Of a stretch of DNA of 64,000 bases, positions 1-64,000 are shown piece after piece. Origin of the DNA: Kofleriaceae bacterium. GTDB taxonomy: Bacteria; Myxococcota_A; Polyangia; Haliangiales; Haliangiaceae. Made by a program: the position numbers and the translations under genes. The stretch's first letter is position 1; the number at the start of each line of letters is the position of its first letter. The stretch is taken from positions 1 to 64,000 of the forward strand of contig CBDCCZ010000006.1 in NCBI GenBank assembly GCA_965215005.1, in the 5' to 3' direction. The notes below the pieces were generated by a model that did no database searches, had not been told where the DNA came from, and worked only from the letters and a program-made list of their open reading frames with translations.

Positions 1-59
1 CAACATTCACTCGTCTCTCACGCTGCCTCATCAGCTCTCTCGGGCCGCGCTCAGCGTAG

Positions 60-297
60 AGCTTAGATCTTTGTCCCGATCGCTCTTGGTCTCAGCAAGG
101 CCAAGACTAGGCAGATCCGTCGGATCCTGGTCTTAACGCACGCCCGTCACCTCTCGACTCTCGACCGATGCCAACCGTTGTCGGGATGACGTGGGGGTTG
201 GCAGCACTTACCAGCGAAGATTCCTCTGAGATCGTAGACCTCCTTTCGCCTGGACTTAACTCGAGTTGCGAGTCGCTGACGCTAGCTTCGACGTCTG
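60..297 (-). ncRNA. candidate structured ncRNA or long 5' leader
   Basis: No long ORF downstream of the promoter; stems 145-160/270-281, 169-176/196-203, 211-218/245-253, 228-233/237-242. Confidence 0.4.
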
Positions 298-303
298 TTG
301 GTT

Positions 304-332
304 ACGATATGACGGTCGATCGGGTGTGGCAA
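304..332 (-). promoter_or_regulatory. sigma70-type promoter firing leftward
   Basis: Minus strand reads TTGCCA (332-327), 17 nt spacer, TATCGT (309-304). Confidence 0.6.
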
Positions 333-407
333 GCACTTTTGAAACGAGTCGCTGCCGCGGCGCTCAAGTCCCCGGATTCCGGCTTCTACGGTGCTAGAGT
401 TCGCGTC

Positions 408-1418
408 GTGATCCTCGTAGACGCGCTGCACAAAACGTTTCGCGTGCACCGTCGCGCAAGCGGCTTCTTCAGCGCGCTGCGCTCTCTCTTGCACCGCACC
501 TACGAGGACGTTCATGCGGTGCGTGGTGTCTCGTTCCGCATCGAGCGCGGCGAGCGCGTCGGGTTTCTCGGCCCCAACGGCGCGGGAAAGACCACTACTC
601 TCAAAGTCCTCGCGGGGCTACTCCACCCCAGTAGCGGGAATGTCACCGTAGAAGGGTTCGATCCCCGCCGCCGCGATGCCGAATTCCTGCGCCGCATCAC
701 GTTGGTGATGGGGCAAAAGCAGCAGCTCATTTGGGATCTTCCGCCGCAAGAGACGTACGCTCTCAATCGCGCAGTCTTCGAGGTTCCTGCGGCGCAGTAT
801 AGTGAAACCATGTCGGAGCTCGACGAGCTGCTCGACCTGCGCAACCTATCTACTAAGCCCACGCGCCAGTTATCTCTGGGCGAGCGCATGAAGTGCGAGC
901 TCGCCGCGGCCCTGCTGCATCGACCCGGCACGCTGTTTCTCGACGAGCCCACCATTGGCCTCGACGTCTCCATGCAGGTCTCGACCCGCGAGTTCATCCG
1001 GCACTACAACGAGCGTCACGCCGCCACGGTTCTCTTGACCTCGCATTACATGGAAGATGTCGTTGCGCTCTGCCCACGCGTCATCGTGATCGACCGCGGC
1101 GGCATCATCTACGATGGCGACTTGCGCAAGCTGGTACGCGACATCCATCCAGACAAGCTCGTCACCTTTACCCTCACCGGGCCTGCCGAGCGCGACGTGC
1201 TCGAGCGACTAGGAAGCCTAGTGACCCATGAGCCAACCCATGCCGTATTGCGCGTTGCCCACGATCAACTGCGTTCGGCGGTGAGCCACGCGTTGGCCGA
1301 GTTGCCCATTGGCGATCTTGAGGTCGAAGATCCGCCCCTCGAGGACGTCCTGCGGCAGCTCTTTGCCCGCGAAACTGCCGAGACCGAAAGCCCCACCGCA
1401 CCGCGCACGCCCGCCTGA
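408..1418 (+). CDS. ABC-2 type transporter ATP-binding protein
   Basis: Walker A GPNGAGKT, signature LSLGERMK, Walker B LFLDEPT; GTG at 408 preferred over the extended ORF start at 168. Confidence 0.92.
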   Translation: MILVDALHKTFRVHRRASGFFSALRSLLHRTYEDVHAVRGVSFRIERGERVGFLGPNGAGKTTTLKVLAGLLHPSSGNVTVEGFDPRRRDAEFLRRITLVMGQKQQLIWDLPPQETYALNRAVFEVPAAQYSETMSELDELLDLRNLSTKPTRQLSLGERMKCELAAALLHRPGTLFLDEPTIGLDVSMQVSTREFIRHYNERHAATVLLTSHYMEDVVALCPRVIVIDRGGIIYDGDLRKLVRDIHPDKLVTFTLTGPAERDVLERLGSLVTHEPTHAVLRVAHDQLRSAVSHALAELPIGDLEVEDPPLEDVLRQLFARETAETESPTAPRTPA

Positions 1419-1424
1419 GGGTCC

Positions 1425-2270
1425 ATGAGCTCCTCTCCAAGCCTCTACCGAGGCGAAACGCTCGGCCGCAAGTGGCGTCGCTGGTGGCGCGCGTTCCCGA
1501 CGCTGCTGCAGGTAGGCGCCGCCGAAACCCTGGCGTATCGCGCTGAGTTCATCGTATGGATGCTCACCACCACGCTGCCCTTGGTCATGCTCGGGCTGTG
1601 GACGAGCGTGGCTCGTGAGGGCGCGTTCGCCCATTATCAAACGCACGACTTTGTCGCCTACTACCTCATCACGCTAGTGGTGCGCAATGTTACCGGCAGC
1701 TGGGTCGTATGGCAGCTCGACGACGAAATTCGCCGAGGAACGCTATCCCTGCGCCTATTGCGCCCGATTCATCCGTTCCTCGGCTACGCGGCGCTGCATC
1801 TCTCGGCGGTGCCGCTGCGCGCCGTCGTCGCCATGCCTGCCACCGTCGTGCTGATGCTAACCCAGGCCCGCGAGGTGCTCGCGCTGGACCTCTTCTCGAT
1901 CGCCCTGTTCCTCATTTCACTCGGCGGCGCGTGGGTGCTCACGTTCTTCGTCTTGGTCTCGATCGGCTGCCTGGCGTTTTTCCTCGAACGCTCGGTCGCA
2001 GTGTTCGATGCGTATCTAGGCGTCTTCGCGGTGCTCTCAGGATATCTCATACCGCTCGATCTGTTGCCATCATGGGCTCAGTCGGTCGCTGCCGTCTCGC
2101 CGTTCCGCTTCATGCTCAGCTTTCCCGTGGAGCTGATGATGGGCGTGCACGAGCCCCACGAGGCGCTGTTATTGCTCATGGCCCAAATGGCCTATGCGGC
2201 TGCTGCGGTGGCTTCAGCGGCACTTCTATGGCGCGCTGGCATTCGTCGCTACGAGGCGTTTGGCTCGTGA
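1425..2270 (+). CDS. ABC-2 family permease (DUF990-like)
   Basis: Six-TM hydrophobic pattern, EIRRGTLS..LLRP motif, follows the ATPase. Confidence 0.88.
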   Translation: MSSSPSLYRGETLGRKWRRWWRAFPTLLQVGAAETLAYRAEFIVWMLTTTLPLVMLGLWTSVAREGAFAHYQTHDFVAYYLITLVVRNVTGSWVVWQLDDEIRRGTLSLRLLRPIHPFLGYAALHLSAVPLRAVVAMPATVVLMLTQAREVLALDLFSIALFLISLGGAWVLTFFVLVSIGCLAFFLERSVAVFDAYLGVFAVLSGYLIPLDLLPSWAQSVAAVSPFRFMLSFPVELMMGVHEPHEALLLLMAQMAYAAAAVASAALLWRAGIRRYEAFGS

Positions 2271-3061
2271 ACGCACGCCGCTACGCCACCCTTGCCTGGG
2301 TGCAGATGCGCGCTTCGCTCGCCACGTCGATGCAGTACCGCATCGACTTTGCCGTGCAAGGAGCCATGTCTCTTTATTGGCTCGGATGGAACCTCGTGCC
2401 GCTCCTGGTCCTCTACGATCAGCGCGACAGCGTCGCGGGCTGGAGCTTTGGTGCCGCGCTCGTAGTGATCGCGTGGTTCACTGTGCTGCGAGGATTTTTA
2501 GAAGGGGCCATCAACCCTTCGCTCGTCGACGTGGTCGAACGCATACGCACGGGCGAGCTCGACTACGTGCTCCTCAAGCCCGCCGATGCGCAGTTCCTAG
2601 TATCCACCGCCCGCTTCGCGCCGTGGAAGCTCATCGACGTGCTCGGTGGCTTTGCTCTTGCCGGCTACGCCTTCTACCGGCTCGGTCGCGTTCCTGCGGC
2701 CGGCGACCTCGCGCTTGCGGCCATCATGCTCATGAGCGCCGCGATGGTGCTTTACTCGCTATGGATCCTGATTGTGAGCGCTTCGTTTTGGGTGGTGCGA
2801 CTCGACAATCTCACGTACCTGTTTGGCTCTCTCTTCGACGCCGCTCGCTGGCCTGTGCAAGTGTTTCACGGGGTCTGGCGATTTCTGTTCACGTTCGTCA
2901 TTCCCCTGGCGCTGATGACCACGTATCCCGCCATGGCCGCGCTCGGAACGCTTCGCGCCCGCACCGCTATCCTCAGCCTCGTCGGCGCCGTAGTGTTCGC
3001 CGTGCTGTCGCGGCGCATCTGGCGTAGAGCGATCGCCGGCTACACCTCTGCGTCGAGTTGA
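2267..3061 (+). CDS. ABC-2 family permease (DUF990-like)
   Basis: GTGA overlap with the previous stop; QYRIDF and IRTGELDYVLLKP motifs. Confidence 0.88.
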   Translation: MNARRYATLAWVQMRASLATSMQYRIDFAVQGAMSLYWLGWNLVPLLVLYDQRDSVAGWSFGAALVVIAWFTVLRGFLEGAINPSLVDVVERIRTGELDYVLLKPADAQFLVSTARFAPWKLIDVLGGFALAGYAFYRLGRVPAAGDLALAAIMLMSAAMVLYSLWILIVSASFWVVRLDNLTYLFGSLFDAARWPVQVFHGVWRFLFTFVIPLALMTTYPAMAALGTLRARTAILSLVGAVVFAVLSRRIWRRAIAGYTSASS

Positions 3062-3119
3062 GCCATGGCCAGCCGCGGAGCTAGACGTGGCGGTCACGGC
3101 GGATTATGACTGCCACCTC

Positions 3120-4208
3120 ATGCCCGTTCGCTTCCGTCCCAATGTCGCCTCGATGTCCGCTTACGTCCCCGGTGAGCAGCCGCCCGCCGGCGCTCAGCTG
3201 ATCAAGCTAAACACCAATGAGAACCCATACCCGCCAAGTCCTCACGTAGCGGAGGCGATTGCCAATGCGCTCGGCGGCACCGGCGAGCCAGGAAATTGGC
3301 TACGACTCTATCCTGATCCCAATGCGCGACTCCTCTGCGAAGCAGCCGCGTTGGAGCTTGGGATACCCGTTAGCCGCGTGCTTGCAGGCAACGGCTCCGA
3401 CGAGCTCCTCGCGTCAATCTTTCGCGCCTTCGTCAGCGAAGGCGATGCCATAGCCTATCCCTATCCCACCTACGTGCTCTATGAGACGTTGGCTGCGGCG
3501 CAGGCCGCACGCAGCCACGCAAGCGACTTCTCGCGCCAGTTCGAGCTTCCGCTCGACGAGCTCGCCGCCTCCGAGGCGCCACTGGTGTGCATCGCTAGCC
3601 CCAACTCGCCATCTGGCAGCTCGGTACCAACCGAGCAACTCGAGGTGCTCGCCGAGCGGCTCGCTCGCGACGGTCGCGTGCTGGTCATTGACGAGGCGTA
3701 CGCCGACTTCGCCAAGGACAACGCCATCGGGCTCGTCGAGCGCCACGACAATGTCATCGTGTTACGCACCCTGTCCAAGAGCTACAGCTTGGCTGGCTTG
3801 CGCGTCGGGCTGCTCCTGGCCCAAGAGGCAATTATTGCTGGCCTGCGCAAAGTCAAAGACAGCTACAGCTTGGACCGATTGGCTATCGTTGCCGCTGCGG
3901 CTGCGCTCGAGGATCAAACTTGGATGCAGCGCAACGTCGCGCGGATTCGCGCGACGCGTTCGCGGCTCAGCGAGGGTCTGCGCGGTCTCGGCCTCGAGGT
4001 CCTTCCCAGCGAAGCCAACTTCGTATTCGTGCGCATGGGCAGTGCAGAGCGCGCCGCCGCGGCGTTCCGGCGTCTGCGCGAAGCACAGATTCTAGTCCGC
4101 TATTTTCCGCGGCGACTGCTCGATGACGGCCTGCGCATCACCGTAGGCACCGACGACGAGATCGCTGCTTTCTTGGTCGCCATGGCCGCCTTTGCGCAAA
4201 CCGCTTGA
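3120..4208 (+). CDS. hisC: histidinol-phosphate aminotransferase
   Basis: YVPGEQ, KLNTNENPYPPS, GNGSDE, DEAY, PLP lysine in RTLSKSYSLAGLRVG. Confidence 0.92.
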   Translation: MPVRFRPNVASMSAYVPGEQPPAGAQLIKLNTNENPYPPSPHVAEAIANALGGTGEPGNWLRLYPDPNARLLCEAAALELGIPVSRVLAGNGSDELLASIFRAFVSEGDAIAYPYPTYVLYETLAAAQAARSHASDFSRQFELPLDELAASEAPLVCIASPNSPSGSSVPTEQLEVLAERLARDGRVLVIDEAYADFAKDNAIGLVERHDNVIVLRTLSKSYSLAGLRVGLLLAQEAIIAGLRKVKDSYSLDRLAIVAAAAALEDQTWMQRNVARIRATRSRLSEGLRGLGLEVLPSEANFVFVRMGSAERAAAAFRRLREAQILVRYFPRRLLDDGLRITVGTDDEIAAFLVAMAAFAQTA

Positions 4209-4274
4209 ACACGCTGCGCGCCTTCAGGTAAAGACGCGCAGCTGTGGTTTGCAGGCTTCGGAGCGAGCGTCTTC

Positions 4275-6476
4275 TCAGTTGCTGACGGCGAACGGATCGA
4301 ACGCCTCTGGAGCCTCATCGCCGGCCCAGAAGTCGCTGAGAAAACGCCCCCACAAGAGCTGAACCTCCTCGATGGGAGACTCGAAGCGCCACTCTTCGGC
4401 GCGACGCGTAAACGGCGGGAAGTCGGGCTCAAACGTCATCCCCTCGCTGATCTTCCGCACTAGGGCATGAGCGGCCGGATACCAGACCGTGTGCACAGCG
4501 GTGCGCCGCCCGTTGCTCACGTTGCCTTCGATTGGCCCCTGAACCATGGGCAAATCGACATAGCGAAACAGCTCACCCGGCGGTTGTTCGGTGCCGCTGA
4601 GCTCGAGCACCGGCAGTCCCAGCACGCCCACGAGGTGCTCAACCGCGTCGTTGGGAACCCATTCATCGCCCCACACCTCGGCGAGGATCAAGTTTGCGCC
4701 GGGGTCACCGCGAAGCTCACCAGTCAAGATGTAGGGCGCGTAGACGATAGGATCGCCGGTTTGCATGACCGTGTTCCACAAGGCAAGAACCGGCTCCCAC
4801 CGCGCTCCCATCACGGGATCGCCTAGGACGACTCTATCGTCGACATCGTGCGGGCGAATGAGGATGCCCGTGAACCGGTTTGAGAAGTTTGCTGAGTGCA
4901 CCAACGTAGGATAGGGAAACGAGGACGCGGGCGAAGCCAGCATGGCGATGTCGAAGCTCGGCTCGACGGCCATCGCCAGGAGCGACATCATCGAGCCAAA
5001 GGACTCGGTTACGATCGCAAGGCTATCGCCGCGAAAGCTCAGATCGATCGCCTGCAGCCCGCCGGCGGCCAGAGCGTCGACGATAGGGGAAAGGTCGCCG
5101 TCGCGCAGGAATGCCGCCAGCGAACACAGGTCCACGGCTGCTTGGCGAAAGTTCTCGCGCATCGGCAGCGGGTGGTAAGGAGCATAGCCGCCCGAGTTCG
5201 TCATATGAAAGAAGCCCACCGCACCGAGAAGCTCCACGCGGTCGGCGAAACCATCGGGAGACATTTCCCCGGTCGTGTCGTTGCGGCTATCCGTCGCGCC
5301 CATCCGTCGATCCCCATGATGAAGGAGATCAATTGCGGCCACTGCAAATCCACGGCGGGCCGCCGGCTCGGCAAGTGCCAGCACATCGGCCCGGGTGCGG
5401 TTCATTCCATGAACAAAGAACACCACCGGCAGATTCTCGTAGTCATCCACGCGCGGCAGCACCAACGTCATCCGCACCGGCTGTGTTCCTTTAACAATCG
5501 GGTCGCCGTCCTCGTTCAGCTCGACCACGCCATCGGTCGCAAACTCTGCGCTCAAAAAGCTTGGCAGGTCGACCGTCGCATGCACCACCGCGGCCACGGA
5601 GCCGTGAGGCTGAGGACGGCTGGCAAAGTGTTCGTGCCCAGCCACCGCGTCGGGATCCTGCACTCCAAAGAGATCGTCGAGCTCCTCGGGCTCTGGTCCG
5701 TACACGAGAATGTCGTCGAGGTTGATGAGCATCGGCGGCGATGCAGCGACGATGTCGCGCATGCGCTTGGTGAGGTGGGTGATGTGCTCGGTGCGGAATA
5801 CGGTTGCCACGACCAGCTCTTCTGGCGCCACCTCAATCGCTTCGAGCAGCGGCCGGAGTTGCTGCTGAGCCGCGGCTACGGCCGGATCTGCCGGTGTCGA
5901 GTCCAGAGCCATCGCCGCGCCGAAGGCGTCACTGCGTTGCAGAGCCGCTCCGCTCGAGTCCTTCACGCCCGTCGTTATGTACGCCCCGTAGCGGGTGTTC
6001 TCACGAAGCGCGGTTCCCAGTTGCGGCGCCGCGACGATGGCACCGAGATCGGCGCGAAACTGCAAATCAGTGGCGACCTCGGTGCCGCTGCCGAGGTCGA
6101 TGACGACTACGTTGCCGGCGAGCGAGGTCGGGTCCACCGCACCTTCGACGGGAAAGAATATTGGCGCGTTGACACCAGCACCTTTAACCGCCCGCAGCGC
6201 CTCCTTCATCTGCTCGATTGCCACCGCCGAAGCGTCGGGACCGGAAGGCAGCTCGGTCATCGCGATGCCGCCATCGTCGGCCAAGAATAGGTCCGAAGGA
6301 AATGGGATGGTGCCCCAGGCAGCACCGCTGCCAGGCACCACCGGCTCAAAGACCGCCCGCGCTGTTATTGCCGGCGGCGCAGCGTCGGGCTCGCCCTTGC
6401 CACCCCCGCCGCTCCCTCCACAGGACAGAAGGCAAGCACTCAAACCAAGACAGTTGAGAAGATATCTAAGATTCAC
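4275..6476 (-). CDS. secreted alpha/beta-hydrolase (lipase-like) lipoprotein, paralog A
   Basis: Lipobox LLSC; IPFPSDL N-terminal motif; VHG, TESFG, GDEWVPN and AAHAL as candidate oxyanion/Ser/Asp/His elements; start chosen at GTG 6476. Confidence 0.7.
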   Translation of the reverse strand: MNLRYLLNCLGLSACLLSCGGSGGGGKGEPDAAPPAITARAVFEPVVPGSGAAWGTIPFPSDLFLADDGGIAMTELPSGPDASAVAIEQMKEALRAVKGAGVNAPIFFPVEGAVDPTSLAGNVVVIDLGSGTEVATDLQFRADLGAIVAAPQLGTALRENTRYGAYITTGVKDSSGAALQRSDAFGAAMALDSTPADPAVAAAQQQLRPLLEAIEVAPEELVVATVFRTEHITHLTKRMRDIVAASPPMLINLDDILVYGPEPEELDDLFGVQDPDAVAGHEHFASRPQPHGSVAAVVHATVDLPSFLSAEFATDGVVELNEDGDPIVKGTQPVRMTLVLPRVDDYENLPVVFFVHGMNRTRADVLALAEPAARRGFAVAAIDLLHHGDRRMGATDSRNDTTGEMSPDGFADRVELLGAVGFFHMTNSGGYAPYHPLPMRENFRQAAVDLCSLAAFLRDGDLSPIVDALAAGGLQAIDLSFRGDSLAIVTESFGSMMSLLAMAVEPSFDIAMLASPASSFPYPTLVHSANFSNRFTGILIRPHDVDDRVVLGDPVMGARWEPVLALWNTVMQTGDPIVYAPYILTGELRGDPGANLILAEVWGDEWVPNDAVEHLVGVLGLPVLELSGTEQPPGELFRYVDLPMVQGPIEGNVSNGRRTAVHTVWYPAAHALVRKISEGMTFEPDFPPFTRRAEEWRFESPIEEVQLLWGRFLSDFWAGDEAPEAFDPFAVSN

Positions 6477-6640
6477 GTCGTGAGCATACTCAGCAGCGTT
6501 CGTCGTGACCATGGCGTAAGTGACTGCCGCCTCGGGGCAGATCACAGCAGAGGAGACCCAGGAGTGGGCGTTGTGACGACCGGTGAGTACACCATCGTGC
6601 AGGGCATAGCGGAGAAGACCACTCGCTCACCCATGCTGAG

Positions 6641-6685
6641 TTGACCGATGCGTGAACGCTGCGCTACTTTGACCGATGCGCGAAC
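6641..6685. promoter_or_regulatory. 17-bp direct repeat in divergent intergenic region (candidate operator)
   Basis: TTGACCGATGCGTGAAC (6641-6657) and TTGACCGATGCGCGAAC (6669-6685). Confidence 0.55.
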
Positions 6686-6740
6686 CTTAGTGCACTTGAG
6701 ATAGTAACCTCGGCGCGCACAACAGGAGACGTTTACGAAG

Positions 6741-7694
6741 ATGCGAGGCTACCTCGCGCGATTGCTCTGGGTCGCGCTCATCGCGCCGCTAGCCGGCGCT
6801 TGTATAGAGCCTTTCGAAGGCTCTAAGATCGAAGTCTTGTTTTCGAGCGGCGTTCCGGTTGCCGGCGCGAACGCCCGGGGCGCACCGCCTGCGGGTACAC
6901 ACCTCGAGCTGTACGCGGTCAAGAACGAGAGCCTCTTCCACCTGCGCAACTTCCAGATTCTCCCGATCGTCGATCCCGAGAATCCGTGCTTCATCGAGAC
7001 CAGGGGCGAGTTCGCTGGGACCGACGTCTCGGCCTCTGGCGTTCACATCTCGCAATGGTACGCGGCCTCATTCGAGCTCTACAACCAAGATGGCAGGATC
7101 TCCGCCGATGAGGCTGGATATCTGGCCGATGCCGCCGAGCGGGTTCGCGAGCTCGAGCAGCTCCGCAATGGGCTGAAGGTGGTCACGGCAACCCCCTATG
7201 GCCCGCCCTTCAACGACGACTTCCCAGCCTCTGAGCTCGATGAGCTCGAGGCCGCGCTGCCGCCTCGCACCGCGACCGACGCGGCCGCCAACCGCCAGCG
7301 ACGTCAGGTGTGCGAAGACTTCTTCTCCAAGCATCCGACATTCTATGTTGGCAACGATCGTCTCATCACGCGCCCCATCAATGGGATTTTCCTTGGAGTC
7401 GTCGATGGTCAAGACCCCCGCAACGGCGGCTTCGTCGGCGGCGCGAGCATGGATATCGAAGCGAACCTCGCGGACTTCGATAGCCTGCGTATCAACTGGC
7501 AGTTCGATGATCCCGACGATCCACGCGCAGCAGCGTTAGGCAGCTCCGATACTGGCTACCACTTGATGGCCGGAGCGCCGCAGCGCCTCGCCCGAGGCAT
7601 CGTCAACGTTCGACTGGTAAATGAAAACTTTCCCTCGATCTCCGCGCAGGCAGCGATCTTCACGAACTTAGGGCGAGACGACTCGCACTTTTAG
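6741..7694 (+). CDS. hypothetical lipoprotein
   Basis: AGGAG ribosome-binding site, lipobox LAGAC, GC3-rich codons. Confidence 0.8.
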   Translation: MRGYLARLLWVALIAPLAGACIEPFEGSKIEVLFSSGVPVAGANARGAPPAGTHLELYAVKNESLFHLRNFQILPIVDPENPCFIETRGEFAGTDVSASGVHISQWYAASFELYNQDGRISADEAGYLADAAERVRELEQLRNGLKVVTATPYGPPFNDDFPASELDELEAALPPRTATDAAANRQRRQVCEDFFSKHPTFYVGNDRLITRPINGIFLGVVDGQDPRNGGFVGGASMDIEANLADFDSLRINWQFDDPDDPRAAALGSSDTGYHLMAGAPQRLARGIVNVRLVNENFPSISAQAAIFTNLGRDDSHF

Positions 7695-7703
7695 GAATGT
7701 CTC

Positions 7704-8765
7704 ATGCGTAGTATCGCGTTCACATTCTCCCTTTTATCGGCCTTCGCGCAGATCGGCTGCGAGCCCTCTCTCACCTGCGGCGACGGAAGTCTCGAGATTG
7801 ACGGGACTTGTGTAGCCGAAGCGCTAACTCCTACGCCCACCTGCGGCGCTGGCACCGTTTACAACGCCGTGAGCGGCGTCTGCGAGGTCGCAGAGGTCGC
7901 TCTGGGTTACGGAGTCTGCGGCGACTTCACGGCTCGCGTCACGCGCGACGATGGGCTTCCGATCTGCGTAGGCACCGGCGGCTCGGCATGCGGCATCCGA
8001 CCGCCGTGCCCAGAGCCGGAGGAATCGGGAAATATGACCCTCTGCGGTCGTGTCTATGAGCTCGAAACCTCTGATCCGCTCAGCAATGATATCGACAGCA
8101 CCGAGGTCATGGAGCGTATTACCGGCAAGGTATACGAACCCATCGGCTACATCGACAAGCCTAACAGCGCCGTTCCTATAGGTGTCTTGTCGTTCGATGG
8201 ATGTGGCTATTACGCTGTAGAGGTCGCCAAACCTTTCGGAGGCAACATCGGCATCGTTCTCGATGACGCCGAGACCGCGGCAACGGATGTCTTCGTTCCC
8301 ACCGCCGTCGCTGCAGAAACGCCGGAGGCGGGCACTCTGCAGCTCAACGCGTTTGTCACACGCAATACCACAGACATGGCGTGGGCGCAGATGGCGGGCA
8401 ATCCAGAGGGTGCCGCGACCTTGAGCGAGCGCGGTGTCTACGTCCCAATTTACATCGACACGACTGGCACCCCGACCGGCCCCTTCGAGGGCTCGCCCAC
8501 CGCAGGCGTTACAGTCTCACGCGGCACCAATCCGACTTCGGAGCTAGATTTTTACTTCGCTGATCAAGGCGAGCTGAGTCGATCGCAAATCGATCCATCT
8601 TTACAGGTCACTGGTCGCAACGGAACGGGGATCGTTTTCAGTGATCCTGGCATCGGCACCGACTACAGCGGCGTGGGTCCAGCGGGCTGCACCTGGGAAG
8701 AAGGTGAAGCCGGTATGGTGGCGGGAACGGTGTTCGCGCAAGTACGTCGGGGACAATGCCGCTAG
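7704..8765 (+). CDS. Cys-rich hypothetical lipoprotein
   Basis: Signal peptide ending QIGC; repeated TCG..GT....G.C modules. Confidence 0.75.
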   Translation: MRSIAFTFSLLSAFAQIGCEPSLTCGDGSLEIDGTCVAEALTPTPTCGAGTVYNAVSGVCEVAEVALGYGVCGDFTARVTRDDGLPICVGTGGSACGIRPPCPEPEESGNMTLCGRVYELETSDPLSNDIDSTEVMERITGKVYEPIGYIDKPNSAVPIGVLSFDGCGYYAVEVAKPFGGNIGIVLDDAETAATDVFVPTAVAAETPEAGTLQLNAFVTRNTTDMAWAQMAGNPEGAATLSERGVYVPIYIDTTGTPTGPFEGSPTAGVTVSRGTNPTSELDFYFADQGELSRSQIDPSLQVTGRNGTGIVFSDPGIGTDYSGVGPAGCTWEEGEAGMVAGTVFAQVRRGQCR

Positions 8766-11218
8766 TGGGCCCCGTGCAGCGAAAGCGGCTCAGCAGCGCT
8801 GCGGCGGTAGCATTTTTGCTAGCGAGCAGCAGCGTAGCCCTGGCGCAGCTCGACGAGCTCGAAGGTGGCGTCAGCGATATCGATATTGAAGTGCCGGTGG
8901 TCGTTCTCGACCTCGAGGTCGAGGACAACATCGATACCAGCGACATCGATCTCGCCAACATCGTACTGGTTGCAGCGCGCAATGTGACCACGGTCCAAGA
9001 GGCACCAGCCATCGTCACCATCATGACGGAGGAGCAGCTCGAGGAGCTGCACGTGCGCAATCTCGAGCAGGCGATGGATCGAGTTCCCGGCTGGATGCGC
9101 TATGGCGCCAATTACAGCCAGTTCCCCTATATCCTCAGCCGCGGCACCCATCAAGCCGTGCTCCTCATGCGCGACGGCTTGTCGGTATTTGAGCCATTCT
9201 TGAATGTCGCCTCGCTGGGTCGCAGCCTGCCAATGGAGACCATCAAGCGCATCGAGGTTGTCACCGGCCCTGGTGGCGTTCTTTGGGGTGCCAACTCGTT
9301 CCTCGGCGTCATTAACGTCATCTCCAAAGAAGCAGCCGATGTCGATGGCGTAGAAGCCAGCGCCGGCTACGGCACCGGTCCCGGCGACTTCAACAATTTT
9401 CGCGGCTATGTCATGGCTGGCGCACCCGACATCGGCGGCTCTGGCGTCGACATTTTCCTCCACACCAGCTTCGAGTCCTTCGAGGCTCCGCACTTCACCA
9501 CGCCGGGATTTCTGTTTCACTCGCCGCAACCACAACCGAACTCGCTTGCCCTCTATGGGCCGCTCGACACCGCGGCGCCCGCGCGGTCCACCATCCTCAA
9601 CCTCGACGGTAGCGTGGCGGTCGGCGATCTAAAGGTTCGTGCCGCGTTCCCGTTTGTCGAAGAGAACAAGAGCCTCACCTTCGCAGGCGGAGTGGTCGAT
9701 GAGGAGCTCCCTCAGGACTCGCTGCCCGAATGCCAGTCCATCCCGGAGAATGGTGACATCGACGCACCGCCCTGCATCGACCGCGGCAAGGTGGGCCGCA
9801 AAAACACCCATCGATTCTTCGATCGCTATATCCAGGCCGAATACCAGCGCCGCCTGGGGCAAGCCAAGCGTGCCGGCATCGCGCTTCGCGCCTACGGCGT
9901 GCAGTTCGTGCGCCGATGGGAGCCTCTGCAGATCATGGCGCCGCTCGCCGGTCTGCTGCCCGGCGGCCTGGGATTCTCCACCGACCTTTCTACCTATCGC
10001 GTTGGTGCTGCCGCCGATGGTGACTTCGAGCTCACGACGAGCACGCGGCTGGTCTACGGCCTCGAGGGCTTCCGCGAGTGGCTACCTGACCGCACTTCGC
10101 GCTCGCGCCAAGGAGCGGGCGCAGAGACGACGTTCGATTCACCGTATGACCTCGGACGCCTGCCGCTGCCGTGTCCCAATAGAGCGAGCTGGGATCCGGC
10201 TACGATGCAACCCGTCGACGTCGAACGCCTAGAGGGGTGCCCACTCACCTTCGCCTTTTCTGCAAATCGCGTGGTGTTCGGCACCTACGCCTCGGTGCAG
10301 ACGGAAGTAACCGAGGGGCTCACCCTCGACGCAGGGCTGCGCGCACAAGCAGCGCCAGATGCACTTTCCTCGCGTCCTTACGACCCGCAGCTCCTCGGTG
10401 CCGCCGGCTTGGTCTACGAGCTGTTTCCCCGCTGGCACCTCAAGCTCAACTACACGCAGGGGTTTCGGCCGCCGGTCTTCAACAACACCGATGGCAACGG
10501 CGAAGCTGTGCAGATTCCCGGCACGCCGACGCTCGAGCCCGAGCGTTCGCAGGCGTTTCAAGGCGAGCTCAATGCGCGGATCAAGGGTGGTCGGTCGCTG
10601 CGCGAGCTCGACTTCCGCGCCGACTACTCCTACACGATTCTCGATAACCTAATCGTCTTTCCGCAGGGCCAATACCAGAACTCCGGCACGCGCGGCATCC
10701 ACTCAGCTGAGTTTCTCGCCCGGCTGTATCTCCTCGGCGGTCACCGAGTGGAAGCCGGATATACTTGGATGCGTGCAGTCTCCGATGAGCTCGGCCAGCT
10801 CCGTACGGTGCCCGAACAGTGGTTCAACATCGCCGTGGTTGGCCGCTTGTGGAAGACCCTCGATGCGCTCACGGCACTTCGCGTCGTTACCTCGTTCGAG
10901 GATCCCAATCGGCTCGTCGAGTATCGCGGTCTCACGCGCGGCGACGACAACATGGTGCAGGTGCTAGACGGCGTGGAGACGATCAGCGTGAGCCCTGCGA
11001 CGCTGGTTCTCGACCGCATCCCTCCCAGCGCCGACCTCACCCTCGGTTTGCGGTATCAGCCAAGCACGTTCCTCACCCTGCAGGCGGTCGCACAGAACGC
11101 ACTCAACGCCCTCTACTATCAGCCAGATCCCACGGCCAGCTTTTCCCCACGACTCGACATCGTTCCCAATCCCTATGAGGCATTTCGGGTTTTCGGATCG
11201 GCGACGGTCAAGTATTAA
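8756..11218 (+). CDS. TonB-dependent receptor
   Basis: Plug motif IKRIEVVTGPGGVLWGANSFLGVINVISK, GFRPP and LEPE barrel motifs, C-terminal aromatic residue (VKY); true start may be GTG 8765 or 8774. Confidence 0.9.
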   Translation: MPLVGPVQRKRLSSAAAVAFLLASSSVALAQLDELEGGVSDIDIEVPVVVLDLEVEDNIDTSDIDLANIVLVAARNVTTVQEAPAIVTIMTEEQLEELHVRNLEQAMDRVPGWMRYGANYSQFPYILSRGTHQAVLLMRDGLSVFEPFLNVASLGRSLPMETIKRIEVVTGPGGVLWGANSFLGVINVISKEAADVDGVEASAGYGTGPGDFNNFRGYVMAGAPDIGGSGVDIFLHTSFESFEAPHFTTPGFLFHSPQPQPNSLALYGPLDTAAPARSTILNLDGSVAVGDLKVRAAFPFVEENKSLTFAGGVVDEELPQDSLPECQSIPENGDIDAPPCIDRGKVGRKNTHRFFDRYIQAEYQRRLGQAKRAGIALRAYGVQFVRRWEPLQIMAPLAGLLPGGLGFSTDLSTYRVGAAADGDFELTTSTRLVYGLEGFREWLPDRTSRSRQGAGAETTFDSPYDLGRLPLPCPNRASWDPATMQPVDVERLEGCPLTFAFSANRVVFGTYASVQTEVTEGLTLDAGLRAQAAPDALSSRPYDPQLLGAAGLVYELFPRWHLKLNYTQGFRPPVFNNTDGNGEAVQIPGTPTLEPERSQAFQGELNARIKGGRSLRELDFRADYSYTILDNLIVFPQGQYQNSGTRGIHSAEFLARLYLLGGHRVEAGYTWMRAVSDELGQLRTVPEQWFNIAVVGRLWKTLDALTALRVVTSFEDPNRLVEYRGLTRGDDNMVQVLDGVETISVSPATLVLDRIPPSADLTLGLRYQPSTFLTLQAVAQNALNALYYQPDPTASFSPRLDIVPNPYEAFRVFGSATVKY

Positions 11219-11315
11219 CAGCCATACAGGCTGGCGTAGCAGCAAGGGTATCGCTCTAGTTACGGCATGAGCGTGCTATTGAAGTGGCTCGTTCAAACAT
11301 CAGCGAGGTCGTCCT

Positions 11316-13577
11316 ATGAAGACTACAAAACTTAGCCTGTGCTTCATCCTCGCCGGCGCCCTCGGTGCGTGCGGTGATGATGACAAGCCCAATGCCGACG
11401 CCGACGCGGGTGGTGGCGACCCTGCCGTCGCTGCCGTTGCGGCCTTTGCGCCGCCGCAACCGGGCGCCGGAGCAGAATGGGGCGCTATTCCGTTTCCCTC
11501 CGATTTGCTGCTCGACGAGCAGGGCATGCTCACGCTCACCAGCGTTCCAGGTGGTCCCGATGCGAACCCTGCCGCGGAAACCATGCTCATGGAAGCGCTG
11601 CACACCCTCGATGGCGCGCCGGTCACCTCACACGCCTACTTTCCCATCACCGGCGAGGTGGATGCCGACACGCTTGCCGGCAACGTCAAGCTGGTCGACC
11701 TCGATGCCGACCTCGCCGAGCTCCCGATCGAGCTCAGCTATCGCAGTGAAATCGGCGCCATCCAGGCGATGCCGATTCGCGGCACGCTGCTCGCCGAAAA
11801 TCATCGCTACGCCGCGTTCGTAACCACCGGCGTGAAGTCGAGCACCGGCGTCGCGCTTTCCCGTAGCCCCGCTTTTACCGCCGCTCTCGATCTCTCGAGC
11901 ACCCCCAGCGAACCGGCGATTGCTGCCGCGCAGGAAAGCCTGCGCCCGCTCCTAGAGGCACTCGACTCGGCCACGGTCGAATCTCTCGCGGTCGCAACCG
12001 TCTTCCGCACCGCCCACACGACCCGCGGATTCAAAGACATGTATGACGTTGCGGTGGAGCACCCATCGTCGTTGACCGACGCTCCCCTCATCACGTTTGG
12101 CCCCGCCGCAGCCGAGCTCGACTTTGTGTTCGGAGGCCCGCAAGACCCCGATGCCCCGCCGGGCGCCGATGACACCGATCCGCGCGCGCAACCTCACAGC
12201 CACGTGAGCGTGGTGCTACACGGCGTGATCGAAGGTCCGAGCTTTCGCAACGCCGATCCACTACAAGCCGGCTTCATGGAGCGCGACGCCGACGGCAAGC
12301 CTGTCATCAAAGGCATGCAGCCGATCCCATTCACCATCACGCTGCCCGCAGGCAAGAGCTCTTATGCGAACTTGCCAGTGCTCCTCTGGGTCCACGGCAT
12401 CAACCGCACCCGAGCCGACATGCTCATGTTGACCGATCCAGTCAACGAGCAGGGCTACGCCTACCTCGGCATCGATCTCATGTACCACGGCAACCGGCGC
12501 GCCACCCCCGTCGACCGTCGTGTCAACGTGATCGAAGGTCGACAAACCTGCGCCCCCGAGCAGCCTTATTGCGACGGCTTCGGCGACGACAGCGGCGTCT
12601 TACCGGCAACGCAGATCTTCCACCTCTCTACCTCCGGCGGAATCCCTCCGTATCACCCGCGCGCCATGATGGAGAACCTCCGCCAGTCGGCCATCGACCT
12701 CATCGCGGTCAACAACTTCTTGCAGCGCGGCGATCTCTCGCGCATTAACGCCAAGCTCGCAGAGCTGGGACTTCCCAATGATCTATCGTTTGTGGGCGAT
12801 GATGTCGGCATTCTCACCGAGTCGTTTGGCGCCATGCCGGCGCTGCTCACCGCCTCGGTCGACTCTCGAGTCAAGGTCGCTTTCCTCGCCTCGCCAGCCA
12901 GCAGCTTCCCCTTTCCATTGCTCTTCCATAGCCCCGGTTTCTCTTCAGCGTTCTCGAGCGCCATCTTGACGCCGCTCGATCTCCGCTCGCGCACCGAGCT
13001 CGGCGATCCCGTCCGCGGCGGCATCCACGAACCCGCACTGATGCTGTGGAACGGCGCCATCGAGCAAGGCGATCCGCTGGCGTTTGCGCGCGCCTTGATG
13101 CAGGGCGTCTACCGCGAGCCCATCGACCTGTTGGTAAGTGAGACGTGGCAGGACGAGTGGGTCACAAACGATTCGCTCGAGCACCTGATTGGCGTGATGA
13201 ACCTACCGGTCCTCCACATCTCTCGGTCGGTCGAGCCGCCAGGGCCGCTGTTCCGCTTTGTGCCCGAGCTCGAAGAGCAGGAGGGGCCGATACAAGGCAA
13301 CATCGCCGGCGGCACCAAGACCGCCGCGGCCAGCTTGTGGTATCCGGCGGCCCACGCACTCCTGCGCAAGCTCGAAGATTATTACGTGTACGAGCCCAAC
13401 TTCCCGCCATTCGTCGAGCGTGAAGAGATCTGGTACTTCTGTAATCCGGTGGAAAACATCCACGCCTTCTGGTCGGGCTTCTTTGCCCAGCACTATCGCG
13501 GCGAGGTCCCCGCAGCCACCGATCCCTTCCCCCAACCGGTGCCGCCGGGCTCGCCGCCCTGCGCGCCGATGCCGTGA
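11316..13577 (+). CDS. secreted alpha/beta-hydrolase (lipase-like) lipoprotein, paralog B
   Basis: Lipobox LGAC; collinear with 4275-6476 (WG.IPFPSDL, VHG.NRTRAD, TESFG, DEWV.N, WYPAAHAL). Confidence 0.75.
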   Translation: MKTTKLSLCFILAGALGACGDDDKPNADADAGGGDPAVAAVAAFAPPQPGAGAEWGAIPFPSDLLLDEQGMLTLTSVPGGPDANPAAETMLMEALHTLDGAPVTSHAYFPITGEVDADTLAGNVKLVDLDADLAELPIELSYRSEIGAIQAMPIRGTLLAENHRYAAFVTTGVKSSTGVALSRSPAFTAALDLSSTPSEPAIAAAQESLRPLLEALDSATVESLAVATVFRTAHTTRGFKDMYDVAVEHPSSLTDAPLITFGPAAAELDFVFGGPQDPDAPPGADDTDPRAQPHSHVSVVLHGVIEGPSFRNADPLQAGFMERDADGKPVIKGMQPIPFTITLPAGKSSYANLPVLLWVHGINRTRADMLMLTDPVNEQGYAYLGIDLMYHGNRRATPVDRRVNVIEGRQTCAPEQPYCDGFGDDSGVLPATQIFHLSTSGGIPPYHPRAMMENLRQSAIDLIAVNNFLQRGDLSRINAKLAELGLPNDLSFVGDDVGILTESFGAMPALLTASVDSRVKVAFLASPASSFPFPLLFHSPGFSSAFSSAILTPLDLRSRTELGDPVRGGIHEPALMLWNGAIEQGDPLAFARALMQGVYREPIDLLVSETWQDEWVTNDSLEHLIGVMNLPVLHISRSVEPPGPLFRFVPELEEQEGPIQGNIAGGTKTAAASLWYPAAHALLRKLEDYYVYEPNFPPFVEREEIWYFCNPVENIHAFWSGFFAQHYRGEVPAATDPFPQPVPPGSPPCAPMP

Positions 13578-13660
13578 CACCGCCTTCATAAGCACGCAAT
13601 CCCGAGTTGCCCTCTGCGGCGACTCGGGATCCGTCTCCTGCAGAAATCTCGCGCCAGCGC

Positions 13661-15786
<2,126 letters not shown>

Positions 15787-15790
<4 letters not shown>

Positions 15791-16011
15791 GGGCGCACCT
15801 GGACTTGCGCGGCTTCGTGGCGACGAATCGAGATGCGCCCGTGGCGCAAGTCGAGCTCAAGCGGATCGCCGAGCGGAGCGACATTTACGACTTTCACTCG
15901 AGTCCCGGGAACCAGCCCCATCTCCATGAGCCGCCGACGAAATGTCCGCTCACCCGCGACGGCGGCGACGATGACCTCTTGATGGAGAGCACTCTTATCT
16001 AATGATGACAT
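15787..16011 (-). CDS. feoA: ferrous iron transport protein A
   Basis: RRRLMEMGLVPGT..V...APLGDP motif; overlaps the feoB start. Confidence 0.93.
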
Positions 16012-16035
16012 GACGCTCTTGCGGTTATGGCAGAA

Positions 16036-16052
16036 TTGAAAACGGCTTTCAA
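16036..16052. promoter_or_regulatory. Fur-like box upstream of feoAB
   Basis: Perfect inverted repeat TTGAAA-N5-TTTCAA about 25 bp upstream of feoA. Confidence 0.6.
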
Positions 16053-16189
16053 GTTTCATCTAGGCGGCTCACGCAACTTCACCTCTGGGCTCGTAACGGT
16101 GCACCTACCGCTCCAGACCTACTGCCACCTACTCCATAAGGATCACTTCTCGGTCACGGGATGGCTTAGAATGGCCGCGGAGGGCTTAC

Positions 16190-16570
16190 GTGGAGGAACG
16201 GCTAACCCGCGTGCTCGTCGTTGACGACGAGCCGTTCGTTCGCAAGACACTGGTCCGCGCACTGCGCGACTGGGATGTCGTCATGGCCGAAAGCGGCCAA
16301 CAAGCGGTGGAGTTGCTCGGGCGCGATTGGCGTTTCGACGCCGTGCTGTGCGACCTCATGATGCCCGGCGTCACCGGCATGGATGTCTATGACCGCGCCA
16401 CCGCCGAGGTTCCCGCGCTCCGCGAAGCGTTCATCTTTCTCACCGGCGGTGCTTTTACGGACCGCGCTCGACAATTCATCGAAGCCACCGCTTGTCCGGT
16501 GCTCGAGAAGCCATTCAACTTTCGCGAGCTGCAAGAAATCGTGCGCGAGTTGATCGAGCGACGAGTGTAG
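16190..16570 (+). CDS. single-domain response regulator receiver
   Basis: VLVVDDE, CDLMMP (phospho-Asp), FLTGG, LEKPF. Confidence 0.9.
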   Translation: MEERLTRVLVVDDEPFVRKTLVRALRDWDVVMAESGQQAVELLGRDWRFDAVLCDLMMPGVTGMDVYDRATAEVPALREAFIFLTGGAFTDRARQFIEATACPVLEKPFNFRELQEIVRELIERRV

Positions 16571-16648
16571 ACGCCTCATACGAAGAAACCCGCAGGAGGG
16601 CCCGGAGGCGCGCATTGCTGGCGCTCTGGCGATGTGACATCGTGAGCC

Positions 16649-18160
16649 ATGATGCTCGCCAAACGCGCCCTTTCCATCGGCGCCATCGGCGCGGCGCTCG
16701 CGCTCAGTAGCGGCTGCAAAGACGATCACGGCAGCGCCGCCAAGCGCGCTCCCGCAACGCCGCCGCCAACGACGGAAGCGCCGCCCGCAAAACCGTCTCC
16801 TCCATCGCCACCGCCAAGTCCGCTGCCAACTCTGCCCGCGGACCCCGGCGTGCATGAGGGAACCCATCGCTGGTCGGCTCGCTTCGGCGACCTTGGCACC
16901 GACGCTGGTCGCAGCATTGCGACCGATGCCAACGGCAACGTCGCCGTGACTGGCTATTTCGCGGAGCACGTGGAGTTCGCCCCCGGCCACACCGCGACCG
17001 CGGCTGCCTTGGATGCCTACGTTGCCTACTTCTCAGCGCAAGGAGAGCTCTCGTGGGTGAAAACCTTCGGCGGCGACCACGAAGACACCGGCAACGCCAT
17101 CGCGTTCGATCCGGAGGGCAACGTGGTGGTCGCGGGAAACTTCTCCCGGTCCATGCAGCTCGGCGCCACACCAGTCGCCTCGCTCGGTTCCGATGATGCG
17201 TTCGTCCTCAAGCTATCGCCTACGGGCGAGGTCCTGTGGGTGCGACGCTTTGGCGATATCAAGTCAGATGGCGCCAATGGAGTCGCCACCGATGCCCACG
17301 GCAACGTCTATGTCACCGGCTCATTCTCTGGGCTCGTCACCTTCGGCACCACGCAGCTATCGAGCGCGGGCGGCGAAGACGTGTTCGTGCTCGCGCTAAC
17401 GGCGGCCGGCGAGTTGATGTGGGTCGAGCAGTTCGGCGGCCGCTACACCGACTATGGGCAACGCATCGCGGTGGATCCGCAGGGCAGCGTGGTGGTGCTC
17501 GCGGAGTTCACTGGAACCGTCGCGTTCGGCGCTGCTGAGCTCGAGAGCTTGGGCAACCGCGACCTGGCGGTGCTCAAGCTGAGCTCCCGCGGCGAGGTCA
17601 CGTGGGCCGAGAGATTTGGCAGCCCCTTCAACGAGCTCGGGTTGGGGCTCGCCGTCGATCCGGCAGGCAATATCATCATCGCCGGAAGCTTCGACAATCA
17701 GATCTCCTTCGGAGCCATGAAGCTCGTCAGCAAAGGCGAGTCCGACGCGTTCGTCACCAAGCTCAATCCTGCTGGAAAACCGCAGTGGGCGCGCAGCTTC
17801 GGGTCGCGGCGCGAGGATATCGCCCACGGCGCAGCGACGGATGCGTTTGGCAACGTGGTGGTCACCGGCTGGTTCTGGGAGGCGATCGACTTCGGTGGCG
17901 GGTTGCGCGCAAGCGAAGGCAACAAGGACGTATTTCTCCTCAAGCTGAGCCCTGATGGCAACCACCGTTGGTCACGACGCTTCGGCGGCAAGGACCACGA
18001 TCAAGGCCGGGCCGTTGCGGTCGGCCCCTCAGCCGAGGTCGTTGCCACAGGCATCTTCCGTTTCGTGATCGAGCTGGGCGGCAAGCCACTCGAGTCGAAG
18101 AGGGCGGCAAGTGATCGTGCACCACGCCCAGATGTATTCGTGGCGCGCTTCGCGCCGTAG
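16649..18160 (+). CDS. lipoprotein with Pro-rich linker and SBBP-type beta-propeller repeats
   Basis: Lipobox SSGC; about seven repeats of W...FG....D.G..IA.D..GNV.V.G.F. Confidence 0.85.
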   Translation: MMLAKRALSIGAIGAALALSSGCKDDHGSAAKRAPATPPPTTEAPPAKPSPPSPPPSPLPTLPADPGVHEGTHRWSARFGDLGTDAGRSIATDANGNVAVTGYFAEHVEFAPGHTATAAALDAYVAYFSAQGELSWVKTFGGDHEDTGNAIAFDPEGNVVVAGNFSRSMQLGATPVASLGSDDAFVLKLSPTGEVLWVRRFGDIKSDGANGVATDAHGNVYVTGSFSGLVTFGTTQLSSAGGEDVFVLALTAAGELMWVEQFGGRYTDYGQRIAVDPQGSVVVLAEFTGTVAFGAAELESLGNRDLAVLKLSSRGEVTWAERFGSPFNELGLGLAVDPAGNIIIAGSFDNQISFGAMKLVSKGESDAFVTKLNPAGKPQWARSFGSRREDIAHGAATDAFGNVVVTGWFWEAIDFGGGLRASEGNKDVFLLKLSPDGNHRWSRRFGGKDHDQGRAVAVGPSAEVVATGIFRFVIELGGKPLESKRAASDRAPRPDVFVARFAP

Positions 18161-18357
18161 TCAAACGCTACTCGCAAGCGTCGCGATGCGAGCGATGAGC
18201 ACCCGCAGAGATGCTCGAAACAGGCCGTTCGCGGACAAAAAAAACGCGGCAGCGCCGAAAAAACGCCAGGAAAGGACGAATTCGAGCCGAAACAGGCTAT
18301 TCGTTGTCAGTCCCACCCTGTAAAACGCTCTTAGTACTCAACCGTGGAGGGTTGACC

Positions 18358-18627
18358 GTGGCCAAAGCTAAAAAGAAAACTACAACAGCAGCAGCGAAGA
18401 AGAAGACCACCCGGGCGAAGAAAGCCGCTCCCAAGGCACCGACCGAGGTCCTCCTCGTCGGTTCGAAGGTGCGGGCCCAGATCAAGGATTCTGGATTCAA
18501 CACCGGCGGTGATGCAGTCGACGGCCTCAACCTGTGGGTGCACTGGCTCATTGGCCAAGCAACCACTCGCGCCGCCGCAAATGGACGCAAGACGGTTCGC
18601 GCCCACGACTTCATGGCCCCGATGTAA
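18358..18627 (+). CDS. bacterial histone-fold protein with Lys-rich N-terminal tail
   Basis: GGAGG at 18346-18350 then GTG; core LLVGSKVRAQIKDSGFNTGGDAVDGLN...RAAANGRKTVRAHDF carries the histone-fold RKTV...D motif and resembles Leptospira HLp and Bdellovibrio Bd0055 as I recall them. Confidence 0.88.
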   Translation: MAKAKKKTTTAAAKKKTTRAKKAAPKAPTEVLLVGSKVRAQIKDSGFNTGGDAVDGLNLWVHWLIGQATTRAAANGRKTVRAHDFMAPM

Positions 18628-18633
18628 CTTCGC

Positions 18634-18703
18634 TCGGCCTTCGGGTCGAAGACGCCCTGCCGAAGCATCGCTCGCGGTGTTTCGCGCGGGGCGTTTCTCG
18701 TTT
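18634..18703 (+). terminator. double hairpin or intrinsic terminator after the histone gene
   Basis: cUUCGg hairpin 18634-18649, then long GC stem 18651-18696 followed by a T-rich tail. Confidence 0.6.
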
Positions 18704-18804
18704 CGGAGCATAGTGATCGAGTCACAGCCTCGGCTCACCCACATAGCTGCGGCCACAACGCGTTCCTCTCACCACTTGTGCTGGGCTATGCTGGAGCACG
18801 AGCG

Positions 18805-20280
18805 GTGAAAGATGGAGGAGCACGCCTACTCCGAATCGCGTCGCGAGCCAGGACGCGTGAGGAGTTCATCTCGATATTTCGTCGGTTCTGCGATCACGCC
18901 TCGGTTTTCGTGATCACACGCGAGCCCCAAGAGCTGCAGTCGCGACTGCGGCTCTCGATTACTCTCGCCGGCGGACAAGCCATGCTGCAGGGCGAGGTCG
19001 AGGTGCTCGAGCACTTCTCGACCAGCGACAACCGCTTCGGCGCACCCGGCATGCGCCTCGGATTCGTTGCCGCCGATGACGCAACGCGCGCGCTCCTCGA
19101 GTTATTTGCTAGCGATCAGCACGATGAGCTCGCCGCCGAGCCGGGTCGTGGACCGCCGTTGCCGCGACATCTTCGCCCTCCGGCCCGTCCTGGCACCGTG
19201 CCACCGAAGGCCGAGCACCTCGCCACGCTGGCGACTCTCACCACCGCGGAGCCTGTGCACGCCATCGAGGAACCAGAGGATGCGCCCACCGCGGAGCGTG
19301 CACCGGGCCGCCACCCACCATCTCAAGCGCCAACGCACAACCACGGTCTCGCCAGCACTGCTTCCTCACAGTCACCAATCGACAATCGCAACGAGGCTTC
19401 TTTCGCCGACGCGCCACGGCGTGACCAGAGTCGAGAAACTTCCGCCTCATCATCGCAGCCGCCACTGCAGGCAGCGCCAAACCACACTGTGCCGCTGCCC
19501 GTGCAGCTCGAGCCCACTGAGCTGGTTCCCACGTTGTCTGCAGCCCGGCTCACGCGCCGACGCACCCTTCCGCTTGCACTTGCCGCGCTCGCAGCTCTGC
19601 TAACACTGGCCGTCATCGTAGCGCTGTCTCGCTCCGGCGATGAACCCGCAGTACGTGGAGGCGTCGAGTCAGCCGCCGTGGCGACAGAACCAGCTCATGC
19701 GGCCGACTCTGCTCCGCCTACGACGCCTCCGCCTCCCACTGCCGCGACCGTCGCGCCTGTCATCGCTGGTGATGCGCCGGCGGCACGAGCGCCCGCATCA
19801 GGCGCGGTCGCTACCGGTGAGGCAACCGGCGATCCGGCCGCTCGCGACCTGGACCAGCAAACCTGCAGCCTACGCGTCCGCACCTCTCCTAAAGGCGTAC
19901 GCGTTAGCGTCGCAGGCAAGCGCGTTGGCGAGACTCCTCTGCTAGCCGAGTTGCCGTGCGGCCCCCATCGCTTGCAACTCAGCCATCCGCGCTATCAAGA
20001 CACCACACGTGAGCTCGATCTGACCCCAGGCGCACGTGGCGAGCTTTCGCTACGGCTATCACGCCCGACCTTCGTCCTGCGAATCGTCTCGACTCCGAAG
20101 GGCGCCACCGTGATGATCGATGGCAGCAAGGCCGGAGTGACTCCACTGCGCACGCCGATTCGCGGCTTCGAGCGAGCTTCTGTCGTCGTGAAGAAGTCCG
20201 GCTACGCGTCCCATCGCACCAACATCTACGTCAAGAGCGACGAGCACGTCGTCCGCGTCCGGCTGCGGCCGAGCCGCTAG
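18805..20280 (+). CDS. PilZ-like N-terminal domain, Pro-rich linker, TM helix and tandem PEGA domains
   Basis: C-terminal VRTSPKG..V...GK.VGETP and IVSTPKGATV.IDG..AGVTP PEGA motifs; N-terminal EEF....VFV.T..P...PGM.L.F pattern. Confidence 0.75.
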   Translation: MKDGGARLLRIASRARTREEFISIFRRFCDHASVFVITREPQELQSRLRLSITLAGGQAMLQGEVEVLEHFSTSDNRFGAPGMRLGFVAADDATRALLELFASDQHDELAAEPGRGPPLPRHLRPPARPGTVPPKAEHLATLATLTTAEPVHAIEEPEDAPTAERAPGRHPPSQAPTHNHGLASTASSQSPIDNRNEASFADAPRRDQSRETSASSSQPPLQAAPNHTVPLPVQLEPTELVPTLSAARLTRRRTLPLALAALAALLTLAVIVALSRSGDEPAVRGGVESAAVATEPAHAADSAPPTTPPPPTAATVAPVIAGDAPAARAPASGAVATGEATGDPAARDLDQQTCSLRVRTSPKGVRVSVAGKRVGETPLLAELPCGPHRLQLSHPRYQDTTRELDLTPGARGELSLRLSRPTFVLRIVSTPKGATVMIDGSKAGVTPLRTPIRGFERASVVVKKSGYASHRTNIYVKSDEHVVRVRLRPSR

Positions 20281-20307
20281 TTTCGCCAATCCCGCGCGTT
20301 TGACGAG

Positions 20308-21837
20308 CTAGAACAGCGCGCAGTTATAGGCTGTGGTTGCCAAGCCAGGATCGCCAGAGGCTCCGCCTGCGCCGCCAGAGCCAGGCTCGCCGGCGGTTAG
20401 CTCGGTTCTGGGAATCGTCACGTTGCTGTCGCCAATGCAGACCAGCGCGGCGCTGGGTCCGCCGCCGCCGCCGCCGCCAGAGCCGCCAGAGCCGCCGCTG
20501 CCACCGGAACCACCAGCTGCCCCCCTGCCACCATCATCCTGCTCGCCGCTGCCGCCATAGGCGCCACCCGGCCCGCCACTGCCGCCAGCACCGCCGACAC
20601 CACCGGAACCACCAGCGCCACCATCCCCACCGCCACCGCTCGCGATCGTCGAGCTGGAAATCTGGACTGTCGAGCTCACGACGTAAACACCAAAAGAGCC
20701 GCCACCACCTGCGCCCCCAGTACCACCCGTGCCGCCACACCCACCGCCGCCACCGCCACCACCGGAGGAGCCATAGGAATTGCAGTTCTTATCGCCACCA
20801 CCACCACCACCACCGCCGCCACCACCAGCTCCGGGTGCGCCGGCAGTCGCCGCACTGCCAGCCGCAGCTCGATATCCAGCACCGTCTGCGACTCCAAAGC
20901 CAACCCCGCCAATGCCGCCTGCGCCCACCGCGCCAGTCGCACCCGCGCTACCGACGCGACCGTCGGCGCTCCCACCACCGCCGAGGCCACCTGCCGTACC
21001 GCCACTACCCGCGCCGCCGCGCTCGCCTGCGGCGCCACCGAGCCCCGGCGCTCCACCGATGCCGCCGGGCATTCCACATTCACTAGCGCCACCAGCGCCT
21101 CCGGCGGGGCGAGCGCAGCTGCTGCAAAACAAGCCGCCATCCTCGCATCCCGATGTACCCATCAAACCCGACTCTCCGCTGCCACCCCGGACCCCATCGC
21201 TACCGGGACGGCCATCGGCGCCGCGACCGCTTTGCACCACCACATCCGACAGCACGAGCTCTACGCTATCGCGCACCCACACAGCAACCGAGCTGGTCCC
21301 GGCTTCGATGGCATCTGTGCTGCGCACCGTCATCCCGTCCACCGTGGTTGCAACGTCGAGCATTTCGGCACGCATCGCGATCGGCCCCGCCACCACTTCG
21401 GTCGTATGAACGGCCGGATCCCGCTGCCAATCGCTGGCAGCGGCAAAGCCGCCGTAGAGCGAGACTCCGCCTATGAGCAGCACTTCTTCCTCATAGCTGC
21501 CCATCGCTATGAACACTGCCTTGGGCGGGGTACTGGTCGCCGCTTTGGCGATTGCCGCGGTGATCGTCGCCAGCGGCGCCTCCGCCGTGCCCGCTGCCGA
21601 ATCCGAGCCGCTCGCCTGATCGACGTAGATGGCCTCGCATGGCAGCAGACCGCAATTCGGCTCGACCTCCGAAGCGTCACTCGCATCCGCAGGAGTGGGC
21701 ATTGTTTCTGGCGCCGCATCCACCGCGCCGACCCCATCACCATCTCGCATGGCCTCCCCAGAGCCCGATGCGCATGCGGCGACGACGACAAATAAAGCGA
21801 ACAGAAGGTAGTTGGTCAGGCGACCGTAAACAGACAT
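20308..21837 (-). CDS. Gly-rich PGRS-like lipoprotein with DUF1565-like N-terminus
   Basis: VAAC lipobox; IYVD..SGSD...GT..APLATI..AI motif; long Gly repeats. Confidence 0.8.
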   Translation of the reverse strand: MSVYGRLTNYLLFALFVVVAACASGSGEAMRDGDGVGAVDAAPETMPTPADASDASEVEPNCGLLPCEAIYVDQASGSDSAAGTAEAPLATITAAIAKAATSTPPKAVFIAMGSYEEEVLLIGGVSLYGGFAAASDWQRDPAVHTTEVVAGPIAMRAEMLDVATTVDGMTVRSTDAIEAGTSSVAVWVRDSVELVLSDVVVQSGRGADGRPGSDGVRGGSGESGLMGTSGCEDGGLFCSSCARPAGGAGGASECGMPGGIGGAPGLGGAAGERGGAGSGGTAGGLGGGGSADGRVGSAGATGAVGAGGIGGVGFGVADGAGYRAAAGSAATAGAPGAGGGGGGGGGGGDKNCNSYGSSGGGGGGGGCGGTGGTGGAGGGGSFGVYVVSSTVQISSSTIASGGGGDGGAGGSGGVGGAGGSGGPGGAYGGSGEQDDGGRGAAGGSGGSGGSGGSGGGGGGGPSAALVCIGDSNVTIPRTELTAGEPGSGGAGGASGDPGLATTAYNCALF

Positions 21838-22035
21838 CGAGCCCCCCATCTGGCGCATCATACTAAAAGTAGACGCTACTGGATGAACCAATCACCGATC
21901 CCACACGATTTCAGCAATCGATGCATCCGTTCCCGACCCACCATGAGTCGCTGCAAGAGTTGCGTATGCGCTGCAACGCAGTCGACACTCGCGGTGGCCG
22001 CCGCGGCAGTGATCGGCGCAACGAGGAGATAGCCA

Positions 22036-22965
22036 ATGAAGCTCCAAAAGATCGTCGTAGGCATGGATTTCTCGCATGAGTCCGAAGTGGCACTTGCTCA
22101 CGCCGCCGACCTTGCTCGCTATCGAGGTGCCGCGCTAACGCTCGTACATGTAGGAGCGGTTCCCGCTCAACCCTATGGTGTACCGGAGTCGATGAGCACC
22201 GCTCTGGGCGAATATCAAAAAATCGTTTCCGAGCACCTCTCCGAGGATCGCGAGCAGCTAGCAGCCCTTCGCGAGAAGGTCTCGGGTCATGGGCTCGACG
22301 TCTCGCAGGTCATCGTCGATGGATTGCCGGATACCGGCATCGTCGAAGCTGCAGAGGAGCTGCAAGCGGATTTGGTAGTGACGGGCAGCCACGGCCGCAC
22401 CGGGCTCAAGCGGTTCTTTCTCGGCAGCACCGCCGAGAAAGTCGTCCGAACGAGCCACGCCGACGTGCTGGTAGCGCGTGCTGGCGGCAACTCAGCGGGA
22501 GGATTTCATCGACTTCTGGTGGCGGTTGATTTTTCCGACGTCACCGATCGAGTCATGCAAGCAGCTCTCGAAGTAGCAGCCAAGGAAGCAGAGATAGACA
22601 TACTCCACTGCTGGCAGCTACCGCCGATGTCCTATAGCTACTTTGCGCCGACGAAAGCCGCTTCAGAGCTCATCAAGCCCATTCGCGACTCCATGAGCGA
22701 AACCACTCGAGAACATGGCGACGAGCTGCTCGCGCGGTATGCCCGCCCCGGCACCACCATGCGGTTTCTCAATGAGGAAGCTGCGCCCACCGCGGGCATT
22801 CAAGACCAGCTAGAACAGACCGCCTATGATCTGGTGGTGACCGGCAGCCATGGCTATCAAGGGCTGCGCCGCTTCGTGCTCGGCAGCGTCGCCGAGATCA
22901 CCGTGCGACACTCCGCGTGCTCGGTACTGGTCGTCAAACACCCAACAGGCGAAGCCAGCGCCTGA
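22036..22965 (+). CDS. tandem universal stress protein
   Basis: Two USP domains (IVVGMDFS...GSHGRTG...LGSTAEKV; LVAVDFS...GSHG...LGSVAE). Confidence 0.95.
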   Translation: MKLQKIVVGMDFSHESEVALAHAADLARYRGAALTLVHVGAVPAQPYGVPESMSTALGEYQKIVSEHLSEDREQLAALREKVSGHGLDVSQVIVDGLPDTGIVEAAEELQADLVVTGSHGRTGLKRFFLGSTAEKVVRTSHADVLVARAGGNSAGGFHRLLVAVDFSDVTDRVMQAALEVAAKEAEIDILHCWQLPPMSYSYFAPTKAASELIKPIRDSMSETTREHGDELLARYARPGTTMRFLNEEAAPTAGIQDQLEQTAYDLVVTGSHGYQGLRRFVLGSVAEITVRHSACSVLVVKHPTGEASA

Positions 22966-23853
22966 TCACAACGGCTCGGGCGCATCGTCGTGCGGCTCCA
23001 TGTGCACGACGACGTCCACGAGTGCGGGAAACGCCTCCCGCAAGGCATCCTCGGCACGATGCGCAAGCTCATGCGCTTGGCGCAAGCTCAAGTCTGCATA
23101 CAAGAGAATGTGCAGATCCAGGTGCGCGGCGGTCTCCGGTCCGCGAGACCGCACTCGATGACAGCCGCGCACCCCCGGCACTGCCATCACCACGCGTCGA
23201 ACCTCGTCCGCAGGCACGACCGCGGCATCGACCAGCACCGCCACGTTTCCCGCCAAGATGCCCCATGCGACGCGCCCCACCATCAACAACACCACGAACG
23301 CCCCGATGGGATCTGCCCAGCCGATGCCGAAGTGCGCGGCGGTGAACGCGAGCAGAACCGCTGCCGTGACTAATACATCCGAAGCCGTGTGAGCAGCGTC
23401 GGCCGCCAGATAGACACTATCGAGTTGTTTGGCCTTGCGTCCCTCGTAGGCGGCGACGAAAACGTTGATTATCCACGTCCCTATAATGATAACGAAGCCG
23501 GCAAGCGACGTCGTTGGCGCCGGCCGCCCCCATAGCAGCGCCTCGGCTGCAGCCCAGCCAAAACGCAGCGCAGCCACGCCGATGACCACGCCAATCAGCG
23601 CCGCCGCCACCACCTCGTGCTTGCGGTGACCATAGGGATGCTGTGAATCCGGCGGCCGCGCCGCCGCTCCAACCACCAACAACCCAATCACGTTGCTGAC
23701 TGCGTCGACGAGGGAATGCACCGCGTCAGAGGCGATCGCCAGCGATCCAGACCATGCACCATAAATCGCCTTCGCCGCGGCGACTAGGAGATTTAGTGCC
23801 AGCGTGACCCAAAGAACCCGCTTAACCGCGTCCGTTCGCTTCGCCAGGTTCAT
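22966..23853 (-). CDS. cation diffusion facilitator (FieF-like)
   Basis: SDAVHSLVD, HPYGH, ADAAHTASD, C-terminal VHMEP. Confidence 0.93.
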   Translation of the reverse strand: MNLAKRTDAVKRVLWVTLALNLLVAAAKAIYGAWSGSLAIASDAVHSLVDAVSNVIGLLVVGAAARPPDSQHPYGHRKHEVVAAALIGVVIGVAALRFGWAAAEALLWGRPAPTTSLAGFVIIIGTWIINVFVAAYEGRKAKQLDSVYLAADAAHTASDVLVTAAVLLAFTAAHFGIGWADPIGAFVVLLMVGRVAWGILAGNVAVLVDAAVVPADEVRRVVMAVPGVRGCHRVRSRGPETAAHLDLHILLYADLSLRQAHELAHRAEDALREAFPALVDVVVHMEPHDDAPEPL

Positions 23854-23984
23854 GTTCGGATGATGGATACCACAGCACCGCGCCGCCGCTGCTTCGTGAC
23901 GAGCGCGAAAAACCGGCCAACCTGGAACCGCTTTCTCTGCACACGGGGCGAAAACCGCAAACAATGAGAGCAAGGAGGCTAGCC

Positions 23985-24422
23985 ATGCTCAGAGTTCGCG
24001 ACCTGATGACCAAGCAAGTGGTGTCTTTAGCGATCGACGCGACCGTGCAGCAAGCCAAGTGGAGCTTCTGTCATCACAACATCAGCGGGGCTCCCGTTCG
24101 CGACGATCATGGTCGCGTCGTCGGCATCCTGTCGAAGAGCAACCTGGTGGACCCGATGCGGGATGAGGAGCTCGACCCAGACACTCCGATAGCCGAGCTG
24201 ATGACCGCAGCCGTTTACGCCGTGCATCCCGACGAACCCGCAATCGAGGCAGCGCGATGTTTAGTGGATAACCACCTGCATCGCGTCTTGGTGATGCGCA
24301 ATCCCGGCGAGGTAGAGGGCATCATCACAAGCTACGACGTGTTGCTGGCGGTGGTGAACGGCGGCGCGCTGGCGCCCAGCGGGGAAACCGACGACCGTGA
24401 AGCGGCCACGCGATTGAGCTAG
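23985..24422 (+). CDS. CBS-pair protein
   Basis: VRDLMT..V, ISGAPV.D, GIITSYD; GGAGG ribosome-binding site. Confidence 0.9.
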   Translation: MLRVRDLMTKQVVSLAIDATVQQAKWSFCHHNISGAPVRDDHGRVVGILSKSNLVDPMRDEELDPDTPIAELMTAAVYAVHPDEPAIEAARCLVDNHLHRVLVMRNPGEVEGIITSYDVLLAVVNGGALAPSGETDDREAATRLS

Positions 24423-24434
24423 CCCAACGCGACC

Positions 24435-25160
24435 TCAGCGGGCGAGCGTGAAGCTGGTACGAACTTGCGCCACCAACTTCGAAACCAAGCGCTCACGCTC
24501 GCTGCTGTCGATGACCGCAGCGGCTCGAAAGCGCAGCTCGCGATAGGCGAGGATCTTGCGCAGCATGGGGGTCTGCTCTTGCGGTAGGGAAACGAGGTCG
24601 CATAAACGGCGGCGAACGTCGGCGGCCGCCTCGACCCAGACCACGGTCTCACGAGCGCCCGCGCCGCCTCGCAGAATGGCAAACACCCCCGCGGCGGCGG
24701 GGGCGGAGCGGGTCCGCTCGAGCTCGAGAACGCTGTCGTCGCTCCACAGCACGCCGGTATCCGGATCGTAATGTGGAAACGTCGCGGGGTGCGGAGCGGG
24801 CATTCCGAGAAGCCCGCGGACGATGTCGATGGCCGACACGACGCCCACCGGCTGGCCATCCGTTTCGACCACTAAGCGATGATGACCGCTCTCGCCGAGG
24901 ACCCGGCCCGCCTCGGCGATAGTGCTGGTCGCGGGGATGGTGCCCACAACTAGGCTCATCCGATCGCCCACGCACCGACCCTGCCGATCGGCGAGCAAAT
25001 CGCGGAGAGACACCATGCCGAGCAACGCACCCGCTGCGTCGACCACTGGAGCCCCGCCGACGCCAAGCGCCAACACGTAGCCAAGTGCATCTTCTACGGT
25101 TTCTTCAGGGCGAAGCGTAAACAGCTCGCGGTTCATGATCTCTGCAACCGAGGTCGCCAT
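24435..25160 (-). CDS. CBS-pair protein with GIY-YIG-like C-terminal domain
   Basis: N-terminal CBS pair (VAEIMN, GAPVVD, GVVSAID); C-terminal AP...GVFAI...VVWVE.A.DVRRRL. Confidence 0.8.
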   Translation of the reverse strand: MATSVAEIMNRELFTLRPEETVEDALGYVLALGVGGAPVVDAAGALLGMVSLRDLLADRQGRCVGDRMSLVVGTIPATSTIAEAGRVLGESGHHRLVVETDGQPVGVVSAIDIVRGLLGMPAPHPATFPHYDPDTGVLWSDDSVLELERTRSAPAAAGVFAILRGGAGARETVVWVEAAADVRRRLCDLVSLPQEQTPMLRKILAYRELRFRAAAVIDSSERERLVSKLVAQVRTSFTLAR

Positions 25161-25269
25161 TCGCTCTCCCGCTGATGGTCTAAAGACAGAGTACGCCGGC
25201 ACGCGTGGAGTCGCCAGCGAGGATCCCCAACCCTGGCGGGAAGCGGAAGAAGTGCCACCAGCACGAGCG

Positions 25270-27708
25270 TTACAGCCACAATTGCAGCGCTTCGCAAAGA
25301 CGGGCAAAGGAGCGCTGCCAGCTCGCGGCGTGCTCGTCACCGTCGGCGGCGGCGCGCGCCATGCTCGCACTCATCGCGGTTTTGAGCTTGTACGACTGGT
25401 TTTGCAGGTGCCAGAGGTCGAGGAGCGCATAACGGTGAGTGTGTTCTTGAGCGAGCTCCAGGAACCGCACCAGGTGCTCGAGCCGCTGCAGGGCCGCTGG
25501 CTCGGCAATTAGCGCGTCGACCGCGCGCTCCAGAGCCCGCTGCCAGCCGTCTGCGGACGCTCGCACCGACTCTAGGCCCAGCACCCTGGCCTCTTCGAGT
25601 GCCTCGCGCACCGCCGAAAGCTCGACCTGCGCACTGCTGAGAACGCGCTCGAGATGCGATTTCATGACAACGCTGGCCGCGTTTGTGAGCACGTCGGGAA
25701 CCGGCACCTGCGCGTGCACCAGATAGCGAATCAGCGGCCGATTGCGCTGATACAGGCGCTCTTGCGTTGCCACGGCGTCGGCCAGCGGCTCGGCCAGCAT
25801 GCCGTGCAAGACGCGCTCGTCGTCATCGCGGAGAAGCGACTGCAACGCGTTAGTCGCTTCTCCGAAGTGGCGGTCGATGAGGCGTTGGCAGGTGTGAAAA
25901 TCGGCACGATCGAAGGCTTCGGTCAGCGCGGCGCACACGCGCTCGTAGCCGTCGCGATCAGCGCTCGTGGCTGCTCCTACGGTGAGGTTGTTCGCGCCGA
26001 GGTGCAGCGCCGCATAACTCGCCGTAGTCGTCTCGGTCGTGACTCGCGAGGTGGCAGTGACGATGCCAACTGCCAGCTTAGCGCCACCAGCAGCCCTGCG
26101 CGTGAGCGCCTCGCGATGCAGCTGGTACCCGGCGACGTCGGCGTCGGCGTCGAAGACGGTGGCCACGGCGTGACGCTCGACGAGCACGCGCGAGTCCACC
26201 CGAGAGGCCCGCGCACGTGTCGCATACACATCGGCACCCGTGCCTTCATGGGGCTGATTGCTGCGCGCATGCGCGAGCAGCTCGAGCAGTGCGGGCTCGA
26301 TGGGCTGGTGGCCCAGACGCTCGCCCAACTCAACCGCTCGCGCCAGATAGCGGAGAATCTGCACCGTCTCGAGGCCGGCGATATCGTCGAAAAACCACCC
26401 GCAGCTGGTGTACATGAGCATCGCGTTGCGCTGCATCTCGAGGAGCTCGAGAATCTTCTGCCGCTTGCATGCGTTGAGCTCACCGCGCGCATAGCTCGCA
26501 AAAAATTCTTCCAGGCGCTCGGGGGAGCGCTCGAGGATGACATCGATATAACCGTCGCGCGCGGCCCATGGATCGTGTAGCAGCGATGCGCCCTCCTCCT
26601 CGAACACCCGCGCTAGAACTCCACGAGCCCAATCGAGAGTATCGCGCAGTGGCCGTCTCCAGCGCTGCTGCCAATCGGGATGCGCGCCGCTGTGACAACC
26701 ACAATCGTCCTGCCAACGGTCGAGGCCATGAGCGCAGCTCCAGGCGCTGTTCTCGACGATGTCGGCCTCCAGTTGCGCCGGGGCGATGGTTCGATACTGC
26801 GCGTAGTTGCTGAGCCGAGCGGCGCCGCTCGCTTCGAGGTGATGGAGCGCGTAGGCCAGCGCCATCTCCCCATGTCGATGATGATGACCGTAGCTCTCGC
26901 CGTCGGTGGCGATGTGCACGAGCATCGGCTCGCTGCCCACCGACCGCGCGAGTAGGCGCTCAGCGAAGCGCGCACCGTCGGCGAGCAGACCCTCGAATGC
27001 CACCGCTTGCGAGCCCGGGCCGTCGTAGAAGAACACGTCGATCGCGCGGTCTTGTGCGAGCCGCACGCGATAGGTTCGAGTGGAATCGACATGGCCGCCA
27101 CCGACGTCTTGCCATGGCGCTGCTCGCTCCAGAGGTCGCACCCGCGCGGCCTGTGACGGCGCAAGAATGGTGAACCCGATGCCGTTGGCCGCGAGCACGT
27201 CCAATGTCTCGCGGCACACCGCTGTCTCCGGCAGCCACATGCCCTCGGGCCGGCGGCCAAATCGATACACGAAGTCGGCGACGCCCCAGCGAACCTGCGT
27301 TTGCTTATCGCGAAGATTGGCCAGCGGCATGATGAGGTGGTTGTAGGCTTGTGCGAGAGCCGAGCCGTGGCCACCAAAGCGCTGCGCGCTGTGTTGATCT
27401 GCCTGGAGGATCGCCTCGTAGACGTCGGCCGCGTGGGTTTCCAGCCACGACAGCAGTGTCGGACCGAAGTTGAAGCTGATGGCAGCGTAGTTGTTGACGA
27501 TGCGGCGAATCAGCCCGCCGCCATCGACGATGCGCGCCGCCGCGTTGGCGCGATAGCACTCGGCGGTGATGCGCGCATTCCAGTTCGGGTACGGGTGCGC
27601 GCTGTCTTGGCGTTCGATGGCTTCGAGCCACGGGTTCTCGCGTGGCGGCTGGTAGAAGTGGCCATGAACGCAGACGTAGCGGTGTGGAGCGGAGTGGGAG
27701 TCGTTCAT
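25270..27708 (-). CDS. glycoside hydrolase family 57 / DUF3536 protein
   Basis: HGHFYQPPRENPW, SFNFGPTL, GMWLPET, ATDGESYGHH, MYTSCGWFFD. Confidence 0.9.
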   Translation of the reverse strand: MNDSHSAPHRYVCVHGHFYQPPRENPWLEAIERQDSAHPYPNWNARITAECYRANAAARIVDGGGLIRRIVNNYAAISFNFGPTLLSWLETHAADVYEAILQADQHSAQRFGGHGSALAQAYNHLIMPLANLRDKQTQVRWGVADFVYRFGRRPEGMWLPETAVCRETLDVLAANGIGFTILAPSQAARVRPLERAAPWQDVGGGHVDSTRTYRVRLAQDRAIDVFFYDGPGSQAVAFEGLLADGARFAERLLARSVGSEPMLVHIATDGESYGHHHRHGEMALAYALHHLEASGAARLSNYAQYRTIAPAQLEADIVENSAWSCAHGLDRWQDDCGCHSGAHPDWQQRWRRPLRDTLDWARGVLARVFEEEGASLLHDPWAARDGYIDVILERSPERLEEFFASYARGELNACKRQKILELLEMQRNAMLMYTSCGWFFDDIAGLETVQILRYLARAVELGERLGHQPIEPALLELLAHARSNQPHEGTGADVYATRARASRVDSRVLVERHAVATVFDADADVAGYQLHREALTRRAAGGAKLAVGIVTATSRVTTETTTASYAALHLGANNLTVGAATSADRDGYERVCAALTEAFDRADFHTCQRLIDRHFGEATNALQSLLRDDDERVLHGMLAEPLADAVATQERLYQRNRPLIRYLVHAQVPVPDVLTNAASVVMKSHLERVLSSAQVELSAVREALEEARVLGLESVRASADGWQRALERAVDALIAEPAALQRLEHLVRFLELAQEHTHRYALLDLWHLQNQSYKLKTAMSASMARAAADGDEHAASWQRSFARLCEALQLWL

Positions 27709-27941
27709 GGACGGCTTAGCGACGGCGAAAGTGACGCAACGAGGAGAAGATCCCGGTGATCATTGTATGGAGGCGGTCAGCGCGTCAAACCCGGAGGGCG
27801 CGGCGGCGACGTAGGTGCCGCACTTGCCAATCCAGTAAAACGGTATTACCGGAAACAAATCGTTGCCGAAGACGCCGCAGCGCCTGCTCGTGGAGCATGA
27901 CGGTGTCGGCCGGCGCATCCTATATCGGTTGGAGACCACTC

Positions 27942-30530
27942 ATGCGAATCGACCGTCTTACAGTCAAATCACGTGAAGCCCTGGCCGAGGCCGATTCTAT
28001 CGCCAGGCGCAAGGGCAACCAAGAAGTCACTGCACTGCATCTTCTGGCAGCACTGCTCGCGCAGGAAGATGGCTTGGTGCCGCCATTGGTCGAGAAAACC
28101 GGAGTCGGCGTCGCTCGCCTCTCGAGCGCGACCGAGACGGCAATCGACCGAAGGCCTAAGGTCTCCGGCGGCGATACCTATCTCGGTGGCGATCTGAAGC
28201 AGCTATTGGACGCGGGACAACGCGAAGCCGATGCTCTCAAAGATGAGTACGTCTCCACGGAACACCTGCTGTTGGCGATGTCGGAGAGCAAGGGTGACGC
28301 CGGCAAGCTCCTGGCGCAACACGGCGTCACCGCCGATGTCATCCGCGCCGCTTTGATTGATATCCGCGGCAGTCAACGGGTCACTGATCCCGACCCCGAA
28401 GGCAAGTATCAAGCGTTGCAGCGCTACACCACCGACCTCACCGAGTTGGCCCGGCGCGGCAAGCTCGATCCGGTTATCGGCCGCGACGAAGAGATCCGCC
28501 GCGCCATGCAAGTACTTTCGCGACGCACCAAGAACAACCCGGTCCTCATCGGGGAACCAGGCGTGGGCAAGACCGCAATCGTGGAAGGCATCGCCGGCCG
28601 CATCGAGGTAGGCGACGTTCCCGAAAGCCTGCGCGGCAAGCGTGTGCTGTCACTCGACCTCGGCGCGTTGGTGGCGGGTGCCAAATATCGCGGCGAGTTC
28701 GAAGATCGTCTCAAAGCCGTGCTCAAGGAAATCACCGCCTCAGAAGGTGAGATCATCCTGTTCATCGATGAGCTCCACACTCTCGTCGGTGCCGGCGCCG
28801 CCGAAGGCGCGCAGGATGCCGCCAATATGCTCAAGCCGGCGCTGGCGCGCGGGCAGCTCCGCTGCATTGGCGCCACCACGCTCGACGAATACCGCAAGCA
28901 TGTCGAAAAGGACAAAGCGCTCGAGCGACGCTTTCAGCCGGTGGTCGTCGGTGAGCCGTCGGTAGAAGACACGATCGCCATCTTGCGCGGCCTCAAAGAG
29001 CGCTACGAAGTTCACCACGGCATTCGCATCCAAGATGCCGCACTCGTTAGCGCCGCCAAGCTCTCCGACCGCTACATCAGCGACCGCTTTCTTCCCGACA
29101 AAGCCATCGACCTCGTCGATGAGGCCGCCAGTCGCCTAAAGATGGAGATCGAGAGCGTTCCAGCGGCCATCGACGACTTGCAGCGCGAGCTCACGCGACT
29201 GCAGATCGAGCATCAGGCGATGAAGCTCGAGAAGAGCCGTGAATCGAAAGCACGAGCCAAAGAGCTTCAGCAGATCATCGCCGATCGACAAGAAGAGATC
29301 GGTGCGCTGATGGCGCGGTGGAAGGAGCAGCGCGCGTTGGTGGTGCGCTCGCGCGAGCTCAATGAAGAGCAGGACTCGCTGCGGACCCAGGCGGAGAAAG
29401 CCCAGCGTGAGGGCGACTACCAGCGCGCTGCAGAGCTCACCTATGGACGCATTCCAGAGCTGGAAAAGCAGCTCCATCACGTTCAGCAGGAGCTGGCGGC
29501 AAGTCAGGAGAAGGGCAGCTTTCTGCGCGAAGAAGTCACTGACGAAGACGTCGCTTCGGTGGTTTCGCGATGGACGAAGATTCCCATCGAGAAGATGCTA
29601 GAGGCCGAAAGCGAGCGGCTGTTGCACATGGAGGAGCGGCTGCGCCAGCGCGTGGTTGGCCAGGATGAGGCCGTACAGCGTGTCGCCCGTTCCATACGCT
29701 TGGCGCGCGCGGGTCTGCAGGATCCCAACCGGCCGATCGGGTCGTTCCTGTTCCTTGGCCCCACCGGGGTTGGCAAGACTGAGCTGGCGCGAGCGCTTGC
29801 CGAGTTCCTCTTCGACGATGAGCACAACATGGTGCGCATCGACATGTCGGAGTACATGGAGAAGCACGCGGTGAGCCGACTCATCGGTGCGCCTCCGGGA
29901 TACGTGGGGTATGACGAGGGCGGGCAGCTCACCGAGGCCATCCGGCGTCGACCCTACAGCGTCGTGCTCCTCGATGAGATCGAGAAGGCCCATCAGGACG
30001 TCTTCAACGTGCTCTTGCAGGTCCTCGACGATGGCCGCTTGACCGATGGTCAAGGACGCACGGTGGACTTCCGCAACACGATTCTAATTATGACGAGCAA
30101 CGTCGGGTCGCAGTACATGCTCGAGGAGCGTGAGCCGGAGCAGATACGGAAGTTGGCGATGGATGCATTGCGGCAGACGTTTCGTCCCGAGTTCCTAAAC
30201 CGCATCGATGCCATCCTCACGTTCAGCAGGCTGCGCGAGGAACAAGTTCGCGGCATCGTCGACTTGCAGCTTGAGCGCGTCGCGCCGCTCCTGGCGCAAC
30301 GCGAGCTGACGCTCGAGCTCACTGAAGCGGCCAAGGATCGTCTCGCAGAGCTTGGCTATGATCCTGCTTACGGCGCGCGGCCCATCAAACGGGTCATTCG
30401 CGAGCACGTCCTGGAACCACTATCTGAGAGGCTCATCGCTGGGAAGATTCGTTCCGGCGACAAAGTAGTGGTCGATCGGCAGGGCGATGACTTGATTTTG
30501 CGCGCCGAGGCTGGGCAGGCTGCCGCCTAG
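27942..30530 (+). CDS. clpB: ATP-dependent chaperone ClpB
   Basis: Two AAA domains ([16 protein letters not shown]), coiled-coil middle domain, GAPPGYVGY. Confidence 0.97.
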
Positions 30531-30565
30531 GCAGCTCAATCAAAAGAGGTTGTCGGAGGTAATAC

Positions 30566-31501
30566 GTGGCCGACGGTAAGGGTAAAGATTTTTACGAGGT
30601 GCTCGGCGTAACGAAGAGCTCGTCCGAAGACGACATTCGCCGCGCCTATCGCAAGCTCGCGCGGAAGTTCCACCCGGACGTCAACCCCGGCGACCGGCAG
30701 GCAGAAGATTCGTTCAAACGCGTTGCGGCCGCGTATGACGTCCTCGGCGATGCCGATAAGCGCAAAGCCTACGACGAGTTTGGCGAAGAATCGCTCAAAG
30801 GCGGATTCGACCCCGAAAAAGCGCGCGCCTATCAGCAGTGGAAGACGGGACGCGAGCAAACCGGGCGGCCTTTCGAGAATGAAGCCTTCGAGTTCAATCT
30901 CGAGGATCTGTTCGGCGGGGCAGGCTTTGGCGGGTTCGCCGGCGCGGGTGGTCGTCGGCGAACGAGCCGAGGCCAGGATATTCTCGCGGTTGCCGAGCTC
31001 GACCTGGCGCAGGTGGTGAGCGGCACTGAGGTCTCGGTAGACGTTCCGGGTCAAGGGCCGACCAAGATTCGAATCCCTCCGGGTGCAGAGGATGGCTCTA
31101 CGCTGCGCATCAAGGGCAAAGGCGCGCCAGCACCAGCAGGAGGCGCCGCAGGCGATTTAGTAATCGAGACGCGCGTACGGCCGCATCCGTTCGTCGAGCG
31201 CGACGGTCTCGATTTGGTGGTCAAAGTGCCCGTCACCCTCGACGAGGCGTACAACGGCGGCGCTATCGAAGTGCCGCTATTTGGCGGCGGTTCGGTGAAG
31301 GTCAAGGTGCCGCCGAGGTCGCAGCCAGGAACCCGGCTGCGGCTGCGCGGCAAGGGCATCGAGCGCAAGAGCAAGAAGGGCGATCTATACGTGCACCTCG
31401 ACGTGCGCCTGCCGGACAAGTCTGATGAGCAGCTCGCCGCGGCACTTCGTGAGGCAGCACGCGCGTATCAACGCCCTGTACGGGAAGGGCTACGTCTATG
31501 A
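30566..31501 (+). CDS. cbpA: class II J-domain co-chaperone (CbpA-like)
   Basis: J domain with HPD, G/F region, no Cys zinc finger; coupled to a cbpM-like gene. Confidence 0.85.
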   Translation: MADGKGKDFYEVLGVTKSSSEDDIRRAYRKLARKFHPDVNPGDRQAEDSFKRVAAAYDVLGDADKRKAYDEFGEESLKGGFDPEKARAYQQWKTGREQTGRPFENEAFEFNLEDLFGGAGFGGFAGAGGRRRTSRGQDILAVAELDLAQVVSGTEVSVDVPGQGPTKIRIPPGAEDGSTLRIKGKGAPAPAGGAAGDLVIETRVRPHPFVERDGLDLVVKVPVTLDEAYNGGAIEVPLFGGGSVKVKVPPRSQPGTRLRLRGKGIERKSKKGDLYVHLDVRLPDKSDEQLAAALREAARAYQRPVREGLRL

Positions 31502-31788
31502 ATCGGCACCAAAGGATGACTCTCGCCTCGCTGCTCGAGCTCATCGAGCACGATGAGGACCTGCTCGATTCGCTCGAGTCGCAGGGCCTCATCGAGCGCG
31601 GCACCGACGAGACCTACGAGCCTGTGATGGTCGAGCGGGTGCTGGTTTGCCGCACGTTGGTCCGCGAGATGGAGATCAACTGGGCGGGCGTGGAGGTGGT
31701 GCTGCACATGCGCGAGGAGCTGCTCGCCACCCGTGACGCGGTCGCTGAGCTGGTCCGCCGCCTGCGCGCCGCTGAAGCGAGCCACTAG
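31498..31788 (+). CDS. cbpM: chaperone modulator CbpM-like (MerR-type HTH)
   Basis: ATGA overlap with the J-protein gene; L..EMEINWAGVEVVL motif. Confidence 0.8.
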   Translation: MNRHQRMTLASLLELIEHDEDLLDSLESQGLIERGTDETYEPVMVERVLVCRTLVREMEINWAGVEVVLHMREELLATRDAVAELVRRLRAAEASH

Positions 31789-31877
31789 CGCGGCAATTGT
31801 TCGCATCCGAGTAGTGGCCGCCGAGTCGGCGTCTCCCTCGGCGCGGGTGGTTCGATTCCGACCCTGGCCGGGAATCA

Positions 31878-32699
31878 CTAGCGCAGCGCGTTGACGAGCA
31901 GCTCGCCAAACCCGCCGCAGTTGTCTTGTTCATGGCCAACGAAAAGCAGTCGGATGCTTGCTCCTCGAACCATCGGCGCGAGCGCGACGTTGGGGTCGGG
32001 GCTGCCAGATAAATCGACCGACTCCGAGTAGACCGCTTCACCACGGTCATCGAGGACCTGCACCGTCACTTGCCCAAACCCATAGAGCTCACGAAACGAT
32101 GAGCGGCTGTGGTCGGCGTTGTTGATGATGGAAATTTTCTCGATGCATTCGCTGGCCGTGCCGGTCCACTCGTAGACGCTCGGTTGGCCGCCTTGCTCGG
32201 GCCCGCTCGAGAACCACGACGTGGATAGATCCCCATCGACCGCGAGCGGCGCTGCGTAAGCGCTTCCGAAAATGGTAGACGCCTGCACCCGTCCTTCGCT
32301 TGCAATGGGCACCGAAAGTCGCGCCTCACCCTCGCACTCGAGCGCCTCCGGGCCGCTGCACGCGAACGTCCCAGTTCCGCATGCGCCGCACGGCGCTCCC
32401 GGCGCTGCAGCCAAGACCGCGCTGCCGCCGCAGCCGTTGACGGCAGCGACGCCTGCATCGGCGGCAGAGGTTGCCACGCAGCGGCCACCCAAATCCGCCG
32501 CGGCTGAATCGTCCCACCGATAGTCCCCCTCGCAGCTCGAGTCTCGGAACGCGCAGAAGCCTTCTGGCTGGATGCATACACCGATGCTGTCGCCATGCTG
32601 GCAGAACTCGTCTTGCGTGCAAACAATTTCGCTAGAGTCAGCGCCACAAGCCGCTAGCAGCGCGCATGCAGCAAGGATTGCGGTCAACGTGGCCGGCAT
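31878..32699 (-). CDS. Cys-rich lipoprotein with discoidin/F5-8-like C-terminal domain
   Basis: LAAC lipobox; AS.......P.AVDGD.STSW motif. Confidence 0.7.
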   Translation of the reverse strand: MPATLTAILAACALLAACGADSSEIVCTQDEFCQHGDSIGVCIQPEGFCAFRDSSCEGDYRWDDSAAADLGGRCVATSAADAGVAAVNGCGGSAVLAAAPGAPCGACGTGTFACSGPEALECEGEARLSVPIASEGRVQASTIFGSAYAAPLAVDGDLSTSWFSSGPEQGGQPSVYEWTGTASECIEKISIINNADHSRSSFRELYGFGQVTVQVLDDRGEAVYSESVDLSGSPDPNVALAPMVRGASIRLLFVGHEQDNCGGFGELLVNALR

Positions 32700-32829
32700 C
32701 GGCGGGTACTTTGTCAGCCTCGAGCCTGCGTGAGAAGCCTCAAGTTCGCCCGCTCGTCGGCTCCGTAAGCGCGGCTACTCGTATGACGAGTCATGCCCGA
32801 GGTCGTGGACGCGCGCACGTCGCGCCGGC

Positions 32830-33432
32830 TCACAACATGAGCGTGCCGCCGGTGCCGATGCCACCACCCGCCCCGTACGACGTCATATACGCGCTCCGGG
32901 GCAGACGCTCGCGGGGCGCAACTTGCGCGTGCGGCTCGTCTGGAGTGGGCTCGGGCAGCGGATAATCCACAGGCTGCACCACCATGACGGGACACGCAGC
33001 CAGCTTCAAGAGTCGCTCTGGCACCGAGCCCACGAAGAACGGTACGCGGCCGCGTTCGCCATGACGCCCCACGATTAAGACGTCTGCCTCCACCTCTGCA
33101 GCCAAAGCAGCAAGCTCCTCGGTGGGTTGCCCGACTCGCGCGTGGAGGTGCACCGACCAATTCTCCAGCTCTTGAAGCGATTGGCCGAAGTCCCCGATCT
33201 TCCGACGCACCAGCGCGCGCAGCTCGGCCTCCACGGCAACCAGCTCCTCTCGATCATGCTCCGCATCGCGCTTCTTGAAAAAGCTGCGCGCGATAGAGAC
33301 TACCGTGGCCACGTGCAGCACCGGGCGGTCGTGCCGCCGAGCGGAATCGATGGCGTGCTCGACCACGGTCTCTGAAATGTCAGTGAAATCGATACCTGCG
33401 ACGATGTGAAACTCGCGAATGTCCGAGCTCAT
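32830..33432 (-). CDS. universal stress protein
   Basis: IVAGIDF...GRHG...VGSVPERL..LA.CPV; GGAGG ribosome-binding site. Confidence 0.9.
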   Translation of the reverse strand: MSSDIREFHIVAGIDFTDISETVVEHAIDSARRHDRPVLHVATVVSIARSFFKKRDAEHDREELVAVEAELRALVRRKIGDFGQSLQELENWSVHLHARVGQPTEELAALAAEVEADVLIVGRHGERGRVPFFVGSVPERLLKLAACPVMVVQPVDYPLPEPTPDEPHAQVAPRERLPRSAYMTSYGAGGGIGTGGTLML

Positions 33433-33493
33433 GCTTCCTCCTTGCGGGCAATCGCGCTGTGAAGACTACTGGCGCCATCGCTGGGGTCAGCCG

Positions 33494-33510
33494 TGCATGG
33501 AGCAGGCCAG
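33494..33510 (-). promoter_or_regulatory. candidate sigma54 promoter for the USP gene
   Basis: Minus strand CTGGCCTGCTCCATGCA fits GG-N10-GC. Confidence 0.45.
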
Positions 33511-33568
33511 GAATCCGGCACCGCGCCTAGGAAATGGAACGAGACTTGTATCGAGTCCTTGTCCACCC

Positions 33569-34222
33569 ATGACTCACGACGAATCAGAGATGGCGCTGCT
33601 CCGCGAGCGGATGGTGCACACGCAAATCGCCGAGCGCGGCCTGCGCGACGAGCAGATTCTCCTCGCCATGCTCGCTGTCGCTCGACATCGATTCGTGCCC
33701 GAAGAGCTCGCAGCGATGTCGTACGCCGACCGACCGCTGCCTATCGGCGAAGAGCAAACCATCTCGCAGCCGTTCGTCGTCGCGCTGATGACGCGGGCGC
33801 TGCTACTGCAGCCTAGCGACAACGTTCTCGAGATTGGCACCGGGTCGGGGTACGCCGCTGCGGTTCTGTCGCGGTTGGTCGCGCGGGTCTACACGATCGA
33901 ACGAAGGCCGGCGCTCGCGCAAGCGGCCGCCGAGCGCCTCGCCGCGCAGGGCTACGCCAACGTCGAGGTGCGCTGCGGCGACGGGACACTCGGCTGGGCG
34001 GAGGCAGCACCGTTTGACGCCATCGTGGTAACCGCGGGCGGCCCCGCGGTTCCGCAGTCGCTAGCCCTGCAGCTCGCGATTGGCGGCAGAATGGTGATTC
34101 CCGTCGGCGATCGCTCGAGTCAGGAGCTGGTGCGCGTGACGCGCCATGCGAATGGCTTCGAGCGGGAGGTGCTTGAGCAGGTGCGCTTCGTGCCGCTCGT
34201 GGGTGCTGGCGGATGGTCCTGA
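33569..34222 (+). CDS. pcm: protein-L-isoaspartate O-methyltransferase
   Basis: QTISQP, VLEIGTGSGY, APFDAI.VTA, GGRMVIPVG, RFVPL. Confidence 0.95.
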   Translation: MTHDESEMALLRERMVHTQIAERGLRDEQILLAMLAVARHRFVPEELAAMSYADRPLPIGEEQTISQPFVVALMTRALLLQPSDNVLEIGTGSGYAAAVLSRLVARVYTIERRPALAQAAAERLAAQGYANVEVRCGDGTLGWAEAAPFDAIVVTAGGPAVPQSLALQLAIGGRMVIPVGDRSSQELVRVTRHANGFEREVLEQVRFVPLVGAGGWS

Positions 34223-34237
34223 CCACGGCGCTGCCGT

Positions 34238-34687
34238 ATGCTGAGTGGTGCAATGGAACGTCTCACGGTCGGCGACATCATGGTCTCGGAGGTCATCACG
34301 CTGTCGCCCACCGCGACGGTGGCTCAAGCGCGCCAGGAACTAGACCTCAGCTGCATTCATCACCTGCCGCTCGTCGATGGTGACTACAAACTGTGCGGCC
34401 TGGTCACCCCGCGCGACCTCATCCGTTCCCGCGGAGACGCTCAGCGCCCGCTCTCCGAGCTGATGCGGACCGACATCAAGACCGCTCGACCCGACACGCC
34501 AGCGCACGAGGCGGCGTATCTCCTGCTGCGTTACCCCATCGGGTGCGTACCGGTGACCAGCGACGACAACACGCTCCTCGGTCTGATCACGGAGACCGAC
34601 TACGTTCGTATCGCGTATCGGGCGCTCGGCGGTCGCGTGCCCGTTGATGAGATCGAGCGCGAGGAACGCGACGCCGAGCTGGTTTGA
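34238..34687 (+). CDS. CBS-pair protein
   Basis: VGDIM, HLPLVD, IGCVPV, GLITETD; start may be 34253. Confidence 0.88.
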   Translation: MLSGAMERLTVGDIMVSEVITLSPTATVAQARQELDLSCIHHLPLVDGDYKLCGLVTPRDLIRSRGDAQRPLSELMRTDIKTARPDTPAHEAAYLLLRYPIGCVPVTSDDNTLLGLITETDYVRIAYRALGGRVPVDEIEREERDAELV

Positions 34688-34703
34688 CAAGCTAGCAGCG
34701 GAG

Positions 34704-35162
34704 CTAAAGCCGCTCGAGCCGCACCGGCCCCACCATCGGCAGCTCGACCACGAGCGCATCGTCTTGCCAACGCGCGTCCAGCGCGTGCACCTCATCCTGA
34801 TAGCGAACCCGCAGCTGCTCACCATCCCAGCTCAGCAGCTCGCCCTGCTCCGCTCGCTTCACCCCGCCCGCCGAAACAGTCGCGTACATCATTCCAGAAG
34901 CGTCGACTTGAATCTTTACGATCACCGTCCCGTGCTTTTCGGAAACGGTTGAGCCAGCCCAACCTCCTGCGAGTGACTCGACCTCGCTGCCCGCAGTCTC
35001 GCTGGCTCGCTCTGCAGCAGTTGCGCCGTCTCCCGAGCCGACGTTCTCGCCGCTCGCTTGCGGCGAAGGCGCGGGGTCGGCTTGCGGGGGCCGATCGCGG
35101 CTACACCCGAGCAATCCCAGTGCGATGTAGAGAACGAGCGCGCTTACATGGATGAACTGCAC
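34704..35162 (-). CDS. hypothetical lipoprotein
   Basis: LLGC lipobox and low-complexity linker; start uncertain. Confidence 0.6.
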   Translation of the reverse strand: MQFIHVSALVLYIALGLLGCSRDRPPQADPAPSPQASGENVGSGDGATAAERASETAGSEVESLAGGWAGSTVSEKHGTVIVKIQVDASGMMYATVSAGGVKRAEQGELLSWDGEQLRVRYQDEVHALDARWQDDALVVELPMVGPVRLERL

Positions 35163-35234
35163 AGTTGCTCAACGTACTCGAGGCCCTCGCCCAGCGCCAT
35201 GACACACAGCCACTTCGCGGTATGTTCGCCGCCG

Positions 35235-37100
35235 ATGACCCGCGACTCAAACCTCATGCGCCGCGCGCGCGCGTGGCTCGACCAAGACACCGACCCCGTC
35301 ACTCGAAGAGAGCTCGAAGAGCTGATGCAACAGGGTGATGCGACCGAGCTGACCGAACGGTTCGCGGGTCGCCTGGAGTTCGGTACCGCCGGCATTCGCG
35401 GGATTCTCGGTGCCGGGCCGATGCGAATGAACCACGTCGTGGTCCGTGAAGTGACCGCGGGACTGGCCGACTACCTCCTCGACAACGTCGCGAATGCACG
35501 CGATGCCGGCGTGGTGGTTGCCTTCGACGGCCGCCGATATTCGCTGGAGTTCGCTCACGACGCCACTGCCGTACTGCTCGGCAAAGGGCTGCGCGTGTAT
35601 CTAGCAACCGATACGTTGCCAACTCCGACGACGGCGTTTTTGGTCACCGACAAAGCCGCGGCTGCTGGAGTGATGATTACCGCGAGCCACAACCCGCCCG
35701 AATACAACGGTTACAAAGTGTACTGGAGCAACGGCGCGCAGATCATCCCGCCACACGATGAAGGAATCGCTGCAGCCATCGCCCGCGTTGAACGCACCGA
35801 TCAGCTGGAGCTCGGGGACCTCGACGAGGCGCGGGCCAGCGGCCGGCTGGTCGAGCTCACAGATGCCGATGAGCGCCGCTACCTCGATGGCGTCCGCGGT
35901 CTCGCACGCGCGCCGGAACTCGTGCGCCAGCATCCGCTCACGATCGCGTATACGCCGCTCCACGGAGTCGGCGGTCGTTTTGTCGCCGCCGCAATGCGCG
36001 ACGCCGGCGTCGACGCGTTTCACATTGAACCGGGCCAAGCCGACCCAGATGGCGAGTTCCCCACGGTTGCATTCCCCAACCCCGAAGAGGAAGGCGCGAT
36101 GGACCGCGTGCTGGCGCTTGCCGAGCGCGTAAACGCCGACCTCGTCCTGGCCAACGACCCCGATGCTGACCGCCTCGCCGTGGCTATTGCCTCGCGCGAT
36201 GGCGGCTGGCGGCAACTCAGCGGCGATGAGGTCGGGGTTCTCCTTGCCGACTATCTGCTCCGTCATGAGCACGAACGTGAGCGGCTGCTGCGCTCCGGAA
36301 GCGATGACGCGGTCGACGGCCGCCGCGATGCGGGTCAAGCGACGCCGGCAACAGCCGCTCAAGGACTCTCGGCGTCGCCCTCACCGGTAGTTTTCCCAGC
36401 GGCGTCGGGCTCACGCCGCCAAGCACTGGTGGCAACGACGATCGTGTCGTCGTCGCTGCTTTCGCGCATGGCCAGCGCCGCAGGCGCGGCGTATCGCGAA
36501 ACGCTGACGGGGTTCAAGTGGATTGCCAACGCCGCCCTCGACGAACGGCGCAACCACGACCGTCACTTCGTGTTGGGTTACGAGGAAGCCCTTGGATACA
36601 GCGTGGGGGAGCTGGTCCGCGACAAAGATGGCGTGAGCGCAGCGATGCTGCTTGCCGAGCTGACCGCGTGGGCCAAGAGTCGCAAGCAAACCCTCGAAAC
36701 TTGGCTCGAGGATCTCTATCGCCAATTCGGTCTTTATCTAACCGAGCAGCAGTCAATCACCCTGCCGGGCAGTGATGGGCTCGAACAGATTCGCAGCATC
36801 ATGGAGCAGCTTCGCAGCGAGCCACCGACGGCCATTGGCGGCTTTGTGGTGGAGCGCTACCAAGATCTCAACCGTCCCGACAGCGAGCTGCCGCAGAGCG
36901 ACGTGCTCATCTATCGCCTCCAGGGCCGCCATCGAGTCATCGTTCGACCCTCTGGAACCGAGCCAAAGCTCAAGAGCTACTACGAGGTGTGCGAGCCCGT
37001 CGCCGCGGACGAGCCGGTTGCGGCCGCCGAGCAGCGAGCGCGGCAAACCCTGCAAACGCTGCGAAGTGCTCATCAAGCCACTATCTCCAGTTTGCTTTAG
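35235..37100 (+). CDS. phosphomannomutase/phosphoglucomutase
   Basis: FGTAGIRG, TASHNP, DPDADR, GYEEALG, RPSGTEPK. Confidence 0.95.
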   Translation: MTRDSNLMRRARAWLDQDTDPVTRRELEELMQQGDATELTERFAGRLEFGTAGIRGILGAGPMRMNHVVVREVTAGLADYLLDNVANARDAGVVVAFDGRRYSLEFAHDATAVLLGKGLRVYLATDTLPTPTTAFLVTDKAAAAGVMITASHNPPEYNGYKVYWSNGAQIIPPHDEGIAAAIARVERTDQLELGDLDEARASGRLVELTDADERRYLDGVRGLARAPELVRQHPLTIAYTPLHGVGGRFVAAAMRDAGVDAFHIEPGQADPDGEFPTVAFPNPEEEGAMDRVLALAERVNADLVLANDPDADRLAVAIASRDGGWRQLSGDEVGVLLADYLLRHEHERERLLRSGSDDAVDGRRDAGQATPATAAQGLSASPSPVVFPAASGSRRQALVATTIVSSSLLSRMASAAGAAYRETLTGFKWIANAALDERRNHDRHFVLGYEEALGYSVGELVRDKDGVSAAMLLAELTAWAKSRKQTLETWLEDLYRQFGLYLTEQQSITLPGSDGLEQIRSIMEQLRSEPPTAIGGFVVERYQDLNRPDSELPQSDVLIYRLQGRHRVIVRPSGTEPKLKSYYEVCEPVAADEPVAAAEQRARQTLQTLRSAHQATISSLL

Positions 37101-37277
37101 GCACACTTACGCACCTCGCGGCGCCAGATCGTCACATCGAGCAAAATGGCCACACACAGGTAGCAACGACGCTGCCGGTGAGTTTCGCTACCGTGTTCAC
37201 GACCACTGTGGCATGGTCTGCGGGCATCGAATGGCGGAAGCGAAACGCAATAGCGATCATGCGAGCGGAGGACGAAC

Positions 37278-37523
37278 GTGGTGACTCAACGCATCGAGAC
37301 TCTGGTAAACGGCGGCGACTGGGCCTGCGCACATGCAGATGACGCTTCGCTGGCGCAGGTTTGCCGCGAACTTGCCGAGGAGCTCTCTCCACAGCTCGCT
37401 GATCTTGCCGAGACCATCGCGCGCATGAGCGAAGCCGATCGCTTCGAGCACGCCACAGCACAGTGGATGCGGTTGGTGGCAGCGGTGCGCAATCCTCGCG
37501 GCTCTGCCACGGCGCCGAGTTAA
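37278..37523 (+). CDS. small hypothetical protein
   Basis: GGAGG upstream of GTG; helical 81-aa ORF filling the gap. Confidence 0.55.
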   Translation: MVTQRIETLVNGGDWACAHADDASLAQVCRELAEELSPQLADLAETIARMSEADRFEHATAQWMRLVAAVRNPRGSATAPS

Positions 37524-37888
37524 AGCCGCGGTCGCCACTCGCACGCGGCACGAGTCGTGGCGTGATAAGCGGCCGTGTGAAAGCGGGCACGCGGCCGATT
37601 TCCGCGCGGAAGCGCTGCTTCCAACGTCGGCTCAGCGTCGAGGTCGTCTCACCCGGCAGTAATTGCCCCTCCACATAGAGCCAATCTTCGTTGGCCGCCG
37701 GCAGTCGTTCAAATACGACTTGCGGTGCCCGCGGTTTAGTAACAATCTCTTGCACGAGCCGGACTGCCGGCCGCGTTCTCTTTTCGCCTCGTGGGGGAGC
37801 GAGGCGAGACGCCCTGCCCCGGAATTACCGCGCCACCGGGTCGCCGCAACCACGCGGCTTGGGTGCCGGCGCGCGGTGTTGGACGAGC

Positions 37889-39127
37889 ATGAGGATGAGT
37901 CAAACCGCCGAGAAATCCGAAGCCCGCCGCGAGCTCAGCGACTCGCTGGACGCGCTAAACGCATACTTTCGCGAGCTCACCGCGCACGACGTGCTGGCCG
38001 CCGACGACGAGCTCACGCTAGCACGCGAGATTGAAGACCATGACGTCGCTCTCTGGCGCCAGGTTCTCACGCATGCGCCTTCCGCGGTGTATCTCACCCA
38101 CTTGCTCGATGAGCGCATGGATGAGCCGCTCAATGAGCTAGCGAGCTTGCGAGTGCGCGCCGAAGCCGCGCGCAAGACGAGAAAACGCAGTGCTCGGCAA
38201 GCGCTCGAGCAGGAGGCCGAAACACTGGCTCCGCTGCTGCGCGGTCGCGACCTCGATAGGATCTATCGTGACCTCGTGCTCGGGGAGCTCGAGGTTCTCG
38301 CCAGTGCTCCCGAGCGCCGGCGTTTAGACGTGCCGCTGGGGTTTTCGCCGCGCTCCAGCGGATTCGCGCGTCACCTGCACTCGATACGGGCTTGCGAGCG
38401 GAGCGCTCAGCGCGCCCGCCAGGTGTTCGTCAACGCCAACTTACGGCTGGTGGTGACCGTTGCCCGTCGCTATTACCGCGGCACACTACCGCTCTCGGAT
38501 CTGATTCAAGAGGGCAACCTCGGCCTGATGAAAGCGGTTAATCGCTTCGACTACCGCCGCGGCTACAAGTTCTCCACGTACGCCACCTGGTGGATCCGCC
38601 ACACCGTCGGCCGCGCGCTCGCTAACAAAGGGAACGCTGTGCGGGTTCCGGTGCATGTCACCGATGCAATGCAGCGCGTGGGCCGAGTGCGGCGCGAGCT
38701 CTCGAGTCGGCTGGGCCGAGAGCCGAGCGCCGAGGAGCTGGCCGAGGCAGCGGAGTTATCGGTCGACAAGATCGCCGACCTCGAGCAGAACGTGCCCAAG
38801 TTCACGATGTCGCTCGATCAGCAAGTCGGCGACGATGACGGCCAGTCGCGTCTCGAAGTATTTCGCGATCCCAACGTCGAGCTCCATACGCCGTTCGATG
38901 CGCTGTTCGACAAGACCACGTGCAACGCGGTCGTGGAGCTGCTCGACAAGCTCAAGCCGGTCGAGTCCGACATCATCCGCCAACGCTTCGGCCTGGAAGG
39001 CGGCGATGAGCGCACGCTGCAGGAGATTGCGGATCAATACGGGCTGTCGCGCGAGCGCATTCGGCAGATCCAACAAGAAGCGCTGGGCAAGCTGCGGCGG
39101 GCGCTGCGCCGCAGCGACTGGCTCTAG
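37889..39127 (+). CDS. alternative RpoD-family sigma factor (no region 1.1)
   Basis: Region 1.2 AYFREL, ANLRLVV, DLIQEGNLGL, KFSTYATWWIR, region 4 LSRERIRQI; start 37889 or 37895. Confidence 0.93.
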   Translation: MRMSQTAEKSEARRELSDSLDALNAYFRELTAHDVLAADDELTLAREIEDHDVALWRQVLTHAPSAVYLTHLLDERMDEPLNELASLRVRAEAARKTRKRSARQALEQEAETLAPLLRGRDLDRIYRDLVLGELEVLASAPERRRLDVPLGFSPRSSGFARHLHSIRACERSAQRARQVFVNANLRLVVTVARRYYRGTLPLSDLIQEGNLGLMKAVNRFDYRRGYKFSTYATWWIRHTVGRALANKGNAVRVPVHVTDAMQRVGRVRRELSSRLGREPSAEELAEAAELSVDKIADLEQNVPKFTMSLDQQVGDDDGQSRLEVFRDPNVELHTPFDALFDKTTCNAVVELLDKLKPVESDIIRQRFGLEGGDERTLQEIADQYGLSRERIRQIQQEALGKLRRALRRSDWL

Positions 39128-39192
39128 TCCCCGTGGTCGTCACCTCATGTTCATGAGTGGCGGCGGCAGCCGCTGGCAGGTTAACCCCGAAG

Positions 39193-39208
39193 TGGCAAGC
39201 TTCCTGCA
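39193..39208 (+). promoter_or_regulatory. candidate sigma54 promoter
   Basis: TGGCAAGCTTCCTGCA fits GG-N10-GC, ending 12 nt before ATG 39221. Confidence 0.55.
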
Positions 39209-39220
39209 AACTCTCGGTTC

Positions 39221-39772
39221 ATGACCATCGCCAGCTACGAACCAGTTATCCTGCGTGTGGCCAACCGCACCGCTCTCGACAACGATGCTGCCAAGCGCAC
39301 CGTTGCCGTGGTCGTCGAGTCGATCGAACGTGGAGATCTCGCCGACCAAGACGATCTCGTGCACCGAGTGGCCGATGCACTGGACCTCGAGCTGAGCTTT
39401 GCCTTCGAGCACACGCAAGTCGTTTGCGAGGCAATCACCGAGCTGTGTGAGCCCTCGGCAACGGCGGTGCTCAAGGAAGCGGCGCCCAAAGATGTTCGCG
39501 AGCTTTTCATCGCCAGCCCGGACCGGCCCGAGTATCACGCACCTCACACTGTGACCCCCGAGGAGCCGCATACCTTGGCTGCGGGCCGTGGTGGCAGCAG
39601 TACGCCACTATTTGAAGCCGACGCCGATCGGGCGCAACACGAATCGGTTGCCACCAGCGATAACCCCCACGCTAGCGACAAGATCTCCTCTAGCGCGGGT
39701 AAGCAAGAAGGGCGAACACTGGCGAGTGGCGCACCAGGCTCTTCGCGACCCTTGAGTCAACCGAGGGACTAG
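39221..39772 (+). CDS. hypothetical protein (possibly DUF2267-like N-terminus)
   Basis: Helical N-terminus and duplicated TLA.G..GSS.PL motif in the tail. Confidence 0.65.
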   Translation: MTIASYEPVILRVANRTALDNDAAKRTVAVVVESIERGDLADQDDLVHRVADALDLELSFAFEHTQVVCEAITELCEPSATAVLKEAAPKDVRELFIASPDRPEYHAPHTVTPEEPHTLAAGRGGSSTPLFEADADRAQHESVATSDNPHASDKISSSAGKQEGRTLASGAPGSSRPLSQPRD

Positions 39773-39823
39773 CAAGCATCGGCGCGGAAGCAGTCAACAG
39801 CCCGCGTATCAGCCGTCCTCAGA

Positions 39824-41416
39824 TCAGCGAGATTGGCCGCGGGCGGGGCCGGCGACGCGCGCCGCTTGGCGTGGCGTCGCGTGAAGGCGCTCGATCAACG
39901 CCGCGATGGCCTCGATCGCCACCGGCTTCGTCAGGTGCTCATCGAAGCCGGCAGCGAGGGCACGTTGGCGATCAAGTGCCTGGCCATAACCAGTCATCGC
40001 CACGAGCACCAACTGATGGCCTTCGTTGCGAACGCGGCTGGCTAGCTCATACCCGTTCATGCCGGGCAGCCCGACGTCGACGAGAGCAGCATGAGGAGGC
40101 TGAGCGAGGATGTGCTCAAGCCCCGCTTCGGCGGAGGCGCAGGCCGCAACCGTATAACCTCGGTTGGATAAGGCCAGCGTCAGCAACTCGCGTAGATCAT
40201 CGTTGTCTTCTACGAGCAGCAGGTGCAGCGCGTGACGCACGGCCTGAATGGCATCGTAGTCGCCCTCAGCGGTGGGAGCCGCGGCTATTGGCGCAGCGAC
40301 CTGCGGCAGCTCGACAATGAAGCTTGCCCCGTGGCCAATACCGTCGCTGCTGGCGCGGCAAGTGCCGCCGTGCAACTCCACTAGCCGAACAACGAGCGGC
40401 AGGCCAAGACCAAGGCCGCCATCCGCGCGATCGAGGCTCGCGTCGACCTGAAAGAACGGCTCGAAGATGGTCTCGAGGTCGGCCGCGGCGATGCCGATGC
40501 CTTCATCGCGCACTTCAATCTGCGCCGCACCGTCTACGGCGCGCACCGTCATAGAGGTGCGGCCGCCGGTGGGCGTATATTTGATAGCGTTGGTGAGTAG
40601 GTTGACCAGCACCTGGTTGAGGCGAAGCGCATCGGCGCTAACGTGCACCGGAGCGACCGGCAACGTCACGTCCAGCTCGACTTGCTTTCGCGCGGCGCGG
40701 CCAGCTACCTCTTCGATCGCCCGCCGCGCAAGCTCACAGGCATCAACGATGCTGCAATCGAGAACGATTTTGCCCGCGAGCACTCGTGAAACGTCGAGCA
40801 AGTCGTCGACAAGACGGCCGAGATTGCCGAGCTGCCGGTCGAGCACCGCGAGCGCCGCGGCGCTGCCGTCACCATCCGTGCGCAGAACATCCAACGCAGT
40901 CAAACTCGCCGCTAATGGGTTGCGCAACTCGTGGCCGAGCATCGCCAAAAACTGATCCTTCTTGCGATCTGCCTCGGATAGCCGCTCGAGCAGATTACGC
41001 GAGCGATATTGCCGCTGCCTCGAACGCAGCGCGGTTCGCACCACCGTGAGTAGCGAGTGGATACGGATCGGCCGCTCGAGAATCGTGATGTTGCTGATCG
41101 CTGCGATCCGCGGGTTGATCGAGGTGGTACGGGTGGCAGCTTTGGTGAACACCAAGAGGTGCAAATCCGACCAGTCTGGCTGCTCATCGAACAGCCGCAC
41201 CAGTCGATCGAGACCCGCGCTGCTCAGCGCTTCCTCCGCGATAATCGCCGTGCCTGCGCCGCGGGTTAGCTCGTCGCAGAGAGAACCATCTGTTGGGCAC
41301 TCCGCCCACGGCCAGCCCTGCTCTTCTAGAAAACGTCCGACCAAGGCGGCATCGCGCCCTACCGGGGTGCATACCAGCACGCGCGACTCGAGCTCGCCGC
41401 CCCCTCGCGCGCTCAC
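39824..41416 (-). CDS. hybrid sensor histidine kinase/response regulator
   Basis: H-box LGHELRNPL, N-box NLLTNAIKYT, G boxes, C-terminal receiver; degenerate N-terminal receiver. Confidence 0.95.
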   Translation of the reverse strand: MSARGGGELESRVLVCTPVGRDAALVGRFLEEQGWPWAECPTDGSLCDELTRGAGTAIIAEEALSSAGLDRLVRLFDEQPDWSDLHLLVFTKAATRTTSINPRIAAISNITILERPIRIHSLLTVVRTALRSRQRQYRSRNLLERLSEADRKKDQFLAMLGHELRNPLAASLTALDVLRTDGDGSAAALAVLDRQLGNLGRLVDDLLDVSRVLAGKIVLDCSIVDACELARRAIEEVAGRAARKQVELDVTLPVAPVHVSADALRLNQVLVNLLTNAIKYTPTGGRTSMTVRAVDGAAQIEVRDEGIGIAAADLETIFEPFFQVDASLDRADGGLGLGLPLVVRLVELHGGTCRASSDGIGHGASFIVELPQVAAPIAAAPTAEGDYDAIQAVRHALHLLLVEDNDDLRELLTLALSNRGYTVAACASAEAGLEHILAQPPHAALVDVGLPGMNGYELASRVRNEGHQLVLVAMTGYGQALDRQRALAAGFDEHLTKPVAIEAIAALIERLHATPRQAARVAGPARGQSR

Positions 41417-42912
41417 TTATCGAGAAGCTCCGGTCGCGCGCCCGCGTAGGTTGGATTGCCAGCCAGCACTCCGAGAAAGTCGCGAAGCGTCTCGCCAACG
41501 AAGATGCCTTCCGGCGCCCGAACGCTCAGCTCGCGCAGCTGCCGCTCGTGGTTGCCGCTGCGCTTCTTGATCACGGAAAGCGCCTGCCGCACCTCGCCGT
41601 ACGCCTCGAAGTAACGCAACAACAGCACGCTATCGGCGAAATAGCTGAGCTCGACCGGCGACTCCACGTTCTGACCTACGATACCGTGCTGCACCGCGGT
41701 GAGAATCGTGAGCACACCGCGGGTGCTCAAGTAAGACAGGAGCTCGTGCAGATGGAGGCTGAGCGACCGCGCCTCCGGCATTGCCAGCTCGTAACCATTG
41801 ACGGTGTCAATGACGATGATGCGGGCGTTGCTCTGCTCGACGTCGGTACGCACCAGGTGCGCGAACTGCCCCGGCGTTAGCTCTGCCGCGTTGACCTGCC
41901 GGGTTCGGACGAACTCTTCGCGATCGTCGAACCCCATTTCCAGCGCGCGGCCGCGCGCTTTCCACGCTTGGAGCGTTTCGTCGAAGAGATATGCACAGCT
42001 CACCTCGCGGCGAGCTGCGGCCGCGCGCATGTACTGCATCGCGATGGTCGACTTGCCGGTGCCAGACGCACCCAAGAGCAGCAGGCTCGAGCCGCGGTCC
42101 GCACCGCCGCCGAGTAGCGCATCGAGGCGCGGCACGCCGCTGGAAATGCACTCTCGCTGAAAATCGAAGTGATGCTCGGATGCTTCGAGCCGCGGGAACA
42201 CTTCGACCCCGCCGGTATCAATGGTGTAGTCGTGCCAGCCCTCGCGATAGCGAATGCTGCGGACCTTGGAGAATCGCATGCGCCGGGTCTGCCCGCCGTA
42301 CCGAGGCGCGTTTTGCTCGAGATGCAGCACGCCGTGGGCAATGCTGGCGATCTGAAATCCATCGTCGTGCTCGGTGGAGGTGTCTAGTAGAAAGATCGTG
42401 CAGCCGCGGCGGCTGAAGTAGTGCTTGAGCGCGAGAATCTGCCGTCGGTAACGCAGCGAATCCCGCGCGAGCAGGCGCATCTCGGAGAGCGAGTCGAACA
42501 CGACGATCTGCGGATCATTGCGCTCAACGGCTCGCAGCACCTCGGCGGTGGTCTCGGTGAGCTCAACCTCCGCCGGGTGAAACAACGTGTATTGCTGCTC
42601 TGAGTTGACGTCTTGTTCGGCCGACTGCAGATCGAAGATCTCGATGTCGCTTAACAAGAGGTCATGGCCGCGCGCGACCTCGCGCAGCTCTTCCTCGGTT
42701 TCGGAGAGCGTCACGTAGAGACCACGAAGGCCTCTGCGCGCTCCGGCCACCAGGATTTGCAGAGCGAGCGTGGTCTTGCCGCAGCCTGGCGAGCCCTCGA
42801 ACAGGTACATGCGACCCGCTGGAAACCCGCCGAGAAGGATCGAATCGAGGCCCTCGATCCCGGTCCTTAGGCGCGGCAAGGTTTCGTCGATATCAGGTTT
42901 TTTTGGAACCAT
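41413..42912 (-). CDS. KaiC-like double RecA-fold ATPase
   Basis: Two Walker A motifs (GSPGCGKT, GASGTGKS), LSYFAD, KKRSGNHE. Confidence 0.92.
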   Translation of the reverse strand: MVPKKPDIDETLPRLRTGIEGLDSILLGGFPAGRMYLFEGSPGCGKTTLALQILVAGARRGLRGLYVTLSETEEELREVARGHDLLLSDIEIFDLQSAEQDVNSEQQYTLFHPAEVELTETTAEVLRAVERNDPQIVVFDSLSEMRLLARDSLRYRRQILALKHYFSRRGCTIFLLDTSTEHDDGFQIASIAHGVLHLEQNAPRYGGQTRRMRFSKVRSIRYREGWHDYTIDTGGVEVFPRLEASEHHFDFQRECISSGVPRLDALLGGGADRGSSLLLLGASGTGKSTIAMQYMRAAAARREVSCAYLFDETLQAWKARGRALEMGFDDREEFVRTRQVNAAELTPGQFAHLVRTDVEQSNARIIVIDTVNGYELAMPEARSLSLHLHELLSYLSTRGVLTILTAVQHGIVGQNVESPVELSYFADSVLLLRYFEAYGEVRQALSVIKKRSGNHERQLRELSVRAPEGIFVGETLRDFLGVLAGNPTYAGARPELLDK

Positions 42913-42967
42913 CGAAGGAAGCGCTCCCGCGCAGTATGCGCGCCTTCGGCACGCTCGTCATCTGCTA

Positions 42968-43450
42968 CTACGATTCGCTTTCGGGGGTATCGGTGTAGTT
43001 GGGTAGCACGGGCTTTCGCTGGTGCGAGAATATCAGCGAGGTTTCGACATGGGAAACCTCCGCCCGCGAGGAGATCTTGTCGATGACGAGCGCTCGTAAG
43101 TGCTCCGGGTCGGGAACGACGACGTGAATCAAGAAGTCATCGGCACCAGCAAGCTGATACACACCGATGACTTCATCGAGCGCCAGGATGTAAGAGGAAA
43201 ACGTCTCGAAGCTTTCCGACTTGTGTTGTGCTAACCGCACCGCCGTGAGCGCTTCGAGACCGATCCCCAGGGCCACCGGCTCGACATCGGCGTGAAATCC
43301 GCGCAACACGCCGCGTTCACGTAGCCGCCGCACCCGTTCGAGGCAGCTCGAAGGGGCGAGCCCAACCTGCGCTGCCAGTTCCTTGTTGGAAAGCCGTGCG
43401 TCGCGTTGTAGGGCTTCGACAATCGCGCAGTCGATTCGGTCGAGAGCCAT
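42968..43450 (-). CDS. Lrp/AsnC family regulator
   Basis: LDRID..I..ALQRDARLS..ELA..VGL..S.C..RVRRL, G..DF; start may be 43489. Confidence 0.93.
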   Translation of the reverse strand: MALDRIDCAIVEALQRDARLSNKELAAQVGLAPSSCLERVRRLRERGVLRGFHADVEPVALGIGLEALTAVRLAQHKSESFETFSSYILALDEVIGVYQLAGADDFLIHVVVPDPEHLRALVIDKISSRAEVSHVETSLIFSHQRKPVLPNYTDTPESES

Positions 43451-43622
43451 CTGAGCGGCTAAAATCCGGGCTTTATTCGCTGTAGACATCTTTGACCGAA
43501 ATTTTTACCACACCACCACTGGTGCACCAAACTCTGTTCGCCGTGTGCCCGGATGTGCTCCGCGCCGCGCGAGCCGACGCCTTGCTTCCGACGGCCGACT
43601 AATTTGGGGTAGGTTCGCGCCG

Positions 43623-44663
43623 ATGACTCGCATGGAGGCCATGGTGCTGCACGAGCACGGTGAACCGGAGGTGCTGCGCTTCGAGCGCGTGGAAGCACCG
43701 CAGCCGGGGCCGGGGCAAGTGCGCGTGACGGTCGAGGCGGTGGCGTGCAACCATCTCGATGTCTGGGTGCGACGCGGCGGCCCAGCGTTCCGCGGGCTGA
43801 GCTACCCGCATCGTCTCGGCTCAGAGATCGCCGGAGTCATCGAGGCGCTCGGCGCCGGCGTCGACGACCTAGCGCTCGGAACGCGGGTAGTTATCAATCC
43901 TGGGATCTCCTGCGGCTACTGTCGCGCGTGCCTGAGCGGCGCCGACAATTTGTGCCCCGACTACCGGATTCTCGGCGAGCACACGCAAGGCGGATACGGC
44001 CAACTCGCGGTGGTGCCGCGAGCCAATATCTTGCCGTTTCCCGACGGCCTGACGGCGGTGGAAGCTGCGGCCTCGCTCCTAACCTTCCTCACGGCGTGGC
44101 AGATGCTGGTGCGCAAGGCCCAGGTTCAGCCGGCACAGCGGGTACTCGTTCAGGGTGCTGGCAGCGGTGTAGGCGTTGCCGCCATTCAGATCGCGCGACT
44201 GTTTGGCGCCGAGGTGATCGCCACAGCGGGAACCGATGAAAAGCTCGCGGCGGCTCGTGAGCTCGGCGCGGCGCACACCATCAACTATCGCACCACCGAC
44301 TTCGTCGACGAGGTTCGACGGCTGGTCGGCAAGCGCGGCGTCGACGTTGTGATCGAGCACGTCGGCGGCGAAACGTTTGCCAATAGCATCAAGATCACCA
44401 AGAACGGCGGCCGCATCGTCACCTGTGGCGCGACCAGTGGGTTCACCCCCGTTATCGATCTCCGCCACGTGTTCTTTCGGCAGATCGAGATCCTCGGCTC
44501 GACCATGGGCCCCAAGGGAGATCTATTCGAGATCTTGGATCACGTGGCCGCCGGACGCCTCCGCCCGGTGATCCACGACGTCTTGCCGCTCGAGCGCGCT
44601 GCCGATGCCCACCGCATGCTCGAAGGCCGCGAGGTCTTCGGCAAAGTCGTGCTGACGCCTTGA
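43623..44663 (+). CDS. MDR-family zinc-binding dehydrogenase/reductase
   Basis: Structural Zn motif CGYCRAC..G..NLC, GAGSGVG, GKVVL. Confidence 0.9.
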   Translation: MTRMEAMVLHEHGEPEVLRFERVEAPQPGPGQVRVTVEAVACNHLDVWVRRGGPAFRGLSYPHRLGSEIAGVIEALGAGVDDLALGTRVVINPGISCGYCRACLSGADNLCPDYRILGEHTQGGYGQLAVVPRANILPFPDGLTAVEAAASLLTFLTAWQMLVRKAQVQPAQRVLVQGAGSGVGVAAIQIARLFGAEVIATAGTDEKLAAARELGAAHTINYRTTDFVDEVRRLVGKRGVDVVIEHVGGETFANSIKITKNGGRIVTCGATSGFTPVIDLRHVFFRQIEILGSTMGPKGDLFEILDHVAAGRLRPVIHDVLPLERAADAHRMLEGREVFGKVVLTP

Positions 44664-45586
44664 GCCGGCCACTTCTGCAGACCCGCGGTCTCGGCAAAGA
44701 CTACGGCGCCCACACCGCGTTGGTTGGGCTCGATCTCGAGGTTGCCGAGGGCGAAATCTTTGGCTTGCTTGGCCCCAACGGCGCCGGTAAGACAACCGCG
44801 ATTTCCATGATCGCGGGCGTGGTGACGCCATCCCGAGGCTCGGTGCGAGTTGCGGGCCATGAGCTGAGCAGCCAACCATTTCAGGTTCGCCGCGAGATCG
44901 GGCTCGTGCCCCAAGACCTGGCGTTGTACGAAGACCTCACCCCGCGGCAGAACCTCGCGTTCTTTGGCCGGCTCTATGGGCTTCAGGGCCGCGAGCTCAA
45001 CCGGTCGATTGATTGGGCGCTAGAGGTCGCCGGCCTCGCCGATCGCGCCTGTGACGTCGTCAAACGCTTCTCCGGCGGGATGAAACGCCGGCTCAACATC
45101 GCCGCGGGACTCCTGCACAGCCCGCGGTTGTTGGTGCTCGATGAGCCGACGGTGGGAGTCGATCCGCAGAGTCGCAATTTCATCTTCGAGACCATTCGCG
45201 CGCTGCGCCGTGACCACTCGATGACGGTGCTCTACACCAGCCATTACATGGAAGAGGTCGAAGCCCTGTGCGAGCGGGTGGCCATCGTCGACCACGGCGA
45301 CGTGGTCGCGATCGATGAAGTGGAGGCGCTGCTCGCTGCCCACGCGGCTAGCGGCATCGAGGTCGAGCTCGTTGGTGATGTGCCGGCGGCGCTGGCGGCC
45401 GTGGAGGCGTTTGGCGAGGCAAGCGCAGCTGGAAGACGGCTGCGCGTGGTCACCTCCGAATCGCTCGCGCCGGTGGTTAGCGCGATCGAGAGCACCGGTT
45501 GTCGAATCACTGCCGTGCGCAGCATGAAAGGCGACCTCGAGACCGTGTTCCTCTCCCTCACCGGCCACAGCTTGCGAGACGCATGA
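44660..45586 (+). CDS. ABC transporter ATP-binding protein
   Basis: [29 protein letters not shown]. Confidence 0.93.
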   Translation: MSRPLLQTRGLGKDYGAHTALVGLDLEVAEGEIFGLLGPNGAGKTTAISMIAGVVTPSRGSVRVAGHELSSQPFQVRREIGLVPQDLALYEDLTPRQNLAFFGRLYGLQGRELNRSIDWALEVAGLADRACDVVKRFSGGMKRRLNIAAGLLHSPRLLVLDEPTVGVDPQSRNFIFETIRALRRDHSMTVLYTSHYMEEVEALCERVAIVDHGDVVAIDEVEALLAAHAASGIEVELVGDVPAALAAVEAFGEASAAGRRLRVVTSESLAPVVSAIESTGCRITAVRSMKGDLETVFLSLTGHSLRDA

Positions 45587-46677
45587 TGTTTGGCGCCGCC
45601 ATAAAGAAAGACATGGAGCTTCTCGCCCGCGACCGCGGCGCGCTGCTCAGTCTATTTTTGTTGCCCGTGGTGTTCGTCATCGTGTTTGGCTCGATGTTCG
45701 GTGGCGAGGGCAGTCGCGGCACGCCGCGCAAGTTGGCTGCCTATGCCGTTTCCGAGCCGCCCGCTCGAGCTGCCCTAGACGCAGTCACCGGCTCCGGCCT
45801 GTTCGAGCTGGAATTTCGGCCCAGCGCCGAAGCGGTGCGTGAGGCAGTGGCCGAGCAGGAGGTAGCCGCCGGGCTGGTGATTCCAGCCGGCTACAGCCCG
45901 CTCGCCGGCGTGAGCGCTGAGCTCGTCATCGATGAGGCGGCGACGCCAGCGTTCCGCGCCCCCATTGAAGGTGCCTTGACCGGGATCTTGATGCGAGCGG
46001 CGTTTCCCGCGATGACCGGCGACATCAAGGTGCTGGTGCCGCGTTCGCCGCCGGGCCTGCGCAAACCGCTGCGCGTGGTCGACGGCTTTCAGGTTTCGGT
46101 GCCGGGCAACGCGGTGCTGTTCGGGTTCTTCTTGGCGCTCACCGTCGCGCTGTCGTTCGTCGAAGAGCGGCGTACAGGAACCTGGCGCCGACTGCTCGCC
46201 GCGCCGGTGCGCCGCAGCGTGTTGCTCCTGGCGAAACTAGTTCCGTTCTACCTGATCGGGCTCGTGCAGATGACGTTCCTGTTCGCGATAGGCTTCTTCG
46301 TTTTCGATATGCAGATCGCCGGAAGCATCACCGCGCTCGCATGCGTCACGCTGGCGGTGGTGTTTGCCGCCACCGGCCTTGGCCTGTTCATCGCCTCGTT
46401 CGGCGGAACGGAAAAGCAGGTGGGCGGCGTCGGCTCGATCTGTCTGTTGGTCATGGGGCTCCTTGGCGGCGCGATGGTGCCGCGCATGGGGATGCCGCCG
46501 ACCCTGCAGCAGCTCGGCCTACTCACCCCGCACGCCTGGGCGCTCGAGGGCTACTACGACGTTCTGATTCGCGAAGGCACCGGCGTCATCGAAGTGCTGC
46601 CTGAAATTGGTGCGGTTTTGGCCTTTGGAGTCGTGTTTGCGGCGGTGGGTGCGCTGCGCTTCCGCTTCGAGCGCTGA
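45583..46677 (+). CDS. ABC-2 permease
   Basis: EERRTGTWRRLL..P motif, multiple TM segments, ATGA overlap. Confidence 0.9.
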   Translation: MMFGAAIKKDMELLARDRGALLSLFLLPVVFVIVFGSMFGGEGSRGTPRKLAAYAVSEPPARAALDAVTGSGLFELEFRPSAEAVREAVAEQEVAAGLVIPAGYSPLAGVSAELVIDEAATPAFRAPIEGALTGILMRAAFPAMTGDIKVLVPRSPPGLRKPLRVVDGFQVSVPGNAVLFGFFLALTVALSFVEERRTGTWRRLLAAPVRRSVLLLAKLVPFYLIGLVQMTFLFAIGFFVFDMQIAGSITALACVTLAVVFAATGLGLFIASFGGTEKQVGGVGSICLLVMGLLGGAMVPRMGMPPTLQQLGLLTPHAWALEGYYDVLIREGTGVIEVLPEIGAVLAFGVVFAAVGALRFRFER

Positions 46678-46757
46678 GACGCCCTCGCTCGCAGCCCCTG
46701 CTTCAGCGCGCGATCTAACTCGCTGCGTCATCTGCGCCACCGGCTCGCTATACTGCC

Positions 46758-48797
46758 ATGATGGCTGACGCGATCAAGCAAGGGCGAATGGCGCACGTTC
46801 TCTACGACGAGAGCAGCGCGCCGGTGCACGACCGACCGTGGATCTTTCGGACCTACGCTGGGCATACGAGCGCCAAGGCCTCCAACGAGCTCTATCGCGC
46901 CAATCTCTCCAAAGGCCAAACCGGCTTATCCATCGCGTTCGATCTCCCGACGCAGTGTGGCTACTCGTCAAGCGATCCGCTTGCAGGTCCCGAAATCGGC
47001 AAGGTCGGAGTTCCGATCAACTCGCTCGATGACTTCCACGTGTTGTTCGCCGACATCCCCATCGAGAAGATGAACACGTCGATGACCATCAACGGCACGT
47101 CGATGTGGCTACTAGCGCTCTACGTCGCCCTCGCCCGCGAGCGCGGCGTTCCCGAAAGCGAGCTGCGGGGAACTACGCAGAACGACATCGTCAAAGAGTA
47201 CCTCGCCCGCGGAACCTACATCTTTCCGCCCCAGGCCTCGATGCGCATCATCGCCGAGATGTATGAGTATTGCTTGGATAACATTCCCAACTGGAATGCA
47301 TCCAACATCTGTTCGTACCACTTACAGGAGGCAGGGGCTACGCCGGTGCAGGAACTGGCATTTGCGCTCGCCAACGCAATTGGCATCCTCGACCTAGTTC
47401 GAGAACGCGGCCACTTCGACGACGCGTCGTTCGAGCGCTGCGTTGGGCGCATCAGCTTCTTCGTCAACTCGGGCATTCGCTTCATCGAAGAGATGTGCAA
47501 GATGCGCGCGTTTGCCGAGCTTTGGGAGCAAATTTGCCGGGACCGCTATGGGGTTGAAAATCCCAAGTATCGGCGGTTTCGTTACGGCGTGCAGGTCAAC
47601 TCCCTTGGCCTCACCGAAAGTCAGCCAGAAAATAACGCATGGCGCATTCTCCTCGAGACTCTCGGCGTCACTCTCAGCCGCAACGCGCGGTGTCGCGCTC
47701 TGCAGCTGCCAGCTTGGAACGAAGCCCTGTCGCTGCCGCGGCCGTGGGATCAGCAGTGGTCGCTGCGGCTCCAACAGATTCTCGCGTTCGAGACCGACCT
47801 GCTCGAATACCCCGACTTGTTTGATGGCAGCAAAGTGGTTGAATCCAAGGTGGGCGCGCTGGTGGCGGAAGCCAGCGCCGAGATCGAACGCATCGTCGGT
47901 ATGGGCGGAGTACGCGCAGCGGTCGAGAGTGGCTACATGAAGAGCGCACTCGTGAAATCGATGTCGGAACGGGTCGCGAAGATCAACCGCGGTGATCAGG
48001 TGGTGGTGGGGCTCAATAAGTGGACGGACGGGCTACCATCGCCGCTGATGGCGGGCGACGACGGCGGCGTGTTTCGCATCGATCCCGGCTCAGCCAAGGA
48101 GACTCTTGCGCAGCTCGAGGCCACCAAGTCTGCACGCGATCCGGCGCGAGCGCAGAAGGCCCTCGAGCGTCTCGAGCGGGCCGCCAAAGACGGCAGCAAC
48201 ATGATGGACGCTTCTATCGAATGTGCGCTGGCGCGAGTGACCACTGGCGAGTGGGCCGCTACGCTGCGGCGGATCTTTGGCGAATATCGCGCCGTCACGG
48301 GGGTGGAAGGCCAGAGCCTGCAGCTCGAGGAGACGCGGGTAGCAGCGCTGCGCGATCGCATCGACCTATTCAGCAAGCACACTGGGCATCGGCCGCGCAT
48401 CGTGGTCGGCAAACCCGGCCTCGACGGCCACTCCAACGGCGCGGAGGTCATCGCAGTATCGGCGCGGCACACCGGCTTCGATGTAATCTATTCTGGCATT
48501 CGGCTCACGCCAGAGGAGATCGTGCAGAGCGCCATTGAAGAAAATGCCGACCTCATTGGGGTATCTATTTTGTCGGGGTCGCACGTCGAGCTCGCCGAGC
48601 AGATCCGCGCCGAGCTCGAAGCTGCGGGCGCCGCCGACGACATCCCGGTGATCTTTGGCGGCATCATTCCCAAGGCCGACGTGCCACTGCTCGAGGCCAA
48701 CGGCGTGCGGCGCATCTTCACTCCGGCCGACTATGAGCTCATCGACGTCATGGAGCGCATGATGGAGGTCATCGAGGAGGCTCGAGGCGTCTCATGA
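46758..48797 (+). CDS. meaA: B12-dependent acyl-CoA mutase, ethylmalonyl-CoA mutase (MeaA/Ecm) type
   Basis: PWIFRTYAGH, GLSIAFDLPTQ, GVQVNSLGLTE, AWNEAL.LPRPWDQQWSLR, B12 motif KPGLDGHSNG. Confidence 0.88.
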   Translation: MMADAIKQGRMAHVLYDESSAPVHDRPWIFRTYAGHTSAKASNELYRANLSKGQTGLSIAFDLPTQCGYSSSDPLAGPEIGKVGVPINSLDDFHVLFADIPIEKMNTSMTINGTSMWLLALYVALARERGVPESELRGTTQNDIVKEYLARGTYIFPPQASMRIIAEMYEYCLDNIPNWNASNICSYHLQEAGATPVQELAFALANAIGILDLVRERGHFDDASFERCVGRISFFVNSGIRFIEEMCKMRAFAELWEQICRDRYGVENPKYRRFRYGVQVNSLGLTESQPENNAWRILLETLGVTLSRNARCRALQLPAWNEALSLPRPWDQQWSLRLQQILAFETDLLEYPDLFDGSKVVESKVGALVAEASAEIERIVGMGGVRAAVESGYMKSALVKSMSERVAKINRGDQVVVGLNKWTDGLPSPLMAGDDGGVFRIDPGSAKETLAQLEATKSARDPARAQKALERLERAAKDGSNMMDASIECALARVTTGEWAATLRRIFGEYRAVTGVEGQSLQLEETRVAALRDRIDLFSKHTGHRPRIVVGKPGLDGHSNGAEVIAVSARHTGFDVIYSGIRLTPEEIVQSAIEENADLIGVSILSGSHVELAEQIRAELEAAGAADDIPVIFGGIIPKADVPLLEANGVRRIFTPADYELIDVMERMMEVIEEARGVS

Positions 48798-49738
48798 ATG
48801 CGGAGTCGGCTGCAGCGCTCGAGCTCGACAAACGCGCCCTCGGCAAGCTCATCTCGCTGTTCGAAGATACCCGCGCCGTGGCCATCGCGCGGCGCCAAGA
48901 GGTCCTTTCCGAGCTCGAGCAGCACGCCGAGCGCAAAGCGCGCTTCATCGGAGTCACCGGCACTCCAGGCGCGGGCAAGTCCACGCTCATCGGCGAGCTC
49001 GCCACCCGGCTCATCGAGCAAGATCGGGCACTGGCGGTCGCGGTGTTGGCGGTGGACCCTTCGAGTCACGTCTCTGGTGGCGCGTTGCTCGGCGATCGCA
49101 CGCGCGCACGGTTTCCGCTGCGTGAGCGGCGGTTGTTTTTTCGCAGCCAGGCTTCGGACCGCGAGCTTGGCGGCGTGAGCCGCACGACCTTTGCGGTGTG
49201 TCGACTCCTTCATCACCTTTTCGACATCGTCTTCATCGAGACCGTCGGCATCGGCCAGTCCGAGATCGAAATCCAACGCGTTGCCGATTGGACCTATCTA
49301 GTGTTGCAGCCGCTGGCGGGCGATCAGGTGCAGTTCATGAAAGCCGGAATCATGGAGATTCCCGATGCCTTCGTGCTGAACAAGTGCGACGCGGCGGACG
49401 CGGCGCGGGTTAGCTACCACGCGCTGCGGGCGAGCCTTGGCTTGGCGCGGCCCGGCGCGGGACCACCCACGCCCATTCATCAAACCAGTGCCACCACCGG
49501 GCTCGGCATGGAGACGCTGGCCACCGATGTCTTGGCGCAGCAGGCGCAACGGCCGATGGCGGCGAAAGAGGAGTACTTCTTTCGCAAGTGGGTACGCGAC
49601 GAGTTCGGCCGGCGGGGTCTGCAGGCGCTAGAGCGCCGAGGCGGGGCGGCGCCGCTGCTGGAGGCGGGGGGCTACGACGCGGCCCAGCTGGCGTTCACCC
49701 GGAGCGCCCCGACCTGGCTCGCCGACGCCTTGGGTTAA
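48794..49738 (+). CDS. meaB: MeaB/ArgK mutase-chaperone GTPase
   Basis: GTPGAGKST, AVDPSS..SGGALLGDR.R, ETVGIGQSE, NKCD. Confidence 0.92.
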   Translation: MNAESAAALELDKRALGKLISLFEDTRAVAIARRQEVLSELEQHAERKARFIGVTGTPGAGKSTLIGELATRLIEQDRALAVAVLAVDPSSHVSGGALLGDRTRARFPLRERRLFFRSQASDRELGGVSRTTFAVCRLLHHLFDIVFIETVGIGQSEIEIQRVADWTYLVLQPLAGDQVQFMKAGIMEIPDAFVLNKCDAADAARVSYHALRASLGLARPGAGPPTPIHQTSATTGLGMETLATDVLAQQAQRPMAAKEEYFFRKWVRDEFGRRGLQALERRGGAAPLLEAGGYDAAQLAFTRSAPTWLADALG

Positions 49739-49813
49739 AAGGCGCGCGCGGGGCGCTTCTCAGCTTGCTGCCCAGGGCCGTGTTTCATAGAGTGTCCGGC
49801 TCGGAGATAGACC

Positions 49814-52800
49814 ATGGGAATCGCTGATCTCTTTCGCCCTAAACACCGCCACTCAAACCCTGACATCCGCGCTGAAGCGGTGCGGCAGATGCAGGAGGAT
49901 GAGTCGGAGCTGCTCGCCTCCATTGCCCGTGACGATCGCGATCCCGCGGTTCGCCGGCTCGCGATCGAGAAGATCGACGATGCCGAGCTGCTCGCGGCGC
50001 TTTCAAAGACCGAGAGCGATCGCGGCGTCCGTGCGCGAGCGCGGCAGCGGGCAGCGTCGCTTTGGACCTCGGTTGCCGCGAGTGCGCGCTCCGACGACGA
50101 AGCCGAGCTGGCACTGGCGGGGCTGATTCGCATGGAAGATCAGGCGGCGCTCGCAGACATCGCGAGCCGCGCGCAGCTCGCCTCAGTGCGCGAAACCGCG
50201 TTGGCCAAGCTCTCCGACGACAAAGCGCTGGCAAAACTCGCAAGGGGTGCAACCGATCAGCAGGCGCGGTCGGTGGCGGTAGAGCGCATTCGCGATGCCG
50301 CGGTGCTGCGTGCGCTGGCGATGGACTCCACGCGTAAAGACGCGGCACTGGCGGCGCTCGAGCGCATCGATGATGAGGCAACGCTCGAGCAGCTCGCGGC
50401 CAAAGCCAAGAGCAAGGCGGTGCGTACCCGCGCCAAGAGAATGTTAGCAGCCCGGGTTGAGGCTGAGAAACCGGCTGCACCGCAGGCTTCCGATGAAGAT
50501 AAGCGTCGCCGCGCGGAGCTCGCGCAGCTGGTACGACGAGCCGAATCGCTGGCGCGAGGCCAAGAGTGGATCGCCTCGGCTGGCGAGATGCGCACGATTG
50601 AGAGTGATTGGCAGCGGCTCGCTGCCGCCGCAGACCCGGCAACTGCGAAGCGCTTTGGCAAGGCAACGGCGCGATATTGGCAGCGGCAGGCAGCGTACGA
50701 GCAGACGCAGCAGCGAGATGACGTTGCGCCCGAAGAGCCGCATTCGCCGCAGCCGGAGGAAGCTCAGGAGAGCGCGGAGGAGGAGCCCGCGACACCCGCC
50801 GTTGAGGATGAGCAGGCACGAGCGGAGCGCGAGCGGTTGCAAGCGGAGCGCGAGCAGGCACGGGCGGAGCGCGAGCGGGCGCAAGCCGAGCGCCAGCAGG
50901 CACAAGCGCAGCTGCGAGCCGAGCGAGAACGCGAGGCGGGGAAGAATCTCACTCGCTTGGAGTCGCTGTCTGCCGACATGGAGGCGATGCTCGCCACGCC
51001 GAAGCGGGCGCCGGCCGAGAAGTTGCTGTCGCGATCGCAGCGGGCGCTAGAAGGGCTGGAAGCGCTGCCGGAGAAGTCCAAAGCGGCGGCTATCGAGCGC
51101 TTCGAGTCGGTCCGCAAGCAGCTGGTGATCAAGGTTCGTGAGCTGCAAGATGCCGAGGATTGGGAGCGCTGGGCCAATGTGCCGCGGCAGGAGGCGCTGA
51201 TCAAAGAAGCGGAGGCGCTTCTAAATGATCAAGAAGCCACCGAGCTCGGCAATAAGCTCAAGTCGCTGCAGTCCCGGTGGAAAGACGTCGGTCCGGTTCC
51301 CCGCAACAAGAGCCAAGAGCTGTGGACGCAGTTCAAGGCGCACTGCGACGGGATCTATGAGCGGGTCAAGCTCGAGCGCTCCAAGGTGTCGGAGGAGCAT
51401 CAGGCGAATCTCGACAAGAAGGTCGCGCTTTGTGAACGCGTAGAGGTACTGGCGGAGTCGTCCAATTGGGTCGAGACCGCTGAGGAGATCAAGGAGCTGC
51501 AGCGCCAGTGGAAGGACGTGGGGCCGGTGCCGCGAAGGCAGTCGGAGGCGGTGTGGAAGCGCTTCCGAGCCGCCTGTGACCGGTTCTTCGAACGGCGCAA
51601 GCCGCATCTGGACGCGCAATTTGCCGAGCTGGAGGAGAATCTAGCCAAGAAAGAGGCGCTGTGTGCGCGCGCCGAGGCGCTGGCGGAGTCGACGACGTGG
51701 GAGGAGACCGCGCGCGAGCTGCGTGGCATGCAACGAGAGTGGAAAGAAATCGGCCGCGTGCCGAGGAACAAGATGCGGGGCGTGCAGAAGCGGTTCCGCC
51801 AGGCGTGTGACCGGTTCTTCGAGGAGCGCGAGGCAGAGAAGCAGCGCGAGGTCGAGGACCGTCGCAAAGCGCTGGAGTCGTTGCGCAGTGAGATGGACGC
51901 GTTGTTGGCTTATGCGGACGGCACGGAGGGCGGGGCTACGACCGCAAGCGCTGCACGGCAGGTTGAGCCGGGCCTCGCGCCGCTCGCCAACGAAGCTTCG
52001 GTGGCCGCACCAGAGGCAACACATCCTGACTCTAGTGCGGCAGAAGAGTCGGCCGGAAGGCCAGGAGCAGCGGCGAACGCGGAGCTGGCGAGCGCGTCCA
52101 GTGCTGCCGTCGTGGACGCGCCGGCGCGGCAGGTCGAGCCAGGAATAGCGGCGCCAGGAGACGCGGATGGCACGGCTTCGGCGTCGACCGAGGTGATGAC
52201 GTCGGAGCTCTACGAGTCGGAAACCGACGCGGGCTGGGAGCTGCCGGAGGATTCGCCGACCGAGGCGAGCAGTGTCGAAGCGACCGAGGCGAGCAGTGTC
52301 GAAGCGACCGAGGCGAGCAGCGCCGAAGCGACCGAGGCGAGCAGCGCCGAAGCGACCGAGGCGAGCAGCGCCGAAGCGACCGAGGCGAGCAGTGTCGAAG
52401 CGACCGAGGCGAGCAGCGCCGAAGCGACGCACTCGATCGCTACTGATGAGCCTGCGTCTGGTGCCGAGGAAGTGCCTGCTGTCGCCCAGGACGGCGAGGC
52501 TACGCCTGATGACGCTACGCCTGATGAGGAGAGCGCAGCCGCAGCACCGCCAGCGAGTGTCCCGCCGCAGTCTGCGGACGAGCTGGCCAAGCGAGTTCTC
52601 GAGGTTCGCGGACGCGTTCGTGAGCTCGAGCTCACGCGCAGCCAAATCGGTGCGTTTCAAGAGCATCTCGAGCGTCTCTACCGCTCAGCGGTCGAGCGCG
52701 CTCCCGACAGTTTCCGCGGCACCGAGCTTGACCCCGACGTAAGCAAGAAGCGCAAACAGAAACTCTTGTCCAAGGCCGAGGAGCTGGCTCCAGCCAATCG

Positions 52801-53041
52801 TACGCCGGCCGTGGATCCCAACGCGCCCGCCGACGAGCTAGCCGCGCGGCTGCGTGCTGCGTTGGCCGAAAATGCCCTCGGCTCGTCGTTAGCGGGGGTG
52901 ACGGACGGTCGTTCCATGACCGACGTCATCGCCGACCTACGGGATGCCTGGAATCAGCTCGGTCCGGTCCCCGGCGACGAAGGTGTCGACCTCGAGGAGC
53001 GCTTCGCCGCCGCCTGCGAGCGCGCCGCCGCGATGGGGTGA
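49814..53041 (+). CDS. DUF349-domain coiled-coil protein with HEAT-like N-terminus
   Basis: Repeated LQ..WK.VGPVPR......W.RF..ACD.FF units. Confidence 0.88.
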   Translation: MGIADLFRPKHRHSNPDIRAEAVRQMQEDESELLASIARDDRDPAVRRLAIEKIDDAELLAALSKTESDRGVRARARQRAASLWTSVAASARSDDEAELALAGLIRMEDQAALADIASRAQLASVRETALAKLSDDKALAKLARGATDQQARSVAVERIRDAAVLRALAMDSTRKDAALAALERIDDEATLEQLAAKAKSKAVRTRAKRMLAARVEAEKPAAPQASDEDKRRRAELAQLVRRAESLARGQEWIASAGEMRTIESDWQRLAAAADPATAKRFGKATARYWQRQAAYEQTQQRDDVAPEEPHSPQPEEAQESAEEEPATPAVEDEQARAERERLQAEREQARAERERAQAERQQAQAQLRAEREREAGKNLTRLESLSADMEAMLATPKRAPAEKLLSRSQRALEGLEALPEKSKAAAIERFESVRKQLVIKVRELQDAEDWERWANVPRQEALIKEAEALLNDQEATELGNKLKSLQSRWKDVGPVPRNKSQELWTQFKAHCDGIYERVKLERSKVSEEHQANLDKKVALCERVEVLAESSNWVETAEEIKELQRQWKDVGPVPRRQSEAVWKRFRAACDRFFERRKPHLDAQFAELEENLAKKEALCARAEALAESTTWEETARELRGMQREWKEIGRVPRNKMRGVQKRFRQACDRFFEEREAEKQREVEDRRKALESLRSEMDALLAYADGTEGGATTASAARQVEPGLAPLANEASVAAPEATHPDSSAAEESAGRPGAAANAELASASSAAVVDAPARQVEPGIAAPGDADGTASASTEVMTSELYESETDAGWELPEDSPTEASSVEATEASSVEATEASSAEATEASSAEATEASSAEATEASSVEATEASSAEATHSIATDEPASGAEEVPAVAQDGEATPDDATPDEESAAAAPPASVPPQSADELAKRVLEVRGRVRELELTRSQIGAFQEHLERLYRSAVERAPDSFRGTELDPDVSKKRKQKLLSKAEELAPANRTPAVDPNAPADELAARLRAALAENALGSSLAGVTDGRSMTDVIADLRDAWNQLGPVPGDEGVDLEERFAAACERAAAMG
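52257..52428 (+). repeat. in-frame 24-bp tandem repeat, 7 copies
   Basis: CGACCGAGGCGAGCAGYGYCGAAG x7 encoding TEASS(V/A)EA. Confidence 0.97.
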
Positions 53042-53180
53042 CTGCAAGCGGACCAGCGCCTGCAGCGCCGCGAATCAACTCCAATCGCATCCGCTCCGAT
53101 GGCTTGATCGGTGCCCCCGCCGCTCATCGTCATGATCGATGGCGGGTGGTCGGGGCGCCGCAGCGCGCTACTCTACGTAG

Positions 53181-53483
53181 GTGGCCAGGGCATTGGAGAT
53201 GTTGATGGTTCTCGGAGTCGGCGGCTCGTGCGTGGTATTTGCCGGTGCCTTCCGCTGGGCGCTGCAGGAAACCATGGACAACGCGCTTGGTTACCTGCCT
53301 ACCCTGCCGCGCGCCACCGCCCATCACCCCGCCCGCAGGCGGCAACCAGCCTACCGGCAGATTGCGATAGGCGGTCTTCGCCTCCTCCAGGCCGGCTGCA
53401 TCGCCTTTGGCATCACGGCAATCTTCGTCATGACGCTGTGCATGATGGGGGTTATCGCAGTGATGATCGCAGGAACATCCTGA
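53181..53483 (+). CDS. small hypothetical membrane protein
   Basis: Two hydrophobic segments; fills the gap between convergent genes. Confidence 0.5.
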   Translation: MARALEMLMVLGVGGSCVVFAGAFRWALQETMDNALGYLPTLPRATAHHPARRRQPAYRQIAIGGLRLLQAGCIAFGITAIFVMTLCMMGVIAVMIAGTS

Positions 53484-53549
53484 GCTCTGTCCCGCACGAG
53501 TGACGCGAGCAGCGAAGAACGTCTCTTACTATTGCGCCGGCGCCCTCGC

Positions 53550-54377
53550 CTACCGCTCCTTGCGGTACAGCCGCATCGCGACCGGCACAGCGATGAGCAA
53601 AATGATTGCGGTCGCCGCAAGCACCCGTGCGACGGCAGGCCATGCGGGCTCACCGTGCATCAGCTGGCGGGCGGCATTTGCGAGGTGGGTGATGGGATTG
53701 CGCCCGACCACCGCTTGCAGCCACGTCGGCATCGTCGACAGCTCGACGAAGATGTTACTCGCGAAGGTAACCGGCATCAGGAAGATGAAGCTCGTGGTCA
53801 TCACCGATTCGGGCGTGCGCACGAGCATGCCGACGATGATCCACAGCCACGAGAGCGCGAAGCCGAACAGCAGCACGAGGCCGAGCGCCGCCAGCACTCC
53901 GACCACGCCGCCCGCGGGCCGGAAGCCGAGAATCAAGCCCATGACGATGATGATGCCGCCGGCGATCGAGTAGCGAAACGTGTCGCCAGCGAGCGCACCC
54001 AGAAGCGGCGAAGGTTGCCAAATCGGCAACGAGCGAAACCGGTCGAAGAGCCCCTTCTTGATATCGGAGTTGAGGCCGAAGCCGGTGTAGACGGTGATGA
54101 AGACGATCGTCTGCACGACGATGCCGGGCAGGAGATACTGGATGTACTCGCGCGGCGTGCCCGCGAGCGCACCGCCAAAGACGTACGTGAAGAGCAGCGT
54201 GAACATGATCGGAGTAACGATCACGTCGAAGAGCTGGAAGGGCACGTGCTTGATCTTCAGCATCGCGCGCCACGCGTGCGTCACCACGGCCGAGAACGGG
54301 GACGCGTGGCTCGGACGCAATCGCGTAGCGAGCAGCTGATGCGCCCGGTCACCAGTCGGAAGAGCGTCATCACTCAT
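53550..54377 (-). CDS. DrrB-type ABC exporter permease
   Basis: [31 protein letters not shown] motifs. Confidence 0.92.
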
Positions 54378-55342
54378 GGGCGAGCCTCCGCGTCCGCACT
54401 GTCGGCCTCCGCCGGCTTGCCGGTGAGAGCCAAAAACACCTCGTCGAGGCTCGGCTCGCCCACCGAAAACTGCGCCAGCTCCACCCGGCTCTCGGTCAGC
54501 GCCGCGAGCACCGTCACCGCCTGCTCGGGACCGGCGAGCTTTGCCGTAATCTCGCCCGGCTCGGTGGCCGGCAGGACACCCTCACCCAGCACGCGGGTGA
54601 TCAACTCGAGCGCGCGCGGGCGCTGATCGAGCCGCGCGAGGCGGACGTGCAGGGCGTTGGCGCCTACCGATGTCTTCAGCTCGCGACTCGTGCCCTCGGC
54701 TATCACTTGTCCGCGATCGATCACCGCAAGCCGCTCCGCCAGACGATCCGCTTCGTCGAGATACTGCGTGGTGAGCAGCACCGTCGTGCCCTCGGCGGCG
54801 ATCCTCCGCACGAGCTCCCACACCTGCAACCGGCTGCGCGGATCAAGCCCTGTCGTCGGCTCGTCGAGAAACAAGATCTCCGGGATCACCACGAGGCTGG
54901 CGGCGATGTCGAGCCGCCGGCGCATCCCGCCGGAATACGTCTGCACCTGTCGCCCAGCCGCCTCGACGAGACCGAACGCCCCGAGCAACTCGTCCGCCCG
55001 CTGCCGCGCCATCCGCCACGACAGTCCGTGCAGCCGCCCGATGAGCACGATGTTCTCGCGGCCGGTGAGGTCTTCATCGACCGATGCGTACTGCCCAGTG
55101 AGGCTCACCTTGCGCCGCACAGCGGGCGCCTCGCGCTCCACGTCGTGACCGAGCACTGTTGCCGTGCCGCCGTCGGGTCGGAGCAACGTAGCCAGGATGC
55201 GGATTGTCGTGGTCTTGCCGGCACCGTTGGGACCGAGAAGACCATACACGCTGCCCGGCCGCACGCGGAGATCGACGCTTCTAAGCGCCTCCGTCGCACC
55301 GAAGCGCTTGCTCAACCCATTGATCTCGATCGCATAGCTCAT
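54374..55342 (-). CDS. DrrA-type ABC exporter ATP-binding protein
   Basis: [44 protein letters not shown]. Confidence 0.93.
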
Positions 55343-55600
55343 ACTGACGCGGCGCAGAATCCCGCAAAACAAACGCGAGCGCTAGCCTGCGACCACAGCA
55401 GTCTCGACCGGCTTCGCGCCCTTAGAGCCAGAATCTCATCCGCAAGTGCGCCGGCGCTAGATCGCCGCGAGCGTCGGCACCCAGCGCAAGAACAGTCGAT
55501 GGTTAGCAGCGCCGAGGCGGCGCCAAGCGCGGTCGGTCGGCTCGACTGAGTTGAACTGAGCCCACGTATCGCGACCAATCAGTCGGCAGCTCACGCGTAC

Positions 55601-55746
55601 CTAAGGCGCCGCGCGCAAACAACCGACCGTTCGCACTCCGTTTCATCCCGGCTGGCGACGTTACTCATCGGTTGCGTAGCCCACTACGCGCCCTTCGCGC
55701 CTCAGAGCCGCGCTTCGCAGCGATTGTCGTCCGCGAGGCGCTTTAG
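55601..55746. repeat. MITE/REP-like palindromic element
   Basis: Imperfect terminal inverted repeats CTAAGGCGCCGCGCGCAAACAACCG / CGATTGTCGTCCGCGAGGCGCTTTAG and internal hairpin GCGTAG-CCCA-CTACGC. Confidence 0.5.
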
Positions 55747-55932
55747 TACGCCGCCGCGGGACTCATGACGCAGAATTCCGCCGCCCCGATGCGGGGCAAG
55801 GGCGGCAGATTTCTGCTATTCACGCGCCCCCTTCGGCGTCTCCCAAGCGATTGTTGCTTTGCTAGCAGTTTACGACTTACGCCGTAAGCCACTAGTACCC
55901 GGCCACAGGGAATATGATCGATTCAGGCACCT

Positions 55933-56193
55933 TCACCGCAGGGTGGGGAGATGCTCGGGGCGGACCAGTAGCTCAATGCTTCGAGCCGTGCGCGGCGTTC
56001 GGCGGATCAACCCCTTGCGCTCGAGCTCTCTCACCATTCTGTGCACGGTAGGCGGCGTCACGTCGAAGAAGCGCTGCATGTCAGCTTCGGCTGGTGGCCG
56101 TCGGTTGAGCTTGGTGTAGGAGTGAATAAAGGCCAGGTATTGGCCCTGTAACGGGGTGAAGTTGGCGCAATTCGTCTGCGATGGGATCGACAC
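55933..56193 (-). CDS. LexA N-terminal-like winged-HTH passenger protein (IS copy 1)
   Basis: FTPLQGQYLAFI......RPPAEAD......PPTVHRMV.ELERKGLIRR.P..ARSI. Confidence 0.85.
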   Translation of the reverse strand: MSIPSQTNCANFTPLQGQYLAFIHSYTKLNRRPPAEADMQRFFDVTPPTVHRMVRELERKGLIRRTPRTARSIELLVRPEHLPTLR

Positions 56194-56240
56194 GATCGTC
56201 GGATGATGATCCCGTCGGCGTTCTCTGGAAAGGGGACGCG

Positions 56241-57383
56241 ATGAACGTCAAATATGTGGTGGAGCTGAGCGAAGCGGAACGCGAGGAGTTACGGGCGCTT
56301 GTTCGCGGCGGGACGAAGTTGGCTCGCACCGTGAAGCGCGCCCAGGTTCTTCTTGCGGCTGACGAGGGTACGGCGGATGCATCGATCGCTGCCACGGTTC
56401 CGGGTCGGCACATCAACGGTGTATCGAACCAAGCGGCGATTCGTGGAGGATGGGCTCCAGCGAGCCCTCAACGATGCCCCCCGACCGGGAGCCGGGCGTA
56501 AGCTGACAGGCAAGGAAGAAGCATTGCTGGTGGCGCTGGCGTGCTCAGATCCGCCCGCCGGCCGCGCCAGGTGGACCATGGAGCTCATAGCTGGTGCGTT
56601 CGTCGAGATGACCGAGCACGATGAACTTTCGGGTGAGACCGTGCGCCGCCGCCTAAAGGAGAAAAAGATCAAGCCTTGGCAGCACAAGATGTGGTGCATC
56701 CCGAACGTGAACCGGCGTACGTAGCGCGGATGGAGGACGTGCTCGAATTGTATGCAGAGCCTGCTTCCGAGGAAGCGCCGGTCGTGTGCTTCGACGAATC
56801 ACCGGTGCAGCTCATAGGAGAGACGCGCCGACCGATTCCTGCATCGGCCGGCAGACCCGCACGTATCGACTACGAGTATCGCCGCAACGGCACCGCCAAC
56901 CTCTTTGTGTTCCTGGACGCGCATCGCCCGTGGAGGCACGTGAAAGTGACCGATCACCGCAAATGCGACGATTTCGCCGAGTGCATGCGGGATCTGGTCG
57001 ACTCCCATTACCCAAACGCCAAAAAAATCCGAGTCGTGATGGACAATCTGTCGACGCACAGTGAAGCCGCGCTCTATCAAAGCTTCGCTCCCGCTGAAGC
57101 CCGACGCATCCTTCGCAAGATTGACTTCCACTTCGTGCCCAAGCACGCGAGCTGGCTCAACATGGTGGAGATCGAGATCGGTGTGCTCAAGAAGCAGTGC
57201 TTGAGCCGCCGCATAGAGGATCAGCAGACACTCCGCTCAGAGATCGCAGCGTGGCAGACCACGCGCAACGAGACGGGCCGACGCATCCGGTGGATGTTCA
57301 CAATCGAAAAGGCGCGCCAGAAGATGGGCCGAGCCTACCCGGAGCCCGCATCCGCCGCGTCCCCCGGTGAGGCCGCGGCCTGA
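56241..57383 (+). pseudogene. IS630 transposase with two frameshifts
   Basis: Extra T at 56398-56399 relative to copy 2; second frame change near 56710 between WCIPNVN and PAYVARMED. Confidence 0.85.
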
Positions 57384-57451
57384 ATGAGTCAAAACCACTG
57401 TGGCCGGGTACTAGTACCCGGCCACAGGGAAGATGATCGATTCAGGCACCT

Positions 57452-57712
57452 TCACCGAAGGGTGGGGAGATGCTCGGGGCGGACCAGTAGCTCAATGCTG
57501 CGAGCCGTGCGCGGCGTTCGGCGGATCAACCCCTTGCGCTCGAGCTCTCTCACCATTCTGTGCACGGTAGGCGGCGTCACGTCGAAGAAGCGCTGCATGT
57601 CAGCTTCGGCTGGTGGCCGTCGGTTGAGCTTGGTGTAGGAGTGAATAAAGGCCAGGTATTGGCCCTGTAACGGGGTGAAGTTGGCGCAATTCGTCTGCGA
57701 TGGGATCGACAC
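57452..57712 (-). CDS. LexA N-terminal-like winged-HTH passenger protein (IS copy 2)
   Basis: Protein identical to 55933-56193. Confidence 0.85.
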   Translation of the reverse strand: MSIPSQTNCANFTPLQGQYLAFIHSYTKLNRRPPAEADMQRFFDVTPPTVHRMVRELERKGLIRRTPRTARSIELLVRPEHLPTLR

Positions 57713-57759
57713 GATCGTCGGATGATGATCCCGTCGGCGTTCTCTGGAAAGGGGACGCG

Positions 57760-58311
57760 ATGAACGTCAAATATGTGGTGGAGCTGAGCGAAGCGGAACG
57801 CGAGGAGTTACGGGCGCTTGTTCGCGGCGGGACGAAGTTGGCTCGCACCGTGAAGCGCGCCCAGGTTCTTCTTGCGGCTGACGAGGGTACGGCGGATGCA
57901 TCGATCGCTGCCACGGTCCGGGTCGGCACATCAACGGTGTATCGAACCAAGCGGCGATTCGTGGAGGATGGGCTCCAGCGAGCCCTCAACGATGCCCCCC
58001 GACCGGGAGCCGGGCGTAAGCTGACAGGCAAGGAAGAAGCATTGCTGGTGGCGCTGGCGTGCTCAGATCCGCCCGCCGGCCGCGCCAGGTGGACCATGGA
58101 GCTCATAGCTGGTGCGTTCGTCGAGATGACCGAGCACGATGAACTTTCGGGTGAGACCGTGCGCCGCCGCCTAAAGGAGAAAAAGATCAAGCCTTGGCAG
58201 CACAAGATGTGGTGCATCCCGAACGTGAACCGGCGTACGTAGCGCGGATGGAGGACGTGCTCGAATTGTATGCAGAGCCTGCTTCCGAGGAAGCGCCGGT
58301 CGTGTGCTTCG
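57760..58311 (+). pseudogene. truncated IS630 transposase (HTH part intact, DDE domain lost)
   Basis: Open to 58242, same frame change as copy 1, cut at VVCF. Confidence 0.85.
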
Positions 58312-58335
58312 CATAACGACCAGAGTCCCAGTTGC

Positions 58336-59921
58336 CTACTGTGTGCGCGGGTCGAGGATCTTGCGCCACGTATCGTGCATCGCGTTGGAGACGGCTGGCG
58401 ACTCCAGAATGGACTGCACCTCCTCCAGAACTCGAGCGGGTGCAGGCGTGAAAACCTGGTTCACGCGGCGGCACCAGCGCTGAAGGTGAAGTTCTGCGCG
58501 CTCCCTGCACTGCTGCTTCACCACTCGTGCGAGCTCGGAGGATGTAGGGGAGCTGCGTCCAGTGATCCGTGGTGGCAAGAACAGCGAGGGCGTGTTTCTT
58601 CCCGTGTTGATGCGGTGTCTCAAGATAAGCTTTCCACACCGCCTCAGGGAGGGGGTATGGACCACGCGCGGCGACTCGTCCCGCAGCGCGGTAAGGCATG
58701 CGGAAACGGTGTCCTCGTGCTCCATCTGAGCAAGCGCCATCAACGCCGACCGGCGAACGACAGGTGGCCCTTCCGCGCATGCGTCGAGTATGGCCTGGCC
58801 AACGGCAGGCCCTCCCGTCTCACTGAGGCCAAGGAGCGCTGCGGCTTTGCGCTTGCCAGCAAGATCCGTCAGCGCGGCGGCATAGACCGTGTCTGGATCG
58901 GCTCCGGCCTTGAGTGCTGCTTCCTGGGCAGGCTCCCGGACATTGGCGTGAGGATCGAACAGCAATGTCCGCCATTCGATGTCGGCATAGTCGGCAACCA
59001 TGCGATGGACGGTTTTCGCTCGAATTGATCCCATTGGATGCTGGAGGAGCGCCTCGCGAAATCGACTGAACAGCTCGTTCGAGGAGTTCAGCACATGCCT
59101 GCTGCCCACAGTCCCGTGGATGCGTCGGTATCAGCAAGGGCAGCGGCCAACACGGATTCCTGGTGCCGACCGCCGCGCACGCCCAGCCGCCGCACTGCCG
59201 CTCTACGCACATCGAGGCGCTCAGAGCGACACGCAGCGAGTAAAAATGTTTCACCCGCCGGTCCATCGAGAAGCCGGTGTATGGCCGCGACCACCGCTTC
59301 GTCGTGCATGCGGCCCCAACCGCGCATTCTCTCCAAGAGGGGAAGCGCATCTATCAGGTCAGGAATGTGGCGTTCCGAGAGCCGGGCACGTAGCGCTTCC
59401 CCGGCCGCTTGGCGTACTGACTGCACCCAGTCGTTGAGGCGAAGTAAGAGGAACTGCAGTTCCCTACCATCTGCACAGATCGAGGACCGGCGAATCGCCT
59501 CCTCGCGAACATAGCCGTCGGGGTGGCTCATCGCGCACTGAACGACAGCTGCTCCGTTCTCAAGGTACGATAGGCGCGCCACGACCTTTGGCCCCATGTC
59601 GCGCCATAGGAAACATTCGTGGCCGCATGCGGAGCCCTTACGAAACATCAAGTCAAGCTCGATCAGATCTCGAACGGTGACGCTCCCGAGCAGCTCGGCC
59701 ACCGCAAGCGCGGCCGCTTCCGCAATGCGGATGCGCTCATCGAGGCAGAGCGCGATGAAACGCGGAATAGCGAGTGGTTCCCCACTTCGGCCCACGTCGC
59801 GCAGTATCGAATTAATCTGCTCGTCAATAGACGAGCGCCCCCACGGCCAGCGCTTCCGCGAAGCGAGCTGCCATGCAACGACGATGTTGCGATCCATGAC
59901 TCCGGAGAGAGCGCGCATCAT
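58336..59921 (-). pseudogene. HEAT-repeat protein split by a frameshift near 59100
   Basis: SHPDGYVREEAI, LLLRLNDWV.SVR.AA; overlapping ORFs 59088-59921 and 58336-59109 continue the same repeat pattern. Confidence 0.7.
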
Positions 59922-60788
59922 TTACCCGAGACCTTCGAAGCGAAAGTGAGCTGCCACCACATAGTTTGCGCCGATGACAAGGATCTTGCGCCTGCCTGCG
60001 ACCGGGCCAATCCCAGGCGTGGTTGTTTGAATGTCGTGCCCGATGAGGTATTCGCGCGCAACCTCGCAGATGGACTTAGGCGCGCGCATCAGCAGCCCGT
60101 AACCTCCCGCCAGCCGCTCCGAGCATGCTCCGCCACCGTAGCGGTCGACACCCGCCCAGTTCCCCGTGCGTCGTCTGATGGCTGCATCCAGGCCCCTGGC
60201 CACTGTATCCGCCGACCCAGGTTTTCCTGAGAAGTACAGGTCGTAGACGGGCTCTAGGTAGTCGAATAGAAGCGGGTGCGTCTCGAGAATCTCGATACGC
60301 TCGAACGCCTCCTCAGTGAAACCAAACTCTTCCTTCTCACGAAAGTGGACACGCAATCCGCAGCCGTCACCGACAAGGAGATCCCAGTATGTCGTCTGCC
60401 GGCGCGTGATTCGTCCACCGCTGCCGATCAGCGGCAACGGGAGGCTTTCTGGGAGTTCCGACTCCCACGCGCTTTCGCTACGCTGGAGCGCGTACTGCTG
60501 CAGGACGTCCGCGAACTCGGTCTGATTGCACCAGTACTCCTCGATGACTCCGGGTTCCTCGAAGCGGCTCCAGTTGAAACCGCCTTCAATATCGTTGAAC
60601 CAGAGGACCTGGTCGCCACGGATCGCCACGGCCCAGAAGTTCGCACCCGGCTCGCCGAACGGAGGACAGGCCCACTTGCTTGGATCGATACGGATCGCCT
60701 CCCAGTCGGAGCGCACGTCGTCGTACTCGCTGAGACCTTTGCTGAGCAGCGCTTCGAGTTCGGCTCGCGTGGTCGGTTTCCAGGACAT
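59922..60788 (-). CDS. two-domain hypothetical protein
   Basis: 288-aa ORF abutting the HEAT gene; Trp-rich N-domain (PSKW...FWAVA...WFNDIEGGFN...YWCNQ). Confidence 0.7.
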   Translation of the reverse strand: MSWKPTTRAELEALLSKGLSEYDDVRSDWEAIRIDPSKWACPPFGEPGANFWAVAIRGDQVLWFNDIEGGFNWSRFEEPGVIEEYWCNQTEFADVLQQYALQRSESAWESELPESLPLPLIGSGGRITRRQTTYWDLLVGDGCGLRVHFREKEEFGFTEEAFERIEILETHPLLFDYLEPVYDLYFSGKPGSADTVARGLDAAIRRRTGNWAGVDRYGGGACSERLAGGYGLLMRAPKSICEVAREYLIGHDIQTTTPGIGPVAGRRKILVIGANYVVAAHFRFEGLG

Positions 60789-61059
60789 GACGACTCTCGA
60801 TATTTCTACAATCCACCAGCCTCCGGCGACCCGATTCGAGTCTATCTGCTAAGCGCCGGGAGTTCGAGCTTCACAAGTCGGCGACGTGGGCATCAGACAT
60901 CCCGGGTTCGGCTTGCCGGCGACATACCGAGGCTCGGATCGAAGTCGGCCGGAGCCGCGGTCGGTGATCGATGCAGTCAATACGGTCGGTGACGCCGCTG
61001 ACGGCGTTCCGATGGCGGCCGTGAACGCCTCCTCGATCCCGAGCGCGCGCCGGTAGTCG

Positions 61060-63033
61060 ATGTCGCCTTGGCCGACGACGAGTGGGCGCAGCCAGGAGGT
61101 CTTTGGCAAAGCAGGCATCCTGGCGCGAGAGCTGCCGGGATTTGAACCGCGACCGGGTCAGCTGCACTTGGCGCGGGCCATCGACCAAGCCATGCGCGAG
61201 GAGCAACACATCCTCGGTGAAGCCCCCTGTGGCACCGGTAAGAGCCTAGCCTACGGCGTGCCCGCCGCGTACCACGCCGCGAAGCGCGGCAAGCGCGTCG
61301 TCATCGTCACCGCCAATATCGCGCTGCAGGAGCAGCTGGTCGGCAAGGACCTGCCCATGCTGGCGCGACTACTGCCATGGCCTATGTCGTTTGCGCTGCT
61401 CAAGGGCAAGAGCAACTACCTCTGCGTCGACAAGCTCGATGCGCTTGCGATCGCCGCGCAGCAGCCCGCGGCGCGACAGCAGCCGGAGCTCGTCGACATC
61501 CGGCGGTGGGCAAACACGACTTCGACCGGGGACAAGTCTCAGCTGAGCTTCGTACCTACTTCAAAGAACTGGTCGAAGGTGTCCTCCACCGCAGCCGAGT
61601 GCGTTCGCGAGCGCTGCGATTTCGTGAACTGTTGCTTCGCCGAGGCCGCAAAGGAGCGCGCCGAGGCGGCGCAGATCGTCGTCACCAACTACCACATGCT
61701 GTTCGCGCACCTCGAGGTGCTTGCCACCACTGGCAAGCATGCGGTCCTGCCCTCGTATGACTGCCTCGTGCTCGATGAGGCTCACACCGCGGCCGACATC
61801 GCCCGCGACTTCCGCTGCATCCAGGTGTCGGAGGCCTCGTTCAGCGCGATCGCCGCCGGTTTGCGCGAGCTGGGTCTCAATGACTTAGCCGAGAATCTCG
61901 CCTCACAGGCCGGCCACTTCTTCGCACAAGCCAGCGCCTATCAGAGCTCGCCAGCGTACCGCGGCCGCATCGAGGAGCCGTTCTTTCTCGACGCGGAACC
62001 GCTACTGGGGGCCCTAGAGGCCGCGCAGACCCACTCGCTGCAAATCGCCATTGACGTCTCCGAGGCCGAACTGAACCGCAGTACTCATGCTGCGCGCATT
62101 GCCTCCCGCCTCGACAGTCTCCGGGAACGATTCCAGCGACTCATCGCGCAGGACGACAATAACTGCGTCTACTGGCTCGAGGCCCGCGGCGCAGGCGGCG
62201 TCGCCTTGTCTGCCAAGCCGGTCGACGTGAGCGGCTGGCTCAGGCAGTGGCTGTTTCGCACGACGTCCTCGGTGACGGCAGTCTCCGCCACCCTCGCCGT
62301 TGGCCGCGACTTCAGCTTTGCCCGCCGCGAGCTCGGCGTCCCCTACGATGCACGCGAGCTCGTCGTCGACAGCCCCTTCGCCTTTGACAAGCAAGCGCTG
62401 CTCATCGTTCCCGCAGACGCACCCGACCCGCGAGAGCCGCGCTTCACCGACGCCGTGGCCAGCGCGCTGCGCCGTGTGATGGACCTCTGCGGCGGACGAA
62501 CTCTCGGCCTCTTCACGTCGCACCGCGTACTCGACCAGGTTCATGCGCAGCTCGAAGCCAGCGGCCACACCATCCTGCGGCAAGGCGATCGACCTCGCGG
62601 CGATCTAATCGCCACCTTCAAGAGCGACGTCGACTCCGTGCTCCTGGGCACCAGCAGCTTCTGGACCGGCATTGACGTGAAGGGGGAGGCGCTAACGGCG
62701 GTCGTGATCGACAAGATCCCGTTCCCGAACCTGAGCGATCCGGTCATCCAGTTCATCAACGACCGCACGCCAAAGGCGTTTGATCGCTACCTCTTACCGA
62801 AGGCCATCGTGACGCTACGGCAAGGCGTCGGACGGCTGATTCGCAGCCGCAGCGACATCGGCGTGGTCGTGCTCATCGATCGCCGCGCCATGGAAAGCCG
62901 GTACAGCGGCCAACTCATGCGCGCCCTGCCCCGGTTCCTCGGATCGCGCGACATCGACGACATCCCGCGCTTTCTCGAGTTCGCGAAGCAGGCGGCGCAA
63001 TCCAGCGATATGGGCTCATGCCAAGCGGCATGA
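61060..63033 (+). CDS. DinG/YoaA-family Fe-S ATP-dependent DNA helicase
   Basis: Q-motif FEPRPGQ, EAPCGTGKS, KGKSNYLC, Cys cluster, DEAH, SATL, FWTGIDV, QGVGRLIR. Confidence 0.93.
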   Translation: MSPWPTTSGRSQEVFGKAGILARELPGFEPRPGQLHLARAIDQAMREEQHILGEAPCGTGKSLAYGVPAAYHAAKRGKRVVIVTANIALQEQLVGKDLPMLARLLPWPMSFALLKGKSNYLCVDKLDALAIAAQQPAARQQPELVDIRRWANTTSTGDKSQLSFVPTSKNWSKVSSTAAECVRERCDFVNCCFAEAAKERAEAAQIVVTNYHMLFAHLEVLATTGKHAVLPSYDCLVLDEAHTAADIARDFRCIQVSEASFSAIAAGLRELGLNDLAENLASQAGHFFAQASAYQSSPAYRGRIEEPFFLDAEPLLGALEAAQTHSLQIAIDVSEAELNRSTHAARIASRLDSLRERFQRLIAQDDNNCVYWLEARGAGGVALSAKPVDVSGWLRQWLFRTTSSVTAVSATLAVGRDFSFARRELGVPYDARELVVDSPFAFDKQALLIVPADAPDPREPRFTDAVASALRRVMDLCGGRTLGLFTSHRVLDQVHAQLEASGHTILRQGDRPRGDLIATFKSDVDSVLLGTSSFWTGIDVKGEALTAVVIDKIPFPNLSDPVIQFINDRTPKAFDRYLLPKAIVTLRQGVGRLIRSRSDIGVVVLIDRRAMESRYSGQLMRALPRFLGSRDIDDIPRFLEFAKQAAQSSDMGSCQAA

Positions 63034-63249
63034 GCAGCGCCACGGCCAACTTCTGCAGCGATGCCGGCCGATAAGCCAATGAGAAAGGCGCATCGACGCA
63101 ACGAAGCACCGCGCCCCAAGAACCACAGCTCGTCCCTAAACCTCATTTCCAGCTGCGCTGCGCGCCGTCTGGCAGATGGCGTTGGCCGAGCGAGAAATCT
63201 GCCGTAGCGACCCGCGCCCTCCCCTCGCATGCGACCGCAGGAGCCCGAT

Positions 63250-63459
63250 ATGAATCGATCAAGCGATCCGGAAGTGATGAATGCCGAGCAGGCCGCTGCG
63301 TTCCTCGGCGTCGATCGCAAGACCATCTATGACTACGCAAATCGCGGCAGGATCCCACATCGCCGGCTGGGCAAGCGCGTGCTTTTCAGCCGGACTGCTC
63401 TCGTGGCATGGTTGAGCGGAGAATGCAGCAAGTTGGCGTCATCCGGGAAAGGACATTGA
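63250..63459 (+). CDS. excisionase-like HTH protein
   Basis: MNAEQAAAFLGVDRKTIY......IPH.RLG.R..F...AL..WL; AGGAG ribosome-binding site. Confidence 0.88.
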   Translation: MNRSSDPEVMNAEQAAAFLGVDRKTIYDYANRGRIPHRRLGKRVLFSRTALVAWLSGECSKLASSGKGH

Positions 63460-63464
63460 TCCGA

Positions 63465-64000
63465 ATGCCCGTACGACGCGACAAGACGGGGCGCTGGCGC
63501 TACCGAGAGGTCATCGAGCTGCCTGATGGCTCGAGGGACCGAATCAACGGCAGTGCTCCGAAGCACAACAACACCAAGGCTGCTGCCCAGCAGGCGCTAC
63601 TCGATCATCTGCATCGACGCCGCAATCCTGAGCGGGCGCCGCAGCCACGAAAGGAGGTCCCCACGTTTCACGAATGGTTCACCGGACGGTTTTGGCAAGA
63701 GTGGGTGGTTGCCAGGAAGAACAAGCCAACGGAGATTCGCTCGAAAGAGATCATCTATCGCATCCACATCAAACCCGCGCTCGGCGACTTGAGTCTCGAC
63801 GAGATCGACGTGGGAACGGTGGCTCGATTCCGGGCTTCGCTTCTTCAGAAGACGACGGCTAAAGGCAAGCCGCTGAGTGACAAGCGCATCAACAACATTC
63901 TGGCGGTGCTCTCCAAGCCCCTCCGGTATGCGGTCGATGCCGAGGTGATCGCCAAGGCGCCCAAGATCGGTCTTCTCAAGGTCGAGCGGCCGGAGATCAT
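63465..64000 (+). CDS. tyrosine integrase, N-terminal part (runs off the window; absent from the ORF track)
   Basis: Manual translation: MPVRRDKTGRWRYR...EVPTF.EW...HIKPALGDLSLDEID...LSDKRINNILAVLSK.LRYAV, an arm-binding plus SAM-like core-binding region; directly follows the excisionase. Confidence 0.88.
   Translation, partial: MPVRRDKTGRWRYREVIELPDGSRDRINGSAPKHNNTKAAAQQALLDHLHRRRNPERAPQPRKEVPTFHEWFTGRFWQEWVVARKNKPTEIRSKEIIYRIHIKPALGDLSLDEIDVGTVARFRASLLQKTTAKGKPLSDKRINNILAVLSKPLRYAVDAEVIAKAPKIGLLKVERPEI

What the first reader, a model, noticed from the sequence alone, without database searches (positions are those of the whole stretch)
18358..18627. Bacterial histone with a eukaryote-like lysine-rich N-terminal tail
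Seen: an 89-aa ORF with a strong GGAGG site and its own terminator. The C-terminal ~60 aa (EVLLVGSKVRAQIKDSGFNTGGDAVDGLNLWVHWLIGQATTRAAANGRKTVRAHDF) has the helix-loop pattern and RxTxxxxD motif of a histone fold. The first 28 residues hold 10 Lys and 1 Arg, no acidic residues, and AKKKTT twice. No in-frame ATG/GTG lies between the tail and the fold, so the tail should be translated. Established: the characterised bacterial histones (Bdellovibrio Bd0055/HBb, Leptospira HLp) have this core but no long basic tail; such tails are typical of eukaryotic and some archaeal histones. Inference: a tailed histone chromatin protein in a myxobacterium-like cell, possibly regulated by Lys acetylation or Thr phosphorylation.
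Basis: partly seen in the sequence, partly recalled or inferred. Interest (0 to 1): 0.93.

Follow-up and report, generated by a model that had tools for sequence, protein, structure and literature searches.

The report
Lysine-tailed face-to-face bacterial histone
This small gene of a myxobacterium encodes a true histone-fold protein of the tetramer-forming "face-to-face" type with a floppy, lysine-rich front tail; such tailed bacterial histones have been catalogued before, but none has been studied at the bench.

Summary
Window 18358-18627 (+) encodes an 89-aa protein: a 28-residue tail (10 Lys, 1 Arg, no acidic residue, AKKKTT twice) followed by a roughly 60-residue histone fold.

The core matches solved bacterial histones. 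It is closest to the tetrameric HLp of Leptospira (E 6.4e-12; model TM 0.95, rmsd 0.6 A) and less close to the dimeric HBb (E 1.1e-5). It carries the face-to-face (FtF) signature residues R71 and N75, plus R77, T79 and D84. A four-copy model scored 0.90 against 0.00 for the best control, and it uses R71/N75 in the dimer-dimer contact.

The tail is real. No usable start codon lies downstream of it, and all 119 closest relatives have basic tails of 14-43 residues. Tail composition is conserved (K+R 42%, never more than one acidic residue), while tail sequence is only 48% identical against 79% for the core.

The kind is not new. Schwab et al. 2024 state that H3-like, positively charged tails occur in most bacterial FtF histones, and their data list the Haliangium ochraceum ortholog (D0LYZ1) as face-to-face. 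No tailed bacterial histone has been characterised. DNA binding, abundance and acetylation or phosphorylation of the tail remain untested here.

Verdict: a new member of a known kind, of moderate interest.

The parts
18320..18325 (+). GTAAAA core of a conserved upstream motif (consensus GTGTAAAAG in relatives), 38 nt before the start codon; candidate promoter element
   Evidence: GTAAAA lies 31-45 nt upstream of the start in 46 of 73 upstream regions (72 related loci plus the window; mode 38-40 nt). G at -2 in 42 of 46 and T at -1 in 38 of 46. The sigma-70 consensus scan found no promoter here.
18346..18350 (+). Shine-Dalgarno GGAGG, 7-nt spacer to the GTG start
   Evidence: An SD-like run of 4 nt or more precedes the assigned start in 64 of 72 related loci.
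18358..18627 (+). Coding sequence of the 89-aa tailed FtF-type histone (stop codon included)
18358..18441 (+). Residues 1-28: disordered Lys/Ala/Thr-rich tail, net charge +11
   Evidence: Composition. Mean pLDDT 51-52 for residues 1-20 and below 50 for residues 7-15; no secondary structure before residue 35. Basic tails in 119 of 119 closest relatives.
18442..18624 (+). Residues 29-89: alpha3-truncated histone fold. Helices 35-44, 53-74 and 82-85; DNA-contact equivalents S36, K37, R39, K43, T49, G51, K78, T79; tetramer residues R71 and N75; R77-T79-D84 motif
   Evidence: Residue mapping to HLp uses the alignment and the paper passages.
18647..18700 (+). G+C-rich hairpin followed by an imperfect U-rich run; terminator-like
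   Evidence: z -3.8. Not called by the rule-based scan.

Best explanation
The gene encodes a face-to-face (FtF) member of the alpha3-truncated prokaryotic histone family, in a Kofleriaceae-like myxobacterium.

The roughly 60-residue core should form handshake dimers. Two dimers should join into a closed tetramer through the end of helix 2 and the stub helix 3 (R71, N75), and DNA should bind around the tetramer's rim, as shown for Leptospira HLp.

The 28-residue tail leaves the fold just before the helix-1 'paired ends of helices' DNA contact (S36-K37). It is disordered and carries +11 charge, which amounts to four tails and about +44 per tetramer.

The tail most likely acts as a non-specific electrostatic DNA arm. 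It would raise affinity, neutralise phosphate charge on the wrapped or flanking DNA, and help neighbouring particles pack. Selection would act on its charge and flexibility rather than on its exact sequence.

Shown here: fold, class signature, predicted tetramer, disorder, and conservation of tail composition. Inferred: DNA binding, wrapping, abundance, and what the tail does.
For: Fold:
- PDB sequence search: HLp (9qt0_A) at E 6.4e-12 over query residues 24-85; HBb (8cmp/8fvx) at E 1.1e-5.
- AlphaFold2 model: mean pLDDT 82.1, core blocks 95-98, helices 35-44, 53-74 and 82-85.
- Foldseek best hit: 9qt0_A, target-normalised TM 0.95, rmsd 0.6 A, 53% identity. Next come HBb (0.84-0.88) and archaeal HTkC (0.85).

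Class:
- The published FtF logo residues R48, N52, R54, T56 and D61 (paper passages) correspond to R71, N75, R77, T79 and D84. All five are conserved in at least 90% of the 107 aligned relatives.
- Bacterial dimer histones lack R48 and N52 (paper).
- Four copies of residues 24-89: score 0.90 (runs 0.90, 0.91, 0.90) against 0.00 for the best of 3 controls. The runs agree in at least 96% of contacts, and partner pLDDT is at least 90. The tool's calibration: the mark was reached by 20 of 30 proteins solved as pairs of one chain and by 1 of 23 solved as single chains.
- The second interface uses residues 66-68, 70-71, 74-75, 81, 83 and 86-89.
- The H. ochraceum ortholog P0035 is UniRef100_D0LYZ1, which the source data of Schwab 2024 list as 'Face-to-face'.

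DNA surface: of the 9 HLp DNA-contact residues, 6 are identical here (S36, K37, K43, T49, G51, T79) and 3 are substituted (G35, R39, K78), by the alignment.

Tail:
- No usable downstream start.
- 119 of 119 closest relatives carry tails of 14-43 residues with K+R 0.42 +/- 0.07. There are no acidic residues in 89 tails, one in 30, and more than one in none. Identity to the query is 0.48 in the tail against 0.79 in the core.
- In 80 genome loci found mostly through core matches, my script assigned a start in 72. All 72 had an N-terminal extension of 5-59 residues.

The gene looks like a stand-alone unit: strong SD, downstream hairpin, and neighbours of unrelated families.
Against: - No experiment and no expression data: no RNA run holds the stretch.
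- Pfam and NCBIfam give no hit at E up to 10.
- The tetramer pass may reflect the model's memory of the solved HLp and HTkC tetramers. The tool's calibration was also for two copies, not four.
- The genome also has four HU/IHF-family genes and a ZZ-type histone. This protein therefore need not be the main nucleoid organiser, unlike in Leptospira, which the HLp paper says lacks HU.
- Many Kofleriaceae relatives have much shorter tails: 53 of 72 assigned tails are 10-19 residues, typically with 4-5 Lys and a Gly-rich spacer. A long Lys-rich arm is therefore not required for the family's function.
- The top-120 list came from a word-index search whose words may include tail words, which could favour tailed proteins.
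Confidence: 0.7

Rival explanations
1. The tail is chiefly a regulatory platform. Reversible Lys acetylation and/or Thr phosphorylation would tune DNA binding, and a dedicated reader may recognise it, for example the ZZ domain of the ZZ-type histone in the same genome.
For: - The tail holds 10 Lys and 5 Thr.
- The extreme N-terminus is more conserved than the rest: M-A in 108 of 120, MAKAK in 65 of 120, K at position 5 in 103 of 114.
- A ZZ-type histone is present in the same genome.
- Lys-rich tails of other bacterial nucleoid proteins are reported as acetylation-regulated (PMC11229371, search listing and start of the abstract only).
Against: - No acetyltransferase, deacetylase or kinase gene lies beside the gene.
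- Schwab 2024 considered ZZ-tail binding and judged it unlikely. Their reasons: the eukaryotic binding-pocket residues are not conserved, and only 50% of proteomes with a ZZ histone have a second histone.
- In the phylum sample the ZZ domain is far commoner (113 of 401 genomes) than close orthologs of this histone (6 of 401 at E <= 1e-23).
- Thr is replaced by Ala, Pro, Ser or Gly in many relatives.
Confidence: 0.1
2. It works as a dimer that bends or coats DNA, like Bdellovibrio HBb, and does not form a face-to-face tetramer.
For: HBb is a clear relative (E 1.1e-5; target-normalised TM 0.84-0.88). The tetramer is only a prediction.
Against: - It is closer to HLp than to HBb in sequence and in fold.
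- R71 and N75, which bacterial dimer histones lack according to the paper, are present and conserved in at least 90% of relatives.
- The model places these residues in a confident second interface.
- The ortholog D0LYZ1 was classed as FtF by others.
Confidence: 0.1
3. It is a histone-fold protein with a role other than general chromatin packing, such as a low-abundance regulator or a binder of RNA or another polyanion, with the tail serving that role.
For: - No expression or abundance data.
- The genome has other nucleoid proteins.
- Schwab 2024 caution that not all prokaryotic histone-fold proteins need be genome organisers.
Against: - DNA-contact residues of HLp are largely kept.
- The gene has a strong SD and is single-copy.
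- It sits in a conserved position across the order: SBBP gene upstream in 53 of 80 loci, PEGA gene downstream in 48 of 80.
- The Leptospira and Bdellovibrio relatives are abundant nucleoid proteins according to the papers.
Confidence: 0.08
4. The tail is an annotation artefact and is not translated.
For: The start is GTG rather than ATG. The frame is also open upstream to 18211.
Against: - The next in-frame start is at residue 38, inside helix 1.
- GGAGG sits 7 nt before the GTG.
- Basic tails with the same M-A-K start are found in all close relatives, most with ATG starts and SD-like sites.
Confidence: 0.02

Closest known systems
HLp, the face-to-face histone of Leptospira perolatii (PDB 9QT0, 9QT1, 9QT2; PMC12701072)
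   Same: - Alpha3-truncated histone fold.
- 53% identity over the fold; target-normalised TM 0.95.
- Tetramer residues R and N are kept; 6 of 9 DNA-contact residues are identical.
- The predicted tetramer uses the same region.
   Different: - HLp was characterised as a 63-aa protein with only about six disordered N-terminal residues. This protein has a 28-residue tail of +11 charge.
- Leptospira is reported to lack HU. This genome has four HU/IHF genes.
Bacterial FtF histones with positively charged tails, as surveyed by Schwab et al. 2024 (PMC11390915), including Haliangium ochraceum D0LYZ1
   Same: - Same class and the same phylum.
- D0LYZ1 (P0035, 86 aa) is 77% identical over 72% of the query and has a similar Lys/Thr/Ala tail.
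- The paper states that tails are common, mostly positive and H3-like.
   Different: - Only a different species and tail sequence.
[quoted passage not shown] Within this clade the first residues are conserved.
- Supplementary Figs 13, 19 and 20 of that paper, which show the tails, are PDFs I could not read.
HBb (Bd0055), the bacterial dimer histone of Bdellovibrio bacteriovorus (PDB 8CMP, 8FVX, 9EZZ)
   Same: Same alpha3-truncated fold and RKT-type L2 loop.
   Different: - According to the paper, HBb lacks the R48 and N52 equivalents and is a dimer that bends DNA.
- It has no long tail.
- Its match is weaker (E 1.1e-5, 39-41% identity).
Eukaryotic core-histone and Asgard archaeal histone N-terminal tails
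   Same: Disordered, basic and N-terminal to a histone fold, emerging next to the DNA-contact surface (paper introductions).
   Different: - No sequence homology of the tail was tested or claimed.
- The core is the short alpha3-truncated type, not the nucleosomal type. Eukaryotic histones match only at Foldseek E above 0.02.
- No modification machinery is shown here.
Lys/Ala/Pro-rich tails on other bacterial DNA-binding proteins (actinobacterial HU such as HupS, mycobacterial Ku PAKKA repeats, H1-like AlgP and DdbA)
   Same: Low-complexity Lys-rich appendages that modulate DNA binding (PMC11229371, PMC3553676, PMC9239181, PMC3643593; search listing and start of the abstracts only).
   Different: Those tails are attached to folds other than the histone fold and are mostly C-terminal. 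The likeness is one of working principle, not family membership.

Membership tests
Alpha3-truncated prokaryotic histones (Schwab et al. 2024) | Three-helix histone fold with alpha3 cut to 3-4 residues and a shortened alpha2 | tested here: met
   The model has helices 35-44, 53-74 and 82-85, so alpha3 is 4 residues. Best structural matches are HLp, HBb and HTkC.
Alpha3-truncated prokaryotic histones (Schwab et al. 2024) | RxTxxxxD motif in loop 2 / alpha3 | tested here: met
   R77, T79 and D84, each conserved in at least 90% of 107 relatives.
Face-to-face (FtF) histones | Conserved R48 and N52 (FtF logo numbering), which make the dimer-dimer contact | tested here: met
   R71 and N75 align to them via N52/R54/T56/D61 = N75/R77/T79/D84 (paper passages).
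Face-to-face (FtF) histones | Confidently predicted torus-shaped homotetramer (the criterion used to define the class) | tested here: met
   Four copies scored 0.90 against 0.00 for the best of 3 controls, and the second interface includes residues 70-71 and 74-75. Like complexes are solved (HLp, HTkC), so the pass shows likeness and may come from memory. The torus geometry itself was not inspected.
Face-to-face (FtF) histones | Tetramer in solution and DNA wrapping | not testable with these tools
   Needs purified protein.
Bacterial dimer histones (HBb type) | Absence of R48 and N52; no multimer beyond the dimer | tested here: not met
   R71 and N75 are present and conserved, and a tetramer is predicted.
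Pfam histone families (CBFD_NFYB_HMF, DUF1931) | Match above the Pfam gathering score | tested here: not met
   No Pfam and no NCBIfam families at E up to 10. The PDB depositors' names for HLp and HBb use these labels, so the models simply do not reach this subfamily.
Histones with regulated (modified) tails | Post-translational modification of tail Lys, Ser or Thr with an effect on chromatin | not testable with these tools
   No proteomic data. No modifying enzyme is encoded beside the gene.
Major nucleoid-associated protein | High cellular abundance and genome-wide binding | not testable with these tools
   No RNA holder was listed for the stretch.

The most novel reading that the evidence does not exclude
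The tail is a genuine bacterial counterpart of a modifiable histone tail. After removal of Met1 it would present a conserved Ala-Lys-Ala-Lys-Lys N-terminus followed by Lys/Thr clusters. These would be reversibly acetylated or phosphorylated, in a phylum rich in eukaryote-like signalling proteins (that richness is recalled, not tested here). The tail would be read by the ZZ zinc-finger of the ZZ-type histone encoded in the same genome. Together this would make a two-component writer/reader chromatin system in bacteria that arose independently of eukaryotes.
Probability: 0.06. Interest if true: 0.85.

Novelty: new member of a known kind. Interest (0 to 1): 0.4.

Why it matters
Bacterial histones were recognised as chromatin proteins only in 2023-2025, and the two studied at the bench are essentially tail-less. 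The tailed myxobacterial and bdellovibrio-like branch is large: 1287 relatives at E <= 0.001.

Its tails keep their charge and their first residues while drifting in sequence, which is the pattern expected of a working part. A culturable relative, Haliangium ochraceum, carries an ortholog. That makes a direct question testable: what does a basic histone tail do in a cell without nucleosomes?

This particular gene adds one more member and a few details (a conserved N-terminus, conserved gene neighbourhood, a conserved upstream motif). It does not add a new kind of system.

Tried and rejected
- Pfam and NCBIfam scans of the protein: no family at E up to 10.
- Sigma-70 promoter scan of 18000-18900: none found. 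The terminator rule found only two minus-strand sites at 18243-18268, upstream of the gene.
- RNA evidence: no RNA holder listed. The stretch is held only by two runs of one sample in one study, possibly the source sample. I did not lay reads.
- Earlier findings of this scan, by sequence: nothing to show.
It was repeated with the single protein.
- Searching the ZZ domain in the 80 genomes behind the loci failed on a 50-locus limit. I used the phylum sample instead.
  - That sample gave no sign that the ZZ histone depends on this histone. ZZ was found in 113 of 401 genomes, including all 6 other genomes of the window's family group.
  - Close orthologs of this histone were seen in 6 of 401. Of those 6, G305 had no ZZ match.
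- Many of the weaker matches (61 of 401 genomes at E <= 1e-5) lie directly beside a ZZ-domain match on the same contig. They are the histone halves of ZZ histones, so 61 overstates the spread of this subfamily.
- First neighbour clustering with stop-to-stop frames was spoiled by shadow frames in G+C-rich DNA. It was replaced by tblastn with the two neighbouring proteins.
- Literature:
  - Searches for the H. ochraceum ortholog by accession found no paper.
  - Searches for bacterial FtF histone work since 2025 found only the HLp paper and an archaeal HTkC preprint.
  - No paper characterising a tailed bacterial histone turned up.
- The source-data zip of Schwab 2024 holds no occurrence of 'Haliangium', 'Kofleriaceae', 'Haliangiales', 'Myxococcota' or 'tail'. 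It lists only accessions with categories.

Full report
**1. The observation**

Window 18358-18627 on the + strand is an open frame of 89 codons beginning with GTG. GGAGG lies at 18346-18350, seven bases before the start.

Residues 1-28 (MAKAKKKTTTAAAKKKTTRAKKAAPKAP) hold 10 Lys, 1 Arg, 9 Ala, 5 Thr and 2 Pro, with no acidic residue. AKKKTT occurs twice. The two copies are written with different synonymous codons (read), so they are not a fresh DNA duplication.

The frame is open upstream to an ATG at 18211. That ATG has no GGAGG/GAGG-type run in the 16 nt before it and no support from homologs. An in-frame TTG at 18352 sits one base after the GGAGG. The next in-frame start-like codon downstream is GTG at residue 38, inside the first helix. 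The tail must therefore be translated if the fold is to be whole.

Downstream, the rule-based scan called no terminator on this strand. However, 18630-18716 folds into a strong G+C-rich hairpin (-51.3 kcal/mol, z -3.8, none of 200 shuffles as stable) followed by an imperfect U-rich run.

The overlapping minus-strand frames at 18297-18725 and 18331-18756 have no support. All homology lies on the + strand.

**2. What the core is**

Pfam and NCBIfam gave nothing. A sequence search of the PDB did:
- The face-to-face histone HLp of Leptospira perolatii (9qt0_A) matched at E 6.4e-12 over residues 24-85.
- The Bdellovibrio dimer histone HBb (8cmp, 8fvx) matched at E 1.1e-5.

An AlphaFold2 model built on 107 relatives has mean pLDDT 82.1. 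The core blocks score 95-98, with helices at 35-44, 53-74 and 82-85, which is a histone fold with a stub third helix. The first 20 residues score about 51-52 and have no secondary structure.

Foldseek against the PDB ranks the matches as follows:
- HLp first: target-normalised TM 0.95, rmsd 0.6 A, 53% identity.
- HBb next (0.84-0.88), then archaeal HTkC (0.85).
- Eukaryotic, Asgard and other archaeal nucleosomal histones follow only at E above 0.02.

**3. Which class**

Schwab et al. 2024 (PMC11390915; passages read) define face-to-face (FtF) histones by a predicted torus tetramer. They name R48 and N52 of their logo as the dimer-dimer residues, which 'bacterial dimer' histones lack.

Using their N52/R54/T56/D61 register, the equivalents here are R71, N75, R77, T79 and D84. 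All five are among the ten columns conserved in at least 90% of the 107 aligned relatives.

A four-copy prediction of residues 24-89 gave these results:
- Scores of 0.90, 0.91 and 0.90, against 0.00 for the best of three controls.
- The runs agree in at least 96% of contacts, and partner pLDDT is at least 90.
- The tool's calibration: the mark was reached by 20 of 30 proteins solved as pairs of one chain and by 1 of 23 solved as single chains. It held two copies, not four.
- Besides the handshake dimer, a second interface uses residues 66-68, 70-71, 74-75, 81, 83 and 86-89, which includes R71 and N75.

Like tetramers are solved (HLp, HTkC). The pass therefore shows likeness and may be memory; it does not show that this protein forms a tetramer.

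The Haliangium ochraceum ortholog gives independent support. P0035 (86 aa, 77% identical over 72% of the query) is UniRef100_D0LYZ1. That accession is labelled 'Face-to-face' in the paper's source data.

Of the nine HLp residues that touch DNA in the crystals, six are identical here (S36, K37, K43, T49, G51, T79). Three are changed (G35, R39, K78), two of them to basic residues (alignment).

**4. The tail in relatives**

The word-index search found 1287 proteins at E <= 0.001 among 1899 candidates, and 120 were listed. Among the 119 listed proteins other than the window's own:
- Every one has an N-terminal extension, 14-43 residues long (mean 22.6).
- K+R makes up 0.42 +/- 0.07, A+P 0.31 and S+T 0.14.
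- 89 tails have no acidic residue, 30 have one, and none has more.
- Identity to the query averages 0.48 in the tail against 0.79 in the core.

The very start is better kept. M-A opens 108 of 120, MAKAK opens 65 of 120, and K is at position 5 in 103 of 114. The six proteins with other beginnings mostly show an internal M-A-K a few residues in, which suggests over-called starts.

One caveat: the word index may favour tailed proteins. Two less biased views agree in kind but not in length.

First, the exhaustive search of 50%-identity representatives found 271 proteins at E <= 0.001. Of the 149 I could align, 94 have an extension of 10 residues or more and 64 of those have net charge of at least +4. 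The tail-less ones are largely two-fold 'doublet' forms.

Second, the scan of one genome per species gave 160 relatives, of which the best 80 were kept, matched mostly through the core.
- My script assigned a start in 72 of 80.
- 64 of those 72 starts have an SD-like run.
- All 72 have an extension: 18 are 20 residues or longer (one, L063 at 59, is doubtful), 53 are 10-19, and one is 5.
- The common Kofleriaceae form is short: M-A-K-A-K-K-G-K, then a Gly-rich spacer.
- Of the eight loci without an assigned start, seven show a Met or Val followed by a basic stretch in the printed frame, and one (L109) does not.

So a basic N-terminal arm is general in this branch. The long Lys/Thr/Ala version seen here is one of two styles. 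It is matched or exceeded elsewhere, for example by P0095 (102 aa) and P0154 (49-residue tail with 20 K+R).

**5. Whose gene and in what setting**

The window is contig 6 of a 6.2-Mb, 62-contig genome that is 92.8% complete. This histone is present once.

By record title, the 80 loci break down as follows:
- 50 carry myxobacterial labels: Kofleriaceae 35, Haliangium/Haliangiales 4, Polyangia/Polyangiaceae 2, Myxococcales/Myxococcota 9.
- 18 carry old delta-/Proteobacteria labels.
- 5 carry Bdellovibrio-type labels.
- 7 carry others: Planctomycetota 2, Elusimicrobiota, Chloroflexota, Acidobacteriota, Brocadiaceae and one unnamed.

Two genomes that the genome search places in the window's own family group coincide by contig coordinates with L034 and with L048, and L048 is labelled Kofleriaceae. 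Kofleriaceae belongs to Haliangiales, Myxococcota.

In an even sample of 401 genomes of the phylum, close orthologs (E <= 1e-23) were seen in 6, counting the window's own. The wider count of 61 includes histone halves of ZZ histones.

The flanking genes belong to unrelated families: an SBBP beta-propeller protein upstream and a PEGA-domain protein downstream. Their positions are nonetheless conserved. The SBBP gene is upstream on the same strand in 53 of 80 loci, and the PEGA gene is downstream in 48 of 80. This argues for vertical descent, not a mobile gene.

The genome also has four HU/IHF-family genes and a ZZ-type histone.

**6. How it most likely works**

Shown here: the fold, the class signature, a confident predicted tetramer, tail disorder, and selection on tail charge.

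Inferred: the protein forms a closed tetramer that binds DNA around its rim as HLp does. The four tails each leave the fold just before the S36-K37 DNA contact and each carry +11. They would lie on the wrapped or neighbouring DNA, raising affinity, screening phosphate charge and favouring compaction.

Two observations fit a charge-and-reach function better than a sequence-specific one. Tail sequence drifts at constant composition, and a sister group uses short Lys-plus-Gly tails. I put this reading at about 0.7.

The rivals are:
- a mainly regulatory, modified tail (0.1);
- an HBb-like dimer (0.1);
- a non-chromatin role (0.08);
- an untranslated tail (0.02).

**7. Comparison with what is known, and novelty**

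HLp was studied as a 63-residue form, and HBb chains are 64-66 residues.

But the tailed subfamily is in print at survey level. Schwab et al. 2024 write the following:
- FtF histones occur in Myxococcota.
[quoted passage not shown] They even weighed, and doubted, binding of such tails by the bacterial ZZ domain. Their Supplementary Figs 13, 19 and 20 are PDFs I could not open and may show these very tails.

The HLp paper repeats that bacterial FtF histones occur in Myxococcota. I found no paper that characterises a tailed bacterial histone.

This is therefore a new member of a known kind. Within the clade I add three details:
- a conserved M-A-K-A-K start;
- two tail styles;
- a conserved gene neighbourhood and upstream motif.

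**8. Verdict**

The identity as a tailed FtF histone of a myxobacterium is well supported. The chromatin role and tail regulation are untested, and the novelty is modest. Interest 0.4.

Noticed in passing
L002:1219-1776 (= G000 contig 42, 237230-237787, + strand): A second histone gene in the same genome, of 185 aa: an N-terminal Cys/His zinc-finger region and a C-terminal alpha3-type histone fold, i.e. a ZZ-type histone. Cys10, Cys13, Cys26, Cys31, Cys41, His49 and His55 fall exactly on the published profile positions, and the eighth ligand is Cys45 against profile position 43. Pfam gave no hit. The ZZ domain was found in 113 of 401 genomes of the phylum sample.
   Followed up: partly
window 16649-18160 and 18778-20280; loci L034-L113: Conserved gene order around the histone. 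An SBBP beta-propeller protein lies upstream on the same strand in 53 of 80 related loci, and a PEGA-domain protein lies downstream in 48 of 80. No functional link is evident.
   Followed up: partly
window 18318-18328; upstream regions of L034-L113: A conserved motif (consensus GTGTAAAAG; CTGTAAAAC in the window) lies 31-45 nt before the start codon in 46 of 73 upstream regions, with a weaker CTT about 20 nt further upstream. It does not fit the sigma-70 consensus scan. It may be the promoter's -10 region or a regulator site.
   Followed up: partly
P0123-P0129, P0138, P0141 and others: The best-scoring 50%-identity representatives are 118-132-aa proteins with two histone folds in tandem and no tail. 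These are 'doublets' closely related to this singlet (52% identity per fold).
   Followed up: no
P0134, P0149, P0159, P0162, P0200, P0216, P0221, P0228, P0271: Relatives, most of them with two histone folds, whose N-termini look like secretion signal peptides: a hydrophobic stretch ending in Ala-rich sites, followed by a shared A-R-S/A-S-K/R-P motif just before the fold. If real, these would be exported histone-fold proteins.
   Followed up: no
L043, L047-L054, L056, L058-L060, L065-L073 and many others: Many Kofleriaceae genomes carry a short-tail variant: M-A-K-A-K-K-G-K followed by a run of Gly/Ser/Ala and Pro-Thr/Lys, 12-21 residues with 4-5 basic residues. Their cores read EMLLV(S/A)SKV and GYV(G/A)WL, in place of the query's EVLLVGSKV and LWVHWL.
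   Followed up: partly
L034:1-1689 (= G245 contig 14; open frame of 925 aa): In one close relative the upstream SBBP gene's reading frame runs into the histone frame with no stop between them. A GTG with GGAGG still precedes the histone. This may be chance, an assembly indel or a read-through form.
   Followed up: no
window 18238-18268: Two A-runs (8 and 6 A on the + strand) flank a short G+C stem between the SBBP gene and the histone gene. The scan reads them as two terminator-like sites on the minus strand, where no gene arrives. Related loci show A- or T-runs at the same place.
   Followed up: no
G000 contigs 58, 28, 38 (L114-L117): Four HU/IHF-family (PF00216) genes, all above the Pfam cut-off, coexist with the two histone genes.
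   Followed up: no
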